Source: Candidatus Daviesbacteria bacterium (lineage in GTDB: Bacteria > Patescibacteriota > Microgenomatia > Daviesbacterales > UBA10151). From it: a DNA stretch of 64,000 nt. Location of the stretch: the NCBI GenBank assembly GCA_030699125.1, contig JAUYKM010000009.1, forward strand, positions 6,358-70,357, read 5' to 3'. The notes under the pieces were generated by a model. It had not been told where the DNA came from. It was given only the letters and a program-made list of their open reading frames with translations, and did no database searches. Both the position numbers and the translations under genes were made by a program. Position 1 is the first letter of the stretch, and the number at the start of each line of letters is the position of its first letter. Shown one piece after another: positions 1 through 64,000 of this stretch.

Positions 1-342
1 GCTAAAACGCAAGGTCTGGGAGGAAATTTAATTAAAAATAAAACTAAGCTGGGGAAAATAAAATTTGCTTTTTTATCAACTAGATTTGCTAAGAGTCTTC
101 CCACAACTGCCGATGATGTTGATTTACTGGTGGTAGGAACCATAGTGTTGCCAGAACTTCAATCTATCATTTCTGATGAACAAGCCAAGAGGGAAGCAGA
201 AATTAATTATTCTTTTATGGATGAGGCAGAATTTAAATTTAGGGTGAGAAGAAGGGATGGCTTTATCTTAAAAGTATTAATGCAACCTAAGGTGATGTTG
301 ATTGGAGATGAAGATGAACTTTTAGAAGGGGTAATAATTTAA
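1..342 (+). CDS. C-terminal fragment of a gene that starts upstream of the window (hypothetical protein)
   Basis: Frame 1 is open from base 1 to the stop at 340-342. The track ORF at 130..342 is the tail of this frame. Confidence 0.4.
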   Translation, partial: AKTQGLGGNLIKNKTKLGKIKFAFLSTRFAKSLPTTADDVDLLVVGTIVLPELQSIISDEQAKREAEINYSFMDEAEFKFRVRRRDGFILKVLMQPKVMLIGDEDELLEGVII

Positions 343-347
343 TAAGA

Positions 348-1649
348 ATGTCAAGATTATTACTTTGGATAATAATTGCCGTTACCACAATTTTCTCTCT
401 GCTGATTAATATTCCCAACTTCCCATCAATTGAGATTTTGGGAAAAGAATATGGCATAGACTTTCCTCTTAGATTAGGACTTGATCTTCAGGGAGGAACT
501 CAATTAATTTTGCAAACCCAAATGGATCAAATTGAAGCTTCTCAAAGAGATGATGCTTTGGAAAGTGCCAAAGAAGTGATTGAGAGGAGGGTTAATTTAT
601 TCGGAGTTTCTGAAGCAGTTGTACAAACATCCAAAGTGGGAGAGGATAGAAGAATTTTGGTGGAATTGCCCGGCTTAAAAAATGCCACTGAGGCTGCCCA
701 GTTAGTTGGTAAAACAGCTCAGTTAGATTTCAGAGAACTTCCTGCTACTTCATCTGCATTGGAAGCAACAGGCTCAGCTTATCTTTTGCAGATCATTACG
801 GAATCTGTTTCTACAGAGTTAACTGGTGCGGATTTGCAATCTGCCAGAGTGGTTTTTGGAGCTACCAACCAACCAGGATCTGGACCCCAAGTTGAGATAA
901 TCTTTACTCTGGAGGGGGCCCAAAAATTTGCTGAAATTACCAAAAAGAATACAGGGAAGCCTTTGGCCATTTTTTTGGACGATCTTTTGATTTCTGCACC
1001 AACGGTGCAACAAGAAATTGTGGGAGGTAATGCTGTGATTACAGGGCAGTTTTCTTCCGATGAAGCTAAAAATTTGGCCATTCAACTAAATGCCGGAGCT
1101 TTACCTGTACCGATTAAGATTTTGGAACAAAGGTCAATTGGCCCCACCTTGGGACAGGAATCAATTAACAAAAGTTTGGTAGCAGGCGGCATTGGACTGA
1201 TGGTAATTCTTTTATATATGGGGGTATATTATGGTGTGCTGGGGATAATAGCAGATTTTGCCTTAATAATTTACACACTAATTATTTTGGCAATTTTTAA
1301 GACTGGTTTATTTATTATTCCTCCCATTACTTTAACCTTGGCAGGAATTGCCGCACTTATTTTATCAATCGGGATGGCAGTTGATGCCAATATTTTAATC
1401 TTTGAAAGAATGAAAGAAGAAATTAGATGGGGAAAGAGTAAATCTTTAGCATTGGAGTTAGGATTTAAAAGGGCTTGGTCCTCAATCTGGGCTTCCAATG
1501 TATCGTCACTCATAACGGCAACCATCCTTTATGGGATGGGACAATCAGTTGTTCGCGGATTCGCAATTACCTTAACAATTGGTGTTTTGGTATCGATGTT
1601 TACTGCCGTTGTAGTAACTAGAACTTTTTTAAAACTTTTGATCAAATGA
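348..1649 (+). CDS. secD: Protein translocase subunit SecD
   Basis: 433 aa. N-terminal TM, then the periplasmic domain motif GLDLQGGTQLIL, then a C-terminal 6-TM bundle. Followed by secF in the same orientation. Confidence 0.9.
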   Translation: MSRLLLWIIIAVTTIFSLLINIPNFPSIEILGKEYGIDFPLRLGLDLQGGTQLILQTQMDQIEASQRDDALESAKEVIERRVNLFGVSEAVVQTSKVGEDRRILVELPGLKNATEAAQLVGKTAQLDFRELPATSSALEATGSAYLLQIITESVSTELTGADLQSARVVFGATNQPGSGPQVEIIFTLEGAQKFAEITKKNTGKPLAIFLDDLLISAPTVQQEIVGGNAVITGQFSSDEAKNLAIQLNAGALPVPIKILEQRSIGPTLGQESINKSLVAGGIGLMVILLYMGVYYGVLGIIADFALIIYTLIILAIFKTGLFIIPPITLTLAGIAALILSIGMAVDANILIFERMKEEIRWGKSKSLALELGFKRAWSSIWASNVSSLITATILYGMGQSVVRGFAITLTIGVLVSMFTAVVVTRTFLKLLIK

Positions 1650-2521
1650 CTAAATTTAAAACCAGGAAACCACATTATGAATATTTAAGGAAAAAATGGG
1701 TTGCCAAACATAGAAAGATTCAAGAGGATTTATGGGAGAAACATGGTGAATCTTTGCGGAAAATGGCTATCGGTGGTTTGGGAGGATTATTACTTCTGTC
1801 AGCTCCGCAAAATCAACCTTTGCCGGAAGGTGTTTTAATTGCTACAAGAGATGATGTAGTTAAAGATATTGATCAAAATATATTATTGGCTCAAGATTTA
1901 AATCAGGAGTTACCTCCTGAGGTCAGATCATTAAGTCCTGAGGAGGAGGAAAAGATATTGGATGCATTATCTAAAAATTTTGGGTTCTCTGTTAAGAGTG
2001 AACTAAAGGGGGTAAGGCTTAATAGAAATTATGGACTGATTGGAGGGGAGCAACATCTGTATCGCTATCCAGGGGACAGCTTGCAAGCTCATGCCGATAA
2101 TGCTACAGATTGGGCCATGTATGGTTCATCGGGAATTGCTCCGGGGCTTGGAGCCTGGGGTTACTTTGCTCCCTCTAAGGATGAATTTAGTGAAATCGAT
2201 AAAGAAAGAGAAAGATATTATTTGGCTATTCAAACTTTTTTGGCCCCTGGTTTTTCGGAAAATGTGGGAAAATATAGGGACTTTTTTAAATACAGAAAAA
2301 TGCTGGTGGTGAACTCCAAAACAGGACAAAGTGTAGTTGCAGTAGTAGGAGATGCCGGGCCAGCTGAGTGGACAGGGAAACATCTAGGAGGTTCACCAGA
2401 AGTGATGCATTTTTTAGGTTTGTCAGAAGGACCCAGAAAAGGTCCGGTACTTTATTTTTTTATTGACGATCCGAATGATAAAATTCCCCTAGGTCCTGTT
2501 AGGGTGAAAAGGAGTGCATAG
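1646..2521 (+). CDS. RlpA-like double-psi beta-barrel (DPBB) domain protein, putative septal lytic transglycosylase-like protein
   Basis: The C-terminal segment LVVNSKTGQSVVAVVGDAGP...HLGGSPEVMHFLGL matches the RlpA/3D-domain pattern V.V.N..NG.SVVVRVNDRGP...IDLS. Sits between secD and secF. Confidence 0.45.
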   Translation: MTKFKTRKPHYEYLRKKWVAKHRKIQEDLWEKHGESLRKMAIGGLGGLLLLSAPQNQPLPEGVLIATRDDVVKDIDQNILLAQDLNQELPPEVRSLSPEEEEKILDALSKNFGFSVKSELKGVRLNRNYGLIGGEQHLYRYPGDSLQAHADNATDWAMYGSSGIAPGLGAWGYFAPSKDEFSEIDKERERYYLAIQTFLAPGFSENVGKYRDFFKYRKMLVVNSKTGQSVVAVVGDAGPAEWTGKHLGGSPEVMHFLGLSEGPRKGPVLYFFIDDPNDKIPLGPVRVKRSA

Positions 2522-2864
2522 CAATAAAATTATGAAACAATTTTATTCCCATCTTATTGAAATAGAATCATTAATTGTAGAGCTTGATAAATTGGATTTG
2601 GCTGATGAACAAAAAAAGCATTTAGGTGAATTAATAGATTCCAGTTTGCATCATACTATTTTAGATGCGGTTCTTTCGGAATTATCTGAAGATGATAAAA
2701 GAATATTCATAAAACATTTAGAGGAAGGTGATCATCAAAAAATCTGGCAATTTTTAAATGAAAAAATAGAAAATATTGAAGATAAAATAAAGAAAGCTGG
2801 GGAGAGTCTAAAAGAGGAATTGCATAAAGATCTAAAAAGAGCAAAGAAAGAGAAAAATTCATGA
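2514..2864 (+). CDS. Small charged coiled-coil hypothetical protein
   Basis: 116 aa and rich in K/E. Its start overlaps the previous stop and its stop overlaps the secF start, which is operon-like coupling. Confidence 0.4.
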   Translation: MHSNKIMKQFYSHLIEIESLIVELDKLDLADEQKKHLGELIDSSLHHTILDAVLSELSEDDKRIFIKHLEEGDHQKIWQFLNEKIENIEDKIKKAGESLKEELHKDLKRAKKEKNS

Positions 2865-3745
2865 AATTAATGCGATTTAAACTATGGTATTTTATATTCT
2901 CATTACTGATAATTTTGCCCGGTCTTTATTTTTTAATAACGTCCGGTTTAAGGCTTGGTATTGATTTTACTGGTGGGTCACTTCTTGAATATAAATTTGG
3001 TGAATCAGTTTCAACAAACCAAATAAAAGATGAATTTTCAAAGGGAGGTGTTGAGATTGGACAAATCTCCCAAACCTCAGAGAATTATTTTATTATCCGG
3101 ACTAAACCGGTTGAACAGGAAAATTTGAATAATTTGAAAAAGGAACTCAATGACAAATTTGGCAGTTTGGAAATCAGGAGAGAAGAAAATATTGGTCCAA
3201 CCATTGGTCAAGAAATCACCAATAAGGCAATGATTGCCATTGGGTTGGCCTCACTGGCCATAGTTTTATACATCTCCTTTACCTTTAGAAAAGTACCCAA
3301 ACCCCAATCATCGTATAGATTTGGGATTGCTGCAGTTTTGGCGCTTTTGCATGATATTTTAATTGTGGTGGGAGTTTTTGCCATTTTAGGCAAATTTTTA
3401 TCTGTGGAGGTAGATATTCTTTTTGTGACAGCACTTTTGACCATTATCGGATTTTCAGTTCATGATACTATCGTGGTATTTGACAGAATTAGGGAAAATC
3501 TTTTAAAAAATGTGGGGAAAAAATTTATTGATGTTGCCGATGTATCCATAATACAGACGTTAACCAGATCCTTAAATACCTCGCTTACAGTGATTTTTGT
3601 ATTATTTCCCATGCTTCTTTTTGGAGGTGAATCTTTAAGGTGGTTTACATTTGCCCTTTTGGTGGGAATTATCTCCGGAACTTATTCCTCTATCTTTAAT
3701 GCGACAGCATTACTGGTCTGGTGGGAGGAACGCTTAGGTCATTAA
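2861..3745 (+). CDS. secF: Protein translocase subunit SecF
   Basis: 294 aa. N-terminal TM, GIDFTGGSLLEY motif and a C-terminal SecDF TM bundle. Confidence 0.9.
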   Translation: MKLMRFKLWYFIFSLLIILPGLYFLITSGLRLGIDFTGGSLLEYKFGESVSTNQIKDEFSKGGVEIGQISQTSENYFIIRTKPVEQENLNNLKKELNDKFGSLEIRREENIGPTIGQEITNKAMIAIGLASLAIVLYISFTFRKVPKPQSSYRFGIAAVLALLHDILIVVGVFAILGKFLSVEVDILFVTALLTIIGFSVHDTIVVFDRIRENLLKNVGKKFIDVADVSIIQTLTRSLNTSLTVIFVLFPMLLFGGESLRWFTFALLVGIISGTYSSIFNATALLVWWEERLGH

Positions 3746-4182
3746 ACTTTTAGACGGCTAAGTTTATAAATTGCATAAAAAGTAGGAATCTGTAGTAAGA
3801 AATTAAATAGCGTTTTCATTAATGCTGGATGCCAGTCGGGTTGTATAAAAAATCCACTGAATTGATCTAAAAAATTAAGTATCTGTTTGTCTAGCAGAAA
3901 TCCATATAGAATTATTAGGTTCCAAGATATTAATATATACCAAAATAAAAATAGCCAAAATTTTGGGGATAGAATTTTCTTTTTGAATGTAAAAGAATAC
4001 AAACCTATTATTGATATTACCTCTGATGTATATATCGACCAATCGAAAGCATTGAATTTAGCAAGCCCGATACGAGATCCAATTATCAGAAAAAGTGAGG
4101 CAATTAATAGGCTACCTAATGAAAACCAAAAGTATAGTTTCCAAAATAATAAGTTGCTAATAAGCCTTTTTAAAGTAGCCAT
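3742..4182 (-). CDS. Hypothetical integral membrane protein
   Basis: 146 aa with several hydrophobic helices. No recognisable domain. Confidence 0.35.
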   Translation of the reverse strand: MATLKRLISNLLFWKLYFWFSLGSLLIASLFLIIGSRIGLAKFNAFDWSIYTSEVISIIGLYSFTFKKKILSPKFWLFLFWYILISWNLIILYGFLLDKQILNFLDQFSGFFIQPDWHPALMKTLFNFLLQIPTFYAIYKLSRLKV

Positions 4183-4191
4183 ATTTTAAAT

Positions 4192-5562
4192 TTAATCTAT
4201 ATGCTGAATTTTTTCAAGTAAATAATCTCTCTTATTCTTTGTAGAATCTTCTAAGACTTCCTCAAAAAGTTTTTGGAGGATCTCTCCCACTTTTGGGCCG
4301 GGCTTAATGTTTAAAACTTTCATCACATCATGGCCATCCACTTTTAAATCAGCAATGGAAAATGGTTTTTTCAAAACTTGTTTAATTTTTTCTTTAAATT
4401 TTTCCATCCTCCATGATGTTTCTCTCTGTGTTCCTCCACCTAATCTATCACCAACTCGAAGAGCCATCATATCTTCGATATTTTCCAACCTCACATTTTT
4501 TATAAAACGCCTGATGGCAGAATCTGTTTGATCTTCATTAACAGAAAACATATGCCACCTGATTAATCTATAGAGCTTTTCAGTTTGTTTTTTAGATAGA
4601 TTAAATCTTTTGGCAATCTTCCTAGCTATATTTGCGCCCACCACATCATGTTGATAGAATGTGACATTGCCATCCTCTTGAGTGGAGACTGTATCAGGTT
4701 TACCAACATCATGGAGCAAGGCGGCAAATTTGGTAAGAGGATCATCTGATGGAGCATATTTGAGAGTAAGTAGGGAGTGTTCGCCAATATCATAGACTCT
4801 GTCATGTTTTGGTCCCTCCTGTTTAAGACCAAAACACCCCTCAAGTTCCGGCAAAATAATTTGCAGTATCCCCGCCTCCCTAAGTTTAACTATACCTATG
4901 TATGAACTGCTAGATGCAAGAATCTTGAAAAGTTCATCCCTGACTCTTTCATTGGCGATTTCTTTTAAAAGATGGGCATTTTTTGTGATAGCTGCAAAAG
5001 TTTTTTTCTCTATATCAAAACCCAATTCTGTGGCAAATCGAATGGCACGAATAAGACGTAGGGCATCTTCTTGGAACCTTTTCTGTGGATCACCCACAGC
5101 TCTAATGATTTTGTCTTTAATATCATCTTGACCATGGAATGGATCAGTTAATTGGATCCCCCGATTAAATCGGGGGATGACAGAGGCGGCAATGGCATTA
5201 ATAGTAAAATCCCTGCGAGCTAAATCTTCCTCAATATTATCTGTCCAGGAAAGCTTATCCGGATGACGGTGATCTTTATATATTCCCTCTTTTCTCATGG
5301 TGGTGATTTCAAAAATTCCATCACCACTATCAAACCCAACTGTACCAAACTTATTATCATAAAATCCCTCAGGAATCACTTTTAAAATCTCCTCCGGTTT
5401 TGCATCAGTGGTAAAATCCCAGTCCTTGACCTGCTTTTTCGTTAAAAGATCTCGGACTGCCCCTCCCACTATGTAAATTTGAAAGTTGGCTTTTTGAAAT
5501 TTATCTAAAATATTTTTTACTCTGGAAGGTAGTGTATAATCGTTCATGATTTCATCATTCAC
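4192..5562 (-). CDS. cca: CCA tRNA nucleotidyltransferase (polymerase beta-type head plus HD domain)
   Basis: IVGGAVRDLLTKK..DWDFTT nucleotidyltransferase head, RRDFTINA motif and a downstream HD-domain LHDVGKP. Confidence 0.85.
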   Translation of the reverse strand: MNDEIMNDYTLPSRVKNILDKFQKANFQIYIVGGAVRDLLTKKQVKDWDFTTDAKPEEILKVIPEGFYDNKFGTVGFDSGDGIFEITTMRKEGIYKDHRHPDKLSWTDNIEEDLARRDFTINAIAASVIPRFNRGIQLTDPFHGQDDIKDKIIRAVGDPQKRFQEDALRLIRAIRFATELGFDIEKKTFAAITKNAHLLKEIANERVRDELFKILASSSSYIGIVKLREAGILQIILPELEGCFGLKQEGPKHDRVYDIGEHSLLTLKYAPSDDPLTKFAALLHDVGKPDTVSTQEDGNVTFYQHDVVGANIARKIAKRFNLSKKQTEKLYRLIRWHMFSVNEDQTDSAIRRFIKNVRLENIEDMMALRVGDRLGGGTQRETSWRMEKFKEKIKQVLKKPFSIADLKVDGHDVMKVLNIKPGPKVGEILQKLFEEVLEDSTKNKRDYLLEKIQHID

Positions 5563-5617
5563 TTCTTGTAACGCGTTGCGTTATAATCGTTCATGTTGTA
5601 ATTGTATCTTTAAGTGT

Positions 5618-7222
5618 ATGAAATGGAAAGTATTACCCAAAAAGTCCGATGATTTAGTGGAGCAGTTACTGGCAAACAGGGGAATTAAAACTACTCAAGA
5701 AAAAGAGCAATTTTTTCATCCCAAAATTTCAGATTACGAGAAGGATATTGATATTGCCGGAATAAAAAAGGCACAGGAAAGAATAAAAAAAGCAATAAAA
5801 AATAATGAACTAATTATTGTTTATGGAGATTATGATGTAGATGGAATATGCGGCTGCGCTTGTCTTTATAAAGCACTAACTTCAATTGGAGCAAAAGTTT
5901 TGCCTTATATTCCACATAGAGAAAAAGAAGGATATGGATTATCAAAAATAGGATTGGAGTCGGCTAAAAATTCTGGCGCCCGGTTAATAATAACTGTTGA
6001 TAATGGCATAGTTGCCAATCCTCAAGCAGACTATGCAAAAATTTTAGGCCTGGATTTAATTATTACTGATCACCATATTCCGGCAAAAATTAAACCGGAC
6101 GCTTATGAAATAATTCATTCTACCAAGATGTGTGGAGCCGCTGTTGGTTGGTGTCTTATCCGAGGATTAATAAAAAAGGATTTGGCAACAGAATTGTTGC
6201 AATTTGTTTGCCTTGCCACCATCTGTGATGTGATGCTTCTTTTGGAAGTTAATAGAGCATATGTTTCGGAAGGTTTGAAAATTTTAAACCGGACAACTAA
6301 TTTAGGATTATTATCTTTAATCAATGAATCAGGATTAAGACTTGGGAATATTGGTTCTTATGAGATAGGTCACGTTTTAGGGCCAAGATTGAATGCTATG
6401 GGAAGATTGGAAAATGCCATGGATTCATTAAGACTTCTTTGCACCAAAGATCCTCAAAGGGCCAGAAATTTGGCAAGACTTTTGTGTAAGACTAATACCA
6501 GTCGCCAAAAAATGACCGAAGAAGCAGTTGAAGAAGCACATGTTTTAGTGAATAAAGGAATCAGTGTACAGGTATTACATTCTAAAAAATGGTCCATGGG
6601 AATTGTGGGACTGATTGCTGGAAGAATTGCCGAAAGCTACTCTCGTCCTACCATAGCAATTTCAGTGGGAGAAACTGTTGCTAAGGGATCAGCCAGATCT
6701 GTTAATGGAGTAAATATAGTTGAGTTTATCAGAAATTTTTCCGATATTTTAATTGATGTGGGAGGGCATCCGCAAGCTGCTGGTTTTTCGCTGGAGTCTA
6801 AAAATGTGACAATCTTTAAAAGAAGAGTAGAAGAATATATTTTGGAATTACCTGAAGAAGGAGAAAAAGTTTTAGAAATAGATGCAGAAGTTGAAACTAA
6901 ACAAATTAGTAAGGGTTTAATTGAACAGATATCTAAGTTTGAACCATTTGGTGTTAAAAATCCTAGGCCCATTTTTGCAACTTATAAAATGCAAATTTCA
7001 GATATTAGAACAGTAGGATTGGGGAAACATCTAAAGTTTAAAGCGAATAATATAGACGCTATTGCCTTTGGCATGGGGGAGATGGAATCGCTACTGGCTA
7101 ATGGGCAGCAAATTCACCCTGAGCGAAGTCGAAGGGTAGATTTGGCTTATACACCAGAAATTGATAGTTACAATGATTTTGAAAAACTACAACTAAAAGT
7201 AAAGGATATTCGCATTAGTTAA
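5618..7222 (+). CDS. recJ: Single-stranded-DNA-specific exonuclease RecJ (DHH/DHHA1)
   Basis: DHH motifs YGDYDVDG and ITDHH, plus a DHHA1 GGH motif. The track ORF starts at 5546 and overlaps cca, so I prefer the internal start MKWKVLPKK at 5618. Confidence 0.8.
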   Translation: MKWKVLPKKSDDLVEQLLANRGIKTTQEKEQFFHPKISDYEKDIDIAGIKKAQERIKKAIKNNELIIVYGDYDVDGICGCACLYKALTSIGAKVLPYIPHREKEGYGLSKIGLESAKNSGARLIITVDNGIVANPQADYAKILGLDLIITDHHIPAKIKPDAYEIIHSTKMCGAAVGWCLIRGLIKKDLATELLQFVCLATICDVMLLLEVNRAYVSEGLKILNRTTNLGLLSLINESGLRLGNIGSYEIGHVLGPRLNAMGRLENAMDSLRLLCTKDPQRARNLARLLCKTNTSRQKMTEEAVEEAHVLVNKGISVQVLHSKKWSMGIVGLIAGRIAESYSRPTIAISVGETVAKGSARSVNGVNIVEFIRNFSDILIDVGGHPQAAGFSLESKNVTIFKRRVEEYILELPEEGEKVLEIDAEVETKQISKGLIEQISKFEPFGVKNPRPIFATYKMQISDIRTVGLGKHLKFKANNIDAIAFGMGEMESLLANGQQIHPERSRRVDLAYTPEIDSYNDFEKLQLKVKDIRIS

Positions 7223-7239
7223 TTTCTGTTTCTGGTTGT

Positions 7240-7446
7240 TTATCTATAATTTAATGACTTACCAGTACTGATATCCATAAATCGTCCTGGCGCAACTCGT
7301 ACGACAGATCTAGTCGGATCTAAGTTTATAGGTTGAGTCACTTTTTGAATAACTTGTTGCTTTGTTGCTTCCTCTGGTTTTCTACCAACTTGACTTTTCC
7401 TAGAAACAAATCCCATAACTCCTCCGGTTTGTTCTAACTCTAGCAT
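7240..7446 (-). CDS. Small hypothetical protein (68 aa), island gene P1
   Basis: Strong SD: the reverse complement reads ATGAAAGGAGGTGAATAATA-ATG. Preceded by its own promoter and a leader with two hairpins. Confidence 0.45.
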   Translation of the reverse strand: MLELEQTGGVMGFVSRKSQVGRKPEEATKQQVIQKVTQPINLDPTRSVVRVAPGRFMDISTGKSLNYR

Positions 7447-7478
7447 TATTATTCACCTCCTTTCATATTCTTTCCACT

Positions 7479-7500
7479 AAAAAACCTCCCATTTGGGAGG
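7479..7500 (-). terminator. Hairpin plus U-run (CCUCCCAAAUGGGAGG-UUUUUU on the minus strand) in the leader of P1
   Basis: Perfect 6-bp GC stem followed by six U. Near-identical copy at 8188..8210. Confidence 0.5.
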
Positions 7501-7605
7501 CTTAAATTTTGCAAAAGGTTTTAAATAAACCTTATGACAAAACGCCTCCCTTCCGGGAAGTAATAATTCCAATAATTTGTATACTTTTATTTTTCACGTT
7601 TTTAG

Positions 7606-7635
7606 ATATTAACATGAATAACCAATTGCTGTCAA
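7606..7635 (-). promoter_or_regulatory. Sigma70-like promoter for P1 (TTGACA-17-TAATAT on the minus strand)
   Basis: -35 at 7630-7635 and -10 at 7606-7611 with a 17-nt spacer, just downstream of the P2 stop. Confidence 0.4.
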
Positions 7636-7640
7636 AAAAA

Positions 7641-7982
7641 TTATTTTGTTTTCCTTAGTCTTTGACGATAAGTTTGGATTTCTGTCATTAGAGTTGTAAG
7701 TGTAAGTCTTCCATATTGCTCAGGTTTACTACCCCAACAAACTACTCTTTCTAAAACTTCAGCCATTCTGTCTACAGCATTGAATGGGTTTTCTATATGA
7801 ACAAATCCTTCTGGCTCTGCTCCTTCAGCATGAGGAGTATTTGCCAAAGCACTATACGCTATTCCATTTGCTCTGTTTACAATAATTCCAGCATGGGGTT
7901 CGCCTTTTTTGGCAATAGACTTCATTCTTCTTTTAATCAATTGGATTTCCTCCAATCCTATTCCTTTAATTTCTTCTACCAT
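7641..7982 (-). CDS. Small hypothetical protein (113 aa), island gene P2
   Basis: SD GAAAGGAGGTG lies 7 nt upstream of the ATG. Translationally close to P3, with a 16-nt gap. Confidence 0.5.
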   Translation of the reverse strand: MVEEIKGIGLEEIQLIKRRMKSIAKKGEPHAGIIVNRANGIAYSALANTPHAEGAEPEGFVHIENPFNAVDRMAEVLERVVCWGSKPEQYGRLTLTTLMTEIQTYRQRLRKTK

Positions 7983-7998
7983 TTTTAAACACCTCCTT

Positions 7999-8187
7999 TC
8001 ATTTTTTTCTTATATCTCTCGCATCAAAATCGGGAATCCAACCACGTTGTCCGTTAAGAGATCTTTCCAGTGCATATCTTCCTGCTACAGATCTTGGATC
8101 ATTCCCACATTCTTCTAACATTTGCAAATATCTTTGGCTAGGTTGCTGACAAAATTGTAAACTGGTTTCTAATTCTCTCATTGCCAT
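7999..8187 (-). CDS. Small hypothetical protein (62 aa), island gene P3
   Basis: The ATG sits 3 nt after a terminator-like hairpin whose 3' arm, GGGAGG, is the SD. Confidence 0.45.
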   Translation of the reverse strand: MAMRELETSLQFCQQPSQRYLQMLEECGNDPRSVAGRYALERSLNGQRGWIPDFDARDIRKK

Positions 8188-8210
8188 AAAAAAACCTCCC
8201 GTTTGGGAGG
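8188..8210 (-). terminator. SD-sequestering hairpin plus U7 immediately 5' of the P3 start codon (attenuator-like)
   Basis: Minus strand reads CCTCCCAAACGGGAGG-TTTTTTT-ATG. Copy of the 7479..7500 element. Confidence 0.5.
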
Positions 8211-8361
8211 TCTACTTCCTTTCTCTTTTAGAAGTTTATCTAAAAGGACCTCCCGGAAAGATCTCCCAAAAGGAGATCTAAATTAAGGAGATTAATTAAA
8301 ATATTTGAACTGTTGATCATTTTAATAAAAAACTACAAGCCAGTGCTCATAGAATAAATAA

Positions 8362-8391
8362 ATTATAAGGGCAGTTAAGGCAGTTTGTCAA
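8362..8391 (-). promoter_or_regulatory. Sigma70-like promoter (TTGACA-17-TTATAAT on the minus strand) driving the P3-P2 leader
   Basis: -35 at 8386-8391 and -10 at 8362-8368 with a 17-nt spacer. Overlaps the 3' end of P4. Confidence 0.45.
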
Positions 8392-8581
8392 CTGATTGAT
8401 TATACAGTACTTTATAAGGGCTATACACCTCATTTATTCCATTCCACTGGAAGGTAGCAGTGAAGCCATTTCTTGGATTAGTATAAGTTACAACCTCATT
8501 GTGCTGATGACCTAAAGGACTATTTTTAGGAACTCTTGGTTCTGTATAATTTCCAACATCTTTTATAGCTTCAAGTGTCAT
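8375..8581 (-). CDS. Small hypothetical protein (68 aa), island gene P4
   Basis: SD AGAAAGGAGGAG lies 8 nt upstream of the ATG. Divergent from aspS. Confidence 0.45.
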   Translation of the reverse strand: MTLEAIKDVGNYTEPRVPKNSPLGHQHNEVVTYTNPRNGFTATFQWNGINEVYSPYKVLYNQSVDKLP

Positions 8582-8778
8582 ATTTATCTCCTCCTTTCTT
8601 CAACTAAAAACCCCCGCTTGATATAAGTCGGAGGTCGATATTAAGTTGATTTTTTACCAAAACCAACCTCCGCTTAAGCGAAGGTAAAGAAGAAGTTAAA
8701 ATTTCTTCTTTGGTTTTGCATGAAGAATAATTTATCAGCAAAATCAAGCCTTGTCAAGAGTAAAGTTTTACTGCTATT

Positions 8779-10128
8779 ATGCAAGATATGCAGAATCGCA
8801 CGTTAATTTTGGATTGTAAAGAAAAAATTGGTCAAGATGTAGTCATCTGTGGATTTGTTCAAGTCAGACGTGACCATGGAAAAATTTTATTTCTTGATGT
8901 TGCTGATAGATCTGGAATTATTCAGGTCGTTTTAGGTGGAGGTAAGGGAACTGATTTAAGGCCTCAAGATGTAGTTAAAATTTCTGGCAAGGTTAATAAA
9001 AGACCAGAACATATGGTCAACAAAAATATCCCCACTGGTGAAATAGAAATTTATTCGGAAAAGTTGGAAGTTTTATCAAAAGCGCAGGAATTGCCATTTG
9101 ACATGGGAGGAAAAGATTTAGATCTACAACTCCCAACACTTTTAGATTTCAGGTCCTTAACTTTACGTCACCCAAAAGTTAAAGCAATTTTTAAAGTTCA
9201 AGCTGCAATTTTGGATGGATTCAGAAAAGCCGCAAAAGATTTAGGGTGTACAGAAATTATAGCCCCTACTATTGTGGCCGGGGCCACAGAAGGAGGAGCA
9301 GAGGTTTTCAAAATTGATTATTTTGAACACAAAGCTTATCTTTCCCAGTCCCCTCAACTTTATAAACAAATGTTAGTTCCTGTATATGAGCGGGTTTTCA
9401 CAATAGCCAAAGCTTATAGAGCTGAACCTTCTGTTACAACAAGACATCTAACAGAAGCAACTCAAATGGATGTGGAAATGGGTTTTGTGGAATTTGAAGA
9501 TTTGCTGGATGGTCTGGAGGGAGTTGCTACCAAGATGTTAAAAATAGCAGAAGAAGAGCAATCGGAAGATTTAAAAGAATTCGGTGTTGAAAAAATTGCT
9601 TTTGGCGGAATTCCAAGACTGACATTAAGAGAAGCTCAGGAGGTAATAAAAAAAGAATTTGGACGGGATAATACCAAAGAGAAGGATTTAACTCCGCAAG
9701 ATGAAACAGATCTTTGTAAGTGGGCTTTACTAAAACATAAATCTGACTTTGTAACAGTGACTCATTTTCCAACTTCTGCTAAGCCGTTTTATACAAAACC
9801 AGATCCAAAGGATCCGGAGTATTCGCTTAGTTATGACTTACTTTTTAGAGGAGTGGAAATTTTAAGTGGTAGTCAGCGTATTAATGATTATCAGCAACTT
9901 TTGGATAGTATAAAAAAACGTGGAATGAATCCTGAAAATTTTGAAATGTATCTACAAGCTTTTAAGTATGGTATGCCTCCAGAAGGTGGATTTTCTTTCG
10001 GATTAGAAAGAGTCACCATGCATGTTTTAGGCTTGGCAAATATTAGACAAGCATCTCTTTTTCCCAGAGATATGGAAAGAGTGGATATAAGATTAACTCA
10101 AAACTCAAAACTCAAAACTCAAAAGTGA
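8779..10128 (+). CDS. aspS: Aspartate--tRNA ligase, archaeal/eukaryal type (possibly non-discriminating Asp/Asn)
   Basis: 449 aa class IIb. ATEGGAEVF, QSPQLYKQ, EMYLQAFKYGMPPEGGFSFGLERV and LFPRD match archaeal-type AspRS motifs. Confidence 0.75.
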   Translation: MQDMQNRTLILDCKEKIGQDVVICGFVQVRRDHGKILFLDVADRSGIIQVVLGGGKGTDLRPQDVVKISGKVNKRPEHMVNKNIPTGEIEIYSEKLEVLSKAQELPFDMGGKDLDLQLPTLLDFRSLTLRHPKVKAIFKVQAAILDGFRKAAKDLGCTEIIAPTIVAGATEGGAEVFKIDYFEHKAYLSQSPQLYKQMLVPVYERVFTIAKAYRAEPSVTTRHLTEATQMDVEMGFVEFEDLLDGLEGVATKMLKIAEEEQSEDLKEFGVEKIAFGGIPRLTLREAQEVIKKEFGRDNTKEKDLTPQDETDLCKWALLKHKSDFVTVTHFPTSAKPFYTKPDPKDPEYSLSYDLLFRGVEILSGSQRINDYQQLLDSIKKRGMNPENFEMYLQAFKYGMPPEGGFSFGLERVTMHVLGLANIRQASLFPRDMERVDIRLTQNSKLKTQK

Positions 10129-11045
10129 GAACCTACCTTTATTCTACTGGATTAATTTTGATAGCCATTATTATTATCCTCACCATCCCTGTGGTAGTCA
10201 ATCTGACAGAAGAAACTTTAATCAGTTTTCAGATTCCCAAGAATAATTCTGCAGTTGCCGGCATTCAAAAATTTAATACTCTGCCCGTATCTCAAAATTT
10301 GCCTTTCCCTCAAAGTAGTGCTCGGGCAATTTTGATAAAAGATTTAGCAACAGACAGCATTCTATACCAGAAGGATATCAATATTCCTTTGCCACCTGCT
10401 TCTACTACTAAGGTGATGACAGCCTTGGTGGCTTCTGAATATTTTAAACCTAACTCAGTTTTAACTGTGATGGATGGAGCCCAAATTGATGGTTCTAAGG
10501 TGGGTTTATTTGAAGGAGAAGACTTAAATTTCAGATCGCTTCTTTATGGGATGTTACTTTCTTCAGGTAATGATGCAGCCTTTACCATTGCTGAAAACTA
10601 TCCGGGTGGAATTTTGGGATTTATCTCTTCCATGAATAAAAAAGCAGCTGGCCTTGATTTAAAAAACACTCATTTTGATAATCCGGCAGGTTTTGATAGC
10701 CCCAATCAATATTCCTCAGCTTCGGATTTAGCCAAAATTACCCAAGCTGCCTTGAAAGATTCTCAACTTGCCCGGATTTTTGCCACCAAAGAAACAGAAA
10801 TTGTTTCATTAGATAAAAAATATAATCATACATTGGTTAATTTAAATAGACTGCTGTCTCAAGTAAAAGGGGTATTGGGTGTAAAAACCGGCAAAACTGA
10901 AGCTGCCAAAGAAAATCTGATTACTTTGGTGGAAAGAGAAAAACATCCAATTTTGGTAGTGATATTGGGAAGCGATGATAGATTTGGTGAATCAACAAAT
11001 ATTATTGAATGGACGTATTCTAATTATCTTTGGCCAGATCCTTAA
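10125..11045 (+). CDS. D-alanyl-D-alanine carboxypeptidase (peptidase S11, PBP5-like)
   Basis: SxxK (ASTTKVM), SGN (SSGNDAA) and KTG (VKTGKT) motifs. N-terminal TM. Confidence 0.8.
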   Translation: MRTYLYSTGLILIAIIIILTIPVVVNLTEETLISFQIPKNNSAVAGIQKFNTLPVSQNLPFPQSSARAILIKDLATDSILYQKDINIPLPPASTTKVMTALVASEYFKPNSVLTVMDGAQIDGSKVGLFEGEDLNFRSLLYGMLLSSGNDAAFTIAENYPGGILGFISSMNKKAAGLDLKNTHFDNPAGFDSPNQYSSASDLAKITQAALKDSQLARIFATKETEIVSLDKKYNHTLVNLNRLLSQVKGVLGVKTGKTEAAKENLITLVEREKHPILVVILGSDDRFGESTNIIEWTYSNYLWPDP

Positions 11046-11046
11046 T

Positions 11047-12036
11047 TTAATCTTGGATAGCTGAAACATAAGAAACAAATTGAGGACCCTCAAATATATA
11101 AATCGGCAAAAGATACGCCGAATATTCATCAGTTAAATAATATCCCAATGAGACGGAAGTGATTGAGACTTGCGACTTGTCCGGTTCAATAACCACTACC
11201 CCTCTTCCTAATTTTAAATCTTCAAACGCTTGTTGAGGAAGTTTAGTCGGGTATGTGGCAAAAGTTGTTTCATCAATTTGCCAGGTAATTAAGTTTATAG
11301 AAAGATAATTTGCCAGTTCCCGGGCAGATCCTTTGACAGTAGCATTTACCAAGGATTTATTAAAATCCGGAGTATAAATTGTTCTTCCATCAATAGCGTT
11401 AGGCCATAAAGAGATTTGGGCATGGTCGGCCTCATTTTTTAAAGCAATTACTTTTGCCTCCTCTCCAATATTTTGGTTGGGAGTATCAAGACTATTAAGC
11501 ATTTTTTTAAAATCGTTTATTAGTTGTTCATCCGGATCCAATCCCTCACTATCTTCAGGCAAGATATTATTGGTAAATTTAAAATTTCCGCTATCCAGAT
11601 CAACTGTTAATGTTTTCCCCAAATCCTCAAAACGATACTGAGTTTCAGATAAAATTTGAGGCTCAGAGACAATATTTAATTTTTGAGCCAAAAATTTGCT
11701 TTTATCCGGAGCAAGCAAAGTGGCATAAGGCTTGGGAATAAAAAAAACCTTAATCAGTTTATCAAATCCTGGATCCTCTCCTAGAGTGGGTAAGTTGCCG
11801 GTGACAGTATCTATGGAATAGCTAAAATTGGAACTGGAAACTGAGGCTTTAGGAAAATTTGGCTCTGGTAGTTTCCCAAAAAGCAGATCTGCTTTTTCTT
11901 CTGGTGGGAGAATTTGGGAAATATTATAATTGGTCCAAATTCGGTAACCTAAAAAGCCTGAAATGGCCAGGATTAAAAAGATAATAGAAAAAAATATCAG
12001 CTGTTTAACTATAATGGCAGTTTGAGTTAGAGTCAC
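11047..12036 (-). CDS. Hypothetical membrane-anchored or secreted protein
   Basis: 329 aa. N-terminal TM (IFFSIIFLILAISGFLGY). No recognisable domain. Confidence 0.45.
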   Translation of the reverse strand: MTLTQTAIIVKQLIFFSIIFLILAISGFLGYRIWTNYNISQILPPEEKADLLFGKLPEPNFPKASVSSSNFSYSIDTVTGNLPTLGEDPGFDKLIKVFFIPKPYATLLAPDKSKFLAQKLNIVSEPQILSETQYRFEDLGKTLTVDLDSGNFKFTNNILPEDSEGLDPDEQLINDFKKMLNSLDTPNQNIGEEAKVIALKNEADHAQISLWPNAIDGRTIYTPDFNKSLVNATVKGSARELANYLSINLITWQIDETTFATYPTKLPQQAFEDLKLGRGVVVIEPDKSQVSITSVSLGYYLTDEYSAYLLPIYIFEGPQFVSYVSAIQD

Positions 12037-12061
12037 ACATCAATTATACTATTCCCATCAT

Positions 12062-13369
12062 ATGGAAGTTAGAGTCAGATTGGCGCCATCACCAACCGGT
12101 TCACCTCACATTGGCACTGCCTGGCAGGCGCTTTTTGATTATGTCTTTGCCAAAAAAATGAGTGGTAAGTTTATTTTAAGGCTTGAGGATACTGATCAGG
12201 CAAGATATGTTCCCGAGTCTGAAAAAGAAATTTATGAAACCTTAAAATGGTTAGGCTTTGAATATGATGAAGGACCGAATATAGGAGGACAATTTGGACC
12301 TTATAAACAATCGGAAAGATTAGAAATTTATAAAAAATATGCAGAAGAATTAAAGGAGAAAAATTTAACCTTAGAAGATGAAGGAGCCATCAGGTTTAAA
12401 ACTAAAAAGATAGGAGAAACTAAATGGCATGATCTGGTGGGGGATAAAGATATTATTTTTCCCAATAACACCCAGGAAGATTTTGTGATTATAAAATCAG
12501 ATAGTTACCCCACCTATAATTTTGCCAATGTAGTAGATGATCATCTAATGGAAATAACTCACGTTATTCGCGGCAATGAATTTATATCTTCCACCCCCAA
12601 ACATCTGATGTTATATCAAGCTTTTGGTTGGACTCCACCCCAGTTTGCCCACTTACCTGTCTTGGTGGGAGCCGATCGGGCCAAACTTTCCAAAAGACAT
12701 GGGGCTAAAGGAGCTTTGGAGTATAAAAAAGATGGATATCTAAAAGAGGCCATTATCAATTTTTTAGCCCTGTTGGGTTGGTCTCATCCTGAGGAAAAAG
12801 AAATTTTTTCTTTGGAGGAAATGATTAAAGTATTTGATTTTAAACAATTTAACCCATCCTCTGCTTTCTTTGATGAAACAAAATTGGAATGGCTTAATGG
12901 TGAATACATTAGGAATATGTCTAATGAGGAACTAGAGAAGAGATTGGATGATTTTTTAGTAGACCATCCTGCCAAAGGAAAATTAAAATCGGTTATTCCT
13001 CTTGTTAAAGATAGAATAAAAAAATTATCAGATTTCGTACCCTTAACTGACTTTTTGTGGGAGAGTCCTGAATATGATAGAGAAATATTTGAAAGTTTAA
13101 AAATTCAAGATTTAAGATTAATGATGGATAAAGTTATTCAAGAGCTGGAAAATATGCAAAAACCTTGGAATGCCAAAAATTTTGAGCAAGTTTTCAGAAA
13201 ACTGGCAGAGCAAGAAAAAATCTCAGTAACTCAGATGTTTCAACTGCTCCGGGTGGCCATTTCTGGCCAATTGGTTACTCCGCCCCTTTTTGAAAGTATC
13301 CAAATTCTAAAGGAAGAAGAGACTATAAACAGGGTAAAAGAAGCTATAGGGTTTGTTACTTCTTCCTAA
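12062..13369 (+). CDS. gltX: Glutamate--tRNA ligase
   Basis: HIGH variant PSPTGSPHIGTA and KMSKS variant KLSKRHGA. 435 aa. Confidence 0.85.
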   Translation: MEVRVRLAPSPTGSPHIGTAWQALFDYVFAKKMSGKFILRLEDTDQARYVPESEKEIYETLKWLGFEYDEGPNIGGQFGPYKQSERLEIYKKYAEELKEKNLTLEDEGAIRFKTKKIGETKWHDLVGDKDIIFPNNTQEDFVIIKSDSYPTYNFANVVDDHLMEITHVIRGNEFISSTPKHLMLYQAFGWTPPQFAHLPVLVGADRAKLSKRHGAKGALEYKKDGYLKEAIINFLALLGWSHPEEKEIFSLEEMIKVFDFKQFNPSSAFFDETKLEWLNGEYIRNMSNEELEKRLDDFLVDHPAKGKLKSVIPLVKDRIKKLSDFVPLTDFLWESPEYDREIFESLKIQDLRLMMDKVIQELENMQKPWNAKNFEQVFRKLAEQEKISVTQMFQLLRVAISGQLVTPPLFESIQILKEEETINRVKEAIGFVTSS

Positions 13370-13400
13370 ATTTGCTATTTTGTGGTAGAATTGTTCCAAT

Positions 13401-13754
13401 ATGGAAGACGGACGTTGGCTTAGATTTTTAACTATCGGTCTTGTACTGACAGCCCTGGTAGTGGGGTATTTTATTGTCACCGGCAGATTTTCTGCCAGAC
13501 AGGAGAACGTGGTTGAGGAGCAGCAACAAACAGAAGTCGCTCAAACTGAAAATGCTGAAGAAGAGGTTTTGGGAGAGGATGCGCAAGTGTCTCAAGCATC
13601 TCCTACTCCCAAATCTGCATATGATGCAATTGCCCAAAGATCCAAAGGCGGGGTGGAGGAATTGCCAAAAACAGGATTCCCTCTATATCTTTGGAGCGTA
13701 ATTTCCGTATCAGCCCTCATTGCCGGCTGGGGCCTCCGCAAATTCCCTAATTAA
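13401..13754 (+). CDS. Small cell-surface protein with a C-terminal LPXTG-like sorting signal
   Basis: N-terminal TM, an acidic Gln/Glu-rich middle, and a C-terminal LPKTG followed by a hydrophobic stretch and an RKFPN tail. Confidence 0.5.
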   Translation: MEDGRWLRFLTIGLVLTALVVGYFIVTGRFSARQENVVEEQQQTEVAQTENAEEEVLGEDAQVSQASPTPKSAYDAIAQRSKGGVEELPKTGFPLYLWSVISVSALIAGWGLRKFPN

Positions 13755-14072
13755 AATATCAGTTAGTTCTGGTCGATTATATTGGAAATTATTATTTAGG
13801 GATTATTTAAGATATTTCCAGTAACTGAATAAATTAACTTAATTTGGATAATCAATAAAACTACAGTAACTACAAGAAAAATTAAAGCATATTTTGACCA
13901 GTGAAACTTTTTCTTAAAAATATCAATTACTATACTTATTATTAACATAATTACACTCAAAGGTATTGCCCAAGGTGTTATATGGGAAAGTATTATGGTA
14001 ACTGATAATGGAATATCTATTTGAATTTATTATACCAGAAGTTCTAAATTTTTTGTGCTAAAATTGACACAT

Positions 14073-14146
14073 TGCGGGATCGTCTAATGGTAGGACAACA
14101 GGCTCTGAACCTGTTTATCTTGGTCCGAATCCAAGTCCCGCAGCCA
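14073..14146 (+). tRNA. tRNA-Gln (anticodon CUG)
   Basis: Folded by hand. Acceptor TGCGGGA/TCCCGCA with U1-A72, D-stem GTCT/GGAC, anticodon stem ACAGG/CCTGT, loop CTCTGAA, T-stem CTTGG/CCAAG, discriminator G and an encoded CCA. Confidence 0.85.
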
Positions 14147-14327
14147 AGATTACGAAATCCTGATGTTTCAAGCTAACCAACACCCGGTGTTGACAAAAGT
14201 GTTGACAAAATCATCTTATGACACACATGGTATGTAATTTTAATGGTGTGGGTTAATATACCCAGTAATTTTTGCAAAAGGATTGAATTTGCCACCTGAA
14301 ATTATGAAGTTATGATACACTGGACAA

Positions 14328-14642
14328 GTGATAAATCCAGAAATAGCTAATAAGTGGATTTTGAGAACAAGAAAAGGATTTGATGTGACTATAGACTCTA
14401 GGGATAGTATGGAAGGCCTATCTTGGGATATATTACGAAAATGGCAAAAAGAATTTCAAGAGGATTTTTGCAAAGATTGCATAAATTTCGACTTAGATAG
14501 ACAATATTTTATTAACAAAGACCACCCAAATAATCTACAGGATTGTATTTCTCATTGGACAGATATTGTTGGGGTATGTTGGAATTTTAAACACCGGGTA
14601 ACCGGGGAAAGCATTGATCAACTATTACGGAGTTTTAAATAA
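14328..14642 (+). CDS. Hypothetical protein (104 aa, Cys/His/Trp-rich)
   Basis: ORF followed by a GC hairpin terminator. Confidence 0.35.
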   Translation: MINPEIANKWILRTRKGFDVTIDSRDSMEGLSWDILRKWQKEFQEDFCKDCINFDLDRQYFINKDHPNNLQDCISHWTDIVGVCWNFKHRVTGESIDQLLRSFK

Positions 14643-14668
14643 TCTAAATCTATCAACCCACAAAAAAA

Positions 14669-14690
14669 CTCGCGCGAGGCGAGTTTTCTT
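14669..14690 (+). terminator. Intrinsic terminator built from a GC-rich CGAGGCGAG-family palindrome (CTCGCGCGAGGCGAG followed by TTTTCTT)
   Basis: Stem CTCGC/GCGAG, then a T-run. The same motif is inserted inside two CDSs elsewhere in the window. Confidence 0.5.
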
Positions 14691-14805
14691 GCAAACTTGC
14701 TATTATACAAGCAACAAAATTTATAACAGAATGAAATTTTCCCGTCAAGTATAACAAACCGGATCATCTATTTACTATTGGGTTTTTACTATTTAAAATG
14801 AGTCT

Positions 14806-15261
14806 ATGGTGGTTTATCTGGCAACAGATCATGCAGGGCTTGAATTAAAAGAAAAAGTTAAAAAATTTCTGCAAGATTCAGGGTATGAAGTGGTAGATTG
14901 TGGTGCACATCAGCTTGATCCAGAAGATGATTACCCTGATTTTATCTCCAAAGCTGCCGAAGCCGTTTCTAAAAATCCGGATTCTAAGGCCATAATCTTG
15001 GGAGGTTCAGGCCAGGGAGAAGCAATGGTTGCCAATAAATTCTCAGAAGTGAGGGCTGTTGTTTATTATGGTGGACAACTGGAGATGCCAGAATTAACCC
15101 GTCAACATAATGATGCCAATATTTTATCATTGGGAGCCAGATTTGTTACGGAAGAAGATGCCCTGAAAGCTGTTAAATTATTTTTGGATACTTCTTTTAC
15201 CAATGAAGAAAGACACATCAGAAGAATTAAGAAGATTAAAAAAATAGAAGAGTCTCACTAA
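14806..15261 (+). CDS. rpiB: Ribose-5-phosphate isomerase B
   Basis: 151 aa LacAB/RpiB fold. VVYLATDHAGLELKEK N-terminus. Confidence 0.85.
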   Translation: MVVYLATDHAGLELKEKVKKFLQDSGYEVVDCGAHQLDPEDDYPDFISKAAEAVSKNPDSKAIILGGSGQGEAMVANKFSEVRAVVYYGGQLEMPELTRQHNDANILSLGARFVTEEDALKAVKLFLDTSFTNEERHIRRIKKIKKIEESH

Positions 15262-15908
15262 TGGTTCAAATCTTACCCACGATATTTGCTAAAACTGAAG
15301 AAGATTACAAGAAACAAATCCATCAGGTAGAATTAAGCGGTGCCTTTAAAGATGGATGGGTTCAAATTGACCTGATGGACAATAAATTTGTTCCCAACTT
15401 AAGTATTGATCTTGATATAGTGGCAAAATACCCTATTAATTCACGAAAGGAAGCACAACTTATGGTGGCAGAGCCCCAAAATTGGATTGACAGATTAGCT
15501 ATATTAGGATTTGTGAGAATTATTTTTCCAATTGAAATAGGAAATACTGACCAACTGATAGAAAAAATAACAGTTCATCAAATTCAGGTAGGCTTATCAA
15601 TTAATCCTGATACTGATGTTGATAAACTGTTTGAGTTTCTTGATAAAATAAACTTAGTGTTGGTAATGGGAGTTCACCCGGGTTTTCAAGGCCAGAAGTT
15701 CATACCGGAAACTTTAGATAAAATTAGAAAGCTGGCAGATTTAAAATCAAAATATAATTTTCTAATTGGAGAAGATGGGGGAATCAACCCTGAGACAGTG
15801 AAGGGTTTAGTAGAAGCAGGAGTGGATAATTTAGCAGTGGGCTCGTATCTTTTTAAAGGGGACATTAATGAAAATTTAGAGAATTTATGGGGAGTAATTA
15901 ATGGATAA
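15261..15908 (+). CDS. rpe: Ribulose-phosphate 3-epimerase
   Basis: QIDLMDNKFVPNLSI, a VMGVHPGFQGQKF-like segment and EDGGINPETV. 215 aa. Confidence 0.8.
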   Translation: MVQILPTIFAKTEEDYKKQIHQVELSGAFKDGWVQIDLMDNKFVPNLSIDLDIVAKYPINSRKEAQLMVAEPQNWIDRLAILGFVRIIFPIEIGNTDQLIEKITVHQIQVGLSINPDTDVDKLFEFLDKINLVLVMGVHPGFQGQKFIPETLDKIRKLADLKSKYNFLIGEDGGINPETVKGLVEAGVDNLAVGSYLFKGDINENLENLWGVING

Positions 15909-16548
15909 TCAAAATAGTTTGAAAGCAGAAAGTATAAGTAGAGTGGCTATTTTTGGCTATGCTGATGCCAAAGAAGGAGATGAACTTTTTACTTCGGTGG
16001 TGGAGGTGACCAAAGCGCTGGCTCAGACCGGCTATATCGTGGTGGACGGAGGAGGACCGGGAGTAATGATGGCTGCCTCAAGAGGAGCAAAACTGGGCGG
16101 AGGAAAGGTGATTGGGGTGACTTTTTATCCCAAAACCGCTATGAATTTTGAAGGTAGAGATCCCAAAAATGAAATTGATGAGGAGGTAATAACCCACTCT
16201 TATGTTGAAAGAACCTTGCGGCTTTTAGAAAGAGGACAAACTTTTGTTATTTTTAATGGAGGCACCGGGACCATTTCGGAATTTGGTATGGCCTGGGGAT
16301 TGGCCAGATTATATTTTGGTCATCATAAACCGCTAATTTTATATGGACAATTTTGGCCCCAGGTTATAGAAACTCTTAAGAAAAATATGAAAATCAGAGA
16401 AGAGGAACTCATGGTTTTTAAATATGCCAATTCCCCTCAGGAAGTGCTAAGTGCTATAGTAGAATTTGAAAGAGAAATTAAACAGGGAATTCATAAACAT
16501 TTAAGAATTGTGGGGGATACCCAAGGGGAAGGGTCCTTTACCCTGTAA
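15901..16548 (+). CDS. LOG family (TIGR00730) Rossmann-fold nucleotide-binding protein
   Basis: VVDGGGPGVMMAASRGA and GGTGTISEF motifs. Confidence 0.7.
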   Translation: MDNQNSLKAESISRVAIFGYADAKEGDELFTSVVEVTKALAQTGYIVVDGGGPGVMMAASRGAKLGGGKVIGVTFYPKTAMNFEGRDPKNEIDEEVITHSYVERTLRLLERGQTFVIFNGGTGTISEFGMAWGLARLYFGHHKPLILYGQFWPQVIETLKKNMKIREEELMVFKYANSPQEVLSAIVEFEREIKQGIHKHLRIVGDTQGEGSFTL

Positions 16549-16551
16549 CTT

Positions 16552-17409
16552 ATGTCAATTACTGCCCAAGATATTCATAAATTAGAAGAGAAGGCCGTTT
16601 TAATCCGGGAGGATATCATCAGGATGCTTCTGGAAGCTGGATCAGGTCATAGCGCCGGACCTTTAGGCATGGCTGATGTTTTCACTGCTTTATATTTTAA
16701 TATCTTAAAACATGACTCGGCCAAGCCGGATTGGGAGGAGCGGGATATGCTGGTATTATCCAACGGCCATATTTGTCCGGTTTGGTATGCCACCCTGGCT
16801 CACGCCGGTTATTTCCCTATTACGGAACTAAAAACATTGAGAAAGCTGGGTACTAGGCTGCAAGGACATCCTCACAGAGGGGCTTTACCTGGAGTAGAAA
16901 CAACTTCAGGTCCTCTCGGCAGTGGATTATCTCAAGCTTGCGGAATGGCTCTGGGACTGAGGATGGATAACTCCAGAAGATGGGTTTATTGTTTAATGTC
17001 TGACGGAGAGCAGGATGCCGGAAATACCTGGGAAGCAGTTTTATTTGCAGGAAAATATAAACTAAATAATTTAACTGCCATTATGGATAGAAATAATATC
17101 CAAATAGATGGGTTTACAGAGGATATTATGCCTTTGGAACCGATTAAAGAAAAATATGAGGCCTTTGGCTGGCATGTTCTGGAAATAGACGGACACAATA
17201 TGGAGGCTATTATTAATGCCTGCAATGAAGCCAAAGCTATTGTGGAAAAGCCGGTTTTAATCATTGCCCACACCATCCCAGGTAAAGGAGTTGATTTTAT
17301 GGAATATAAATTTGAATGGCATGGTAAACCACCGAATGCAGAAGAGGCCAAAAAAGCTTTATCAGAGTTAAGAACCCTGCAAGGTAAGATTAGGAGCGAG
17401 CATGAGTGA
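16552..17409 (+). CDS. Transketolase, N-terminal (TPP-binding) subunit
   Basis: GSGHSAGPLGMADV, GHPHRG and MSDGEQDAGNTWEA motifs. Split-transketolase architecture. Confidence 0.85.
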   Translation: MSITAQDIHKLEEKAVLIREDIIRMLLEAGSGHSAGPLGMADVFTALYFNILKHDSAKPDWEERDMLVLSNGHICPVWYATLAHAGYFPITELKTLRKLGTRLQGHPHRGALPGVETTSGPLGSGLSQACGMALGLRMDNSRRWVYCLMSDGEQDAGNTWEAVLFAGKYKLNNLTAIMDRNNIQIDGFTEDIMPLEPIKEKYEAFGWHVLEIDGHNMEAIINACNEAKAIVEKPVLIIAHTIPGKGVDFMEYKFEWHGKPPNAEEAKKALSELRTLQGKIRSEHE

Positions 17410-18385
17410 TCCACATCTTAATCCAAAATTGTTTGATGAGGATTGCGAACAAGTACCCTCCAGGAATGGTTATGGGGAAGGATTGGTTTTGGCTGGGGAG
17501 GAAAATAAAAATGTAGTGGCACTTTGTGCAGATTTAACTGAAAGTACAAGAACTCAAGCTTTTAAGGATAAATTTCCCGATAGATTTGTGGAAATGGGGG
17601 TAGCTGAACAAAATTTAGCCACCATTGCCTCTGGTATGGCTGCTGTTGGTAAAATCCCTTTTATTACCTCCTATGCCATGTTTTCTCCCGGCAGGAATTG
17701 GGAACAAATTAGAACCACCATCTGTTATAACAACCAGCCGGTTAAAATTATCGGTTCCCATGCCGGAATTTCTGTAGGTCCGGATGGAGCCACCCATCAA
17801 GCCCTGGAAGATATGGCTATTACCCGAGCACTTCCCAATATGGTAGTAATTTGTCCTGCTGATACAATTGAGGCCAGAAAAGCCACACTAGCAATTGCTC
17901 ACCTTGCCAAACCCTGTTATATTAGACTTTCCAGAGAGAAAGTGCCGGTAATTACCACAGAGCAGACTCCTTTTGAAATTGGCAAAGCTGAAATTTATCA
18001 CGAGGGTAAAGATGTAGCCATCATTGCTTGTGGCCAAATGGTATATAGAGCCTTAATAGCTGCGAAGGCATTAGAATCGCACAAAATTAGTGTTCGAGTA
18101 ATAAATTGCCACACTATTAAGCCTTTAGATAAAGATACTATACTAAAAGCTGCAGAAGAATGTGGGGCAATTGTAACTGTGGAAGAACATCAAATCCATG
18201 GAGGTTTAGGTTCAGCTGTGGCTGAGGTGGTATCACAAAATTTCCCGGTGCCTATAAAAATTATCGGAGTGGAAGATAGATTTGGTGAGTCTGGTGAACC
18301 AAATGAACTATTGGAAAAATTTGGACTAACTAAAGAAGCAATTGTCAAGGGTGTAACTTATGTTTTAAGAATGAAAGGAAAATAA
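17402..18385 (+). CDS. Transketolase, C-terminal (pyrimidine-binding) subunit
   Basis: FVEMGVAEQNL and SHAGISVGPDGATHQALEDMA motifs. 4-nt overlap with the upstream half. Confidence 0.85.
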   Translation: MSDPHLNPKLFDEDCEQVPSRNGYGEGLVLAGEENKNVVALCADLTESTRTQAFKDKFPDRFVEMGVAEQNLATIASGMAAVGKIPFITSYAMFSPGRNWEQIRTTICYNNQPVKIIGSHAGISVGPDGATHQALEDMAITRALPNMVVICPADTIEARKATLAIAHLAKPCYIRLSREKVPVITTEQTPFEIGKAEIYHEGKDVAIIACGQMVYRALIAAKALESHKISVRVINCHTIKPLDKDTILKAAEECGAIVTVEEHQIHGGLGSAVAEVVSQNFPVPIKIIGVEDRFGESGEPNELLEKFGLTKEAIVKGVTYVLRMKGK

Positions 18386-18523
18386 ATGGGCTGTGGATTA
18401 TGTAGTGAAACAATAGCCTCTTTGGCAACTGGCTTTATTTTTTTATTTTCTTTTATCTTCTCTATATTAACTCAACTCTTGGCAGCATCTATTGTTTGGT
18501 TAAAAGAAAAAATGTTACACTGA
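18386..18523 (+). CDS. Possible 45-aa hydrophobic mini-protein
   Basis: The ATG directly abuts the transketolase stop. One predicted TM (FIFLFSFIFSILTQLLAASIVW). Below the ORF-track length cutoff. Confidence 0.2.
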   Translation: MGCGLCSETIASLATGFIFLFSFIFSILTQLLAASIVWLKEKMLH

Positions 18524-18533
18524 ATTTATAGAC

Positions 18534-19202
18534 ATGGAGACAAATTTTAAGATTCTAATTTTATTCTATTCATTTACAGGGAATACTGCCAAACTTGCCA
18601 AATATATAGCTGAGGGAGCAAAAGAAATTGATGGGGCGGAAGTTGTTATTAAACAGGTGCCGGAACTCGTGCCAAGTGAAGTGATTGAAAAAAATCCTGA
18701 TCTAAAAAAAGCCAGAGAATCTTTTGCCGATATTCCTATTGCTGAATTGGATGATTTAATTTCAGCTGATGGGGTGGCTTTTGGCACACCAGTTCATTTT
18801 GGCTCTTTTGCATCGCAACTTAAACAATTTATAGACCAACTTTCTCCCATTTTTGTTAAAGGTACCGTGGTAGGTAAACCTGCTGCTTTTTTTACATCTG
18901 CCGGCAGTATGCATGGAGGAGAAGAAGCAGCATTACTTTCTTTAATGATCCCGCTTCTTAATTTAGGAATGTTGCCGATTGGTGTACCTTATCCTATTCA
19001 GGGTGAGGGGTCGGACTTTGATGCAGGTTCTCCATATGGAGCAATTTATGTATCAGGACATAAAGGTGAGAAGGAGATTTCAGAGGCAGATAAAAAAATT
19101 GCCAGAATTTTAGGTAAAAGGTTATCTGCCATGTCAAAGGTGATTAAATATGGTTGTGTCTCTTTCCCCGAATGCCAGATTTTATCCACTAAATACGATT
19201 AA
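18534..19202 (+). CDS. Flavodoxin-like NAD(P)H:quinone oxidoreductase (WrbA family)
   Basis: KILILFYSFTGNTAKLA flavodoxin signature. 222 aa. Confidence 0.7.
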   Translation: METNFKILILFYSFTGNTAKLAKYIAEGAKEIDGAEVVIKQVPELVPSEVIEKNPDLKKARESFADIPIAELDDLISADGVAFGTPVHFGSFASQLKQFIDQLSPIFVKGTVVGKPAAFFTSAGSMHGGEEAALLSLMIPLLNLGMLPIGVPYPIQGEGSDFDAGSPYGAIYVSGHKGEKEISEADKKIARILGKRLSAMSKVIKYGCVSFPECQILSTKYD

Positions 19203-19230
19203 GGAAAAATTAACTTTCCTAATAACCCAT

Positions 19231-19258
19231 TTGACAAATTCCCCCAGGGGGATATAAT
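19231..19258 (+). promoter_or_regulatory. Sigma70 promoter (TTGACA-16-TATAAT) with an embedded GC palindrome TCCCCCAGGGGGA, a CsoR-type operator candidate
   Basis: Perfect -35 and -10 hexamers. The 13-bp palindrome fills the spacer. ATG at 19270 gives a near-leaderless transcript. Near-identical architecture at 20732..20760. Confidence 0.55.
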
Positions 19259-19269
19259 CCCTTCAGATT

Positions 19270-20022
19270 ATGTCGTTAGTCTTAACTGAGTTTGAACACT
19301 CTCGAGTTATTCTTCCTGTTATTCATCCTCAATCAGTGGATCATGCGGCTGAAAATATAGAAGTTGCACAAAAATCTGGCAGTGATGGTATATTTTTATT
19401 TTGTGGGAATGGTAGTACGGAGCAGTCACTGGAAGATTTTTTGGCCGTATATGCAAAGATCCACAGGCAATATCCAGGTTATTTTATAGGTGTTAATTTA
19501 CTTGATTGGCCAGTAAGATGGAACGATCAAAATCCAGCGTCAAGTTTGCCTGCTTTGAGTGATTTTTTCAGTAGGCTACTCTATTTAAGGGTACCAGCCG
19601 TTTTCGTTGAAAATTCTAAATTTATAGAAAATAGTATAGAACAACCCTATATAGAGGTGATAAATCAAGCTCGTCAATACTCAGGCGTCCTGTTGTTTGG
19701 AGGAGTTGCTTTCCATGACCCAGGAACTCATGGATATAATCTTGCTTCAGTTAATGCAAAACATTCAATGGATGTAGTAATGACAGGTGGAGTTGAGAGA
19801 GGAACTCCGCCGACTCTGAGTAAGATGTATTCTCTAAGCGAACCGCTTGGTGATCATCCACTGGGGATATCAAGCGGCATATCACCTCTTAATATCTTAG
19901 ATTATCCAATGGCTAAATTTTTTTCGGCTAATACTCATATAGTAACTCCCGGTACAGAAGATCTTAATCCACACTTGCTGGGTACGATGGTGGGATTAGT
20001 TCGAAAATATCTGGATCGTTAA
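19270..20022 (+). CDS. Hypothetical TIM-barrel-like protein, weak BtpA/SgcQ-family resemblance
   Basis: Only loose pattern similarity (ILPVIH, GSDGIF, YFIGVNLL). Sits under the operator-containing promoter. Confidence 0.3.
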   Translation: MSLVLTEFEHSRVILPVIHPQSVDHAAENIEVAQKSGSDGIFLFCGNGSTEQSLEDFLAVYAKIHRQYPGYFIGVNLLDWPVRWNDQNPASSLPALSDFFSRLLYLRVPAVFVENSKFIENSIEQPYIEVINQARQYSGVLLFGGVAFHDPGTHGYNLASVNAKHSMDVVMTGGVERGTPPTLSKMYSLSEPLGDHPLGISSGISPLNILDYPMAKFFSANTHIVTPGTEDLNPHLLGTMVGLVRKYLDR

Positions 20023-20039
20023 TTTAACCAAGCTACGCC

Positions 20040-20678
20040 TTATTTTTTACTTGGAAAAAACGCTACAATAAGTCTTAGTAAAACCACAAGCGCCGTAAAA
20101 CCAAAGGTAATTTGTCCAACTATTCTTTTGATAACTAAAACTCCATTTTGTGATTCAACTAAGTAAAAATGTAAAACTGCCAAAATTAATGCCAAATATG
20201 CTGTTGATTGGATAATCTTCCAAATCTTTGGACTTAAAGAATTCAAAGCCAGCTTGTTAGAGGTTAAAGTAACTGCCAAAAGTATTACTAAAGAAGCCAG
20301 TCCAGCCAGTAAGCCAAAATATTTGGGACTGGTTGGATCAAATAATTTGGCTAAGTCATAATTAACATAGAAAATATAAATTAGTATGGTATGAGCTAGG
20401 GCAATAAAAAAGCTTAAGATCCCCCAAAATTTGCGGTTGGCTTTTAAAGCATTTAGGGCAGGAAAAAATCTGCTGGCAGGCCCAATAAGTAATGTGAGAG
20501 ACAAAAGAGCAATCGCCAAAAGTCCAGTGGTTTTCACCATTTCCTTTGGATTGAACTGGCCAAAGTTATAAAATTGGAAATACAGCCAGAAAAGAAGAAA
20601 CGGTACCCCGAAATCAATTAATCTTTGAGTCATATTTTTATCTTCAGAGTAATTATAAGGATGAGCTTTATTTTTCAT
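20040..20678 (-). CDS. Ferric-reductase-like (MsrQ/YedZ-type) heme-binding membrane protein
   Basis: Six hydrophobic helices with conserved His in TM (LAHTILIY, LAVLHFYLV). The track ORF extends to 20738, where it would overlap the csoR promoter, so the internal start at 20678 is preferred. Confidence 0.45.
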   Translation of the reverse strand: MKNKAHPYNYSEDKNMTQRLIDFGVPFLLFWLYFQFYNFGQFNPKEMVKTTGLLAIALLSLTLLIGPASRFFPALNALKANRKFWGILSFFIALAHTILIYIFYVNYDLAKLFDPTSPKYFGLLAGLASLVILLAVTLTSNKLALNSLSPKIWKIIQSTAYLALILAVLHFYLVESQNGVLVIKRIVGQITFGFTALVVLLRLIVAFFPSKK

Positions 20679-20731
20679 TTTTATAACTAATCTCAAGGTA
20701 ACATATATGGGCGAATTAATCAAAAACATGC

Positions 20732-20760
20732 TTGACATATCCCCTATGGGGGGATATAAT
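20732..20760 (+). promoter_or_regulatory. Sigma70 promoter (TTGACA-17-TATAAT) with an embedded palindrome ATATCCCCTATGGGGGGATAT, a CsoR operator candidate, leaderless csoR
   Basis: Perfect hexamers. The GC palindrome sits in the spacer. csoR ATG at 20770 is about 9 nt after the -10. Confidence 0.6.
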
Positions 20761-20769
20761 GTATTGGTT

Positions 20770-21039
20770 ATGTATAGACCAAAAAATACACAAGAACGAA
20801 TTACTCATCGGTTACAGATTGCCCAGGGACATCTTAAAAAGGTTCTTAATATGGTGGAAAACGGGGAATATTGTATTGATGTAATCCATCAATCCCAGGC
20901 AGTCCAGGCAGCTTTGAAGGAGGCAGATTCTTTGGTTTTGGAAAACCACCTGAAAGGTTGTGTGGTTGACCATATTAAAAAAGGTGAATCAGATGCGTCT
21001 ATTGCAGAAATCATGAATGTTTTTAAGAAAAACAAATAA
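20770..21039 (+). CDS. csoR: CsoR/RcnR-family metal-sensing transcriptional repressor
   Basis: RLQIAQGHLKKVLNMVENGEYCIDVIHQSQAVQAALKEA...HLKGCV matches the DUF156 CsoR helix bundle, with the Cys-His-Cys ligand positions present. Confidence 0.75.
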   Translation: MYRPKNTQERITHRLQIAQGHLKKVLNMVENGEYCIDVIHQSQAVQAALKEADSLVLENHLKGCVVDHIKKGESDASIAEIMNVFKKNK

Positions 21040-21042
21040 TTT

Positions 21043-21543
21043 ATGAGTGACAAAAAAATTATTATTGGCTTTGTGGTCTTAACCCTTTTAATACTGGGGG
21101 GTGGAGTTTATGTGTTAAGCGCCATCTCTACCAGTCCTACTCAAGTTACTTCCTCACAAAACGCCAAAGTATCTTTAGATGAAAAGACTTATGATTGGGG
21201 TGAAATTCCCTATAGTGGTCCGGATGCCACCAAAACATTTATTATTAAAAATACCGGCACTGATGTATTGAAACTTACCAATGTTAAAACTTCCTGTGCC
21301 TGTACTAATGCCAGAGTCACTATTGATGGCGAGGTGAGTCCCAGCTTTGATATGCATACCACCTCTTCCTGGGTAGGTGAAGTTCCTCCAGGTAAAGAGG
21401 CGCAACTGACTGTTATTTTTGACCAGGATTTTCATGGACCCACCGGAGTGGGAGCGGTAGAGCGTTTGATATCAATTGAGACTAATGATGCAGCCAACCC
21501 AAAATTGGAATTTTTATTGAAAGGAACGGTAGTTAAACAATGA
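21043..21543 (+). CDS. DUF1573-like membrane-anchored protein with a CxC motif
   Basis: N-terminal TM and a beta-rich domain with TSCACTNA. Confidence 0.5.
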   Translation: MSDKKIIIGFVVLTLLILGGGVYVLSAISTSPTQVTSSQNAKVSLDEKTYDWGEIPYSGPDATKTFIIKNTGTDVLKLTNVKTSCACTNARVTIDGEVSPSFDMHTTSSWVGEVPPGKEAQLTVIFDQDFHGPTGVGAVERLISIETNDAANPKLEFLLKGTVVKQ

Positions 21544-22472
21544 AGACAAAGAAGATAAAAGGGATTCTATCTAAAGCCGTGCCTTTGTGGATGGTGTTAC
21601 TGGTAGTTTTAAATTCCACCCTGGTGATGGGTGTAGCTCAATATTATCTGATTAAACAGCAACTTCAGAAAGATATCAAAGAACTTTCTAAGAGTCTAGA
21701 TCCTGCTCAAATGGCGGCTGCATTAAAGCAGGAAGTTTTACCCCAGAAAGGTTATATGACTTCTTTAAAATGGAAGGATTTGGGTAAACAATTGGTGGAG
21801 GCCGGGGCAATTGACAAACAAAAGTATGAACAAATCTTTACCTATCAATCAGATGGGGCAGATCATATGAAATATATGGATGGATCTTGGGATGAGAATA
21901 TCATAATCAACGAGGCAAATGGCCGTTTTTTAGTTAATACTTTTTGGGCCTTGGGGTTGGTTAACAAATCCAAGGTGCTGGATGAGGGACCAATGAGGCA
22001 ACAGGGTATGGATACTGCCAATTTAGCCTCCACTGCCGGCTGGACTTTAGGCTCTAAGGGAGCCATGGAGCTTTACTCCTCAGTCTCCATTATTCCCTTG
22101 ACTGATGAACAGCAGGATTTAGTTAAAAGGATTGCCGAAAACGTTTTCCGTCCTTGTTGCGGCAATTCCACTTACTTTCCCGATTGCAATCACGGCATGG
22201 CAGCTTTAGGTTATATTGAACTGGCAGTTTCAAGCGAGCTTTCGGAAAATCAAATTTATAAAGATCTTTTAGCATTTAATTCCTTTTGGTTTCCGCAAAA
22301 TTATGTGGATATGGCTGTTTATTTTGACAAGCAAGGGACTAAATGGAAAGATGTTGATCCAAAACTGGCTTTGTCCTCTGCTTATTCATCATCTCAAGGC
22401 GCGCAAAGAATAAAACAATCCGTTCAATCTGTTCCCGGGGTTGGTGGAAGCACAGGAGGTTGTGGAACATAA
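21540..22472 (+). CDS. Membrane-anchored Cys-rich hypothetical protein
   Basis: N-terminal TM. CCGNSTYFPDCNHG cluster and a C-terminal GGSTGGCGT tail. Overlapping start and stop with its neighbours. Confidence 0.45.
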   Translation: MKTKKIKGILSKAVPLWMVLLVVLNSTLVMGVAQYYLIKQQLQKDIKELSKSLDPAQMAAALKQEVLPQKGYMTSLKWKDLGKQLVEAGAIDKQKYEQIFTYQSDGADHMKYMDGSWDENIIINEANGRFLVNTFWALGLVNKSKVLDEGPMRQQGMDTANLASTAGWTLGSKGAMELYSSVSIIPLTDEQQDLVKRIAENVFRPCCGNSTYFPDCNHGMAALGYIELAVSSELSENQIYKDLLAFNSFWFPQNYVDMAVYFDKQGTKWKDVDPKLALSSAYSSSQGAQRIKQSVQSVPGVGGSTGGCGT

Positions 22473-23309
22473 ATGGAAAATATCTTTTTTCAAACCTCGC
22501 TGATTGCCGCATTTGTGGCAGGGATGGTAGCCTTATTTGCCCCCTGTTGTATTACCTTTTTATTACCCGCGTATCTTGGCAGCGTTTTTAAGGAAAAAGA
22601 AAAAGTGATTTTAATGACTTTAGTTTTCGGTGCGGGAATTTTTGTCACACTTATGCCGGCAGTTTTAGGAGTGGCTTTGATCTCTAAAGCGCTTTTCCGC
22701 TACCATGATTTTATTTATATTCTGGGTGGGGTAGTTATGATTGGAGTTGCCGTAACCACTTTTTTGGGTATAAAGCTGCCAATGCCAAATCTGCCCGGGA
22801 CAAATATCGGGAGCAGGACAGATGTTTTGTCAATTTTTATATTAGGGATTTTTTCCGGTATCACCAGCGCCTGTTGCGCTCCGGTTTTGATCGGGATTTT
22901 AACTTTGACTTTTCTCTCGCCCAGTTTTTTTGGGGCCATTTTGATAGGAGGAATGTATGTTTTAGGTATGGTAATACCGCTTCTGATTATCTCCATTTTC
23001 CTGTCCGGAAAGATGTCAAAAATGGCTCTTTTAAGGAAACCGTTTGCTGATTTAAATTTTTTTGGAAAAACTTATGTAGTGGTAGTAAGTAATCTTGTGG
23101 CCTCAATAGTATTTTTAGTCACAGGTTTGGCGGCCCTGGGGTTGACAGTTTCGGGCAGGCTTTCTGCTGAAAATATGGATATATTCACCAAAACAATTAC
23201 AAACACATTAAATAATGTAAATGGTATTTTTGGCACAAATCCTCTGCTTAATGTTTTGTTCCTGATTACAGTAATCGCTCTTATTTATTGGGCTGCCAAA
23301 AAGCTGTAA
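22473..23309 (+). CDS. DsbD/CcdA-like polytopic thiol-disulfide membrane protein
   Basis: Two intramembrane Cys pairs (FAPCCITF and SACCAPV) across about 8 TM segments. Confidence 0.45.
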   Translation: MENIFFQTSLIAAFVAGMVALFAPCCITFLLPAYLGSVFKEKEKVILMTLVFGAGIFVTLMPAVLGVALISKALFRYHDFIYILGGVVMIGVAVTTFLGIKLPMPNLPGTNIGSRTDVLSIFILGIFSGITSACCAPVLIGILTLTFLSPSFFGAILIGGMYVLGMVIPLLIISIFLSGKMSKMALLRKPFADLNFFGKTYVVVVSNLVASIVFLVTGLAALGLTVSGRLSAENMDIFTKTITNTLNNVNGIFGTNPLLNVLFLITVIALIYWAAKKL

Positions 23310-23333
23310 GATTAAGTTAAGGGGGTGATAAAA

Positions 23334-23480
23334 ATGATGGGTTATGGAAACTGGGGATATGGCTATAGTGGAATGATGGGTGCAGGTTTTGGGATTTTAG
23401 CAACAGTTTTTTGGCTGGTGATTTTAATTGACCTGATTCTTTTGGGCGTTTGGCTTTGGAAGCAGATTCAGAAGAAATAA
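23334..23480 (+). CDS. 48-aa Gly/Trp/Tyr-rich single-TM mini-protein
   Basis: SD GGGGGTGA lies 6 nt upstream. MMGYGNWGYGYSGMMGAGFG followed by one TM. Not in the ORF track. Confidence 0.3.
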   Translation: MMGYGNWGYGYSGMMGAGFGILATVFWLVILIDLILLGVWLWKQIQKK

Positions 23481-23490
23481 TTAAGGTTTT

Positions 23491-23850
23491 ATGAGTATAG
23501 ATAAAGTTTTAGTTATTATTTTTGGGCTTATCGGAGTAATTTTTACCTATTGGTTCTTTTTGATGAAAAAAGAAAAGGAGGTGGAAGCAGTGGGTGAAGT
23601 GGATATTAAAGTAAGCGGTGGATATTCGCCGGAGGTAATCTCCGTACCTTTGGGTAAAACTACCAGGATAAATTTTTTAAGGACTGATCCAACTGACTGT
23701 TTATCAGAGGTGGTTTTGGGTGATTTTAAAATTAAAAGGCAGTTGCCTTTAAATGAGAAAGTAACAGTAGAAATTACCCCGCAAAAGGCGGGGGCGTTTG
23801 GATATTCATGCGCTATGAACATGTATCATGGCAAGATAATTGTTAAATAA
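23491..23850 (+). CDS. Membrane-anchored cupredoxin-like small protein
   Basis: N-terminal TM. C-terminal motif [16 protein letters not shown], which also recurs at the C-terminus of the 26162..27181 ORF. Confidence 0.5.
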
Positions 23851-23867
23851 GCAGAGCTTGCGATGCT

Positions 23868-26165
23868 TTGCATCTAAATATGGCAGAAATAAAGAAAACA
23901 TTTCCCATAAAGGGTATGTACTGTGCATCATGTGTACGGGTTTTGGAGAAATCCTTAAGTAGAGTTGAGGGTATTTCTAATTGTGTAGTAAATCTGACAA
24001 CAGAGACAGCAAGTGTTACATATGATCCAAAAAAAGTGACAGATAATGATTTGGTATCTGCTGTGGCGAATGTTGGCTACAAAGCAGGGTTGGAGAGTGA
24101 GTTAAAAACAGAAGATCAGCAAAAAATAGAGAAGGAAAAAGAACTAAAAGATTTACGAAATAAAGTTATTATCAGTTTATTTTTGGGGGCATTAATTCTT
24201 TGGGGAAGCTTTCCGGGTCTTATGAATATTGCCCCACTTTTTTTAATAAACTCATGGGTACAACTGCTTTTAGCGATACCGGTTCAATTTTGGGCAGGCT
24301 GGGAATTTTACAGGGCTACAATTCCTGCCCTGCGACACAGAACTGCCAATATGGACACACTGGTGGCCATAGGTACTACCGTTGCTTTTTCCTATTCCGC
24401 TGTCGTGACTATTTTTCCTCAACTGGTGGAAAGTATTGGAGTAAAACCAGAGCCCTACTTTGATGTTTCCACTATTATTATCGGATTAATTTTACTAGGA
24501 AGATATTTTGAAGCCAAAGCTAAAGCAGGTACTTCAGAGGCTATTAAAAAGTTAATAGGTCTGCAGGCTAAAACTGCCAGGGTGGTAAGGAATGGCTCGG
24601 AAGTAGATATCCCGATAGATCAGGTAGTGATTGGAGATACTATCAGGGTCAGGCCAGGTGAAAAAATTTCGGTTGACGGAGAAATTTTAGAGGGTCAGTC
24701 ATCTATTGATGAGTCCATGGTAACAGGAGAAAGTATCCCGGTTGATAAGGTTAAAGGCGATTTGGTAATTGGTGCCACTATCAACAAAACAGGAACCTTT
24801 TTATATAAAGCCACCAAAGTGGGAGCAGATACAATGCTTTCACAAATTATTAAATTGGTACAAGAGGCTCAAGCCAGCAAAGCCCCGATACAAAGATTGG
24901 CTGATTTAATTTCTTCATATTTTGTACCGGTAGTTTTAATTTTGGCCATTGCTACATTTGTAGTTTGGTATGTAATTGGTCCTGCCCCTTCATTTTTGTA
25001 TGGTTTGCTTAATATGGTGGCTGTTTTAATAATTGCCTGTCCTTGTGCCATGGGCTTGGCAACTCCAACAGCTATTATGGTGGGTACAGGAATTGGGGCG
25101 AACAAAGGAATATTGATTAAGGATGCTCAAAGTTTGGAAACTGCTCATAAAATAAACACTGTTATTTTTGATAAAACAGGGACATTAACTAAGGGAAAGC
25201 CGGAGGTGACCGACGTTGTTCCATTCGTCATTGCGAGGAGGAACGCGACGAAGCAATCTTCCAAATCAAGATTGCCACGCGAACTAAAGTTCGCTCGCAA
25301 TGATGTTTTGGTATTAGCAGCATCTTTGGAAAAGGGATCAGAACATTCTTTAGCAGAGGCAATTGTTAATAAAGCCGAGCAAGAAGCACTTAACTTCAGC
25401 AAAGTCGAAGCATTTAAAGCCATTCCAGGGCATGGGGTAGAAGGTATTGTTGATGGGAGAAAAGTGGTTCTGGGAAATAGAAAGTTGCTGGAAAAGAATG
25501 ATGTTGACTTTACTCCGATTATTCGAATAATTGAACAACTGGAAAATGAAGGCAAGACAGTGATGATGTTGACCGTGGATGGGAAATTAGCAGGCCTTAT
25601 TGCTGTGGCTGATACTATTAAAGAGACTGCCAAAGAAGGAGTGGAAGCGCTCTATAAAAAAGGGATAGAGGTAGTTATGATTACCGGAGACAACCAGAGA
25701 ACTGCCAATGCTATTGCTAAAAAGCTGGGTATAAAAAGAGTTTTGGCAGAAGTTTTGCCTGATCAAAAAGAGGCGGAAGTAAAAAAGATTCAGACAGAAG
25801 GAAAGAAAGTAGCTATGGTGGGAGATGGAATAAATGATGCTCCGGCTTTGGCTGCTGCAGATGTTGGGATTGCCATGGGTACTGGAACTGATGTGGCCAT
25901 AGAGTCGGCAGGAATTACCTTGATAAATAAAGATTTAACATCTGTGGTATCAGCAATAGAGCTTTCCAAAAAAACCATGAGAACAATAAAACTAAACCTT
26001 TTTTGGGCTTTTGGTTATAATATTATATTAATACCGGTTGCTATGGGAGCGCTCTATCCATTTTTCCATATACTTTTAAATCCAATCTTTGCTTCAGTTG
26101 CTATGGCATCCAGTTCTATATCTGTAGTTTCAAATTCACTGCTTTTAAAAAGGGTTAAACTATGA
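23868..26165 (+). CDS. copA: Copper-translocating P1B-type ATPase
   Basis: N-terminal [16 protein letters not shown] motif [18 protein letters not shown] and [10 protein letters not shown]. Carries a 78-bp in-frame GC-rich palindromic insertion at 25227-25304. Confidence 0.9.
25227..25304 (+). repeat. Two inverted copies of palindromic mini-element family A inserted in frame in copA
   Basis: GTCATTGCGAGGAGGAACGCGACGAAGCAATC and, inverted, GATTGCCACGCGAACTAAAGTTCGCTCGCAATGAT. Matches 55996-56028 and 56173-56198. Confidence 0.7.
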
Positions 26166-27181
26166 TTAATTTGTGGCTCATATTTATAACCGGTTTAACT
26201 GTTGGGGGCTTAACTTGTCTGGCAGTGCAGGGAGGACTTTTGGCCTCAATTATTGCGGCCAGGGAAGAAGATGATATCGAACGCGGTAACAGGCGTAAAC
26301 ACACACTCTGGGCAACAATTGCCTTTCTAGTAACTAAGTTGATTGTTTATACTTTTTTAGGTTTTATCCTGGGGGCTTTTGGAGGGGCATTAAATATTTC
26401 TCCCAAAGTCCAGATTGCCATGCAATTTTTAGCAGGACTATATATGGCTTTCATTGCGCTAGATTTGTTAAAAGTCCACCCTATCTTTAGATACGTAGTC
26501 ATCCAGCCCCCCAGATTTTTAACCAGGATAGTAAGGAATCAATCCAGGAGTAAGGATCTTTTTGCCCCGGCCGCTTTAGGTGCTATGACAATTTTTATTC
26601 CTTGTGGTACAACTTTGGCAATGGAGGCTTTGGCAATCTCATCCGGTAATGCAATTTTGGGTGCAGCAGTTATGTTTTTCTTTGTTTTGGGCACTATACC
26701 TGTATTTTTTGGGGTGGGTTTTTTAACCACAATATTGGGTGATAATTTTCAGGGCAGATTTTTAAAAATTGCAGGGCTGACTGTACTTTATTTAGGTGTT
26801 ATCTCAGCAAATGGCGCTTTAGTTGCAGCAGGATCACCTGTTAGCTTGCCATCTATAACAATTGACCTAAGTGGCAATGGTAGATATTCAGCGCAGAACC
26901 AGATTGATATTTCCGTTGCACAAAACCCCCAAATTACTATTACATCTTCCGGCTACAGCCCAAACTATATCAGAGTAAGGCAAGGTAAAACAGTCAACTT
27001 AACGCTTAAAAGTATCAATGCTTTCAGCTGTGCTTTAGCTTTTAGGATTCCCTCTTTGGGCATCAGTAAGAATCTGCAGCCAAATGATGTGCAGCAAATC
27101 AGCTTTGTTCCCACTCAACCAGGCCAAATCCCATTTAGCTGCTCTATGGGGATGTATCGGGGGGTGATTGAGGTAATATGA
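26162..27181 (+). CDS. Polytopic membrane protein fused to a C-terminal cupredoxin-like domain
   Basis: About 6 TM with a conserved Cys in TM1 ([11 protein letters not shown]). The C-terminal soluble domain ends in [12 protein letters not shown]. Confidence 0.45.
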
Positions 27182-27396
27182 GGAAGAGAAAATTCAAAAT
27201 TACGGATATGCACTGTAGCTCTTGTGCTTTAACCATAGATTTGGATTTGGAAGATTTGGAGGGAGTGAAATTTGCCAGGACCAGTTATGCAAAAGGAGAA
27301 ACTGAAATAGAATTTGATTCTGAAAAAATTACTGATCAAGTTATTTCAGAAACTATCAAAAAATCAGGCTATTCTGCAATTCCTCTTGAAACTTAA
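27178..27396 (+). CDS. copZ: Heavy-metal-associated (HMA) copper chaperone
   Basis: 72 aa with a ferredoxin-like HMA fold. Metal-binding loop MHCSSC. Confidence 0.75.
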   Translation: MRKRKFKITDMHCSSCALTIDLDLEDLEGVKFARTSYAKGETEIEFDSEKITDQVISETIKKSGYSAIPLET

Positions 27397-27424
27397 TAGT
27401 AAAATAGCCGATACTTAAATAGTT

Positions 27425-28414
27425 ATGTCTTTTGATTTAATTTCCATTGGTGACACAGTAGTTGATACATTTATTCCATTAGAGGATGCCAAAGTTTTAA
27501 GTGATGATGGACAGCGGATGTTGGCAATGCGTTATGGGGATAAAATTCCAGTAGGACCCTCCACATCTTTGGTAGCAGGAAATGCTGCTAATAATGCAGT
27601 TGGAGGGGCCAGATTAAATCTTAAAACTGCCATCTATACTCATGTGGGTGATAAAGATGATGAAGAATATGATCAAAGAATTGTTTTAAAATTTAAACAA
27701 GAAAAGATCGAAACCAAATATATTACCCATGATAAAAATTTACCTTCTAATCATCACATAGTTTTAAATTTTAAAGGGGAGAGAACCATTTTAATTTATC
27801 ATCAACCTTGGCAATACTCTCTGCCGGATTTTGATTCGGCCAAAAGAGTTTATTTTACTTCCCTAGGTCCAACATTTACTAAATCAAATATTGTAGGGGA
27901 GCTAATAAATTACTTGGAAAGAACTGGAGCCAAACTTCACTACAATCCGGGTACGTTTCAAATTAAAGCAGTGGTAAAAAAATATCCCAGGCTTCTTTTT
28001 TTAACAGAAGTATTTATTGTAAATGCGGAGGAGGCAAAAATAATTTTAGGATTTGATGAATCTGCCAAAATTGATATTAAAAAATTACTAAAAGGGTTGT
28101 TGGGATTAGGTCCCAAAAGAGTAGTTATTACAGATGGGGGAGAAGGGTCATATGGGTATGAAGGAGAACAGTATTATCATTTGGAAGTTTTTCCAGCTAA
28201 ACTTTTAGAAATGACAGGGGCAGGGGACGCTTATGCCACAGGAGTTTTAGCTGGATTTTTTTATGGAAAAGATTTAGTTGAGGCGATGAGATGGGGAGCA
28301 GCCAATGGAGCCTCAGTGGTGGAACAAATCGGTCCCCAGGCAGGATTGTTAACCTATGAGGGTATGCAGGAAAAACTAAAAGAAAATTCTCAAATTGTGG
28401 CAAAAGAAATTTAG
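27425..28414 (+). CDS. PfkB-family carbohydrate/nucleoside kinase
   Basis: GG dipeptide region and a C-terminal GAGDAYATGVLAG anion-hole motif. Confidence 0.75.
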   Translation: MSFDLISIGDTVVDTFIPLEDAKVLSDDGQRMLAMRYGDKIPVGPSTSLVAGNAANNAVGGARLNLKTAIYTHVGDKDDEEYDQRIVLKFKQEKIETKYITHDKNLPSNHHIVLNFKGERTILIYHQPWQYSLPDFDSAKRVYFTSLGPTFTKSNIVGELINYLERTGAKLHYNPGTFQIKAVVKKYPRLLFLTEVFIVNAEEAKIILGFDESAKIDIKKLLKGLLGLGPKRVVITDGGEGSYGYEGEQYYHLEVFPAKLLEMTGAGDAYATGVLAGFFYGKDLVEAMRWGAANGASVVEQIGPQAGLLTYEGMQEKLKENSQIVAKEI

Positions 28415-29115
28415 CTTGAAGGTAGAGGTATAAAAGATAATTCATTTTGAACATCAATTCCTGAATCATTTCCCGAGAAAAATCTTCTTACTACATAAGA
28501 AAAGTTTGATGCCAGTCTTTTTATTCCATCAGGAATACGGGTAGGACAGAAAGCAGATACTTTAGCCATATCCAACAGACTTGTTTGACTGTCAATGCTA
28601 CTATGTGAGGGCGAGATCATTCGCATCATTCTATCCATTACATCTCTTTTTTTCAAATAATCCATATAATCAGGATTATATTGGGTGATTGTGCTCAGAA
28701 CTGATGTCGAATAATTACCAAGTTTAGATTCATTAATTCGTATATCAACTTTTTTAGCAATACCGGTTTGTTCAAATGTTTTAAGATCATAAATCTCACT
28801 TTGTTTCCAATCTGCCACTTTTACCATTACAGCCGGCATCCTTTCCTTGAGACCTGAGGTATATGCAGTAATTGGGCTACTAATGAAGAGCTCATCATTT
28901 ATAATATCTCGTGCAGTTAACACTTCAGTTTGATTTGGCGGGTTACATATTATAAAAATCTCCATTACCCCAGTTCTACTTATAAGTTGAGGTTTTTGAG
29001 CCTCCCGTTCAGCATGAGCCCAGCCTAGTCCAACCCCACCTAAAAGTAAAAGCGCTGCGCCTGTTTCTACAAATTTTCTTACTGGGATTCTCTCCATAGA
29101 ACTATTATATAACAT
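28411..29115 (-). CDS. Hypothetical exported protein
   Basis: N-terminal hydrophobic signal (AALLLLGGVGLGWAHA). Confidence 0.4.
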   Translation of the reverse strand: MLYNSSMERIPVRKFVETGAALLLLGGVGLGWAHAEREAQKPQLISRTGVMEIFIICNPPNQTEVLTARDIINDELFISSPITAYTSGLKERMPAVMVKVADWKQSEIYDLKTFEQTGIAKKVDIRINESKLGNYSTSVLSTITQYNPDYMDYLKKRDVMDRMMRMISPSHSSIDSQTSLLDMAKVSAFCPTRIPDGIKRLASNFSYVVRRFFSGNDSGIDVQNELSFIPLPSS

Positions 29116-29196
29116 ATATTTAATTAATTCTCAATATTTCTAGATTAAATAGTTAAAAATGTAGCAAGAGTGAATAAATAATGGTAATGTAAAAGT

Positions 29197-30165
29197 ATGA
29201 CTAAAGTTGTTGTTACCAGGAAAATTCCGGGGAATGGAGTAAAAATGCTTCAGGATGCAGGGTATGATGTGGTAGTTTCACCTCATGATAGACCACTGGA
29301 GCGGCAAGAACTTTTAAATTTTATTCAAGGAGCAGATGGGGTACTATCTCAGCTGACGGATAAAGTTGATGAGGAGTTTATTAATGCCTGCGGCCCAAAT
29401 TTAAAAATTGTGGCCAATTTTGCAGTGGGTTTTGATAATTTAGACACCCCTACCCTAACGTCGCACAATATTGTTGCTACCAATACCCCGGATGTGTTAA
29501 CTGAGGCTGTAGCTGAACATACTTTTGCTTTAATTTTGGCAATCGTGAGGAGAATACCTGAAGCTGATAAATTATCCCGTTCCGGTTCACCTCCAGCATT
29601 TGGCCCGGAAGTGCTATTGGGGACGGAACTTAAGGGAAAGGATTTAGGTGTATTGGGACTGGGCAGAATTGGTTCCAGGGTGGCAGAGCTGGGATATGCC
29701 ATCGGTATGAATGTTATTTATTTTGATAATAATAAACAAAACCAGGAATTGGAGCAGAAAGTTGGTGCGAAGGCAAGAGAATCTGCGGAAGCAGTTCTAA
29801 AAGAAGCAGATGTAGTTTCTATCCATGTACCCCTTTTGGATTCTACCAGACACCTGATTAATGCTGAGAAGCTGCAAATGATGAAACCGACAGCTTATTT
29901 AATAAATACCTCCCGTGGACCGGTGGTGGATGAGGCAGCTTTAGTGGAAGCCCTAAAATCTGGAACTCTTAAGGGAGCAGCCTTGGATGTATATGAAAAA
30001 GAACCTCAGCATGCCCCGGGATTGGATGCATTAAACAACGTAGTACTAACCCCTCATATTGCCTCAGCCACAAATGAGGCCCGCTCCGCCATGGGAGAGC
30101 TGGCAGCCAAAAATATTATAGCCGTCCTTTCTGGACAGCCCCCCTTAACCCCTGTTAAAGTGTAG
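29197..30165 (+). CDS. D-isomer-specific 2-hydroxyacid dehydrogenase (glyoxylate/hydroxypyruvate reductase-like)
   Basis: NAD-binding GLGRIGSRVA and a catalytic R..E..H arrangement (TPHIASAT). Confidence 0.8.
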   Translation: MTKVVVTRKIPGNGVKMLQDAGYDVVVSPHDRPLERQELLNFIQGADGVLSQLTDKVDEEFINACGPNLKIVANFAVGFDNLDTPTLTSHNIVATNTPDVLTEAVAEHTFALILAIVRRIPEADKLSRSGSPPAFGPEVLLGTELKGKDLGVLGLGRIGSRVAELGYAIGMNVIYFDNNKQNQELEQKVGAKARESAEAVLKEADVVSIHVPLLDSTRHLINAEKLQMMKPTAYLINTSRGPVVDEAALVEALKSGTLKGAALDVYEKEPQHAPGLDALNNVVLTPHIASATNEARSAMGELAAKNIIAVLSGQPPLTPVKV

Positions 30166-30170
30166 TTAAG

Positions 30171-30722
30171 ATGGATTTTTGGAAAAAATGGAAATATCCG
30201 TACCTGACTGCTGTCCTAATAAGCATTTTCGTGGCCATTATTTTGGCACAGAATCAAGCTTTTAAAGATTGGTTGCTTAACTTGGGCTCCTTGGAATATA
30301 TTGGTGCAATTATTGCCGGTATGCTGTTTGTATCTTCCTTTACTGTGGCAATATCAACAGTGGTCATTGCCATCATGACCCAAAATATTCACCCTATGGC
30401 TTTGGCGTTAATTGGTGGGGTGGGAGCTGTGATGGGCGACTATTTGGTTTTTAAACTTGTTAGAAGTCATTTGCAGGAAGAGTTGGCCATGCTTTTTGGA
30501 AAGCAAGAGACATCGCACATAAAACATCTGCTTCATTCAAAATACATTGCCTGGACGCTACCGATCATTGGTGTTTTTATTATTGCCTCCCCCTTACCTG
30601 ATGAGATGGGGGTTTCCTTACTAGGTATCTCTAAAATCTCAGAGGCAAGATTCATTCTGATCTCTTATATTTCAAATGCTGTGGGAATTTTAATGATTGC
30701 CTCAGTTGCTAAGGTGATATGA
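30171..30722 (+). CDS. Hypothetical integral membrane protein
   Basis: 183 aa with 4-5 TM. Confidence 0.4.
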   Translation: MDFWKKWKYPYLTAVLISIFVAIILAQNQAFKDWLLNLGSLEYIGAIIAGMLFVSSFTVAISTVVIAIMTQNIHPMALALIGGVGAVMGDYLVFKLVRSHLQEELAMLFGKQETSHIKHLLHSKYIAWTLPIIGVFIIASPLPDEMGVSLLGISKISEARFILISYISNAVGILMIASVAKVI

Positions 30723-30729
30723 TGAGAAT

Positions 30730-30945
30730 ATGTTAAATAGATTTTTAGAGTTTTTTATTGTCGGACTTATCTTAGGGGTTCTAGAGGATTTGATTGCCAT
30801 TTCACTGGCCACAGAGAAAGAGATTGATTTAAGAGTGTTCGTGATCGCCTTTTTTGTGGCATTTCCTTTCGCTGTTTTTTCAGAATTAATTGTAGATCAT
30901 GATAAATTTAGAAAATTAATGAGTAGGTGGTTTAAACGATCTTAA
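30730..30945 (+). CDS. Small hypothetical membrane protein
   Basis: 71 aa with two hydrophobic helices. Confidence 0.3.
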   Translation: MLNRFLEFFIVGLILGVLEDLIAISLATEKEIDLRVFVIAFFVAFPFAVFSELIVDHDKFRKLMSRWFKRS

Positions 30946-31091
30946 CAGAATTCACAGGCCGCTTTTGGTTGGTCTTTTCTGTTACAACAGGTTGAGCAGC
31001 AATATTCATTTCCTTCTTTAGTATATGACTGACCCGGCTTGATAACTTTGCCGCACCTGTGACATCTATGTTCTTTGGTGTCTTTGGCCAT
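30942..31091 (-). CDS. 49-aa Cys-rich YHS/TRASH-like metal-binding mini-protein
   Basis: MAKDTKEHRCHRCGKVIKPGQSYTKEGNEYCCSTCCNRK... follows the CxxCG..I...Y..G..Y.FCS..C pattern of YHS/TRASH domains. Lies directly downstream of the P-type ATPase on the same strand. Not in the ORF track. Confidence 0.45.
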   Translation of the reverse strand: MAKDTKEHRCHRCGKVIKPGQSYTKEGNEYCCSTCCNRKDQPKAACEFC

Positions 31092-31153
31092 ACTTTTGAT
31101 AGTAAACTAAATAAATAATTTCTGTCAACCACGTTCATGTAAACTGAACGTGG

Positions 31154-33721
31154 TCAACTTTTTCTAAATAGATTAAAGATAGGTGTGACAACGAGCATAC
31201 GCATAATAAATAGTAAGAATATACCTACTCCCAAAAGTAGTCCCCAATCCATAAGAGTTAATGGATGGACTTTAAAAAGTTGCTGTAAAGTTACCCCGGC
31301 GAAGGAGATTGGCAGATACAAAATTAAAAGTTGTAAGATCAGGGAACCTGTTATTGCCAAGACTAGAAATGGATTGGAGAAAAAGGGTAGTTTGTACTCT
31401 GAGCGGATGGCTACAATCCTTAACATTTCATAAAAAACAATGGCGGTAAAAACCATAGTTTGTTCATAAATGGGATCTTTTTGATAGATAAAGAAGATCA
31501 AAAGAATCGCAATGGTCAAAAGAACACTAACCGCCATTAATGGTCCTAAAAATCTGCCTCCGGCAATTTCTTCCCTGAATTTTTGCGGGGGAAGATCCAT
31601 AATATTTTTTCTGGGTGGATCAACCCCCAAAGCTATGGCTGGTAAACCATCAGTGACTAAATTAATCCATAAAAGGTGAATTGGCAAAAGCGGTAGATGT
31701 CCTCCTCCTAAAATAACTGCCAAAGATATGACCAAAACTTCCATGATATTTGAAGAGAGTAAATAATTAACAAATTTTCTGATGTTATCAAAAATGGCCC
31801 TACCCTCTTTGATAGCCTCAACAATTGTCGAGAAATGATCATCCAGTAAGACCATATCAGAGGCTTCTTTGGCCACATCTGTCCCGGTAATACCCATGGC
31901 TACCCCAATATCAGCAGCCTTTAGGGCTGGAGCATCATTAACCCCATCTCCTGTCATGGCCACCTGGTGCCCGTGTGCTTTCAAAGCTTTAATAATTCTG
32001 ATTTTGTGTTCCGGGTTAACTCTGGCATAAATTGCAATTTGCTCCACCTGCTCTTTTAATGCTTCATCGGATAATTTATCCAAGTCTTGACCGGTGATAT
32101 TTTTACCCTCAATGCCAATTTGGCTGGCAATAGCCTGCGCAGTTAAGAGATGATCACCTGTGATCATAACCACCCTGATTTGCGCCTGTTTCTGACAAAC
32201 CTCGATTGCCTGTTTCACCCCTTCTCTTGGTGGATCAATCATCCCGACAAGCCCTAAGAATGTGAGGTTTTCTTCTTTTTCGGAAGAACCATAAGCAATA
32301 GCCAATACTCTTAAAGCTTTCCTGGCCATTTCATCATTTGCTTTAAGAATCTTCATCTTTTGCTCCTCAGTCAAATTTGAACACTTTCCCAAAATAACTT
32401 CAGTGGCCCCCTTACTAATTAATATTTGCCCTTCTTTGTTTTTTACTATTACTGACATCATCTTTCTGTCAGAAGAAAAAGGGATCTCAGAAATTCTTTG
32501 ATAAGTTTTTAAAATTGTTTCTTGGTTTAAACCCGAATCTACGGCTGCCTGAATTAAGGCAGCCTCTGTTGAATCACCAATTATTTGGCCCGCTTCGCCG
32601 CGAGGCGAGCCCCCATTTATTCTGGCATTAGAGGCAAGTAAACCAAAGGTTAAGATTTTTTCTTTATTCTCCCCGAAGATCTCTGTTACCTTCATTACCC
32701 CTTCAGTTAAAGTTCCTGTTTTATCAACGCAAATTACATCTGTTGATCCCAGTGTTTCTGCAGCTGCCAAATGTCTAATCAGAGATTTTTGTTTAAGTAG
32801 TCTCCTGGTTCCTAAGGCTAGGGAAATAGTCACCACCACCGGTAATCCTTCCGGAATAGCTGCTACAGCTAAAGCTATAGCCGAAATTAAAGAATCGAGT
32901 ACATTTTGTCCAAACCCAGTCTGACTGGGTCCAAACAAAAATTGTTCAATTCCAATTAAAGCTGCAATAACAAGTACAATCCTGCCAATTAATTTGCCCA
33001 GATTGTTAAGTTTAAGCTGTAAAGGAGTGGGTGGTTCTATCTCTTGGGAAACCAAATGGGCAATTTTACCAATCTCAGTGCTCATACCTGTGGATATGAC
33101 AATGCCGATACCTCGACCCGCAGCAATGTTGGTACCTGAAAAAAGCATATTTTTCCGCTCAGCCAAAATTACATCTTCAGCTAAAGTGTCAGGATCTTTA
33201 GTCACCGGAGTCGACTCCCCGGTGAGTGAGGCTTCATTAGTTTCCAGACTAAAGGCTTGAATAATTCTAATATCAGCAGGAATTTTTTGTCCTTCCTCTA
33301 AAACAATCAAATCGCCGGGTACTAAATTGGAACTGGCAACCTGCTGGATCACTCCGTCTCTGTAAATACTGGCTTGAACCGTCACCAGTTTTTTAAGCTG
33401 TTTGATAGTTTTTTCAACCCTGTATTCCTGGATAAAACCGACAATGCCGTTTAAAATAACAATTGCCAAAATCAAGGCTGCATCTAAAGTTTCGCCCAAA
33501 ATAAGAGATACTGAAGAGGCTATTAGCAGAATAATAATAAGAAAGCTTCTAAATTGAGAAAAGAAAATCTGAAAAGCACTTTTACCTTTTTCCTCTTGTA
33601 AAATATTTAGACCATATTTTGTAAGTCTTTTTTCTGCCTCTTGAGCTGTTAAGCCTTTTTGTTGATCAGTTTGTAGTTCTTGTATGGTCTGCTCAACTGA
33701 TTTCAGATATGCCTTTTCCAC
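31154..33721 (-). CDS. P2-type cation-transporting ATPase (Ca2+/Mg2+-type)
   Basis: TGES, ICVDKTGTLT, PEGLP (type II hallmark) and MTGDGVNDAPALK. Contains a 29-bp GC-rich in-frame insertion encoding GGSPRGEAGQ. Confidence 0.85.
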   Translation of the reverse strand: MEKAYLKSVEQTIQELQTDQQKGLTAQEAEKRLTKYGLNILQEEKGKSAFQIFFSQFRSFLIIILLIASSVSLILGETLDAALILAIVILNGIVGFIQEYRVEKTIKQLKKLVTVQASIYRDGVIQQVASSNLVPGDLIVLEEGQKIPADIRIIQAFSLETNEASLTGESTPVTKDPDTLAEDVILAERKNMLFSGTNIAAGRGIGIVISTGMSTEIGKIAHLVSQEIEPPTPLQLKLNNLGKLIGRIVLVIAALIGIEQFLFGPSQTGFGQNVLDSLISAIALAVAAIPEGLPVVVTISLALGTRRLLKQKSLIRHLAAAETLGSTDVICVDKTGTLTEGVMKVTEIFGENKEKILTFGLLASNARINGGSPRGEAGQIIGDSTEAALIQAAVDSGLNQETILKTYQRISEIPFSSDRKMMSVIVKNKEGQILISKGATEVILGKCSNLTEEQKMKILKANDEMARKALRVLAIAYGSSEKEENLTFLGLVGMIDPPREGVKQAIEVCQKQAQIRVVMITGDHLLTAQAIASQIGIEGKNITGQDLDKLSDEALKEQVEQIAIYARVNPEHKIRIIKALKAHGHQVAMTGDGVNDAPALKAADIGVAMGITGTDVAKEASDMVLLDDHFSTIVEAIKEGRAIFDNIRKFVNYLLSSNIMEVLVISLAVILGGGHLPLLPIHLLWINLVTDGLPAIALGVDPPRKNIMDLPPQKFREEIAGGRFLGPLMAVSVLLTIAILLIFFIYQKDPIYEQTMVFTAIVFYEMLRIVAIRSEYKLPFFSNPFLVLAITGSLILQLLILYLPISFAGVTLQQLFKVHPLTLMDWGLLLGVGIFLLFIMRMLVVTPIFNLFRKS
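32587..32615 (+). repeat. GC-rich mini-element (CGAGGCGAG family) inserted in frame in the P-type ATPase
   Basis: GGCCCGCTTCGCCGCGAGGCGAGCCCCC within AT-rich coding sequence. The same core appears at 14669-14683 and 52861-52890. Confidence 0.6.
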
Positions 33722-33784
33722 TGTACATCCATTGTAAACAACTCTTCAATTGTTAAATAGATGGAAAATGTGTACCATTAAGTT

Positions 33785-34060
33785 ATGGAAGAAGAAGTAC
33801 AACCCAAGCCAATTTTTCTGCCGGTTATTTCTGATGAGACCAGGCAATATCTTTTAGAAGAACTCGGATTGGATAAAGATGAAAAGACCCGACAGATAGT
33901 CTCCAGTCTAACCGGCGAAAGAGGTGTAAACCCTTATATGGCCATAGATGATTGGATGATGTCGGTATTCAGTAGACTGGCTGATTACAATAAAGCATTT
34001 GTGGAGATTCTAAGTTCAGTATTAGAAAAAAGATATGTGAATGTTAATGGGGGGGGGTGA
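33785..34060 (+). CDS. Hypothetical protein; may be the 5' part of a gene split at a G9 tract
   Basis: Ends VNGGG* inside GGGGGGGGG (34049-34057). Confidence 0.35.
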   Translation: MEEEVQPKPIFLPVISDETRQYLLEELGLDKDEKTRQIVSSLTGERGVNPYMAIDDWMMSVFSRLADYNKAFVEILSSVLEKRYVNVNGGG

Positions 34061-34458
34061 TAGGTGATTATGCAGACGCAGCTTCAAAAGGGATGGCAGT
34101 TGTCGTACAAGCTTATCAGATTGACAGCGGCAGAAACTTATTTTCCCGAGTACAAGATTTAAGTGAGGAAGATCTGTCTGAAATGGGAAAAATTATGGAA
34201 GAGGTTATCCTACCAACTAACACAGATGTATCTCTTCTGAGGCGTGTCCTAAGCACTCCCAGAATTCCTGAACAGCATCTAAATTTGATATATTGTGTTA
34301 ATAAAACTGCAGAAGGAGCAATAGCCTTAGATGATAGAGAATTCAAAGAGGGAGCAGCGGCTATGTTCAGAATACTTTCTTACTTAGCCCCAAAACTATA
34401 CCCAAATCCTTCACAAACTCCGGAGCAACCTCTACCGCCTCCCTCAACAAATCCATAA
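34057..34458 (+). CDS. Hypothetical protein; may be the 3' part of a gene split at a G9 tract
   Basis: GTG start inside the G-run. Frame offset relative to the upstream ORF. Confidence 0.35.
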   Translation: MIGDYADAASKGMAVVVQAYQIDSGRNLFSRVQDLSEEDLSEMGKIMEEVILPTNTDVSLLRRVLSTPRIPEQHLNLIYCVNKTAEGAIALDDREFKEGAAAMFRILSYLAPKLYPNPSQTPEQPLPPPSTNP

Positions 34459-34561
34459 AACGAACTATCCAACATGGGAGGTTGATTAGGTTGACACCTA
34501 GGGAAAATTTTACTACCATTTTCTTATTGACTCTTGAAGGGGACGGTCCTGAGGTTTATTG

Positions 34562-35236
34562 TTATATCAATCTAAACTTAGCATTCTTTTTATATCTTCT
34601 TCTCAAATATTTCTTTTGGGCTCTGGTTGAAAATTTATTCGTTCCCAAAACCGCCTCTTCCTTTTCAAATAATTTTTCAATTTCTGAGAAATCTTGTTTA
34701 AGCCCATCATAAATAAATTTTTCATATTGTTTTTGCGACTTTTTTGTTTCTCCAACCAGACGGATGATATCTTCATCAAGGAAATAAAGCGATTCTTGAC
34801 CCACAGCCTCTCTGATACTGCTATATGGATATTTCATTGGGTCCTTAATTAGCCCTGCTTTGACTGGATTGAGATAAATGTATTGAGAAAGCTGGATAAA
34901 ATAAGGATCGCTTTCAATTAGAATACTTTTAAACCTATTTTGAAAAACAGGACCATAGTGATTATAAGTACGGTTAAAATACATGGAATAACTGGTTGTT
35001 AGGGAGGACATAATTTTTGAGATGGGGATTTTACGAGTATGGATAGAGATATGAAAGTGGTTTGGTATCAGACAAAAAGCGTATATGGAATGGTCATATT
35101 TACTTTTTAAACGATAAAGCTTATTTAAGAAAAAATGATAATCTGCCTCTTTTAGAAATACAGGCTGCTTATTAATACCCCTATTAAAAACATGATAAAA
35201 AGCATTTTCAAAAACAAATCTTGGCCCTCTAGGCAT
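34562..35236 (-). CDS. Y1 HUH tyrosine transposase, IS200/IS605 TnpA-like or REP-associated (RAYT)
   Basis: HUH motif NHFHISI and catalytic Tyr in YIYLNP. Flanked by inverted GGGACGGTCC hairpin repeats at 34529-34553 and 35283-35300. Confidence 0.7.
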   Translation of the reverse strand: MPRGPRFVFENAFYHVFNRGINKQPVFLKEADYHFFLNKLYRLKSKYDHSIYAFCLIPNHFHISIHTRKIPISKIMSSLTTSYSMYFNRTYNHYGPVFQNRFKSILIESDPYFIQLSQYIYLNPVKAGLIKDPMKYPYSSIREAVGQESLYFLDEDIIRLVGETKKSQKQYEKFIYDGLKQDFSEIEKLFEKEEAVLGTNKFSTRAQKKYLRRRYKKNAKFRLI

Positions 35237-35337
35237 TAAATAAACTATGACATTTTTAGGTTGCTATGCCAAGCTTTATGAGGACCGTCCCTAAGCGATA
35301 TTGCGCTCAGTATGTATGATATGTGTAGAATGGTATA

Positions 35338-36108
35338 GTGAATATTTTTGAAGTGCTGGCTCATGAAGGGGAAGAAGTTGTCGAGGTAGTTGTTCTCAGA
35401 CTGGATGAGGTTATCCGTACTAACTCCATCAACTATACTATCTGGGCTTTTGTGGCTCTGGCTGCTTTGACTTTTTTATCAATTATCTTAAAAAGATGGC
35501 CCTCTTTGAGGATTTTTTTATTTTTAGGCTTTATTCTGGTAATTCTTGGCAATACTCTTTACTTAATTGGTTCCACTCTTTATTTAAATAAGGAGTCTCA
35601 GAGCGGCGGTCCTGTTCACTATCATGCAGATTTTGAAATATATAGATGTGGACAGAAAATTGATTTGAAGGATCCTGAAGGATTATCCAATAAAGTAGGT
35701 ACCAATGTTATTCATGAGCATGGAGATGACAGGATTCACATAGAAGGAGTGCTTTTGGATAAACATGATGCCTCTTTAGGTCATTTTTTTGCAGAATTGG
35801 GGGGGAGTATGGATGGGAATCATCTTACTGTATCAACTAACAAAAGTCTTCTGACTTTACAAAATGGAGACTTATGCAACGGCCGGCCGGCGCTCTTCCA
35901 AGTTTTTGTTTATCAAACCAAAGGTGAACGTTATTTCCAGCAAAAAATAACTGAAAACCCGGAAGATTATATTATTTCTCCTGAGGGTAACATTCCACCG
36001 GGTGATTGTGTAATTTTAGAATTAGATGCTCTTAAAGACAGAACAGATAAATTGTGTGAACAATACTTATTAAAGAAGGAGACTGGAGAAATTAACAATG
36101 GGAATTGA
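35338..36108 (+). CDS. His-rich membrane-anchored protein, possible metal-binding protein
   Basis: Two TM, then HYHADFEIYRCG...HEHGDDRIHIEG. Confidence 0.4.
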   Translation: MNIFEVLAHEGEEVVEVVVLRLDEVIRTNSINYTIWAFVALAALTFLSIILKRWPSLRIFLFLGFILVILGNTLYLIGSTLYLNKESQSGGPVHYHADFEIYRCGQKIDLKDPEGLSNKVGTNVIHEHGDDRIHIEGVLLDKHDASLGHFFAELGGSMDGNHLTVSTNKSLLTLQNGDLCNGRPALFQVFVYQTKGERYFQQKITENPEDYIISPEGNIPPGDCVILELDALKDRTDKLCEQYLLKKETGEINNGN

Positions 36109-36808
36109 AATACATTTGCCAACTCTGGGACTGGTGGCAGGATCTGCTGCCATTGATTCAATAAACCCTTGTGCCATAGGGGTGTTGATTTTGATGATTT
36201 CTGTAATTATGGCCGGAAAAAAATCTTTGCAGAGAATGCTATTTTTGGGAAGTTTGTATATTTTTTCTATTTTTATTACCTATCTTCTGGCAGGCCTAGG
36301 AATACTTTATTTTTTGGCATCAATCCCTCTTTTTGTAACAGAATATTTATCGATCGGAGTAGGAGGATTAATAATCCTTTTTGGATTGGTGGAAATCAAA
36401 GATTTTTTCTGGTACCAAAAAGGTTTTTCTCTGGGGGTTCCCACAGTTTTTACAGATAAGATTCACAGACTTGCTTATAATACTACTGTTCCCGGAGTAA
36501 TGCTTTTGGGGGCATTTGTGGCAGGAGTAGAACTGCCTTGTACCGGAGCACCGTATCTGGCTATCATCACGGTTTTATCGCTTAATTTTAATATGGCAGC
36601 CTTTTTGATGCTGATTTTATACAATATTATTTTTGTTCTACCGCTTATTGTCATCCTACTTCTTGTGGCTGGCGGATTAAAACTTCATATAGTAAAGAAA
36701 TGGAAACAGGAAGCAAGAGGGTTAATGAGACTGGCCATAGGGTTACTGTTGGTTGGTTTAGGCTGGTTGCTAATTTTGATTGCCAATGGGACAATTAATT
36801 TTGGATAA
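36098..36808 (+). CDS. CcdA/DsbD-family thiol-disulfide transmembrane protein
   Basis: SINPCAIGV and LPCTGAPYL intramembrane Cys motifs in a 6-TM protein. Confidence 0.55.
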   Translation: MGIEIHLPTLGLVAGSAAIDSINPCAIGVLILMISVIMAGKKSLQRMLFLGSLYIFSIFITYLLAGLGILYFLASIPLFVTEYLSIGVGGLIILFGLVEIKDFFWYQKGFSLGVPTVFTDKIHRLAYNTTVPGVMLLGAFVAGVELPCTGAPYLAIITVLSLNFNMAAFLMLILYNIIFVLPLIVILLLVAGGLKLHIVKKWKQEARGLMRLAIGLLLVGLGWLLILIANGTINFG

Positions 36809-36810
36809 AC

Positions 36811-37080
36811 ATGACACATATTGTTAAGAGAAAAGGACATCTGCAGGAGTTTGATGATAGAAAAATATACGGTTCGGTTTATGCTGCTTGTTTAGCATCT
36901 CATACAGATGAGGAGATGGCAGAAGCCACAGCCAATTTGGTAACTAAAGAAGTAAAACAGTGGATGGGAGATAAGAATCAAGTCACTAGCCACGAAATTT
37001 TTAATAAAGTAACTGATGAGTTGGAACACTTAAATAAAGAAGCTGCCTTTATGTATAAAACCCACCGGGATTTGTCTTAG
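36811..37080 (+). CDS. Stand-alone ATP-cone domain protein
   Basis: VKRKGHLQEFDDRKI...EEMAEATANLVTKEV matches the ATP-cone (NrdR/RNR N-terminal) fold. 89 aa. Confidence 0.55.
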   Translation: MTHIVKRKGHLQEFDDRKIYGSVYAACLASHTDEEMAEATANLVTKEVKQWMGDKNQVTSHEIFNKVTDELEHLNKEAAFMYKTHRDLS

Positions 37081-37808
37081 TGAACGTAAACTCTGGTGCC
37101 GGGATTTTCGGCTGTAGCGCGGATTACATTTTGTCCCGCAGGTACTACCGGACCTGCCCATTCAAAAATTTGAGCAGCATAATTTAGCGGTTCATTAACA
37201 CAACCGTGGCTCATGGGTTGACCAAAATTGTTGTGCCAATAAGCTCCATGTATGGCGTAGCCTTTATAGAAAAACATGCTGTGGGGTACATTGGGCAGAT
37301 AATAGTAGGTTCCCAGATCCTTTGATCCACCTGACATTACTTGTGAGCGGGTTTTATACCAAATATAAAAAGTACCCTTAGGGGTGGGAGCCCATTTACC
37401 TCCTGAAATGGGATATTCCATCACCACCACATTGCCTTCCCAAGCTCTTAATCTTTGTTCATCCAAAGAAACTTCGATCCATTTTTCTTGACCAGAAGTA
37501 TTAGTAGTCCCCAAAACTACCTGGTCCTGAGGTTGATTTATTGATTGATAATAGCTGTATGCTAAAGAAGTCTTGGGATAATCAATAGGCTCGTTATTAA
37601 AAATAGCCGTGCCTTCTTTTTCATCAAAACTTCCATCTGAAGATAGAATCTGATCTTCTGTACAACAAGAACTGGTGGGATCATTGGCAATCCCTAATTT
37701 ATAAACCAGATCACGCCTGATTGTTTGAAAATTGAAAAGGATATATGAAAGTACGGTAACTATTAAAAGTAATGGCAGTAGTCTGTGAAGCATAAGTCTT
37801 CCGCCCAA
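37077..37808 (-). CDS. L,D-transpeptidase (YkuD family)
   Basis: Catalytic SHGCVN motif and conserved HGAYW upstream. N-terminal TM. Confidence 0.75.
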   Translation of the reverse strand: MGGRLMLHRLLPLLLIVTVLSYILFNFQTIRRDLVYKLGIANDPTSSCCTEDQILSSDGSFDEKEGTAIFNNEPIDYPKTSLAYSYYQSINQPQDQVVLGTTNTSGQEKWIEVSLDEQRLRAWEGNVVVMEYPISGGKWAPTPKGTFYIWYKTRSQVMSGGSKDLGTYYYLPNVPHSMFFYKGYAIHGAYWHNNFGQPMSHGCVNEPLNYAAQIFEWAGPVVPAGQNVIRATAENPGTRVYVH

Positions 37809-37888
37809 TTAGCGGATCATGCTTCCGTCTTAAGCACAATAATATTGTGAGCCAAATTTGATATGGACGTCAAGAGGCATTTTTTATT

Positions 37889-38863
37889 ATGATGAAAAGC
37901 CCTATGAAAAAATACCTTATTCTTGCGATACTACTGATAATATTTGATTCACTATTGATTTTTGATACTATTCATAAGTTTAACTCTGAGTTAGCTTCCC
38001 CTCTAACAAAAAGAGGGAAAATTCTAGGAACTAATATTTGGATACCAAATATGAATTTGGTGGTTCAGGCCTCTGATATGGAGATTAACGCCAAAGGAGT
38101 CCTTTTTATAGATAGTATAAATGGCAAAGTATTCTTCTCTAAAAATCCACACCAAAAACTACCTATTGCCTCTTTGGTGAAAGTGATGACAGTTTTGGTG
38201 GCTTTGGAATACAAAGATTGGGAAGATGAGTATTTAGTGAGTGATGGTGCTGCCGGGATGGAGCCGGATAAGATGCTTCTTATTCCCGGGGAAAAACTGA
38301 CGCTTGAGGAGTTGTTATACGGAATATTTTTAATCTCTGCCAATGATGCGGCAGAGGTGATAGCTGAGGGAACCCTTCGACCCATTCGAATGACTCAGGG
38401 CAAGCAAGCTCAGGGCAAGCAAGGGGATAGAGAGGAATTCATTCAACTGATGAATGCCAAAGCTAAACAATTAGGTATGCAAAATACTTATTTTGTTAAT
38501 CCCACCGGACTGGATGAAGATAGCGGAAATTCATATTCCACAGCTTATGATCTGGCAGTTTTGACCAGATATTTAGTTAAAAATTATCCTGAAGTGGTGG
38601 AAATTTCTCAAACAGAGCACATTATTTTACCGGCAACAGCCACCCATCAGGATTATGATATGTATTCCGGGATAAATTTATTAACTACCTATCCGGGGGT
38701 AGTGGGATTTAAAACAGGATATACCCCGGAGGCAGGATTAACATTAATTACTTTGGCCAGAAAGAATGGGCAGGAAGTTTTGGGGGTACTTCTGGGCTCG
38801 GAAAACAGAAGAGAAGAAGCCAAAGAACTTTTGGATTATAGTTTTAAAAAGCTGGGAAGTTAA
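37889..38863 (+). CDS. D-alanyl-D-alanine carboxypeptidase (peptidase S11), second paralog
   Basis: ASLVKVMT (SxxK), SANDAA (SxN) and KTGYT. Contains a 12-bp tandem duplication (QGKQAQGKQG). Confidence 0.8.
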   Translation: MMKSPMKKYLILAILLIIFDSLLIFDTIHKFNSELASPLTKRGKILGTNIWIPNMNLVVQASDMEINAKGVLFIDSINGKVFFSKNPHQKLPIASLVKVMTVLVALEYKDWEDEYLVSDGAAGMEPDKMLLIPGEKLTLEELLYGIFLISANDAAEVIAEGTLRPIRMTQGKQAQGKQGDREEFIQLMNAKAKQLGMQNTYFVNPTGLDEDSGNSYSTAYDLAVLTRYLVKNYPEVVEISQTEHIILPATATHQDYDMYSGINLLTTYPGVVGFKTGYTPEAGLTLITLARKNGQEVLGVLLGSENRREEAKELLDYSFKKLGS

Positions 38864-39507
38864 TTATTTAAAATTGCTGATAATTTTTGGACTCCATTGT
38901 AAGCACAATCCGGTATTATTTTTTTATCTGGACCACCCCAACCAAACCAACCTCCCCTTAAAATATGATATGTAAATGCGCTAAATTCAGGTAATGAAAT
39001 CTCATACATATGCTCAATTTCAATATTTACACCCTTTCGTCTGAATGGATTTTCCGAATAATTATGGATAGATACTCCAAGAGCCTCACTATAAGAGGCA
39101 GTTAAATTTCTGGCAAGCTCATCAGATAATTGTTTCTCTTCCAGGGCTTTCTTAAGATCATCCGCGATTTGTGGCGCATATGATAATCTTCTGATATGGA
39201 TATCTTCAGATGATTCCTGAACTTCTTCAGTAGTTGTTAATTCGGTTTCAGAAGAGGGATCCTGGTAATGAATTACCCTTAAGCCAGCAGTTTCAGATCT
39301 CAATAGCCTTGCAAGATTTTGGACAGTAGATTTTTGGGTAGCATCCACATAATTATAAGTTTGTATTATGGCACCAGTGGAAAATTCACAGAACTGTGGG
39401 ACAGATATAGCAGGTAAATCATCACTAAGACGGATTCTGGTATTGTCAAAGACAAAGCCAAAATTTTCCACATGACCTCTATTGAGAGTTTCCAAAATAA
39501 GACTCAT
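38860..39507 (-). CDS. Hypothetical protein
   Basis: 215 aa. No recognisable domain. Confidence 0.4.
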   Translation of the reverse strand: MSLILETLNRGHVENFGFVFDNTRIRLSDDLPAISVPQFCEFSTGAIIQTYNYVDATQKSTVQNLARLLRSETAGLRVIHYQDPSSETELTTTEEVQESSEDIHIRRLSYAPQIADDLKKALEEKQLSDELARNLTASYSEALGVSIHNYSENPFRRKGVNIEIEHMYEISLPEFSAFTYHILRGGWFGWGGPDKKIIPDCAYNGVQKLSAILNN

Positions 39508-39546
39508 AGTAGTATTTTAACACATTTAAAGGAATTTGCAAGTTAT

Positions 39547-39575
39547 TGTGAATTTGTAAAGATGATGGTTTATAA
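39547..39575 (+). promoter_or_regulatory. Candidate sigma70 promoter (TTGTGA-17-TATAAT) preceding a structured region
   Basis: Hexamers at 39547-52 and 39570-75. Confidence 0.35.
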
Positions 39576-39741
39576 TCGTAGCAGAAAACCCCGCTTTCTT
39601 AAAGCGGGGTTGAATGCGTAGCGATTACAGCCTTCCGCGGATGGGCACGGTGGTATATCAAATTAAGGTTTTCTGCTACTTCTTGTAAACTTATTAAAGA
39701 AAACCGCGGACTTACAAATCGCGGAAGTTTATACTGGTAGT

Positions 39742-39879
39742 ATGATCAGAAAAGTTAAAGAAGGGTATAGGGTGGTGGCGGAAAGTGGACGTAACATGGG
39801 GACATATCCAACAAAAGAGCAGGCGGAAAAAAGATTAAGGCAGATTGAAATGTTTAAACATATGAGGAAAAGGAAATAA
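39742..39879 (+). CDS. Possible 45-aa highly basic mini-protein
   Basis: MIRKVKEGYRVVAESGRNMGTYPTKEQAEKRLRQIEMFKHMRKRK. Not in the ORF track. Confidence 0.2.
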   Translation: MIRKVKEGYRVVAESGRNMGTYPTKEQAEKRLRQIEMFKHMRKRK

Positions 39880-39940
39880 GAGATGGACATCCATCAGTAG
39901 AAATACCGTTGGAGGATGTAATAGAGGTTAAACCTTTAAG

Positions 39941-41368
39941 CTAAATTATCAACTTACATGAACTGATCCAGGGTGAGATACCTTCTTGAGTTGGGAAAAC
40001 AAGTAGGTTATAGTTATTTTGGTTCGGTGGAATAATCAATAAATTAACTTTGACCTTTTCTCCTGATTTAATAACACGAGGCAATGCAGACGTAATTGGT
40101 GAGTCAAATAATTTTCCCTCGCGTGTAAAAACCTCCCTGAGGTTTAAATTTAGATACCCTCGTGTACCGGTAGTAAGCCAATCAACTTGAGAATTATTCA
40201 TAAAATACAACTCCAGTACTTCATAACCAAGGAGATTTTTTTTGCCAATATACTCAAGTGAACATTTTCTTTCCGAGAATATATACTCTCTATTCTTGAG
40301 ACCTTTGGAAAAATTAATAAAATTGTATACCCCTTCAAGTTGCGGTCCCGCTACAAGCTGTCTGATAATCGGGTTATCCTTAAAATCCCACAATTTCTCA
40401 GTAGAGCCATTTACATCCTTGGGATAAAAATCCCAAAAAGCCCTGGGGTAATAAAATATACCAATTGCTTGTACAATAACAGAGTATATGACGATAATTG
40501 TCAAAATTACTTTAAATAGAATACTTTTATTAAAAATATATAAAAAGTAAACCAGAATTATGGCAGATACAGTAGCATCAGCCAAAAGTCTGCTACCCCA
40601 GGAATGTCCTCCCCACCATTCTCCCCAGAATGAATTTAATAATATAACCCCCAGAAGATTGAAGAAATTCAGATAATAGATATTTTTCTGAAGAGTAGGT
40701 AATTGACCAATTTTTTTATAAAATAGAGGTGTAAGACAAGCGAGAATAAAAAGAGGTGTATAAAAAACCACCCCCCTTGCAGGTGATAAGAATAAGCCAA
40801 TCGCATTTTTTATAAAGGTTGTTTTTCCGTATACGCTGACATGGTCAAAATAACCCCCAAAAGGTGAACCATAAAGATATATATTGAATGAAGCTAACAA
40901 TATTAACCCGCCAACTAGAATGGTTAAATATGATACAAATTTTTTCTTATCTAGCTGATAAAGCAACCGAAGCAGTAATCCTCCATATATAAGAAAATGA
41001 GGTCTGGTCCAGATACTTAATAACGAGGCAAGAGAGGAGATAATGAAAATTTTGGAGATTAGAAAAAGCTGACTTACGGTCATAAATAAATTGGCAATTC
41101 CATGTTGCCATAAATATTGGCTGCTTATGGAAAATGTTTGCGTAGCAAATGCAAATATAAAAGCGAAAGCTATACCTGTTTTAATGCTTTGAGAGAGTTT
41201 AAAAATTAATAAAAAGAACAAAACTACATTTAAAGAGGCAAAAGTTGACGCGCTAATTTTCTCTAAAGTAAAAGACAGGTTAAAAAGATATCCTGGCTGC
41301 ATTCTTTCATTTGAATTTAATAATGCATAAAATGGCAGATAAATAGGTGCTGAAATTAAACCAGGCAA
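39941..41368 (-). CDS. Polytopic membrane protein, putative GT-C glycosyltransferase (ArnT/PMT-like); possibly frameshifted at the 5' end
   Basis: More than 10 TM helices. A 55-aa TM-containing ORF (41446..41613, minus strand) lies just upstream in another frame. Confidence 0.4.
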   Translation of the reverse strand: MPGLISAPIYLPFYALLNSNERMQPGYLFNLSFTLEKISASTFASLNVVLFFLLIFKLSQSIKTGIAFAFIFAFATQTFSISSQYLWQHGIANLFMTVSQLFLISKIFIISSLASLLSIWTRPHFLIYGGLLLRLLYQLDKKKFVSYLTILVGGLILLASFNIYLYGSPFGGYFDHVSVYGKTTFIKNAIGLFLSPARGVVFYTPLFILACLTPLFYKKIGQLPTLQKNIYYLNFFNLLGVILLNSFWGEWWGGHSWGSRLLADATVSAIILVYFLYIFNKSILFKVILTIIVIYSVIVQAIGIFYYPRAFWDFYPKDVNGSTEKLWDFKDNPIIRQLVAGPQLEGVYNFINFSKGLKNREYIFSERKCSLEYIGKKNLLGYEVLELYFMNNSQVDWLTTGTRGYLNLNLREVFTREGKLFDSPITSALPRVIKSGEKVKVNLLIIPPNQNNYNLLVFPTQEGISPWISSCKLII

Positions 41369-41445
41369 ATAAGGGTAAGTTGATATATAGTGACCTTTTG
41401 GTTTTTGGAAGAAATAAATTGAGTTAGGCTCTTGAGCATATAGTT

Positions 41446-41613
41446 TTATAACTCATCAAAATAAAATCCATGACCTAAAAATAAATTAAATGGTAAAAGC
41501 CTTGACGGTGTGGTATCTCCTTTGCCAGTTGTATATAAAGGACTAAAATTTAAATTATAGATAATAAAACTAAGCAAAAATAAAGCTAAACAAATTTTTA
41601 AAGTTTTCCCCAT
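41446..41613 (-). pseudogene. Detached N-terminal fragment (55 aa, signal/TM) of the downstream GT-C membrane protein
   Basis: MGKTLKICLALFLLSFIIYNL... ends 77 nt before the main ORF start, in a different frame. Confidence 0.3.
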
Positions 41614-41695
41614 AATTTAAGCGTGGCGAGAATTACTCAGCGAAGCGCTAATTTAAGTAGTCTATCATAAGAAAATCCATTTAATAACTTCGGGA

Positions 41696-42178
41696 TTAAA
41701 ATAAAGGAGGATTGGCAGGCGTGAACCGTCCTTTACAGATTTTCTTCCCCTCAACAATCAAATTATCAAAAGCCATTTTCACCTCCTGATCCCCAAAAAG
41801 ATCATTAATAGAGAAGGCATATAGATACAGATGGACATCACTAACAGTATATCCACTAGAAGATAATGGAATCCAACTACTTATTACCGAATCATAATAA
41901 TAACCAGTTTCTACATTCTCAATTCTTGTTAAACGTAGTTTTCCAGAAAGGTCATTTGTGCCAATTACTGCGCGATTTGGATTGGTAAGATAGACTTCGG
42001 GTATAGCTGGATCAAAGCTGGGACTCGATTCATTTTGTCCCCAACTCATTCTTATAATTTCTGCAAACTCATCTGGTCCAGTAGCTATACCCATTCTAAC
42101 GCCATTCCTAGCCGGCCACTCAAGTAGTTGATAATCAACTTGTATATCAAAATCTCCATTTAATACACAGGCACTCAC
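41696..42178 (-). CDS. Hypothetical protein
   Basis: 160 aa with a GTG start per the track. No signal peptide. Confidence 0.35.
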   Translation of the reverse strand: MSACVLNGDFDIQVDYQLLEWPARNGVRMGIATGPDEFAEIIRMSWGQNESSPSFDPAIPEVYLTNPNRAVIGTNDLSGKLRLTRIENVETGYYYDSVISSWIPLSSSGYTVSDVHLYLYAFSINDLFGDQEVKMAFDNLIVEGKKICKGRFTPANPPLF

Positions 42179-42529
42179 ATATTCTCCTATAAAACCAAAA
42201 GGATCCGTGGAATCTGCTGGGATATTAATTTCTAGCCTGTTATTAACCTCAGTGATTGTTGGGCCACCAAGTTCAAAACTAAACTATTTGGATGGATCTA
42301 ATTTGTTATCGTCAAAGTTGTCAGATAAAGTTGCATTGGCTATCGCTAAGCCAGGGATAAGTAAATATACAGCTGTTAGTAATACTAGAGTAGCATATAT
42401 TTTGTATAACATTGTTAATTATTTACTAAATAATTATTCACATAATCTAAGTCCATTTTGCAACCCCCTAGAATTTTTATTATCTAAAAGCATGACAACG
42501 TGTAGTGTTTATATAAGGTTGCTGAGATC

Positions 42530-42811
42530 TTGTGGGTCAGACGAAACTTGTGGTACTTTAGGAATATGCCCAAAAAAGTTTTTGTAATGACTTTGATTTT
42601 AAGTGTGGTAGTAACTTATGGAGTAGCAGTAATGGATGCGATACAAAGAAACAGTCTTTTGGCTGGCAAAATAGGTTTTCCTTTAAGATTCAGTTCATCG
42701 TATTTCTTTAAAGAGAGTACAGATTTTCTGATGCTTTTCATAGATATAGCTTTTTGGTTTGCGGTTATCTTGGTGATCTGGTTTGGCATAAGAAGACTGC
42801 TTAATAAATAA
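42530..42811 (+). CDS. Small hypothetical membrane protein (likely start MPKK at 42566)
   Basis: Two hydrophobic helices. Confidence 0.3.
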   Translation: MWVRRNLWYFRNMPKKVFVMTLILSVVVTYGVAVMDAIQRNSLLAGKIGFPLRFSSSYFFKESTDFLMLFIDIAFWFAVILVIWFGIRRLLNK

Positions 42812-42818
42812 TTATTCG

Positions 42819-45227
42819 CTATCTTAGATCGTGGGGTATAATTACCTCGAATTGTTGGTAAGTAGAATTGCCGGCTAAATCTTGGACAAATATTCTAATA
42901 ATATATTTTCTGCCATCTTTATCTTCATCATTTCTGGCAGCTGGTAATTTGATGATTTGATTATATTCCCTTTGGTAATAAGTAGTGATTAATGGTTCCG
43001 CTAAATCATACTCATCGTCAACTACAATAGTTGTTAAATAAGGATTCTCGTCTACAACATTTCCGATCACATTAACATCAACCATTTTTCCATTTGGCGG
43101 CCAGATAGTTTTTGGATTGACATCAAAAGAAATTTGGGGAGAAGTATGATCATAATTAGCTTCGTCCTCTAAGATACTGAAATGTGTTATCTCAGCATCA
43201 GTTGTACCATCGCCGTTTTCATCAACATGAATGACAGGAGGTTGGATAGCCTGCGTGTCAAAGACAGTATTTGCAGTGGTGTCAACAGAAATTGGTATAT
43301 CCTCATAAAGAATAGTTTGCGTGTTTATATCATCCTCAAATCTTCTGATTTTAAAATCAAAACTGCCCTGATTCATGGCCTCAAAATTGATGGTGTATAC
43401 TCCTTCATCTGGCAGAAAAATAAATTTAGCATCATCCAAACTGTTATAACTTGAGCCCGGGATATTGATTTCAAAATGTCCATCAGAAGTGGGTCCCGTA
43501 TGATTATGATTTGCATTATAGACATGGATATTAACTGGGGAGTGTACCGATAAAGAAGTGCCTCTAAATTTATAAGGTTGGTTGGAAACTCCCTCAGGAA
43601 TCTCATCATTATCTTCCAAAATATTTTTAATTAAATTTAATGCTGGACCATCTATCACTAAATCTCCATGTCTTTGAGAAGTATAATAAAGTTTTGCCGA
43701 ACCAAGGTATGAGAAATTTTTAAATGGGTCGTTTAAAGAGGCGCTATATAACGGTACTGTATCATCTCCATTTATACTAATTACATCTTTCTTAATGCTT
43801 TGAATTCCTAGGAGAGAGGTTGTTTTTTCCTCGATAATTTGTCCCAAAGTGCTTTGACCTGAACCTGCGATATTGATTACCTCAACGCCATTAGTATTGG
43901 AAAGATTAGAATCTATAAAATGAAAAATTTCACTAGGATCAAATAAGGTAGCATTATGACCGAAAAGTGTTAAGAGGTTTTTAATTTGAAAATAACCTAG
44001 TGTTCCATTCTCTGTTCTGTAGGGATAGAGATGCTGATTATCCTCTCCGGAGTAAAAATCAAAGTAAGATTGGGATGGAGCTAATTCAAAACCGCCTATC
44101 ATATTTTGAAGTACATCATTTACTTCCGAAGGGGCAAGCGTTAAACAAAATGGACCAATCTCAAATCTAAGACATCCGCCATATCTTAAGATTTTCAAAA
44201 ACTCCACCGCCCCCAGATGTGGAACACCTAAGGTGAATAATTTGCTGACATTTTGGGCACGGGTTGGATCAGCTATATAATTTCTGGCCACCAGGCCTCC
44301 CATGGAATGGGTCACAATATCTACTTTTTCACTGCCTGTCTGACTTTTTATATCCTCAATCTTTTGATCCAATAAGGGGGCGGTATGAGTTATATCTTTT
44401 CTCCAGTCATATGGAAAAACAAAGAAATCCTGATTTAGGGTATATCCATCATCTATAAAGAAGTTGATAGCTTCCTGATATGCTCCGGCATATAACTGAT
44501 CTGTTAATCCAATATTTGCCTCAGATATTATCCCATCTTCCTTCATCTTTAACACATCAAAATAATCATCTTCTCCCGGCTTGGCAGCCTCCCCCTCATT
44601 TACCCAAACCTTTTCATCTTTTAAGTATGTATGCTCAAAGATTCCTCCGTGTCCGTTATCCTCAGACCAGACAGTATTCTCCATTACTTTTAATTCAGAT
44701 CCTCCAATTCCCGGAATTAAAATTAGAGGAGTTTTAGAAGGAGCAGGAGTTGGGGTGGGTGTAGGTGTGGGAGTAGGTGTTGGATCCGGGGTATTAATAT
44801 TTACCAAATATAACGGGGTGCTGCTACCAAAAGCCCCACAGCCGTCACTTAAGTTTACAGTGATCCTATTTTCTCCCGCTCTGAATAAATTGGTTACATC
44901 AATGGGTATATGTTCAGTTAGAGATTGGCAAAGAGGAGCTGCATAAAAGTGACTAAAGGTTCTGGTTCTACCATCAGGTCCCAGGACTGAGAGATGCACT
45001 ATATCATCAACTAAAGTATTCCCTGATCCATCTGGATTAGAACTTAACAGAATATTCCCTGATTGGTAATTGATAATAAACTCAGTTGTAAAAAAAGTTT
45101 CAAACAAAGAGACCGGAATGGCAGGAATTCCGGTGGTGATGGTATAAGGGATGGTGGATGCAAAGATTGGAGGAGGATTAGTTACTAGCAAAAAAGATAG
45201 TATAAAAAATACTAGAAGTTTTTTCAC
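42819..45227 (-). CDS. Secreted alpha/beta-hydrolase (lipase/esterase-like, GHSMGG nucleophile elbow) with a Thr-Pro repeat linker
   Basis: Signal peptide. PDPTPTPTPTPTPTPAPS linker. IVTHSMGGLVARNYI GxSxG motif. 802 aa. Confidence 0.55.
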   Translation of the reverse strand: MKKLLVFFILSFLLVTNPPPIFASTIPYTITTGIPAIPVSLFETFFTTEFIINYQSGNILLSSNPDGSGNTLVDDIVHLSVLGPDGRTRTFSHFYAAPLCQSLTEHIPIDVTNLFRAGENRITVNLSDGCGAFGSSTPLYLVNINTPDPTPTPTPTPTPTPAPSKTPLILIPGIGGSELKVMENTVWSEDNGHGGIFEHTYLKDEKVWVNEGEAAKPGEDDYFDVLKMKEDGIISEANIGLTDQLYAGAYQEAINFFIDDGYTLNQDFFVFPYDWRKDITHTAPLLDQKIEDIKSQTGSEKVDIVTHSMGGLVARNYIADPTRAQNVSKLFTLGVPHLGAVEFLKILRYGGCLRFEIGPFCLTLAPSEVNDVLQNMIGGFELAPSQSYFDFYSGEDNQHLYPYRTENGTLGYFQIKNLLTLFGHNATLFDPSEIFHFIDSNLSNTNGVEVINIAGSGQSTLGQIIEEKTTSLLGIQSIKKDVISINGDDTVPLYSASLNDPFKNFSYLGSAKLYYTSQRHGDLVIDGPALNLIKNILEDNDEIPEGVSNQPYKFRGTSLSVHSPVNIHVYNANHNHTGPTSDGHFEINIPGSSYNSLDDAKFIFLPDEGVYTINFEAMNQGSFDFKIRRFEDDINTQTILYEDIPISVDTTANTVFDTQAIQPPVIHVDENGDGTTDAEITHFSILEDEANYDHTSPQISFDVNPKTIWPPNGKMVDVNVIGNVVDENPYLTTIVVDDEYDLAEPLITTYYQREYNQIIKLPAARNDEDKDGRKYIIRIFVQDLAGNSTYQQFEVIIPHDLR

Positions 45228-45288
45228 TAATTTTTATTATCCTTAAGCCTTCTTTCCAAATCAACCTCCTTATGATATAACAGGCAAG

Positions 45289-46008
45289 ATGTTTACCAAT
45301 CAGAAAGTTTTAACTTTTGTTTTTATTACTCTCGTTTTTGGTTCTGCCATTTATTTTACCTTTCTAAAATTCAGATATGATGTTATTAGTCCTCCTGCTA
45401 CACCCAGCCCCACTCCCGAAATAAAATTTGTCTTAACTCCCTCTCCCACTGCTTCCTCCCAACCTCAAACTCAAAGGGCTGGTCCACAAGTATCCAGCTT
45501 ACCCCAAGCTTCCCAGCTACCCCTGGCAAATAAAAAATATTTAGGTCAATTCCCTGGCAATTTATCCGAGGAAGAGCTTAAAAATAAAGCTGTAACTCTG
45601 GTCACCACTAAAGGCAATATAGTCATGGAAATTTTTCCTGAGGTCCCTTTGACAGCTTCCAATTTTCTAATTCTGGCCTCCAATGGTTTTTATGATAATT
45701 TAACTTTTCACAGAGTGGAACCAGGAGTTTTAATACAGGGTGGAGATCCTAAAGGAGACGGAACTGGAGACGCGGGGTATACCTTCAAAGATGAACCTGT
45801 CACTCGGGAATATACCAAGGGAATTGTAGCTATGGCCAATAGGGGTCCGGATACCAACTCCACTCAGTTTTTTATTGTGATTTCAGATAACATAGAAATT
45901 TCTAAAAACTATACAATATTTGGAACTGTGCTTTTGGGTATGGATGTGGTGGAAAGGATAACTCCGGGGGATATAATCAAAACCGCGGTGGTCCAACCCC
46001 TTAACTGA
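45289..46008 (+). CDS. Membrane-anchored cyclophilin-type peptidyl-prolyl cis-trans isomerase
   Basis: N-terminal TM and a Pro/Ser/Thr linker, then FHRVEPGVLIQGGDP and MANRGPDTNSTQFFI. Confidence 0.8.
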   Translation: MFTNQKVLTFVFITLVFGSAIYFTFLKFRYDVISPPATPSPTPEIKFVLTPSPTASSQPQTQRAGPQVSSLPQASQLPLANKKYLGQFPGNLSEEELKNKAVTLVTTKGNIVMEIFPEVPLTASNFLILASNGFYDNLTFHRVEPGVLIQGGDPKGDGTGDAGYTFKDEPVTREYTKGIVAMANRGPDTNSTQFFIVISDNIEISKNYTIFGTVLLGMDVVERITPGDIIKTAVVQPLN

Positions 46009-46083
46009 ACTACTCAATATCTTGTATATTGACACAATAGAATACCAATATGTTATGTTGATTATGTTTCGACTTTAATATCA

Positions 46084-46527
46084 ATGCATTGTCCTTTTTG
46101 TGCAAGTGTCCTATCTAAGGTGGTTGATAAACGGGGAGTCGAGGGTCGTGGGGAAATCAGAAGAAGGAGAGAGTGTTTAAAATGTGGTAGACGATTTACC
46201 ACTTATGAAGCTCTGGCTAGTTTAGAGATGATGGTTATTAAAAAGGATGGTAAAAGAGAACTGTTTGTGGCAGATAAGTTAAGGTTGGGACTGATTAAAG
46301 CATTAGAAAAGAGACCAGGTATTGAAAAAACTTCACAAATTGTAAATAAAATAGAGGTGAGAATTAGGACTAGAGGTTTGAAGGAAATTCAATCACAAGT
46401 TTTGGGTAGATGGGTTTTGGCGGAGTTGAGAAAAATAGATCAGGTGGCTTATTTGCGTTTTGCCTCGGTTTACAGAACATTTTCCGGACCGGGGGATTTC
46501 AGAAAAGAACTGGAGGCATTAAGTTAA
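46084..46527 (+). CDS. nrdR: Transcriptional repressor NrdR
   Basis: MHCPFCAS...CLKCGRRF zinc ribbon followed by an ATP-cone. Directly upstream of the RNR. Confidence 0.8.
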   Translation: MHCPFCASVLSKVVDKRGVEGRGEIRRRRECLKCGRRFTTYEALASLEMMVIKKDGKRELFVADKLRLGLIKALEKRPGIEKTSQIVNKIEVRIRTRGLKEIQSQVLGRWVLAELRKIDQVAYLRFASVYRTFSGPGDFRKELEALS

Positions 46528-46532
46528 ATCTT

Positions 46533-49199
46533 ATGAAAAAAACAAAAACCAGACAAAACAAACCAATCTTACAAATTATGGCCATGCCAAAAAGGTTTGG
46601 CAGGAAAAAAACTAATGGTGAACATAAAACTAATGGTCACGGGGTAGACGGCAGAGGATTTGAAGACAGATTCATTCCCAGGTATAAAAAAATGCCCCCA
46701 GTGCCCAAAGATTTGCCTGTTCCTACTTTTTCCGAATCATCCAATAAAATTTTACAGGAGAGATATCTTCTTAAAGGCGGGGATCTTAAGGTGGTAGAGA
46801 GTATCTCTGATCGGTTTTGGCATATTGCCTATGATATTGCCTCGGGAGATTTTGATTTTGGCTATAGTGAGAGTGAAGTTTATAAAAATGCTTTGGAATT
46901 TTATACCATGATGGTCAGGCAACAGTTCCTGCCCAATTCCCCCACCATTATGAATGCAGGTAAACAAAATGGTCTGCAGTATTCTGCCTGTTTTGTACTT
47001 CCGGTGGGAGATTCTTTACCGGAAATTTTCGATTCAGTAAAGTACGCAGCATTAATCCACCAGACAGGCGGTGGAACCGGATTTGCCTTTTCCCGCCTTA
47101 GACCTGCTGGCTCAGTAGTCCGCACCACCGGCGGAGTGGCTTCCGGGCCGGTATCTTTTTTACGGGTCTTTAATGCTGCCACTGAATCTATCAAACAGGG
47201 CGGTACCAGGAGAGGTGCTAATATGGGGATTTTAAGAATTGATCATCCTGATATTCTGGAATTTATCAGATGCAAAGCAGAGTTGGATGATATGAATAGG
47301 CCGGTTTTTGAAAAAATTGCTCCGCTTTTGCCTGATGATAAGGCCAAAAAATATTTTAAAACCATGCTTTTAGATAAGCAGATCTCCAACTTTAATATCT
47401 CCTGTGCAGTTACAGAAAAATTTATGGAGGCTTTGGAGGCAGGCGAAAATTATGACTTGATCGATCCTCACTCAGGCGAGGTGGTGGGGCAATTAAATGC
47501 CAAAGAGGTTTTTGATGAAATAGTGGAGAGAGCCTGGTCTACCGGTGATCCGGGATTAATTTTTATAGACAGAATTAATGATTCTCCGGCCAATCCGGTG
47601 CCCAAATTAGAAACTATTGAGAGTACCAATCCTTGTGGCGAGCAGCCTTTGGCTCCCTGGGATGCCTGTAATTTGGGTTCCGTTAATTTAGGTAAGTTTG
47701 TCCGCCAGCTGGCGGATGGCAGCTCTGATGTGGACTGGGAGGGATTGAAAGAGGTAACTCGCAAAGCAGTTCACTTTTTAGATAATGTAGTTCAGACCAA
47801 CCCTTATACTTTAAAACAAATTTATGATGAAGTTCACCAAAATAGGAGGATTGGTTTGGGGGTGATGGGTTGGGCAGATATGCTTTTCAAGCTGAAAATT
47901 CCCTATAATTCTGATCAGGCTTTGGAGTTGGCAGAAAAGGTGATGAGTTTTATCAACAATGAGGGTCACAAAATGTCAGAGGAGCTTTCGAAAGAAAAAG
48001 GATCTTTCCCTAGTTGGGCCAACTCAATTTATGCAGATTCTAAATCTTCTGCCTTTAAAAATAGAGCTTCTGTGTATGCTTATCAGGGGGGAAAACCGAT
48101 TAGAAATTCCACTGTCACCACCATTGCTCCTACCGGTACTATCTCCATTATCGGAGATTGTTCATCCGGAATTGAGCCTGTTTTTGCTCTTGCCTATATT
48201 CATAGGGCAAAATCAGTGGGGGATCAGTACAGGGTTTTGACCATTGCCAATGAGACTTTTGAGGAGATTGCCAAAGAAAAGGGTTTTTATTCTCCAGATT
48301 TGGCCCAAAAAGTTTTAGAACACGGTTCTGTAACAGGGTTATCGGAGGTGCCGGATGAGTGGCAAAAAGTTTTTATTACTGCACCGGAGATTGACCCGAT
48401 CACACATGTTAAAATGCAAGCCATCTTTCAAAAACATACAGATAATGGAGTCTCTAAAACTATTAATCTGCCTAACTCTTCTACGGTTGATGACGTGAGA
48501 ACTGCTTATTTGATGTCTTATCAGACCGGCTGTAATGGTATCACCATCTATAGGGATGGTTCCAAAAGTACCCAAGTTTTAAATGTCTCATCTACTTTGG
48601 AAAAGAAACAGACGGAGGAGTCAGCAGAAGCGGCACCAATTGCCCAAAGGCCCATGATACTTCGGGGCAGAACTTATAAAGTGGCAACACCTGTGGGTGA
48701 GGCGTATATTACCATTAACAGAGATGAAAACGAACAGCCCTTTGAAGTCTTTGTGACTGTGGGTAAGGGCGGGATGCATACTATGGCAGATGCGGAAGCC
48801 ATGGGAAGACTGGTTTCTCTTTCTTTAAGGCTAGGTAGAAATGGCGGATCAACTGATCCTCGGGAGGTGGCTCAAAAGATTGCTTCTCAGCTGAAAGGAA
48901 TTGGCGGAGCTTCATCTGTAGGATTTGGGAAAAATAGGGTGATGAGTTTGGCTGATGCTATTGCTAAGGTGTTGGCTGAGGATTTGGCAGTTTCTGCTGA
49001 TGTAGAAGTGGTGGAACAAGTGCCCTTAAATCTGACTAATGGAGAAGCCAAAGAGGTTAATTCTGAGTCTGTTTCTGATCCGGCTACCAATTACCAACTA
49101 GCTACTAATGTAGATTTATGTCCGGAGTGCGGTTCAGCCTCATTTGTGATGGAAGAAGGCTGTAAAAAATGCCACTCCTGCGGATATTCCATGTGTTAG
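46533..49199 (+). CDS. nrdJ: Class II (adenosylcobalamin-dependent) ribonucleoside-triphosphate/diphosphate reductase
   Basis: TNPCGEQPL active-site motif and a C-terminal Cys-rich zinc ribbon. The track ORF starts at 46410 inside nrdR, so the ATG at 46533 is preferred. Confidence 0.85.
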   Translation: MKKTKTRQNKPILQIMAMPKRFGRKKTNGEHKTNGHGVDGRGFEDRFIPRYKKMPPVPKDLPVPTFSESSNKILQERYLLKGGDLKVVESISDRFWHIAYDIASGDFDFGYSESEVYKNALEFYTMMVRQQFLPNSPTIMNAGKQNGLQYSACFVLPVGDSLPEIFDSVKYAALIHQTGGGTGFAFSRLRPAGSVVRTTGGVASGPVSFLRVFNAATESIKQGGTRRGANMGILRIDHPDILEFIRCKAELDDMNRPVFEKIAPLLPDDKAKKYFKTMLLDKQISNFNISCAVTEKFMEALEAGENYDLIDPHSGEVVGQLNAKEVFDEIVERAWSTGDPGLIFIDRINDSPANPVPKLETIESTNPCGEQPLAPWDACNLGSVNLGKFVRQLADGSSDVDWEGLKEVTRKAVHFLDNVVQTNPYTLKQIYDEVHQNRRIGLGVMGWADMLFKLKIPYNSDQALELAEKVMSFINNEGHKMSEELSKEKGSFPSWANSIYADSKSSAFKNRASVYAYQGGKPIRNSTVTTIAPTGTISIIGDCSSGIEPVFALAYIHRAKSVGDQYRVLTIANETFEEIAKEKGFYSPDLAQKVLEHGSVTGLSEVPDEWQKVFITAPEIDPITHVKMQAIFQKHTDNGVSKTINLPNSSTVDDVRTAYLMSYQTGCNGITIYRDGSKSTQVLNVSSTLEKKQTEESAEAAPIAQRPMILRGRTYKVATPVGEAYITINRDENEQPFEVFVTVGKGGMHTMADAEAMGRLVSLSLRLGRNGGSTDPREVAQKIASQLKGIGGASSVGFGKNRVMSLADAIAKVLAEDLAVSADVEVVEQVPLNLTNGEAKEVNSESVSDPATNYQLATNVDLCPECGSASFVMEEGCKKCHSCGYSMC

Positions 49200-49288
49200 T
49201 TTCTCTTATATCATTCAAAATATGAAAAAAAATAATTACCTGTTATGAATTTCAAAATAATGTAAGTGATTCTATATGGAAGTTCTCA

Positions 49289-49618
49289 ATGAGTTCCCCA
49301 ATCCCAGAAATCTCAACCCCTGAAGCTACGGTTTTTTACGCATGGAAAGGAAATTCAGATACATCTCAAACTGATGTTACAGATGTTACTGTAGTTCGTT
49401 GTAGGGTCGATAATGATCCAAAACCACTTAACTTTGATATGTGGACGGTTAGCTCAACGGGGACAGTATCCGTTCTTGAAATCAAAGAGATAGAAAAATC
49501 AGAAATCCCGTATCATTGGATTAATAAAATTCCAGATGTATTGGAAAACGATGCTCCTCAATGGGTTAAAGATGTGATAGAAGAAAAACTTAATTTATTG
49601 AGAAAGATTAAAAAATAA
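49289..49618 (+). CDS. Hypothetical protein
   Basis: 109 aa. No recognisable domain. Confidence 0.35.
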   Translation: MSSPIPEISTPEATVFYAWKGNSDTSQTDVTDVTVVRCRVDNDPKPLNFDMWTVSSTGTVSVLEIKEIEKSEIPYHWINKIPDVLENDAPQWVKDVIEEKLNLLRKIKK

Positions 49619-49737
49619 AAATACCTGCTGATTTATATGTTAAAATCTTCTCGTGGATTCTAAAAAAGGATTAATGATTATATCTATTGATGAAGAGAAG
49701 AGGAAGATAACGGTTGTTTGAGCCTTAAGAAAACCAA

Positions 49738-50508
49738 ATATCCGCAGGTGTCAATACAGATACACCCCAAGGGTGTACATACAATATAAACTTTACTCCT
49801 CCTCCAACAACTGATGTTTTATTAGTTCTAACTTTTGGGCGTATTCCACACGTTCAAGAACAAATTCCTTATAATCTTCGGGGGATTTAAAAAAATTTAG
49901 GATTTCTTCTTTAGCGCAAAAGCCATCTTTTACCAGTCCAACATATTCCGGATATGAAGACCAACGATAATCTTTTAAATCCTTCACTAGAAGTGATGCA
50001 ATCGGGTTTAAGTGAATATAACGTGAGACATGAATTAACTGTTCATCAGATTCAATTAAAACAGCTTTGAATTCCCCCTGTAATAAAGGCCCAACTCTTC
50101 TGTACTTAACATTGTAGTATTTGGTATAGCTATTGCTAAGTTTACTGATAAATTCAGTAATTCCGCCATCTTTAAGTTGTCTAATAAGAAGATGGAAATG
50201 GTTTGGCATTAGACAATAGCAGATAATGTCCACGATTTTTTTGTTTGAATCGGGTTTAATAATAGAATTTGGTGAGAATCTGGAGAATCTTGGCTTGGGT
50301 CCTAATAATTGGTAATAGGTGATCGTCTTAATAAATCTTGAATAATCCCAATTTTTTTCAAATATTCTTCTTTTCTCTACACCTCGGTTATAAATATGGT
50401 AAAAATGACCGTTAACAAATGGAAAAATTCTGGAAGGCATTTGAACCTATCGTACTCTCAATATCCGCAGGTGTCAATACAAAAACACCCCAAGGGTGTA
50501 CATACAAT
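49738..50508 (-). mobile_element. IS200/IS605-like element: a Y1 transposase flanked by 48-bp near-identical direct subterminal repeats carrying a GTACACCC-AA-GGGTGTAC hairpin
   Basis: Repeats at 49738-49785 and 50461-50508 differ at 3 positions. Same-strand hairpins at both ends fit the IS200/IS605 LE/RE architecture. Confidence 0.6.
49793..50440 (-). CDS. Y1 HUH tyrosine transposase (IS200/IS605 TnpA or RAYT-like)
   Basis: HUH motif NHFHLLI and catalytic Tyr in YIHLNP. Paralog of the 34562..35236 gene. Confidence 0.7.
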   Translation of the reverse strand: MPSRIFPFVNGHFYHIYNRGVEKRRIFEKNWDYSRFIKTITYYQLLGPKPRFSRFSPNSIIKPDSNKKIVDIICYCLMPNHFHLLIRQLKDGGITEFISKLSNSYTKYYNVKYRRVGPLLQGEFKAVLIESDEQLIHVSRYIHLNPIASLLVKDLKDYRWSSYPEYVGLVKDGFCAKEEILNFFKSPEDYKEFVLERVEYAQKLELIKHQLLEEE

Positions 50509-50536
50509 GTCAGATAAGGTTTGTTAGAATGGGCAC

Positions 50537-51079
50537 ATGAGTGACATCAATGAAGATCAGGGGTTGGTTATTTTATATACCGGGGAAGGGAAGGGGAAGA
50601 CTACGGCGGCGTTGGGTTTGGTTTTGCGGGCCACCGGATACGGCAGGAAGTGTTTAATTATCCAGTTTGGCAAGATTTGGTTTACGGGGGAAATCTCTGG
50701 AATAAAAAAATTAGAGCCTTTGGTAAAAATAATTCAGGGAGGTAAGGGATTTGTTAAGATTTTAGGGGATAAATTACCTCTTTCTGAGCACAAAAAAGCT
50801 GCCAAAGAAACCTTTGAACTGCTGCAAAAAGAAATGACATCAGGTAAGTGGGATGTGATAGTGGCAGATGAAATTGTGGGAGCTGTTTCCTCTGGTTTAC
50901 TGCCAATTAGCAAAGTGATAAGATTAATTAAGGAAAGATTGGAAGGATTAGATCTGGTTTTAACCGGTCACCATGCTCCTAAAAAATTAATTGATCTAGC
51001 TGACTTGGTTACTGAGATGAAACCGATCAAACACCCTTTTGAGAAGGGAATTTTAGCAAAACAGGGTATTGACTTTTAG
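50537..51079 (+). CDS. cobO: Cob(I)alamin adenosyltransferase (CobA/CobO/BtuR family)
   Basis: P-loop GEGKGKTTAALG and ADEIV. 180 aa. Confidence 0.8.
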   Translation: MSDINEDQGLVILYTGEGKGKTTAALGLVLRATGYGRKCLIIQFGKIWFTGEISGIKKLEPLVKIIQGGKGFVKILGDKLPLSEHKKAAKETFELLQKEMTSGKWDVIVADEIVGAVSSGLLPISKVIRLIKERLEGLDLVLTGHHAPKKLIDLADLVTEMKPIKHPFEKGILAKQGIDF

Positions 51080-51108
51080 CACTCGCTGTGATACTCTGCT
51101 AAATTATA

Positions 51109-53577
51109 ATGACTGATTTTATTAAACCATCATTATCTTCACAATCGCCGATTAAGCTCAAACCAACCATGGCCGTGGGGCCTTTAAGGGATACAGTAAT
51201 TTTTCCTGGCAATTCCGTACCAATTATTTCCGGCAGACCTAAGTCCAAAGCTGCCCTGGATGCTTCTTGGAATTCTGATAAATTGATTGTTTTTGTCACT
51301 CAAAAAAATTCCAAAATTGAGGATCCCAGCGAAAAAGATTTATATAAAGTAGGCACAGTCTGTTTGATCAGGAGAGTGGTAAAAAATCCGGAGGGTGAAT
51401 ATACCCTTCAGGCAGAAGGATTATCCCGAGTTTATTTAAAATCCTTTACCCAGACCCAAGCCTATCTTGAGGCAGAAATTGAGGAGATCCCCGAGCTTTA
51501 CGAAAGATCAGAACAAACAGAGGCCCAGGTTCGAACAGTCAAAGAACAAGTTAAAAGATATCTGGAGCTTGGCGGCAATCCCTTCTTTGATCAGAGTGCT
51601 TTTACCAACTGGTCCATCTTTACCTACACAGATGATCCCAACCAGCTGGTTAACTCAGTTGCGCAAGTAATTGATTTTAAAACCATAGATAAGCAGCAGA
51701 TTTTGGAAATGGTATCTGCGCAGGAGAGACTACAAAGATTATCCGAGCTTTTAGCCAAAGAAATTAGAGTGATGGAGATTTCCCAAAAAATTTCTTCTCA
51801 AACTAACGAGAGAGTTTCCCGTATGACCAAAGAGGCTATTTTGAGAGAACAGATGAAAAGCATTGAAGAAGAGTTAGGGGAAGGATCAGAAAATCAGGAG
51901 ATTCACGAATTTGAGTCAAAAATTAAAAAGAGCGGCATGCCAAAAGAGGTGGCGGAACGGGCCAAGAAAGAGCTATCCAGATTAGCCAAGATGTCATCTT
52001 ATAATCCTGAGGCAGGCTACATTAGAAATTATCTGGAATGGTTGACTGATTTAGTTTGGAAAATGGGGAAAAAGGCCAAAATTAATCTTAAAATTGCTGA
52101 AAATATCTTAGATGAAGACCATTATGGATTAAAAAAAGTTAAGGAAAGGATTCTGGAGTATCTGGCTGTTCATAAACTGGCAGGCAAAATGAGAGGACCA
52201 ATCCTTTGTTTTGTGGGACCCCCAGGAACAGGGAAAACATCCATTGGTAAATCCATTGCCAGAGCCTTGGGAAGGAAGTTTGTCAAAGTTTCTTTGGGAG
52301 GCATTAGGGATGAGGCGGAAATCCGCGGCCATAGGAGAACTTATGTGGGATCCATGCCAGGCAGAATTATTCAGGGAATAAAACAGGCAGGGGCAGTTAA
52401 TCCGGTTTTTATGCTGGATGAGATTGACAAATTAGGTTTGGATTATCGGGGTGATCCATCAGCCGCATTACTCGAAGCATTGGATCCGGAGCAAAACGAG
52501 GGTTTCTCTGATCACTACCTGGAAGTGCCTTTTGATCTGTCTAACGCCATGTTTATTACCACTGCCAATATTTTAGACACCATCCCTCCAGCTCTAAGAG
52601 ATAGACTTGAGGTAATCAGATATCCGGGTTATACAGAAGACGAGAAATTCCATATTGCTAAAAAGTTTTTAATTCCCAAACAGATTGACAATCATGGATT
52701 AAAAACTAACCAGATTGAGTTTAGCGACGAAGCGATATATTCTGTAATTAGAGAATATACTAGGGAGGCAGGGGTGAGAAATCTGGAAAGAGAGCTTTCT
52801 GCGGTGATGAGAAAAGTGGCCAGAAAAATAGCTGAAGGTAATGGAGAGGCCCGCCTGCCCGCTTCGCCGGAGCTTCAGCGAGGCGAGCCGGACGGGCAGG
52901 TGAAAAAGTTTAATCCGGATGATATTCATAAATTCCTAGGTCCTGTTAAATTCTTACCACAGCTGGCTGAGATTGAAGATACAGTGGGTATGACTACTGG
53001 TTTATCTGTGACAGAAGCAGGGGGAGAGATTTTATTTATTGAGGTGACTCTGATGCCAGGAAAAGGTATCTTGCTTTTAACCGGACAATTAGGTGAGGTT
53101 ATGAAAGAGTCAGGACAGGCTGCTATGTCGTATGTCAGAGCTCACTGGAGAGAGTTGGGATTGTCTGAGAGATTTTTCCATAAGGTAGATGTTCATGTGC
53201 ATGTACCTGAGGGAGCCATCCCCAAAGACGGCCCATCAGCTGGTATTGCTTTAACTACAGCCATTGTTTCTGCTTTCAGTAGAATTCCGGTTCATAAAGA
53301 AGTGGCTATGACCGGGGAAGTGACTTTGCGCGGCAGAGTTTTGGAAATAGGCGGATTTAAAGAGAAAGTTTTGGCTGCTCACAGAGCCGGGGTAAGGGTT
53401 ATCATTGCACCTTCAGATAACCAGAAGGATCTGGAAGATATTCCTGACTTTATACAAAAAGATCTAAGATTTGTTTTTGTTAAACACATGGATGATGTTT
53501 TAAAAGTAGCCTTAATTCATTCTCCCAAGCCAGTCCAGCATAAAACAGTCCCCATCACTCCGGCATACCTGGCCTAA
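51109..53577 (+). CDS. lon: ATP-dependent Lon protease
   Basis: N-terminal LON domain, AAA+ GPPGTGKTS and protease PKDGPSAG with catalytic Ser. Contains a 52-bp GC-rich in-frame insertion. Confidence 0.9.
52849..52900 (+). repeat. GC-rich palindromic mini-element (CGAGGCGAG family, with outer CCTGCCCG/CGGGCAGG arms) inserted in frame in lon
   Basis: GCCCGCCTGCCCGCTTCGCCGGAGCTTCAGCGAGGCGAGCCGGACGGGCAGG encodes [17 protein letters not shown]. Confidence 0.6.
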
Positions 53578-53640
53578 AGCCGCTCTTGACTAAGTGAGGG
53601 AGGGTATTGTAAATTCTAATGAGCTGCCGCCAATTTTTTC

Positions 53641-55653
53641 ATGGATTTTATTATAAGTAACACATTAAATATTATCTGGGCCTCTGTTTTGGCAGCTATT
53701 GTTTATGGAGTCTGGTTAATTGTCAATGTTTTAAACAAAGATGCCGGAGATGAAAAAATGCAGGAGATTGCCTCCGCCATCCAGATTGGGGCAGCAGCCT
53801 ATTTAAGAAGACAATATCTGGTGGTTTCAGTGGTGGCGGCAGTCATGGCAGGTTTAATTTATTACACTCTGGGTCAAAATACAGCCTTAGGTTTTTTAAT
53901 TGGGGCTGTCTTTTCAGCTTTAGCTGGTTTTATCGGCATGAGTATCGCTGTCAGAGCAAATGTGCGGGTGGCTGAGGAGGCAAAAAAAGGGTTATCAGAA
54001 GCTTTTGATCTAGCTTACAAAGGTGGAGCAGTGACAGGATTTTTAGTGGTGGGATTGGCTTTGGCCTCTGTTGTTGGTTTTTACCAATGGAGTGGTGGGG
54101 ATGTTAAAGCTTTGGTGGGATTAGGCTTTGGCGGATCTTTAATTTCTGTTTTTGCCAGACTTGGCGGAGGAATATTTACCAAGGGGGCTGATGTGGGAGC
54201 AGATTTAGTGGGGAAGCTCGAAGCAGGAATACCGGAAGATGATCCCAGAAATCCGGCAGTGATTGCCGATAATGTCGGTGATAATGTGGGCGATGATGCT
54301 GGTATGGCCGCTGATATCTTTGAAACTTATGTGGTGACAGCCATTGCCGCCATTATCCTGGGCCAATTACTTTTTCCGGCGTATGAGAAGATTCTGACTT
54401 TTCCACTCATGATTATGTCAGCAGGCATTTTTGCTTCAATTGGAGGTTCTTTTTTCGTCAAGCTGTCGCTCTCCAATAAAAATATCATGTCTGCCCTTTA
54501 TAAAGGTTTAATTGCCACGGCCATATTTTGCGCTATACTTTTCTACCCCATTACCCAATATATAGTGGGTGATAACGGACTTTATGGGGTAATTAATCTA
54601 TATCTTGCTCAATTGGTGGGGGTAGTGGTGACAGCTGGGATGGTTTTAATTACTGAATACTATACTGGTACTAAATATGCGCCTGTTGTCAATTTGGCTA
54701 TTTCCTCCAAAACCGGTCATGCTACCAATATAATTTCCGGTTTGGCACTTTCCATGCGCTCCACTTTTTGGCCGGTGCTGCTGATTGCTGCAGCAATACT
54801 GATTAGTTTTGCATTGGCCCAGCTTTATGGAGTGGCACTGGCTGTAGTGACTATGCTTTCTTTGGCAGGGATGGTAGTGGCAATTGATGCGTTTGGACCG
54901 ATCACTGATAATGCCGGCGGGATTGCCGAGATGGCAAATTTGCCTGCTAAAGTTCGTGCCGTTACTGATCCTTTGGATGCTGTAGGAAATACCACCAAAG
55001 CTGTAACCAAAGGATATGCCATTGCCTCAGCAGCTCTGGCTGCGATAGTATTATTTGCTGTATACGCTCAGGAGTTCTCTGCATTTGGACGACCACTGCA
55101 ATTTTCTTTATCGGATCCAATGGTTTTGGTGGGGCTATTTATTGGAGGAGCTTTACCTTACCTTTTTGGCTCTTTTGCCATGGAGGCTGTGGGAAGAGCA
55201 GGCGGAGCAGTGGTAGAGGAGGTAAGGCGTCAGTTTAAAACAATCAAAGGAATTATGGAGGGAACAGCCAAGCCGGATTATGCCAAATGTGTGGAAATTG
55301 TTACAGCCTCCGCTCAAAAAGAGATGTTTATTCCTGCTTTAATTCCGGTTTTGGCTCCAATTCTGGTGGGATTTTTATTGGGACCGGTGGCACTGGGTGG
55401 AATGCTGGTTGGTTCTATTGTGACAGGAATATTTGTGGCCATTTCCATGACCACCGGAGGAGCAGCCTGGGATAATGCCAAAAAGTATATTGAGAGCGGT
55501 AAGTTTGGCGGTAAAGGTTCTGAGGCTCACAAAGCGGCAGTAACCGGAGATACTGTGGGAGATCCGTACAAAGATACTGTTGGTCCCGCCATTAATCCCA
55601 TGATTAAAGTAGTTAATATTGTTGCTTTACTTTTAGTGCCTTTTTTAAGATAA
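53641..55653 (+). CDS. hppA: Membrane-bound proton (or Na+)-translocating pyrophosphatase
   Basis: [18 protein letters not shown] and [21 protein letters not shown] motifs. 670 aa with about 16 TM. Confidence 0.9.
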
Positions 55654-55662
55654 TACCTAACT

Positions 55663-56031
55663 ATGGGTGAGCGTTTGCATGATTTTTATCAACAACCAGA
55701 ATATCGGGCATATATGTTAAGGGATGAAAGATTTTTCACAGGTGAGGTTGGGTCAGTAGATCTTGAAGGATTAGATTTGAGAAGTCCTTGGGAAAAAGAT
55801 TGGGAGGAATATAACAAGCCAGTAAGACAGTCGGTAGAAGAATTGTTGGATGATGGGCAAGATTTGATGACTATGACTGAAGCAGAAGTTGATCAAGTTT
55901 ATGAGCAAGTCTTAGCTAGAAGATTAGAAATTGGTCATAGACTCTTTCCTTTTGCAAGTCCAGAAGATTTAGGAAGAAGAGCTACTACTCCTGGTGTCAT
56001 TGCGAGGAACTTTAGTTCCGAAGCAATCTAG
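55663..56031 (+). CDS. Hypothetical protein whose C-terminal 12 codons and stop are supplied by a palindromic mini-element
   Basis: The ...GVIARNFSSEAI* tail is encoded by the family-A element at 55996-56031. Confidence 0.4.
   Translation: MGERLHDFYQQPEYRAYMLRDERFFTGEVGSVDLEGLDLRSPWEKDWEEYNKPVRQSVEELLDDGQDLMTMTEAEVDQVYEQVLARRLEIGHRLFPFASPEDLGRRATTPGVIARNFSSEAI
55996..56028 (+). repeat. Palindromic mini-element family A (GTCATTGCGAG-GAACTTTAGTTC-CGAAGCAATC)
   Basis: Inner perfect palindrome GGAACTTTAGTTCC, outer ATTGC/GCAAT arms. Copies at 25227-25304 and 56173-56198. Confidence 0.65.
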
Positions 56032-56047
56032 AGCCTATTTCAAAACT

Positions 56048-56119
56048 GTCATTCCCGCGTATGCGGGAATCCAATTAACAGATTTTATTAAATGGATCCC
56101 TGCCTTCGCAGGGATGACA
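56048..56119 (+). mobile_element. Cargo-less MITE-like element: two family-B hairpins in inverted orientation (GTCATTCCCGCGTATGCGGGAATCCAATTAA ... GGATCCCTGCCTTCGCAGGGATGAC)
   Basis: Same terminal inverted repeats as those flanking the GIY-YIG gene at 63108-63463. Confidence 0.55.
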
Positions 56120-56172
56120 AAAGAGGTTTTGAAATGACTCCTAGATAATGGAGTGATATATTACATGAAATA

Positions 56173-56198
56173 GATTGCTTCGCTACGCTCGCAATGAC
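56173..56198 (-). repeat. Family A palindromic element, inverted copy
   Basis: GATTGCTTCGCTACGCTCGCAATGAC, just downstream of the response-regulator stop. Confidence 0.55.
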
Positions 56199-56205
56199 AA
56201 AAAGA

Positions 56206-56619
56206 TTATTGTGCTGGATTCTGAGGAGGAATGGGTTGGCCGCCGGAGAGGGCGGTTTTTACCTCTGCTACTACTTGTTCCGGGGTATAGGATGCTTTTA
56301 TTAGATAAGCTTGGGCTCCTAACTCAAACCCTTCTTTAATAACCTCTTCCTGTCCTAAATTGGTTAAAAGTATAGTAATCATACGGGAGTTAGGATTTTG
56401 AGTTTTAAATTCCCTAAGAACCTGTAATCCATTCATGCCGGGAAGCATAATATCCAAAAGCAAAAGATCAAAGATTTGATTTTTCAGCTGATTAATCCCT
56501 TCCTGACCATCTGCTGCCACCGCTACTTCATATCCCTCTCTGGTAAGTTGTCTTTGATATAAATCTCTGATGAACGCTTCATCCTCTACCAATAAGATTT
56601 TCTTTTTCTGTGGATTCAT
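56206..56619 (-). CDS. Single-domain response regulator (CheY-like receiver)
   Basis: KKILLVEDE, phospho-acceptor D in LLLLDIMLPGMNG, and a conserved K in the C-terminal AYLIK segment. Confidence 0.8.
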   Translation of the reverse strand: MNPQKKKILLVEDEAFIRDLYQRQLTREGYEVAVAADGQEGINQLKNQIFDLLLLDIMLPGMNGLQVLREFKTQNPNSRMITILLTNLGQEEVIKEGFELGAQAYLIKASYTPEQVVAEVKTALSGGQPIPPQNPAQ

Positions 56620-56653
56620 TTGTTTTTAAATTGTAACAGAAAGTTTTCATCTT

Positions 56654-58126
56654 TCAATAGTTTAAATAGCCTTGTTGGATAGATTGACCAATAAATTTTT
56701 CCCTATCTAGATTTTGCAAAGTCTCCTGCGGTGCAATTGGTAAACTGAAATAGAATTTAGAACCCTGATTGACCTCCGACTCCACCCAGATTCTGCCGCC
56801 CAACTTATCAATAATTGATTTAGAAATATATAAGCCCAATCCAGTACCTTTACTGGCCTGTTGAGACTTATTGGAAACCCGGAAAAATTTGGTAAAAAGA
56901 TGTGGAATGGCCTCTTTTGGAATACCAACGCCGGTATCCTCAACTGCTGTGACTACTTCAGTGGGCATAACTTTGATAGAGACATTGATCTTTCCACCAG
57001 CATTTGTATAGTTAATAGCATTAGCAATAAGATTATTGATAACCTCAGTAATCCTAATCTGGTCTGCAAATACTTTTGGCAGAGATTCTCGCGGCAGATT
57101 TAAAGTTAAAGAGATGTTTTTCTGTTTGGCCTGATTTTGTAAATCCTCTACTCCTTTTTGAATAATAGGGGTATAGTCAACAATTTCTTTAGAGACAAAA
57201 GTTTGCTCTCGTTCGATCTTATTAACGCTCAATAAATTTTCCACCAATGTATGTAACTGGCGCGCTGAGATAAGCGATCTCTCCAAAAGCTCCAATTCCT
57301 CCCGTAAAACTTTATTTTTATTTTCGTCTATAAAAACTGATAAATAACCGATAATATTGGTCAAGGGAGTTTTAAGCTCATGAGAAGCCATGGAAACAAA
57401 ATCAAATTTCATCTGCTCTAGCTCTTGTTCGCGGCTCAAATCATGCATAATTAATATGCAGTTTAGATTGGTTTGTATACCTTCTGCAATGGGCGCAGCA
57501 ATTAGATTAACTTTAACTTTATTTCCATCACTCCTGATCAGATTAAGGGTTTGGATGGTGTTTGTTTTACAGTAGAGACTGGGTGGTACCTCTTCAGTAT
57601 CAGAGAAAAGGTGAATAAATTGCTCAAGTGGTTTTCCCACCATCTGATCTTGAGATGCCCCAATCATATTTTCAGCCGCTTTATTTACCATAACGATATT
57701 TCTTGACATATCAATTGCTATAATGCCGTCAATAATTGAGGATAAGATGGTAATTAATTTACTCTTGTCAAAAGAAATAATATTTTTATCGTTTTCTAGG
57801 CTTTGGATGGCGTGAGATAGTTTTTCCGCCATTAAATTATAGGAGCGCGCCATCTCTTCAAATTCGTCTCCAGAACGCAAATCAATCCGCATATTTAAAT
57901 TGCCGCTGCTGAAGCTTTCTACTCCCTTCAATAAAGTATCCAATGGGCTTAGTAAAATGAAAAGACTGATAGCAGAAATTAAGGCCACCAGTGTTGCCAC
58001 TCCCACAGAGATAAGGGGATTTGTGGAAGCTGTCAAAATGGCCAAACCACTAGGCAGAAAAATTGCCATCAGAATAATTAAGATCAGTTTTATATGCAGA
58101 ATTCGGTTGTGTTTTTTTTCGGGCAT
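56654..58126 (-). CDS. Sensor histidine kinase (2 TM, HAMP-like linker, PAS, HisKA, HATPase_c)
   Basis: H-box MASHELKTPL, N-box, and G-boxes GTGLGLYISK. Confidence 0.8.
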   Translation of the reverse strand: MPEKKHNRILHIKLILIILMAIFLPSGLAILTASTNPLISVGVATLVALISAISLFILLSPLDTLLKGVESFSSGNLNMRIDLRSGDEFEEMARSYNLMAEKLSHAIQSLENDKNIISFDKSKLITILSSIIDGIIAIDMSRNIVMVNKAAENMIGASQDQMVGKPLEQFIHLFSDTEEVPPSLYCKTNTIQTLNLIRSDGNKVKVNLIAAPIAEGIQTNLNCILIMHDLSREQELEQMKFDFVSMASHELKTPLTNIIGYLSVFIDENKNKVLREELELLERSLISARQLHTLVENLLSVNKIEREQTFVSKEIVDYTPIIQKGVEDLQNQAKQKNISLTLNLPRESLPKVFADQIRITEVINNLIANAINYTNAGGKINVSIKVMPTEVVTAVEDTGVGIPKEAIPHLFTKFFRVSNKSQQASKGTGLGLYISKSIIDKLGGRIWVESEVNQGSKFYFSLPIAPQETLQNLDREKFIGQSIQQGYLNY

Positions 58127-58186
58127 TAGATCTAGCGTACCAGAAGCTTTATATCAGGGTCAAGAAATGTTAGAATTTAGCTTCAA

Positions 58187-58260
58187 GGCGCCATCGTCTA
58201 GTGGTCCAGGACATCAGGTTCTCATCCTGAAAATCGCGGGTTCAAGTCCCGCTGGCGCCG
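58187..58260 (+). tRNA. tRNA-Glu (anticodon CUC)
   Basis: Folded by hand. Acceptor GGCGCCA/TGGCGCC, GTCTAGTGGTCCAGGAC D-arm typical of tRNA-Glu, anticodon stem TCAGG/CCTGA, loop TTCTCAT, T-stem GCGGG/CCCGC. No encoded CCA. Confidence 0.85.
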
Positions 58261-58313
58261 CAATTGACATGATGGATAATTTGAAATAGAATTGCTCAAC
58301 CCTGCTCAAGGAA

Positions 58314-58799
58314 ATGGTCAAACAAATAAAAAGAGCAAGTGCTAAAAGCGAATATTTAACTTCTAAAGGGCTATCTGAAGCCAGAACTGAGCTGGAGCAT
58401 TTAAAGAAAGTCAAAAGAGCGGAAATTGCTCAGAGAATCCAGACAGCCAGAGAATATGGGGATTTAACAGAAAATTCAGAATATGATGCGGCCATGGAAG
58501 AGCAAGCTTTGGTGGAAAACAGAATCTCCGAGCTTGAAGATATTTTAAAAAGTGTTAAAGTAATCTCGGAAAAACATGAGGCTGATTTTGTGGTGATTGG
58601 ATCAACAGTAAAGGTGGAAATGGATGGAGAGGTAGATGAATTTACCATTGTGGGAAGGGTGGAGGCAGATCCTTCCAAAAAGAGGATTTCCAATGAATCA
58701 CCGTTGGGTTCAGCTATATTGGGAGCTAGAAAAGGGGAAGAAGTTGAGGTAACAACACCAATTGTCAGGTATAAATGTAAAGTATTGGAAATAAAATAA
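58314..58799 (+). CDS. greA: Transcription elongation factor GreA
   Basis: N-terminal coiled-coil with the acidic tip REYGDLTENSEYDAA, and a C-terminal FKBP-like domain. Confidence 0.85.
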   Translation: MVKQIKRASAKSEYLTSKGLSEARTELEHLKKVKRAEIAQRIQTAREYGDLTENSEYDAAMEEQALVENRISELEDILKSVKVISEKHEADFVVIGSTVKVEMDGEVDEFTIVGRVEADPSKKRISNESPLGSAILGARKGEEVEVTTPIVRYKCKVLEIK

Positions 58800-58801
58800 A
58801 T

Positions 58802-60154
58802 ATGACATACAGAAAATTTATAATTGAGAAGAAATATTATCAAGAGCTTTCCATCTCGGAAAGACAAATCTTAAAGATTTTAGAAGAGGTAGTCAAGGAG
58901 GTAGGCGAGATATATAGACTTCAACTTAAAGATGGTTTTTATCCAAAAGATATTACCAAACAAGAGTTAGAGAAGGCTAATAAAAATAATCCAGAAATCC
59001 TATCCCCCTTCACCTATGTTAAAAGAGAAAATGGACAGCTTAAAGCGATCCCATACCATAAATTATATGAAGCAAAACTTAAACCCTTAGCAAGTAAAAT
59101 AGAAAAAGCTGCTGCATTTTGTGAAAATAGATTTTTCAAGAACTATCTTCTTGCAAGAGCGAAATCTTTACTTGATGGTAGTTATAGAGAAGCAGATATT
59201 ACTTGGCTAGATGTTAAAAATTCGAAGATAGATTTCAGTATTGGGCCGTTTGAAAGATATCTAGATAAAATACTTTTCATAAAGCGAGTATTCCAAGGAC
59301 ACGTTGGAATTATTAATAAAAATCTAACGATACAGGCGGAAAAGATCAAGGAAACTTTATATAGTAGTGCTAAATTAAGCTATGAAAAATATCATTCCAC
59401 CGATATTCCCAAAAAGGGAGTGAATGTTTTTGTTGAGCAGACGCCGGTAACAGCAGGATACATGTCTGATGTTGTCTTTTCGGGTGAACATTTCCCTTCT
59501 GATTTAGAGATCATGCAACAATATGGCTCCAGAATTTTAATTTATGAGTCACAATTAAAATATAAATTCGATAAACTTCACTATCCAATTTTTAAGATAC
59601 TTTTTGAGAGACGGTTTGCCTCAAAATATTCTAAGGAACTGCTTTATAAAGCCACTGGTTGGACCATTTTACTCTACGAATTGGGCAGGCAACTCCATAA
59701 ATTTTCCAGTGCCAGAGAAAGATTAAAGGAATTATATGGTCCAATTGATGAGGCCAATGGTTTTGCCTCGGGAATTCAACATGCGAAACACCTAGTCGTT
59801 AAAGGATTAATTTTACAAGATGAACTTGAGGCTATCATGATTATCCAAATAACTTGGATGTTTGTCGACTGGTTGCTTAATCTTAAGCAACAAAAAATGT
59901 TTAATTATGTTGCAGGTGATACCATTCTTCTTAATGCTTATCTTAAATCTGGTGCATTGAGAGAGTATGGTGGTATATCCTGGCCTAATTTCTCTAAAAT
60001 ATTCTTTGAAATCGAAGCAGTGGCGGATCAACTGGTTTATCTTCTTCAAAAGGGCAGCTTTAAAGAGGCAGAAAGATTCATTAAGAAACATACAACATTG
60101 GAAAATTTCGAAAGTTTGGGCAGAAATTTAAAATTGATAACCCCAAATATTTAA
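58802..60154 (+). CDS. Large hypothetical protein, zincin-like with a degenerate motif (YELGRQLH)
   Basis: 450 aa. Local similarity to the neighbouring 60210..61574 ORF around the metal-site motif. Confidence 0.4.
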   Translation: MTYRKFIIEKKYYQELSISERQILKILEEVVKEVGEIYRLQLKDGFYPKDITKQELEKANKNNPEILSPFTYVKRENGQLKAIPYHKLYEAKLKPLASKIEKAAAFCENRFFKNYLLARAKSLLDGSYREADITWLDVKNSKIDFSIGPFERYLDKILFIKRVFQGHVGIINKNLTIQAEKIKETLYSSAKLSYEKYHSTDIPKKGVNVFVEQTPVTAGYMSDVVFSGEHFPSDLEIMQQYGSRILIYESQLKYKFDKLHYPIFKILFERRFASKYSKELLYKATGWTILLYELGRQLHKFSSARERLKELYGPIDEANGFASGIQHAKHLVVKGLILQDELEAIMIIQITWMFVDWLLNLKQQKMFNYVAGDTILLNAYLKSGALREYGGISWPNFSKIFFEIEAVADQLVYLLQKGSFKEAERFIKKHTTLENFESLGRNLKLITPNI

Positions 60155-60209
60155 ATTCTTTTCAGTTTATGCTAAAATAGACCTTTCCAAATAGGATAAG
60201 AGGAAAACT

Positions 60210-61574
60210 ATGATACAAGAACTATGTAGATCCTGCCCAGAAAAAACCTCAAGCGGGGTAGTTTTTTTTCCTGGAGTGCTGGAAGAGTTTCCGGGTGATT
60301 TAGGGGAAAAACATATGGCGGTACTGGAAAGTGTCCAGGCAGGTTTCCGAAGACAAAAACAAGTTGGATTTTATCCTCCTCAGATGAGCGAGGAAGAATG
60401 GCAGCGATCAGTTAGAGAAAATACTGATTTGGCTAAGAATAATACCTTAGTTAGAAGAAGCCTTTTAGGTAACAGCTTAACTGCAGTTTCCTATAGAGAT
60501 TTATTGAGAGAAAGTAGTTTTAGAGGAATATTTGATGAAATTGCCGAAGGATTGGTAGATGTAGGCAGAACAGCCCAATCCCTAAGCTTGCCTGATCATA
60601 GTTTGATTGCTAGAGAAGTTAGGGTACTGGCCGATGGTTTTAGGAGTGGGGATACTGATAAGGCAATGGAAGACTATTTAAACTTAAGGCGTCATCCAAA
60701 ATATGGAATTTGGGGTGGATTTTTGGACAGATTGAGTGATAGGGAACGGGCTTTAAAATTTGATTTACAAGCTTGGAGTACAGTTCAAAAGGATTCTTTA
60801 TCGCAAGATTTTAATACATGGATGAGGATAGTCCTTAGAGGTATGGGCAGATATCCAAATAGTGATATTATGATTGTTGATGCAGCCGGTTTTGCAGGGC
60901 TGGGAGCGGTAATGGAGTGGCAGGCTAATACTCAACCGTCACAGCCGGAAATAGGAGAAAGAGTTGGGTATCTGTTAAACTTTTTTGATAATGTTTCAGC
61001 CTACAAGACAAACAAAGATGTAAAGCCTAAATTAGAACAGATTGCTCCTGAGGAGGTTTTTGACAGATTTTCCCGAAACGGTCTTTTAGACAGAGTTAGA
61101 AGAGCAATTACAGCAGGTCACGAGGTGGGACATGCCGCTCATATGATTCCAGAAGGTGCTGATCTTAGGTTAGGTCGTTGGTATCAAGTTTTGAAGGAGA
61201 TGTATTCGGATGCATTTGAACTGTGGTCTGTGCTTAAATATCCAGAGATCGTTATATCAAGAACTCAACTACCATCAGCAGTTTATTTTGATTTGGCCTT
61301 TGACGAATCATCAATTGATAAACGTAGAAAAGAAGATGATATAACTGATCCATATCCATATGCTGCAGCCGCTAAAATTAATACCCTACTTAATGAGAGG
61401 GCAATTACAAGAAGCAGTGATGGTAAATACACCATAAGTGATTTAAATCAAATCCGGGAGGTGATGGATGCCTATCTTAAAGGCTTAGTTGAATTGACAA
61501 ATTATGCAAGTCAATCAGAGCTAGAAAATTTTATTTTGGAACACTCATCTTACCCGGTTGATTTCCTGCATTGA
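60210..61574 (+). CDS. Putative zinc metallopeptidase (zincin, HEVGH motif)
   Basis: HExxH in ITAGHEVGHAAHM with downstream Glu candidates. Amino-acid composition richer in R/A/G than its neighbours. Confidence 0.4.
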   Translation: MIQELCRSCPEKTSSGVVFFPGVLEEFPGDLGEKHMAVLESVQAGFRRQKQVGFYPPQMSEEEWQRSVRENTDLAKNNTLVRRSLLGNSLTAVSYRDLLRESSFRGIFDEIAEGLVDVGRTAQSLSLPDHSLIAREVRVLADGFRSGDTDKAMEDYLNLRRHPKYGIWGGFLDRLSDRERALKFDLQAWSTVQKDSLSQDFNTWMRIVLRGMGRYPNSDIMIVDAAGFAGLGAVMEWQANTQPSQPEIGERVGYLLNFFDNVSAYKTNKDVKPKLEQIAPEEVFDRFSRNGLLDRVRRAITAGHEVGHAAHMIPEGADLRLGRWYQVLKEMYSDAFELWSVLKYPEIVISRTQLPSAVYFDLAFDESSIDKRRKEDDITDPYPYAAAAKINTLLNERAITRSSDGKYTISDLNQIREVMDAYLKGLVELTNYASQSELENFILEHSSYPVDFLH

Positions 61575-61605
61575 ACAATTTAGCTGATTCTCATATACTT
61601 TACCC

Positions 61606-63081
61606 ATGGCTTTGGAGAATTTACAAAAGGAAAGAATTAAGAAGTTAAGAAATATTAAGCGTTTGGGGATAAATCCGTATCCTGCTAAATCCAACCGCAA
61701 GCATACTATTTCCATTGCCCGGAAAATGATGGGTAAGAAAGTGGCTGTGGCCGGAAGGATTAGATCTTTAAGACCTCATGGCAAGATTACCTTTGCCGAC
61801 ATTGAAGATGCCTCAGGCAAAATCCAACTGCTTTTTAGACAAGATTCGTTAAAAGGCGAGAAATATGATTTTTTGTCGAATTTGGATCTTGGGGATTTTA
61901 TTGAATGTGGTGGGGAAATTATTAAGACTCAAGCTGGAGAGATTACGGTTGATATTGATAATTTTTCTCTTCTGAGTAAGTCTTTACGTCCCCTTCCTTC
62001 TTCCTGGTATGGACTAAAAGATGTTGAGGAAAGATACCGCAGAAGGTATGTAGACATGATTATGAATCCTGAGGTCCCCGGTATTTTGGAAAAAAGATCA
62101 AAAATTATTGCCGCCATCCGTGATTTCTTAATTAATAAAAAAAGTTACATAGAAGTTGAATCTCCTGTTTTGCAGCCAATTTACGGTGGGACTCGCGCCC
62201 GTCCTTTTAAAACTCATCACAACAGCCTAGATACTACCTTTTATTTAAGAATATCCAACGAACTTTATTTAAAAAGGTTAATTGTGGGGGGATTTGAGAA
62301 AGTTTTTGAAATTGGACATACCTTTAGAAATGAAGGGATGGATCGGATGCACAATCCGGAATTTACAATGCTCGAAACCATGGAAGCTTATGCGGATTAT
62401 ATGGATAATATGAATTTAATTGAAGAGATGTTTGAGTATGTGGCAAGAGAGGTTTTTAGAACAACTAAGTTAAACTATCAGGGAAAAAGTTTGGAATTTA
62501 AAAGGCCCTGGATTAGAGTCACTTTGACTGATTTGTTTAAAAAATATACCGGCGTTCATTTCTCTGAAATAGATACTTTGGAAAAAGCCACCTCCTTAGC
62601 TAAAAAATTAGGAGTGGAAATAAAGGATTATATGACTGATGGGGAAATCTTACTGGAAATATTTGAAAAAAAATGTACTGATCAGTTAATCCAACCGACA
62701 TTTATTTATGATTATCCGGCAGATTTTTATCCTTTGGCCAAAAGAAAGGAAGATAATTCAAAGTTGGTAGAGAGCTTTGATATATATGTGGCTGGGATGG
62801 AAATGGGAACTAATTATTCTGAGCAGAATGACCCTGAGGAATTAAGGAAAGCTTGGTTGGCAGAGAAAAAGAAAGCCAAAAAGGGCAATCCGGAAGCACA
62901 AAAACTGGATGAGGATTTTTTGCAGGCTTTAGAATATGGTATGCCGCCAACTTCCGGTATTGGTCCGGGGATAGATAGATGGATAATGGTCATGACAGAT
63001 TCTCCCACAATTTATGATGTGATAGCATTTCCTATGCTAAAACCCGAAAAGAAACCGCTTAGAATAAAGGTAAAAAATTAA
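61606..63081 (+). CDS. lysS: Lysine--tRNA ligase, class II
   Basis: N-terminal OB anticodon-binding domain and class II motifs (FRNEGMDRMHNPEFTMLE, GGIGIDR). Confidence 0.9.
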   Translation: MALENLQKERIKKLRNIKRLGINPYPAKSNRKHTISIARKMMGKKVAVAGRIRSLRPHGKITFADIEDASGKIQLLFRQDSLKGEKYDFLSNLDLGDFIECGGEIIKTQAGEITVDIDNFSLLSKSLRPLPSSWYGLKDVEERYRRRYVDMIMNPEVPGILEKRSKIIAAIRDFLINKKSYIEVESPVLQPIYGGTRARPFKTHHNSLDTTFYLRISNELYLKRLIVGGFEKVFEIGHTFRNEGMDRMHNPEFTMLETMEAYADYMDNMNLIEEMFEYVAREVFRTTKLNYQGKSLEFKRPWIRVTLTDLFKKYTGVHFSEIDTLEKATSLAKKLGVEIKDYMTDGEILLEIFEKKCTDQLIQPTFIYDYPADFYPLAKRKEDNSKLVESFDIYVAGMEMGTNYSEQNDPEELRKAWLAEKKKAKKGNPEAQKLDEDFLQALEYGMPPTSGIGPGIDRWIMVMTDSPTIYDVIAFPMLKPEKKPLRIKVKN

Positions 63082-63107
63082 TGACTAAGGATGAAGCATA
63101 TAAATTA

Positions 63108-63463
63108 ATTAGATTATGTCATTCCTGCGAATGCAGGAATCCAATTAACAGATGTATTATTATGTCTATATTTTGGCAAGTGGAATAAATGGCACTTTGT
63201 ATATAGGTGTTACAGATAATTTAGTCAGAAGGGTTTGGGAACATAAACATGATTTGGTAGAAGGATTTACCAAAAAGTACGATATACATGATCTTGTATA
63301 TTATGGGCAACACCAAGACATTAATGAGGCCATTTTAAGAGAAAAACAAATGAAGAAGTGGAAAAGATATTGGAAAATAAAACTGATTAATAAGATGAAT
63401 CCAAAATGGAAAGATTTATATATTTCTATTGTTTAATTGGATCCCCGCCTACGCGGGGATGAC
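63108..63463 (+). mobile_element. 356-bp element with terminal inverted repeats carrying a GIY-YIG nuclease gene as cargo
   Basis: Left end GTCATTCCTGCGAATGCAGGAATCCAATTAA. Right end TTAATTGGATCCCCGCCTACGCGGGGATGAC. Each end is itself a hairpin. A cargo-less copy lies at 56048-56119. Confidence 0.55.
63152..63436 (+). CDS. GIY-YIG nuclease family protein (YhbQ/UPF0213-like)
   Basis: YYVYILASGINGTLYIGVTDNLVRRVWEHK is a GIY-YIG core. 94 aa. Confidence 0.75.
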   Translation: MYYYVYILASGINGTLYIGVTDNLVRRVWEHKHDLVEGFTKKYDIHDLVYYGQHQDINEAILREKQMKKWKRYWKIKLINKMNPKWKDLYISIV

Positions 63464-63469
63464 AGAAAT

Positions 63470-64000
63470 ATGAAGATTAATGATCTTAAAAAGATTTTAA
63501 AGGTATTTCTTACCTTGCAATGGGCCAAGGAGTTGCCCAGGCAGGGATTTATTGCCATGGGGTTTAAAAGAAATGAGGCGGATTCTGTGGCTGCCCATTC
63601 TTTTTCCACTGCCCTCCTAGCTTATTTTTTGGCCAAACAACTACAAAAAGAAGGAAAAAAAATAGATGCAGATAAAGTTCTAAAAATGGGACTTGTTCAC
63701 GATATTGGAGAAACAATAGTGGGGGATGTGGGCACTTTTGTTAAAGGGATGGCAGGAGGAGTATTTAAAAATATAGAAGAAGAGGGGGTAAAAGCTTTAG
63801 TGGATGAATTAGATTCCAAGGATGAGATTATCTCTTTAGTTTCAGAATATAACAGCAGAAAAACTTTAGAGGCAAGGGTGGTTAAGGTTGCAGATAATCT
63901 GGATGCTTTGGCTCAAGCCAAAGGTGTACCTGGGGCAAAAGATGCGTTAAAATATTTTAAGGAGGTCTATCACATTACCCGCTTTGACTGGCACAAAAGG
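63470..64000 (+). CDS. HD-domain phosphohydrolase (YfbR-like 5'-deoxynucleotidase), 3' end beyond the window
   Basis: AAHSFSTALLAYFLA...VHDIGETIVGD H..HD motif. Open to the window end, so not in the ORF track. Confidence 0.6.
   Translation, partial: MKINDLKKILKVFLTLQWAKELPRQGFIAMGFKRNEADSVAAHSFSTALLAYFLAKQLQKEGKKIDADKVLKMGLVHDIGETIVGDVGTFVKGMAGGVFKNIEEEGVKALVDELDSKDEIISLVSEYNSRKTLEARVVKVADNLDALAQAKGVPGAKDALKYFKEVYHITRFDWHKR

Follow-up and report, generated by a model that had tools for sequence, protein, structure and literature searches.

Ssn proteins are small GIY-YIG proteins (cd10448) that act as site-specific endonucleases on single-stranded DNA (Chenal 2025, Nat Commun, PMC11893778). 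Binding takes place at a directional hairpin repeat and cleavage immediately upstream of that repeat; the proteins are inactive on double-stranded DNA and on RNA (PMC11893778). The repeat, NTS (CGTCATTCCCGCGMAVGCGGGAATCYRG), contains the Neisseria repeat dRS3, and its general form has been named the "Ssn-related motif" (SRM), which is defined by a pattern built by hand from 29 genomes (PMC11893778). The NTS-ssnA-NTS architecture was noted to be IS-like, and spread followed by domestication was proposed (PMC11893778). Within Neisseria meningitidis, mutating Y6, Y17, and E64 abolished SsnA activity, and 2% of the hairpins lie inside genes (PMC11893778). Our search of the literature for later papers on Ssn found none.

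A closely similar set of repeats had been described earlier as CGTC-tagged REPs (CGTC-1 to CGTC-4), which have stems of 8 to 9 bp starting with AT, loops of 4 to 5 nt, and a CCA tail (Di Nocera 2013, BMC Genomics, PMC3733652). They include Neisseria dRS3 as well as RPE-4 and RPE-6 of Rickettsia, and they occur mostly as inverted dimers; some lie in genes, where the dimers encode 20 to 30 residues (PMC3733652). Di Nocera et al. linked no transposase to these repeats (PMC3733652).

Here we analyze a cluster of palindromes in a 64-kb stretch of Candidatus Daviesbacteria DNA (64,000 nucleotides, referred to below as the window). We consider the cluster, at positions 55996 to 56198, to be very probably a nested mosaic of Ssn-related hairpin repeats (NTS/SRM, alias "CGTC-tagged REPs"). 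Its elements belong to an already described kind, and the Daviesbacteria case is a further example rather than a new element type.

Anatomy of the hairpin cluster

The original prediction described four palindromic elements in the order A, B, B′, A′, and all four were found where it had placed them. The family A hairpin at 55996 to 56028 (plus strand), GTCATTGCGAG-GAACTTTAGTTC-CGAAGCAATC, has a GTC tag, an outer stem of 5 bp (ATTGC/GCAAT), a GA/GAA internal loop, and an inner stem of 5 bp, and it folds at −6.0 kcal/mol (z = −2.55). Inside lies the gene-less inverted pair B-B′ (56047 to 56119), whose tags point outward and whose 32-nt arms (56047 to 56078 and 56088 to 56119) show 78% complementarity across a gap of 9 nt. 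Each arm is also a hairpin of its own with an 8-bp stem and a 4-nt loop, GTC-ATTCCCGC-GTAT-GCGGGAAT-CCA; B lies at 56048 to 56074 on the plus strand (−9.0 kcal/mol, z = −4.8) and B′ at 56092 to 56118 on the minus strand (−8.5 kcal/mol, z = −4.5). The inverted family A copy, A′ (56173 to 56198, minus strand), has lost its inner stem through decay and folds at −2.7 kcal/mol (z = 0.1), a condition that the original prediction had not mentioned. Also missing from that account was a third palindromic layer enclosing B-B′ (56026 to 56146), with 21-nt arms at 56026 to 56046 and 56126 to 56146 that are 76% complementary and with a GTCATT tag in its minus-strand arm. The layout of the cluster is A[C[B B′]C′]A′, where C denotes this third inverted-repeat layer between the A and B layers.

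Folded as single-stranded DNA, the 223 nt from 55986 to 56208 reach −51.2 kcal/mol, compared with −20.1 ± 3.3 in shuffles (z = −9.57). The tags themselves are overrepresented. The A tag GTCATTGCGAG, with at most one mismatch, occurs at 4 sites in the window versus 0.38 expected, and the B tag GTCATYCCBGC occurs at 7 sites (4 of them exact) versus 2.47 expected; these counts were reached in 0 of 100 shuffles for either tag. The B hairpins of the window are strong (−7.8 to −10.6 kcal/mol), while its A hairpins are weaker and bipartite, with the inner stem lost in two of the four copies. The suspected kinship of families A and B is borne out: in each, a GTC tag precedes a hairpin with a short tail, and Ssn-type GIY-YIG genes are flanked by members of either family. 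As anticipated, the elements are not unique to this locus; further copies lie at other places in the window, and a great many other genomes carry them too. An Rfam scan of the whole window returned two tRNAs and nothing else. The suggestion that the cluster is a landing pad for such elements is plausible: nesting of this kind would arise if new units kept inserting into the spacer of a pair already in place. The same symmetry would arise equally from one palindromic duplication.

An ssn cassette and its gene-less counterpart

A complete hairpin-ssn-hairpin cassette of 348 bp lies ~7 kb downstream of the cluster (63117 to 63464, plus strand). It comprises a left B hairpin (63118 to 63144, plus strand), an ssn gene encoding a 94-amino-acid GIY-YIG protein (63152 to 63436, plus strand; Pfam GIY-YIG, 5e-12, residues 2 to 75), and a right, inverted B hairpin (63437 to 63463, minus strand). 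The gene is thus flanked on both sides by inverted hairpin copies, the feature that characterizes NTS-ssnA-NTS. Residues Y6, Y17, and E64 are present in the window Ssn at the SsnA residue numbers (matched by numbering) and are invariant in the alignment of its homologues, of which a protein search returned at least 7,997. A record of the very same protein comes from a Candidatus Daviesbacteria MAG. A sequence search of solved structures with the window Ssn gave no match, and NCBIfam holds no specific Ssn model; within that collection the protein scores, below threshold, to the group I intron endonuclease model only. This B-type gene is the only ssn gene found in the 64-kb window.

The gene-less pair in the cluster closely resembles this cassette at both of its ends. 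In B-B′, the leftmost 37 nt are identical to cassette positions 63117 to 63153 at 34 of 37 sites, running through the AT of the start codon, and the rightmost 32 nt match positions 63433 to 63464 at 28 of 32 sites, beginning at the stop codon. Only 4 nt separate the two cassette-matching parts of the 73-nt unit, and in several cases a difference on one side of a stem is matched by a second one on the other side, so that pairing is preserved. Since B-B′ aligns to both cassette ends, the unit corresponds to the cassette minus its ORF, from start to stop codon. Family B is the terminal hairpin of the ssn cassette, and the B-B′ pair without an ORF is comparable to a REPIN or a MITE.

Family B hairpins flank ssn genes across phyla

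We surveyed 80 loci, one genome per species, that encode proteins 57 to 72% identical to the window Ssn. Their hosts belong to the Pseudomonadota, Patescibacteria, Chloroflexota, Planctomycetota, Cyanobacteria, Acidobacteriota, Omnitrophota, and others. Most of these loci carry GTCATTCCCGCGAAGGCGGGAATCCAG upstream of the gene and its inverse downstream, with stems that are lineage specific. A correctly oriented GTC-tagged perfect hairpin was present upstream in 58 of the 80 loci, compared with 8 of 280 shifted control positions, and downstream in 63 of 80, compared with 6 of 280; GTC-tagged hairpins on both sides of the gene were found in 50 of 80 loci and at none of the 280 controls. The strict published SRM motif was present in 61 of the 80 loci and the exact Neisseria NTS in 11. 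Among anchor-only matches with the 8-bp/4-nt geometry, 96 of 237 pair at all six unconstrained positions (~0.7 expected), and 32 distinct inner stems were counted among the family B anchor-only matches. Such covariation of the stem indicates selection on the folded single strand. The window elements show the same combination of a directional 5′ GTC tag and a hairpin with a covarying stem.

Partnerless half-sites, consisting of the tag and 5′ arm and forming tandem arrays of ~20 nt, were observed within 90 nt on the 5′ side of 46 of 519 hairpins and on the 3′ side of 12 of 519. This excess on the 5′ side fits cutting by Ssn 5′ of the hairpin.

Family A represents a second class of hairpin

Family A stands apart: its motif (GTCATTGCGAG...GCAATC) matches none of the 80 family B loci, and the published SRM pattern matches 0 of 509 family A copies. 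Exact family A matches were found on at least 120 contigs of a viral collection. Among the 120 viral loci listed there are 18 close convergent A-A′ pairs, which resemble a pair at 25227 to 25304 in the window. No nuclease recurs among the gene neighbors of A on the 120 viral contigs listed, where phage structural genes alone recur; a single ssn gene was found among them, 2 kb from an A copy and flanked by B-type hairpins. The link between family A and Ssn surfaced only with a pattern that joined the A hairpin to the YVYI codons of the GIY-YIG N terminus. With this pattern, an A hairpin was found directly upstream of YVYI codons at at least 120 metagenome loci, and complete ORFs of 85 to 120 amino acids are present at 93 of those listed. 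All 92 of the listed ORFs of 85 to 105 amino acids match the window Ssn (44 to 68% identity, median 53%), and GIY-YIG was detected in 6 of 6 ORFs tested against Pfam. Furthermore, an inverted A′ lies no more than 130 nt past the stop codon at 67 of the 93 complete loci listed, in a search that did not demand A′. The GIY-YIG ORFs flanked by A and followed by an inverted A′ make family A a second class of hairpins, with cassettes built like those of family B. Its nucleases form a sister clade of Ssn, typically of the form YVYIMTN...REKQIKGGSR. Two loci, L202 and L210, combine A-type hairpins with a B-like protein.

The anatomy of family A was derived from 514 copies with 313 distinct inserts. 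Its outer stem is fixed at 5 bp (ATTGC/GCAAT) in the 514 copies, a G after GCGA is conserved in 297 of the 313 inserts, and G-N-R (GAA, GTG, or GCG) before GCAAT is conserved in 282 of 313. The inner stem is hypervariable, with 71 distinct stems, and is flush and at least 3 bp long in 39% of copies versus 4% of shuffles. The commonest core is a GCGAAGC mini-hairpin. No class A ssn gene was found in the 64-kb window, and a tblastn search for a class A ssn remnant in the A...A′ spacer found nothing there. Separately, and as an anecdotal observation, a "WSDILHEI" reading frame in this spacer resembles Ssn C termini. Since the sole ssn gene of the window is B type, the A copies of the window may be served by a gene elsewhere, may be cut by the B-type enzyme, or may be relics.

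Hairpins within coding sequences

Several copies in the window lie in frame inside genes. The gene-less inverted pair A-A′ at 25227 to 25304 (78 nt, 26 codons) is in frame in a gene for a heavy-metal P-type ATPase, directly past the DKTGT motif. Where the 167-residue ATPase query has residues 53 to 74, all 22 of them part of the insert, Legionella CopA (3rfu) has 2, and the region of the insert is a loop of 5 to 6 residues in the Archaeoglobus enzyme. Similarly, a solo B-type hairpin with a 10-bp stem (5152 to 5181, minus strand) is in frame in the gene for the CCA-adding enzyme, where it contributes the peptide SVIPRFNRGIQ to a loop; homologues of solved structure have 6 residues fewer in this loop. 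Together with the A hairpin of the cluster, three of the five hairpin loci in the 64-kb window are intragenic (5152 to 5181, 25227 to 25304, and 55996 to 56028). The ATPase, the CCA enzyme, LysRS, and Ssn each form a singleton cluster with no close relatives in which insertion polymorphism could be sought.

The small ORF and the history of the locus

The third intragenic copy shapes the end of a small ORF of 122 amino acids (55663 to 56031, plus strand), which draws residues 112 to 122 and its stop codon from the A hairpin. The original prediction was right that A donates the C terminus and the TAG stop, which lies at 56029 to 56031 directly after the hairpin; the number of sense codons contributed is 11 (VIARNFSSEAI) rather than the 12 that it gave. 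A word-indexed search with the small ORF matched only itself, and a full HMMER scan returned relatives of 75 and 83 amino acids. These relatives are syntenic, with the pyrophosphatase on one side and the convergent response regulator on the other, in genomes ~75% identical, and they end 24 and 2 nt from the stop codon of the regulator, without hairpins. The last residue of the 83-amino-acid relative aligns to residue 111 of the window ORF, and the GTC of A is codon 112; the syntenic homologue P0244 stops exactly at the start of this GTC. The A...A′ unit thus occupies the ancestral stop codon and the spacer of 2 to 24 nt, so that the ORF reads through A for 11 codons. Judged by these relatives, the small ORF is not cargo.

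A comparison of strains, as the original prediction had proposed, did reveal polymorphism at this position. Two contigs that are ~95% identical to the window on both sides lack a whole segment of 552 nt (55654 to 56205) containing the small ORF and the hairpin cluster; in these contigs the pyrophosphatase stop codon, ATT, and the response-regulator stop codon follow one another, with the convergent stops 3 nt apart. The polymorphic segment takes in the ORF, and its left edge lacks a hairpin, so that it does not represent a clean insertion of a hairpin pair. The difference may reflect either loss of the ORF and cluster in the close strains or regain in the lineage of the window. When 320 loci were all compared with one another in search of filled and empty sites, one hairpin-related polymorphism emerged and no target-site rule. 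That polymorphism, at locus L211, is a half-site duplication of ~34 nt (31 to 34 nt) between near-identical contigs.

Alternative explanations

The original prediction implied a link to RAYT genes, and on that view A and B would be REP sequences (REPIN-like doublets) that owe their formation and mobility to the RAYTs of the window. Two paralogous RAYT-like ORFs, 38% identical to each other, are indeed present, and A and B, as short tagged palindromes that often form inverted doublets between convergent genes, resemble REPINs. Both ORFs are IS200-like: RAYT-1 (34562 to 35236) matches Pfam Y1_Tnp at 2.5e-11 and RAYT-2 (49793 to 50440) at 1.8e-7, and their NCBIfam REP_Tyr_transpos scores, 68.6 and 52.5 bits, respectively, lie below the cutoff of 80 bits. 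However, each is flanked by unrelated repeats of its own, which were found at that gene only, namely, inverted copies of GGGACGGTCCT at RAYT-1 and 48-nt direct repeats with ACACCC-CAAG-GGTGT at RAYT-2. The closest copy of A or B lies more than 5 kb from either gene, and the tag of the two families is GTC rather than the GTAG of RAYT-associated REPs (PMC3733652). No RAYT-like gene was found in the 320 loci (2.18 Mb) that bear A/B hairpins or ssn genes, and what the pairs of A or B enclose is a gene for a GIY-YIG nuclease; the absence of a linked transposase for CGTC repeats in Di Nocera et al. (PMC3733652) points the same way. Given the unrelated RAYT flanks, the GTC tag, and the lack of RAYT genes in 2.18 Mb, this reading is largely refuted; we consider it very improbable and reject it. 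Short units with terminal inverted repeats, present in several copies alongside a longer, gene-carrying partner in the same genome, would also suit classical MITEs, that is, nonautonomous derivatives of a DDE-type insertion sequence that move as double-stranded DNA by cut and paste. Here, however, the longer partner encodes a 94-amino-acid GIY-YIG nuclease alone and no DDE transposase, and each "terminal repeat" is a hairpin with a covarying stem, pointing to selection on single-strand structure. No target-site duplications are visible at any of the five hairpin loci, and solo hairpins and tandem half-sites are common, so we regard classical MITEs as extremely improbable.

A role in gene expression deserves somewhat more consideration. 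The hairpins might chiefly be host regulatory elements, such as a bidirectional terminator or a stabilizer of mRNA 3′ ends, with their repetitive nature secondary. The position of the cluster between the convergent pyrophosphatase-ORF and response-regulator operons and the high stability of its nested hairpins favor this idea, as does the view, held for other bacteria, that REP-type elements located downstream of genes function at the RNA level (PMC3733652). On the other hand, there are no terminator-like sites (a GC stem followed by a T run) in positions 55600 to 56700, and a terminator would be detrimental at the three of the five hairpin loci that lie within genes. At the position of the cluster, related genomes, among them the close strains that are also without the ORF, have 2 to 24 nt and no hairpin, and no Rfam family matches the hairpins. 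A regulatory function would also leave the conserved GTC tag and the link to ssn genes unexplained, and we consider it unlikely as the main explanation.

Proposed mechanism

The interpretation that we prefer is that the cluster was assembled from Ssn-related repeats. Whenever the locus becomes single-stranded, whether in replication, in repair, or as incoming DNA, each hairpin would extrude. Going by the activity reported in the literature, Ssn would then bind the stem and GTC tag and nick a few nucleotides 5′ of the tag, on the same strand only, so that an inverted pair would receive one cut per strand, placed outside the pair. Hairpin pairs may spread, or may formerly have spread, as Ssn-dependent nonautonomous units, and the insertion of later units into the spacers of earlier ones would produce the A[C[B B′]C′]A′ nesting. 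Such mobility is something that we infer, since no target-site duplication or empty site was found for a hairpin pair alone. The repeats might conceivably affect the host as well, through local instability or, as happens in Neisseria, by restricting how incoming DNA recombines.

It is possible, if rather doubtful, that more can be read into these observations. The B-B′ and A-A′ pairs would then be REPIN-like, nonautonomous mobile elements that arose from ssn cassettes when the ORF was lost and that Ssn copies in trans, through single-stranded DNA transposition or a nick-and-copy process that involves neither HUH nor DDE enzymes. Family A would be an unrecognized, global second class with its own clade of nucleases, common also on contigs classed as viral, and the cluster, the in-frame inserts in essential genes, the 552-nt polymorphism, and the half-sites gathered on the side of Ssn cutting would be traces of this activity in the genome of a candidate-phylum bacterium.

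Implications

A puzzling cluster of palindromes can now be assigned to the Ssn system, the enzyme of which became known only in 2025. Current understanding of that system is not overturned; what the locus adds are small extensions, namely, a reduced candidate-phylum host, a class A hairpin, ORF-less pairs, and a high intragenic fraction. Class A is missed by the published search motif, so existing censuses of these repeats are probably too low. The gene-less pairs, as cassettes minus their ORF, bear on whether Ssn cassettes are or were mobile, and the results offer candidates for tests of Ssn specificity. The hairpins also reshape proteins, contributing a C-terminal tail with its stop codon in one case and in-frame loops in a P-type ATPase and a CCA-adding enzyme in others. 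Because the hairpins create spurious or extended ORFs, the main use of these results lies in annotation.

Comparison with known systems

The closest match is the Ssn/SRM system. As in that system, directional hairpins with the layout (C/T)GTCAT-stem-loop-stem-ATCC stand in inverted orientation on either side of a small gene for a single-domain GIY-YIG protein, and the hairpins are both dispersed and clustered in the genome; homologues 60 to 70% identical to the window Ssn are flanked by strict SRM, some by exact NTS. Unlike the published cases, the host here is a candidate-phylum bacterium. No window hairpin matches the strict published SRM pattern, and three B copies of the window, but no A copy, fit it once its last two positions are dropped. 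The B tail of the window, CCAA or CCAT, fails the last position of the pattern (B, any base but A), where NTS has CYRG. Since the pattern was built by hand from 29 genomes, failing it weakens the label "SRM as defined" and not the relationship. Family A departs further from the published SRM in its bipartite stem, G·A-type internal loop, and hypervariable inner stem and in flanking a sister clade of Ssn. The intragenic fraction, three of five loci, also differs from the 2% in N. meningitidis, and gene-less pairs that represent the cassette minus its ORF are not described in those parts of the Ssn paper (PMC11893778) on which this comparison draws.

Resemblance to CGTC-tagged REPs is strongest in family B: in four of its copies, an 8-bp stem that begins with AT closes a 4-nt loop and is followed by the tail CCA. 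The solo B copy departs from this, with 10 bp in its stem and 3 nt in its loop; GTC is mostly preceded by T in the window, giving the tag TGTC rather than CGTC; and family A lacks a continuous stem of 8 to 9 bp. Like CGTC REPs, the window repeats form inverted pairs (56047 to 56119 and 25227 to 25304), both between convergent genes and in frame within genes, and the 26-residue insert in the ATPase falls within the 20 to 30 residues encoded by CGTC dimers. The 2013 description came without a dedicated enzyme, the link to Ssn being made later. There is a further parallel with the palindromic elements of Rickettsia, in that the window repeats lie in frame in surface loops or termini of otherwise conserved proteins; of the Rickettsia elements, only RPE-4 and RPE-6 are reported to be of the CGTC type (PMC3733652), the longer RPE-1 is unrelated, and the host phylum differs. 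Finally, the system shares with REPIN/RAYT systems and BIMEs a single-copy nuclease gene flanked by its own single-stranded DNA hairpins, with gene-less inverted doublets and mosaic clusters elsewhere, but it differs from REPIN/RAYT in the fold and chemistry of its enzyme, which is GIY-YIG rather than HUH/Y1, and in its tag, which is GTC rather than GTAG.

In-frame hairpins and their effects on annotation

Genes in the window carry hairpins within their reading frames. A 78-nt A-A′ hairpin pair (25227-25304) lies in frame in a heavy-metal P-type ATPase gene, whose product gains ~22 to 26 residues directly after the phosphorylation motif DKTGT, while a solo B-type hairpin with a 10-bp stem (5152-5181, minus strand) is in frame in the gene for a CCA-adding enzyme. 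The tail of this solo hairpin, CCAATTAAC(A/T)GAT, recurs at the left end of the ssn cassette, so the conserved unit is longer than the hairpin alone. Public gene calls for homologues of the small GIY-YIG nuclease Ssn are often extended N-terminally through the upstream hairpin (proteins P0076, P0102, P0105, and P0118), gaining hairpin-encoded peptides such as SFLRRQES, and hairpins thereby give rise to spurious or extended ORFs in annotations. One such ORF in the window is 56175-56339 (MLRYARNDKK...).

Hairpin classes, nuclease clades, and transposase-like genes

The coupling of hairpin class to nuclease clade is not strict, since in two of the fetched loci (L202 and L210) class-A hairpins with a B-like CCAG tail flank a "YVYILAS..."-type Ssn that shares 68% identity with the B-type protein of the window. 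Class-A hairpins are also frequent on contigs classed as viral in IMG/VR (at least 120 contigs, L081 to L200), where they lie beside genes for portal, terminase, and capsid-like proteins. Many of them form convergent pairs or tandem arrays, with up to 15 copies in L153. Among the matches listed, an ssn gene was nearby on only 1 of 120 such contigs.

The two RAYT-like (IS200-like Y1) genes of the window, both on the minus strand, are a paralogous pair (38% identity), each with private flanking repeats that have no relationship to families A and B. The first (34562-35236) has inverted copies of GGGACGGTCCT on both sides (34540-50 and 35281-91); the second (49793-50440) lies between 48-nt direct repeats (49739-86 and 50461-508) containing the palindrome ACACCC-CAAG-GGTGT.

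Signs of junction instability and half-site arrays

In a Daviesbacteria relative (L323, ~6008-6178), a duplicated remnant of the pyrophosphatase gene's own 3′ end follows that gene and precedes the response-regulator stop codon, a further sign that this junction is unstable.

Half-sites that lack a partner and consist of a GTC tag and a 5′ arm form tandem arrays with a period of ~20 nt, for example, at ssn cassette flanks in L009, L042, L007, and L003. A half-site duplication of ~34 nt (31 to 34 nt) is polymorphic among near-identical contigs (L211, 687-722, versus L272 and L315). Arrays were found 5′ of 46 of 519 hairpins, versus 3′ of 12. The side on which half-sites build up coincides with the side of Ssn cutting, which the published account places 5′ of the hairpin (PMC11893778).

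Follow-up and report, generated by a model that had tools for sequence, protein, structure and literature searches.

The window analysed here is a 64-kb stretch (64,000 nucleotides) of a contig from Candidatus Daviesbacteria (Patescibacteria/CPR), and it is also the extent of our view of that organism's own genome. At positions 63152-63436 on the plus strand it carries ssn, which encodes a 94-aa single-domain nuclease, GIY-YIG by Pfam and placed in the Ssn family by alignment with a Neisseria SsnA orthologue. The gene is enclosed by two inverted hairpin arms, a left arm of 31 nt (LE; GTCATTCCTGCGAATGCAGGAATCCAATTAA, 63118-63148, plus strand) and a right arm (RE; 63433-63463, minus strand) that reads GTCATCCCCGCGTAGGCGGGGATCCAATTAA on the minus strand and TTAATTGGATCCCCGCCTACGCGGGGATGAC on the plus strand. 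LE is a hairpin of the NTS/SRM type and consists of GTC, an 8-bp stem (ATTCCTGC/GCAGGAAT) around the loop GAAT, then C and a subterminal CAATTAA; the layout of RE is the same except that its stem starts with ATCCC where that of LE starts with ATTCC. The two arms are complementary at 80% over 35 nt in inverted orientation, and as ssDNA each of them forms a hairpin with 8 bp in the stem and 4 nt in the loop (z = -3.6 to -4.4). The start codon of ssn lies 3 nt past LE and its stop codon, TAA, falls within RE. The earlier note had described a 94-aa GIY-YIG ORF between inverted hairpin ends, which is confirmed with the sequences present in the window as quoted, while its coordinates for the element, 63108-63463, hold at the end and were 10 nt too far to the left at the start, LE beginning at 63118.

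The Ssn family was described by Chenal et al. 2025 (Nat Commun, PMC11893778) as site-specific ssDNA nucleases with a single GIY-YIG domain (cd10448), of which the N. meningitidis member, SsnA, has 94 aa. According to these authors, Ssn proteins bind the NTS hairpin (CGTCATTCCCGCGMAVGCGGGAATCYRG) solely as ssDNA, cut the bound strand within a few nt on the 5' side of the conserved (C/T)GTCAT, and are inactive on dsDNA, RNA and the reverse strand, the GTC before the palindrome being most critical for cutting and the C after it for binding. SRM repeats were found near 71% of Ssn homologues and on both sides of 42%, and the NTS-ssnA-NTS architecture was called 'identical to' insertion sequences, with a parallel drawn to IS200/IS605 and REP/BIME (PMC11893778). 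The proposal that no described element has the architecture seen in the window thus fails, because the Ssn family with its flanking repeats had been published, and what is new here is the copy in a CPR host together with the additional observations given below.

The product of ssn matched PF01541 (GIY-YIG) over residues 2-75 with E=5e-12, no second domain was found by Pfam in the 94 aa, and the test for a Y1_Tnp/HUH domain came out negative, the product being GIY-YIG. In a tblastn search of a N. gonorrhoeae chromosome (an entry filed as a plasmid in PLSDB) it matched with E=8e-25 at 100% coverage. Three features of the gonococcal protein, its length of 94 aa, its being the sole match in that genome and the NTS on its flanks, led us to treat it as orthologous to SsnA of N. 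meningitidis. The pairwise BLASTP alignment with it was gap-free with 48 of 94 residues identical (51%, E=1e-35), which lies well within the homology threshold of E < 1e-10 to Neisseria SsnA used by Chenal et al. (PMC11893778). The residues that Chenal et al. 2025 (PMC11893778) mutated, Y6, Y17 and E64, are all conserved in this alignment and keep their numbers. The ssn product has about 8000 homologues, and among the matches listed most are 93-95 aa long. A PDB sequence search with the ssn product returned zero relatives, and the contig index had no entry for the exact sequence of this protein. Judged by its sequence, the ORF is a member of the Ssn family in Candidatus Daviesbacteria, and its product is predicted to be a single-domain, hairpin-directed ssDNA nuclease. 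In 8 of 10 contexts ssn is preceded by a co-directional predicted ORF that ends just before LE; this arrangement, together with a gap from LE to the ATG that is too short to hold a promoter, hints that ssn may be expressed by read-through.

To compare the arms with the published hairpins, we note that both carry GTC, ATTCCCGCG..GCGGGAAT and C, i.e., the positions critical for cutting or binding in PMC11893778, and that LE stands on the plus strand in the orientation recognised by Ssn enzymes. The gene is thereby directly flanked on both sides by NTS-like hairpins (GTC, the palindrome ATTCCC..GGGAAT, then C). The published degenerate SRM string HGTCWYN(0-2)YYVSBRHN(0-5)WNVSBRGN(0-2)RNCYNB, which is a search heuristic derived from 29 genomes and does not define function (PMC11893778), gave 0 matches in the window, and the arms were for this reason compared directly with the NTS consensus. 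For the two arms of a gene-less doublet at 56048-56118, inspection of the SRM string by hand showed that the LE at 56048 misses it at the last position only (A, where B is required) and the RE at 56118 in the stem. The same LE at 56048 matches the NTS core GTCATTCCCGCG...GCGGGAATC at 21 of 21 positions and departs from the full NTS consensus at 4 of 28, the mismatches falling on position 1, the loop and the 3' end. These likenesses in sequence indicate that the flanking arms are putative cognate hairpins, of the NTS/SRM type, of the ssn product.

The pattern GTCATYCCNGCNNNNGCNGGRATCC, which describes the arms, has four matches in the 64 kb (the two arms of the ssn unit and the two of the doublet), with 0.01 matches expected from shuffles. 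The stem changes between these copies are compensatory (TTCCTGC/GCAGGAA vs TTCCCGC/GCGGGAA, and CCCCGC/GCGGGG vs CCCTGC/GCAGGG). The same was seen among copies from elsewhere: at the one LE base pair that the search left unconstrained, all 48 of the 48 distinct copies have a Watson-Crick pair, with all four pair types represented, and in a set of 21 arms, the RE arms of which had been pre-filtered for a hairpin, 4 of the 8 stem pairs have double changes and every cell (100%) is paired. The stems of these hairpin-filtered RE arms vary (CCCCGC, CCCGTA, CCCGAC, CCCTGG, TCCCCT and others) and yet are perfect over 8 bp. The asymmetry between LE (ATTCC) and RE (ATCCC) is kept in the independent copies L001, L003, L095, L115, L122, L140 and L141. 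In 115 distinct arms the base preceding GTCAT is T in 84 and C in 29 and almost never a purine, and G is depleted at positions -8 to -4 from GTCAT; the region from -8 to -4 is also the one in which Ssn enzymes cut. No Rfam family was found for the hairpins.

Beyond the window, two homologues of 77-78% identity found by protein search have the same LE(ATTCC)-ssn-RE(ATCCC) layout in different gene contexts, and the association of ssn with the arms is repeated in 10 independent contexts. When six gene-bearing units were aligned, conservation started at (T/C)GTCAT and stopped at GATGAC with unrelated flanks on either side, and the ssn stop codon lay within RE in all aligned copies. The comparison supports the view that ssn and its two inverted hairpin ends act as one sharp-ended unit. 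A metagenome scan with the LE sequence gave 57 loci, and after removal of duplicates, addition of the other loci and the requirement that both flanks be present, 47 distinct LE...RE units were obtained, comprising 36 doublets (67-113 nt), 9 gene-bearing units (331-376 nt) and 2 intermediates, proportions that describe an LE-seeded scan and are no genome census. In groundwater metagenomes the arms occur mostly as doublets. Copies with and without the gene, for which a search of related genomes had been proposed, are thus on record. The proposed target-site duplication (AGATTAT beside the element) did not hold up, as in the 47 distinct units flank repeats of up to 8 nt at offsets of up to 6 did not exceed in length those of a control in which the flanks had been paired anew.

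The doublet of the window is the gene-less copy reported about 7 kb from the gene, and its presence is confirmed. It is 71 nt long (56048-56118, plus strand) and is made of the same two arm types, LE at 56048-56078 and RE at 56086-56118, with 21 nt between the hairpin cores, so that the 25 nt given before for the distance between its ends was roughly right. It folds with z = -6.2, and near-identical doublets stand in unrelated flanks at L112, L136 and L142. Its spacer keeps CAGAT next to LE and TTAAATGG next to RE, which means that both of the motifs that border the ORF, CAGAT and TTAA(A/T)TGG, are retained. The doublet at L096 goes further in keeping the last ssn codons and the stop (TATTGTTTAA), with 44 of 45 nt identical to window positions 63425-63468. 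Because some doublets keep 3' codons of ssn, we read the gene-less doublets, on the strength of these sequences, as internal-deletion derivatives of the gene-bearing unit.

The window doublet is itself embedded in larger palindromic structures. Together with outer inverted arms of 20-25 nt (CTAGAGCCTATTTCAAAAC / GTTTTGAAATGACTCCTAG) it forms a composite palindromic unit of 121 nt (56028-56148, plus strand; z = -7.2), which is 92% identical over exactly 121 nt to L142, where the flanks are unrelated; a search for the outer arms of this composite without the inner doublet gave nothing convincing. The composite is in turn enclosed by a pair of hairpins of a second type, GTCATTGCGAG...GAAGCAATC, with arms at 55996-56028 (plus strand) and 56173-56198 (minus strand), and the whole span of 55996-56198 is a nested mosaic of palindromic units. 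A tblastn search of the window for another ssn gene, as a possible partner of the second repeat type, found none. A 122-aa ORF adjoins the doublet and is regarded as an orphan, because a homologue search with it returned itself alone.

Two further palindromic repeats lie in frame inside genes. A solitary arm of the same family as LE and RE (GTCATCCCCCGATTTAATCGGGGGATCCAATTAAC) is found at 5152-5181 on the minus strand inside cca, the gene for the CCA-adding enzyme, where it encodes VIPRFNRGIQL and leaves the gene intact at 456 aa. Among the 120 closest cca orthologues, 91 have no insert at this loop (a short ALSxDGKIVDPF), 11 carry the hairpin translation VIPxxxGIQL at the same loop, and 18 carry other inserts, some of which come from other palindromic repeats (KHLRGE...HLGGE). 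Similarly, a doublet of the second type spans 25227-25304 in copA, the gene for a copper P-type ATPase, with arms at 25227-25258 (plus strand) and 25270-25304 (minus strand), in frame just past DKTGTLT, and the linker there has 26 residues in the window vs typically 7 in 150 representative homologues. For N. meningitidis, 2% of NTS were reported as intragenic (PMC11893778).

Comparison with related genomes, whose DNA identity is 67-82%, showed both occupied and unoccupied sites. In the window the tktN/tktC junction (17402-17409, plus strand) has no hairpin, and the two transketolase genes overlap there at the tktN stop and tktC start (ATGAGTGA). At the same junction a doublet starts 4 nt past the tktN stop in L102 and L099, and a full LE-ssn-RE unit starts 5-7 nt past the stop in L003-L005 and L140, so that copies with and without the gene occur at one site. 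The identity between L140 and the window is 82% in tktC and 85% in the element, and the L102 doublet and the L140 full unit have identical LE arms (32/32) and nearly identical RE arms. The genes between RE and tktC differ among these loci (DinB_2, two different small membrane ORFs and a DPPY methyltransferase), and the divergence between L099 and L102 begins 15 nt past RE.

At the site of the window's own unit, the left flank (63081-63117, plus strand) is the remnant of an HDIG-domain gene, identified by synteny with L007, of which the first ~10 codons are left (MTKDEAYKLI; MNRQEAYKLM at the syntenic position in L007, with 23 of 29 nt identical). The HDIG gene breaks off 7-8 nt upstream of LE, and the rest of it and serS are absent from the window, while in L007 and L006 the HDIG gene downstream of lysS is intact and the site is unoccupied. 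A search of species genomes based on lysS gave three close relatives only, and synteny downstream of lysS was variable among them. From these sequence comparisons, the ssn unit appears at different loci in related genomes, each locus being unoccupied in the other. Neither the tkt nor the lysS site is a clean empty site, because in both the insertion is accompanied by loss or exchange of neighbouring DNA, and for this reason transposition has no advantage over recombination or cassette exchange at the hairpins as an explanation of the data. At the 67-82% DNA identity of the compared genomes, an order of events can be given only without confidence. The presence and absence of the unit and the doublet at matching sites fits mobility as circumstantial evidence, without proving it.

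The closest known system is that of Neisseria (PMC11893778), which the present locus resembles in the 94-aa single-domain GIY-YIG protein with Y6, Y17 and E64, in the hairpin core GTC-ATTCCCGCG...GCGGGAAT-C, and in the presence of hairpins both on the two sides of the gene and dispersed elsewhere. One difference lies in orientation: in the unit of the window GTCAT is outermost in both arms, which form a clean terminal inverted repeat, whereas in N. gonorrhoeae (L143) GTCAT points towards the gene in the closest arm upstream as well as in the arms downstream. Further departures from Neisseria are the constant distinction between an ATTCC variant (LE) and an ATCCC variant (RE), the predominance of gene-less doublets, the arms that stand in frame inside genes, the failure of the arms to match the SRM string, and the CPR host.

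REP/RAYT systems with their REPIN doublets, reportedly described by Nunvar and colleagues in 2010 and by Bertels and Rainey in 2011, offer a parallel in organisation. As in these, hairpin repeats stand on both sides of the one small nuclease gene to which they belong, while the dispersed copies are mostly inverted doublets, each able to form a long hairpin, and gather in nested mosaic clusters, and target-site duplications are absent; the difference lies in the enzyme, which is a hydrolytic GIY-YIG nuclease here and an HUH Y1 transposase with a covalent intermediate in RAYT. The window also holds an IS200-like Y1 gene (Y1_Tnp) with its own 69-nt flanking repeats, and because this gene lies separately, at 49793-50440, the Y1 and Ssn systems coexist as distinct systems. 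The hairpin ends, the lack of target-site duplication in 47 units and the doublet derivatives (36 vs 9) are features looked for in both IS200/IS605 and REP-RAYT systems, and all of them were found. With IS200/IS605 elements such as IS608 the unit shares hairpin ends in ssDNA, a small nuclease, a cut made close to the hairpin and the absence of a target-site duplication. The ends of IS200/IS605 elements are no inverted repeats, and since both of their hairpins act on the same strand, a circle can be excised; HUH chemistry excises and re-integrates this single-stranded circle. In contrast, the unit studied here has one arm per strand in the recognised orientation and an enzyme that cannot rejoin DNA, and the inverted-arm geometry and hydrolytic chemistry together would exclude excision of an IS608-like single-stranded circle.

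A classical MITE was considered for the gene-less pair and rejected; terminal inverted repeats are present, but a target-site duplication is lacking, and the parent element codes for a nuclease that hydrolyses DNA and for no transposase. The suggestion that the empty copy is a MITE derivative therefore stands as far as deletion is concerned (the ssn 3' codons at L096 and the tkt junction) and not in the strict sense of MITE, and REP doublets (REPINs) would be the better analogy. Another likeness is to Rickettsia palindromic elements (RPE), reportedly described by Ogata and colleagues in 2000, which are likewise palindromic repeats in frame in protein genes that add a short peptide in a tolerant loop, as in cca and copA here; RPEs are longer, about 100-150 bp, and the likeness drawn here is one of description. 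To our knowledge, no link between RPEs and a nuclease has been established. Rickettsia is among the genera with >300 SRMs (Chenal et al., PMC11893778).

Taken together, we consider it probable, at roughly 0.8, that the locus is an Ssn system in a CPR genome in which the unit and its deleted doublets form a RAYT/REPIN-like repeat system with host-dependent spread. By analogy with its relatives, Ssn would bind the hairpin in ssDNA and cut 5' of GTCAT. Because the inverted arms give each strand one recognisable arm, the predicted cuts would fall just outside the unit on opposite strands, at ~63108-63115 on the plus strand and ~63466-63473 on the minus strand. The unit and the internally deleted doublets would then behave as selfish or semi-domesticated repeats of the RAYT/REPIN type. 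Between related genomes, copies may appear, disappear or change place and leave no target-site duplication, in many cases at the end of a gene or in a surface loop of a protein, and this may be accompanied by local rearrangement, such as the truncated HDIG gene here and the turnover of cassettes by RE at tkt in relatives. Since GIY-YIG enzymes only hydrolyse DNA and each strand has one cleavable arm, spread is most likely to depend on the host, through replication, repair or recombination at Ssn nicks in ssDNA, as at forks or in incoming transforming DNA. As for the earlier note's tiny mobile unit with a nuclease as cargo, the six-copy alignment bears out a unit with sharp ends, while the evidence for its mobility is circumstantial and the mechanism unproven.

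The strongest competing explanation is a fully domesticated host system, in which Ssn restricts incoming ssDNA at the hairpins and tunes recombination, and the sites, maintained by the host, come into being and degenerate where they stand, with no selfish movement of the unit. Substrates in the form of ssDNA exist for such a system, since Patescibacteria carry competence genes and rely on the uptake of DNA. A role of this kind is the only function shown by experiment for the Ssn family (in N. meningitidis, PMC11893778), and the variable cassettes by RE at the tkt junction resemble the NTS-flanked variable genes of Neisseria. It accounts less well for a sharp-ended unit that sits at different loci in relatives with the alternative locus unoccupied, or for near-identical doublets and the 121-nt composite in unrelated flanks, and in-frame copies in essential genes are hard to read as sites selected by the host. 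On this evidence we regard full domestication as possible at clearly less than even odds. The domesticated and the selfish-repeat readings are mutually compatible, and sequence data do not separate them.

A second alternative reverses the direction of change, with the doublet as the ancestral form and ssn inserted into one doublet, as might be suggested by the excess of doublets over gene-bearing units in our sample (36 vs 9). This gene-capture scenario is improbable given the doublet with the last ssn codons and stop (L096), the ORF-bordering CAGAT and TTAA(A/T)TGG in the window doublet, the match between the arms of the L102 doublet and those of the L140 full unit at the same junction, and the ssn stop codon that is built into RE in all copies.

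Even less probable is a free-standing GIY-YIG homing endonuclease that cuts an unoccupied double-stranded allele and is copied by repair, the hairpins being incidental. The ssn product belongs to the GIY-YIG superfamily and shares with the I-TevI type both the catalytic fold and the association with a spreading gene, and in NCBIfam, which has no model for the Ssn family, its only match was a weak one to the group I intron endonuclease model TIGR01453, at 20 bits vs a cut-off of 56. Homing enzymes of the I-TevI type are distinguished by a separate DNA-binding domain, cutting of the double-stranded unoccupied allele and a location in introns or phages, and none of these was seen here: the 94-aa protein lacks the extra domain, the location is neither an intron nor a phage, and viral contigs scanned for the LE pattern gave 0 matches. 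In addition, the arms are conserved with covariation, and the label 'homing-endonuclease-like' given to the gene before has to be withdrawn for a single-domain protein whose characterised relatives are hairpin-directed ssDNA nucleases that recognise a hairpin carried by the element and do not cut dsDNA (PMC11893778). Finally, that ordinary REP-type terminator or regulatory hairpins flank an unrelated small gene by chance is scarcely credible, for although dispersed hairpin repeats do stand beside many unrelated genes, the terminator scan found no terminator-like site at the hairpins and there is no T-run, arms also lie inside ORFs, at most one arm could act per transcript because the arms are inverted, and the association with ssn recurs in the 10 independent contexts here and in the 71% of homologues mentioned above.

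With respect to the preferred reading of a RAYT/REPIN-like repeat system, the observations added here are the doublet family, the asymmetry between LE and RE, the series of no insert, doublet and full unit at one junction, and the in-frame copies. Hairpins of this kind can thus stand in frame within essential genes of reduced CPR genomes, a point of importance for gene annotation, as peptides such as VIPxxxGIQL and VIARR..KQS..ARND are encoded by repeats. Ssn enzymes were described only in 2025, and for the questions of the family's role outside Neisseria and of the mobility of NTS-ssn-NTS units this locus and its relatives provide an unusually clean version of the system, with inverted ends, many doublets and an allelic series. 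Mobility is directly testable in this version, because the substrates (LE, RE and the doublet) and candidate target sites are defined. We put forward tentatively, and as a doubtful further step, that LE-ssn-RE may be an autonomous mobile element whose mechanism would set up a class of its own, in which hydrolytic nicking 5' of inverted hairpins would lead to copying or relocation by the host, the doublets included. If true, the unit would be the GIY-YIG counterpart of RAYT/REPIN and IS200/IS605, and its in-frame insertion could also reach essential genes in the streamlined genomes of CPR bacteria.

The two arms of the ssn unit, the left hairpin arm LE and the inverted right arm RE on either side of the 94-aa GIY-YIG gene, were found to differ in a consistent manner. 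In the full copies, namely that of the window and those of loci L001, L003, L095, L115, L122, L140 and L141, the LE stem begins with ATTCC and the RE stem with ATCCC, and the one exception was L125, a frameshifted copy which carries ATTCC on both arms. The stem of the Neisseria NTS, the hairpin repeat recognised by the SsnA nuclease, starts with ATTCC, as does the LE of the ssn units, and the Ssn enzyme may handle LE and RE differently. The Neisseria ssnA locus was taken from L143 (NZ_CP119140.1), a 2.17-Mb N. gonorrhoeae chromosome that is labelled 'plasmid' in PLSDB, which is a database error.

Palindromic repeats were also observed in frame inside genes. A solitary ssn-type arm at 5152-5181 (minus strand) lies within the CCA-adding enzyme gene (ORF 4192-5562) and is translated as VIPRFNRGIQL. 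Among the 120 closest orthologues, 11 carry VIPxxxGIQL in this loop and 91 have no insert, while in several the same loop holds other palindrome-encoded inserts (KHLRGE...HLGGE); the loop is thus a landing site used repeatedly by palindromic repeats. The second hairpin-repeat family of the window has likewise entered a reading frame, as its doublet GTCATTGCGAG...GAAGCAATC at 25227-25304 is located in frame in a copper P-type ATPase gene (ORF 23868-26165), where it encodes 26 residues directly after DKTGTLT, a position at which the linker usually has 7 residues (150 representative homologues).

Both families meet in a nested mosaic at 55996-56198, where the ssn-type doublet lies within a 121-nt palindromic unit and a pair of second-type hairpins surrounds that unit. 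The first second-type arm of the mosaic provides ORF 55663-56031 (122 aa) with its stop and the 11 codons before it, and this ORF may not be a genuine gene, because the homologue search returned only the ORF itself and it has no Pfam domain.

At the tktN/tktC junction, between the split transketolase genes, every relative compared differs just past RE (L003, L140 and L102, between RE and tktC). A DPPY-motif methyltransferase and a DinB_2 gene were found there, as were two small membrane ORFs that are unrelated to each other, and L099 and L102, which hold the gene-less doublet, part company about 15 nt beyond RE. The right side of the ssn-type element looks like a hotspot of cassette exchange. 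In L008 (3962-4013), the closest lysS relative, a short second copy of the serS 5' end, ATGTTAGATATAAATCTT..., stands in the lysS-serS spacer before the genuine ATGTTAGACATTAATTTT..., which is a further sign of instability downstream of lysS in this lineage. A tRNA gene at 58187-58260 (Rfam RF00005, 66 bits), with the histidine kinase operon on one side and the lysS region on the other, has no relation to the ssn finding.

An IS200-like Y1 (HUH) transposase or RAYT-like gene was identified at 49793-50440 on the minus strand (Pfam Y1_Tnp, E=1.8e-7), and the region with its flanking repeats covers 49717-50508. The 69-nt direct repeats on either side of the gene are 84% identical to each other and contain the hairpin ACACCCCAAGGGTGT. 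A classical REP/RAYT- or IS200-type system therefore shares one stretch of 64 kb with the Ssn system.
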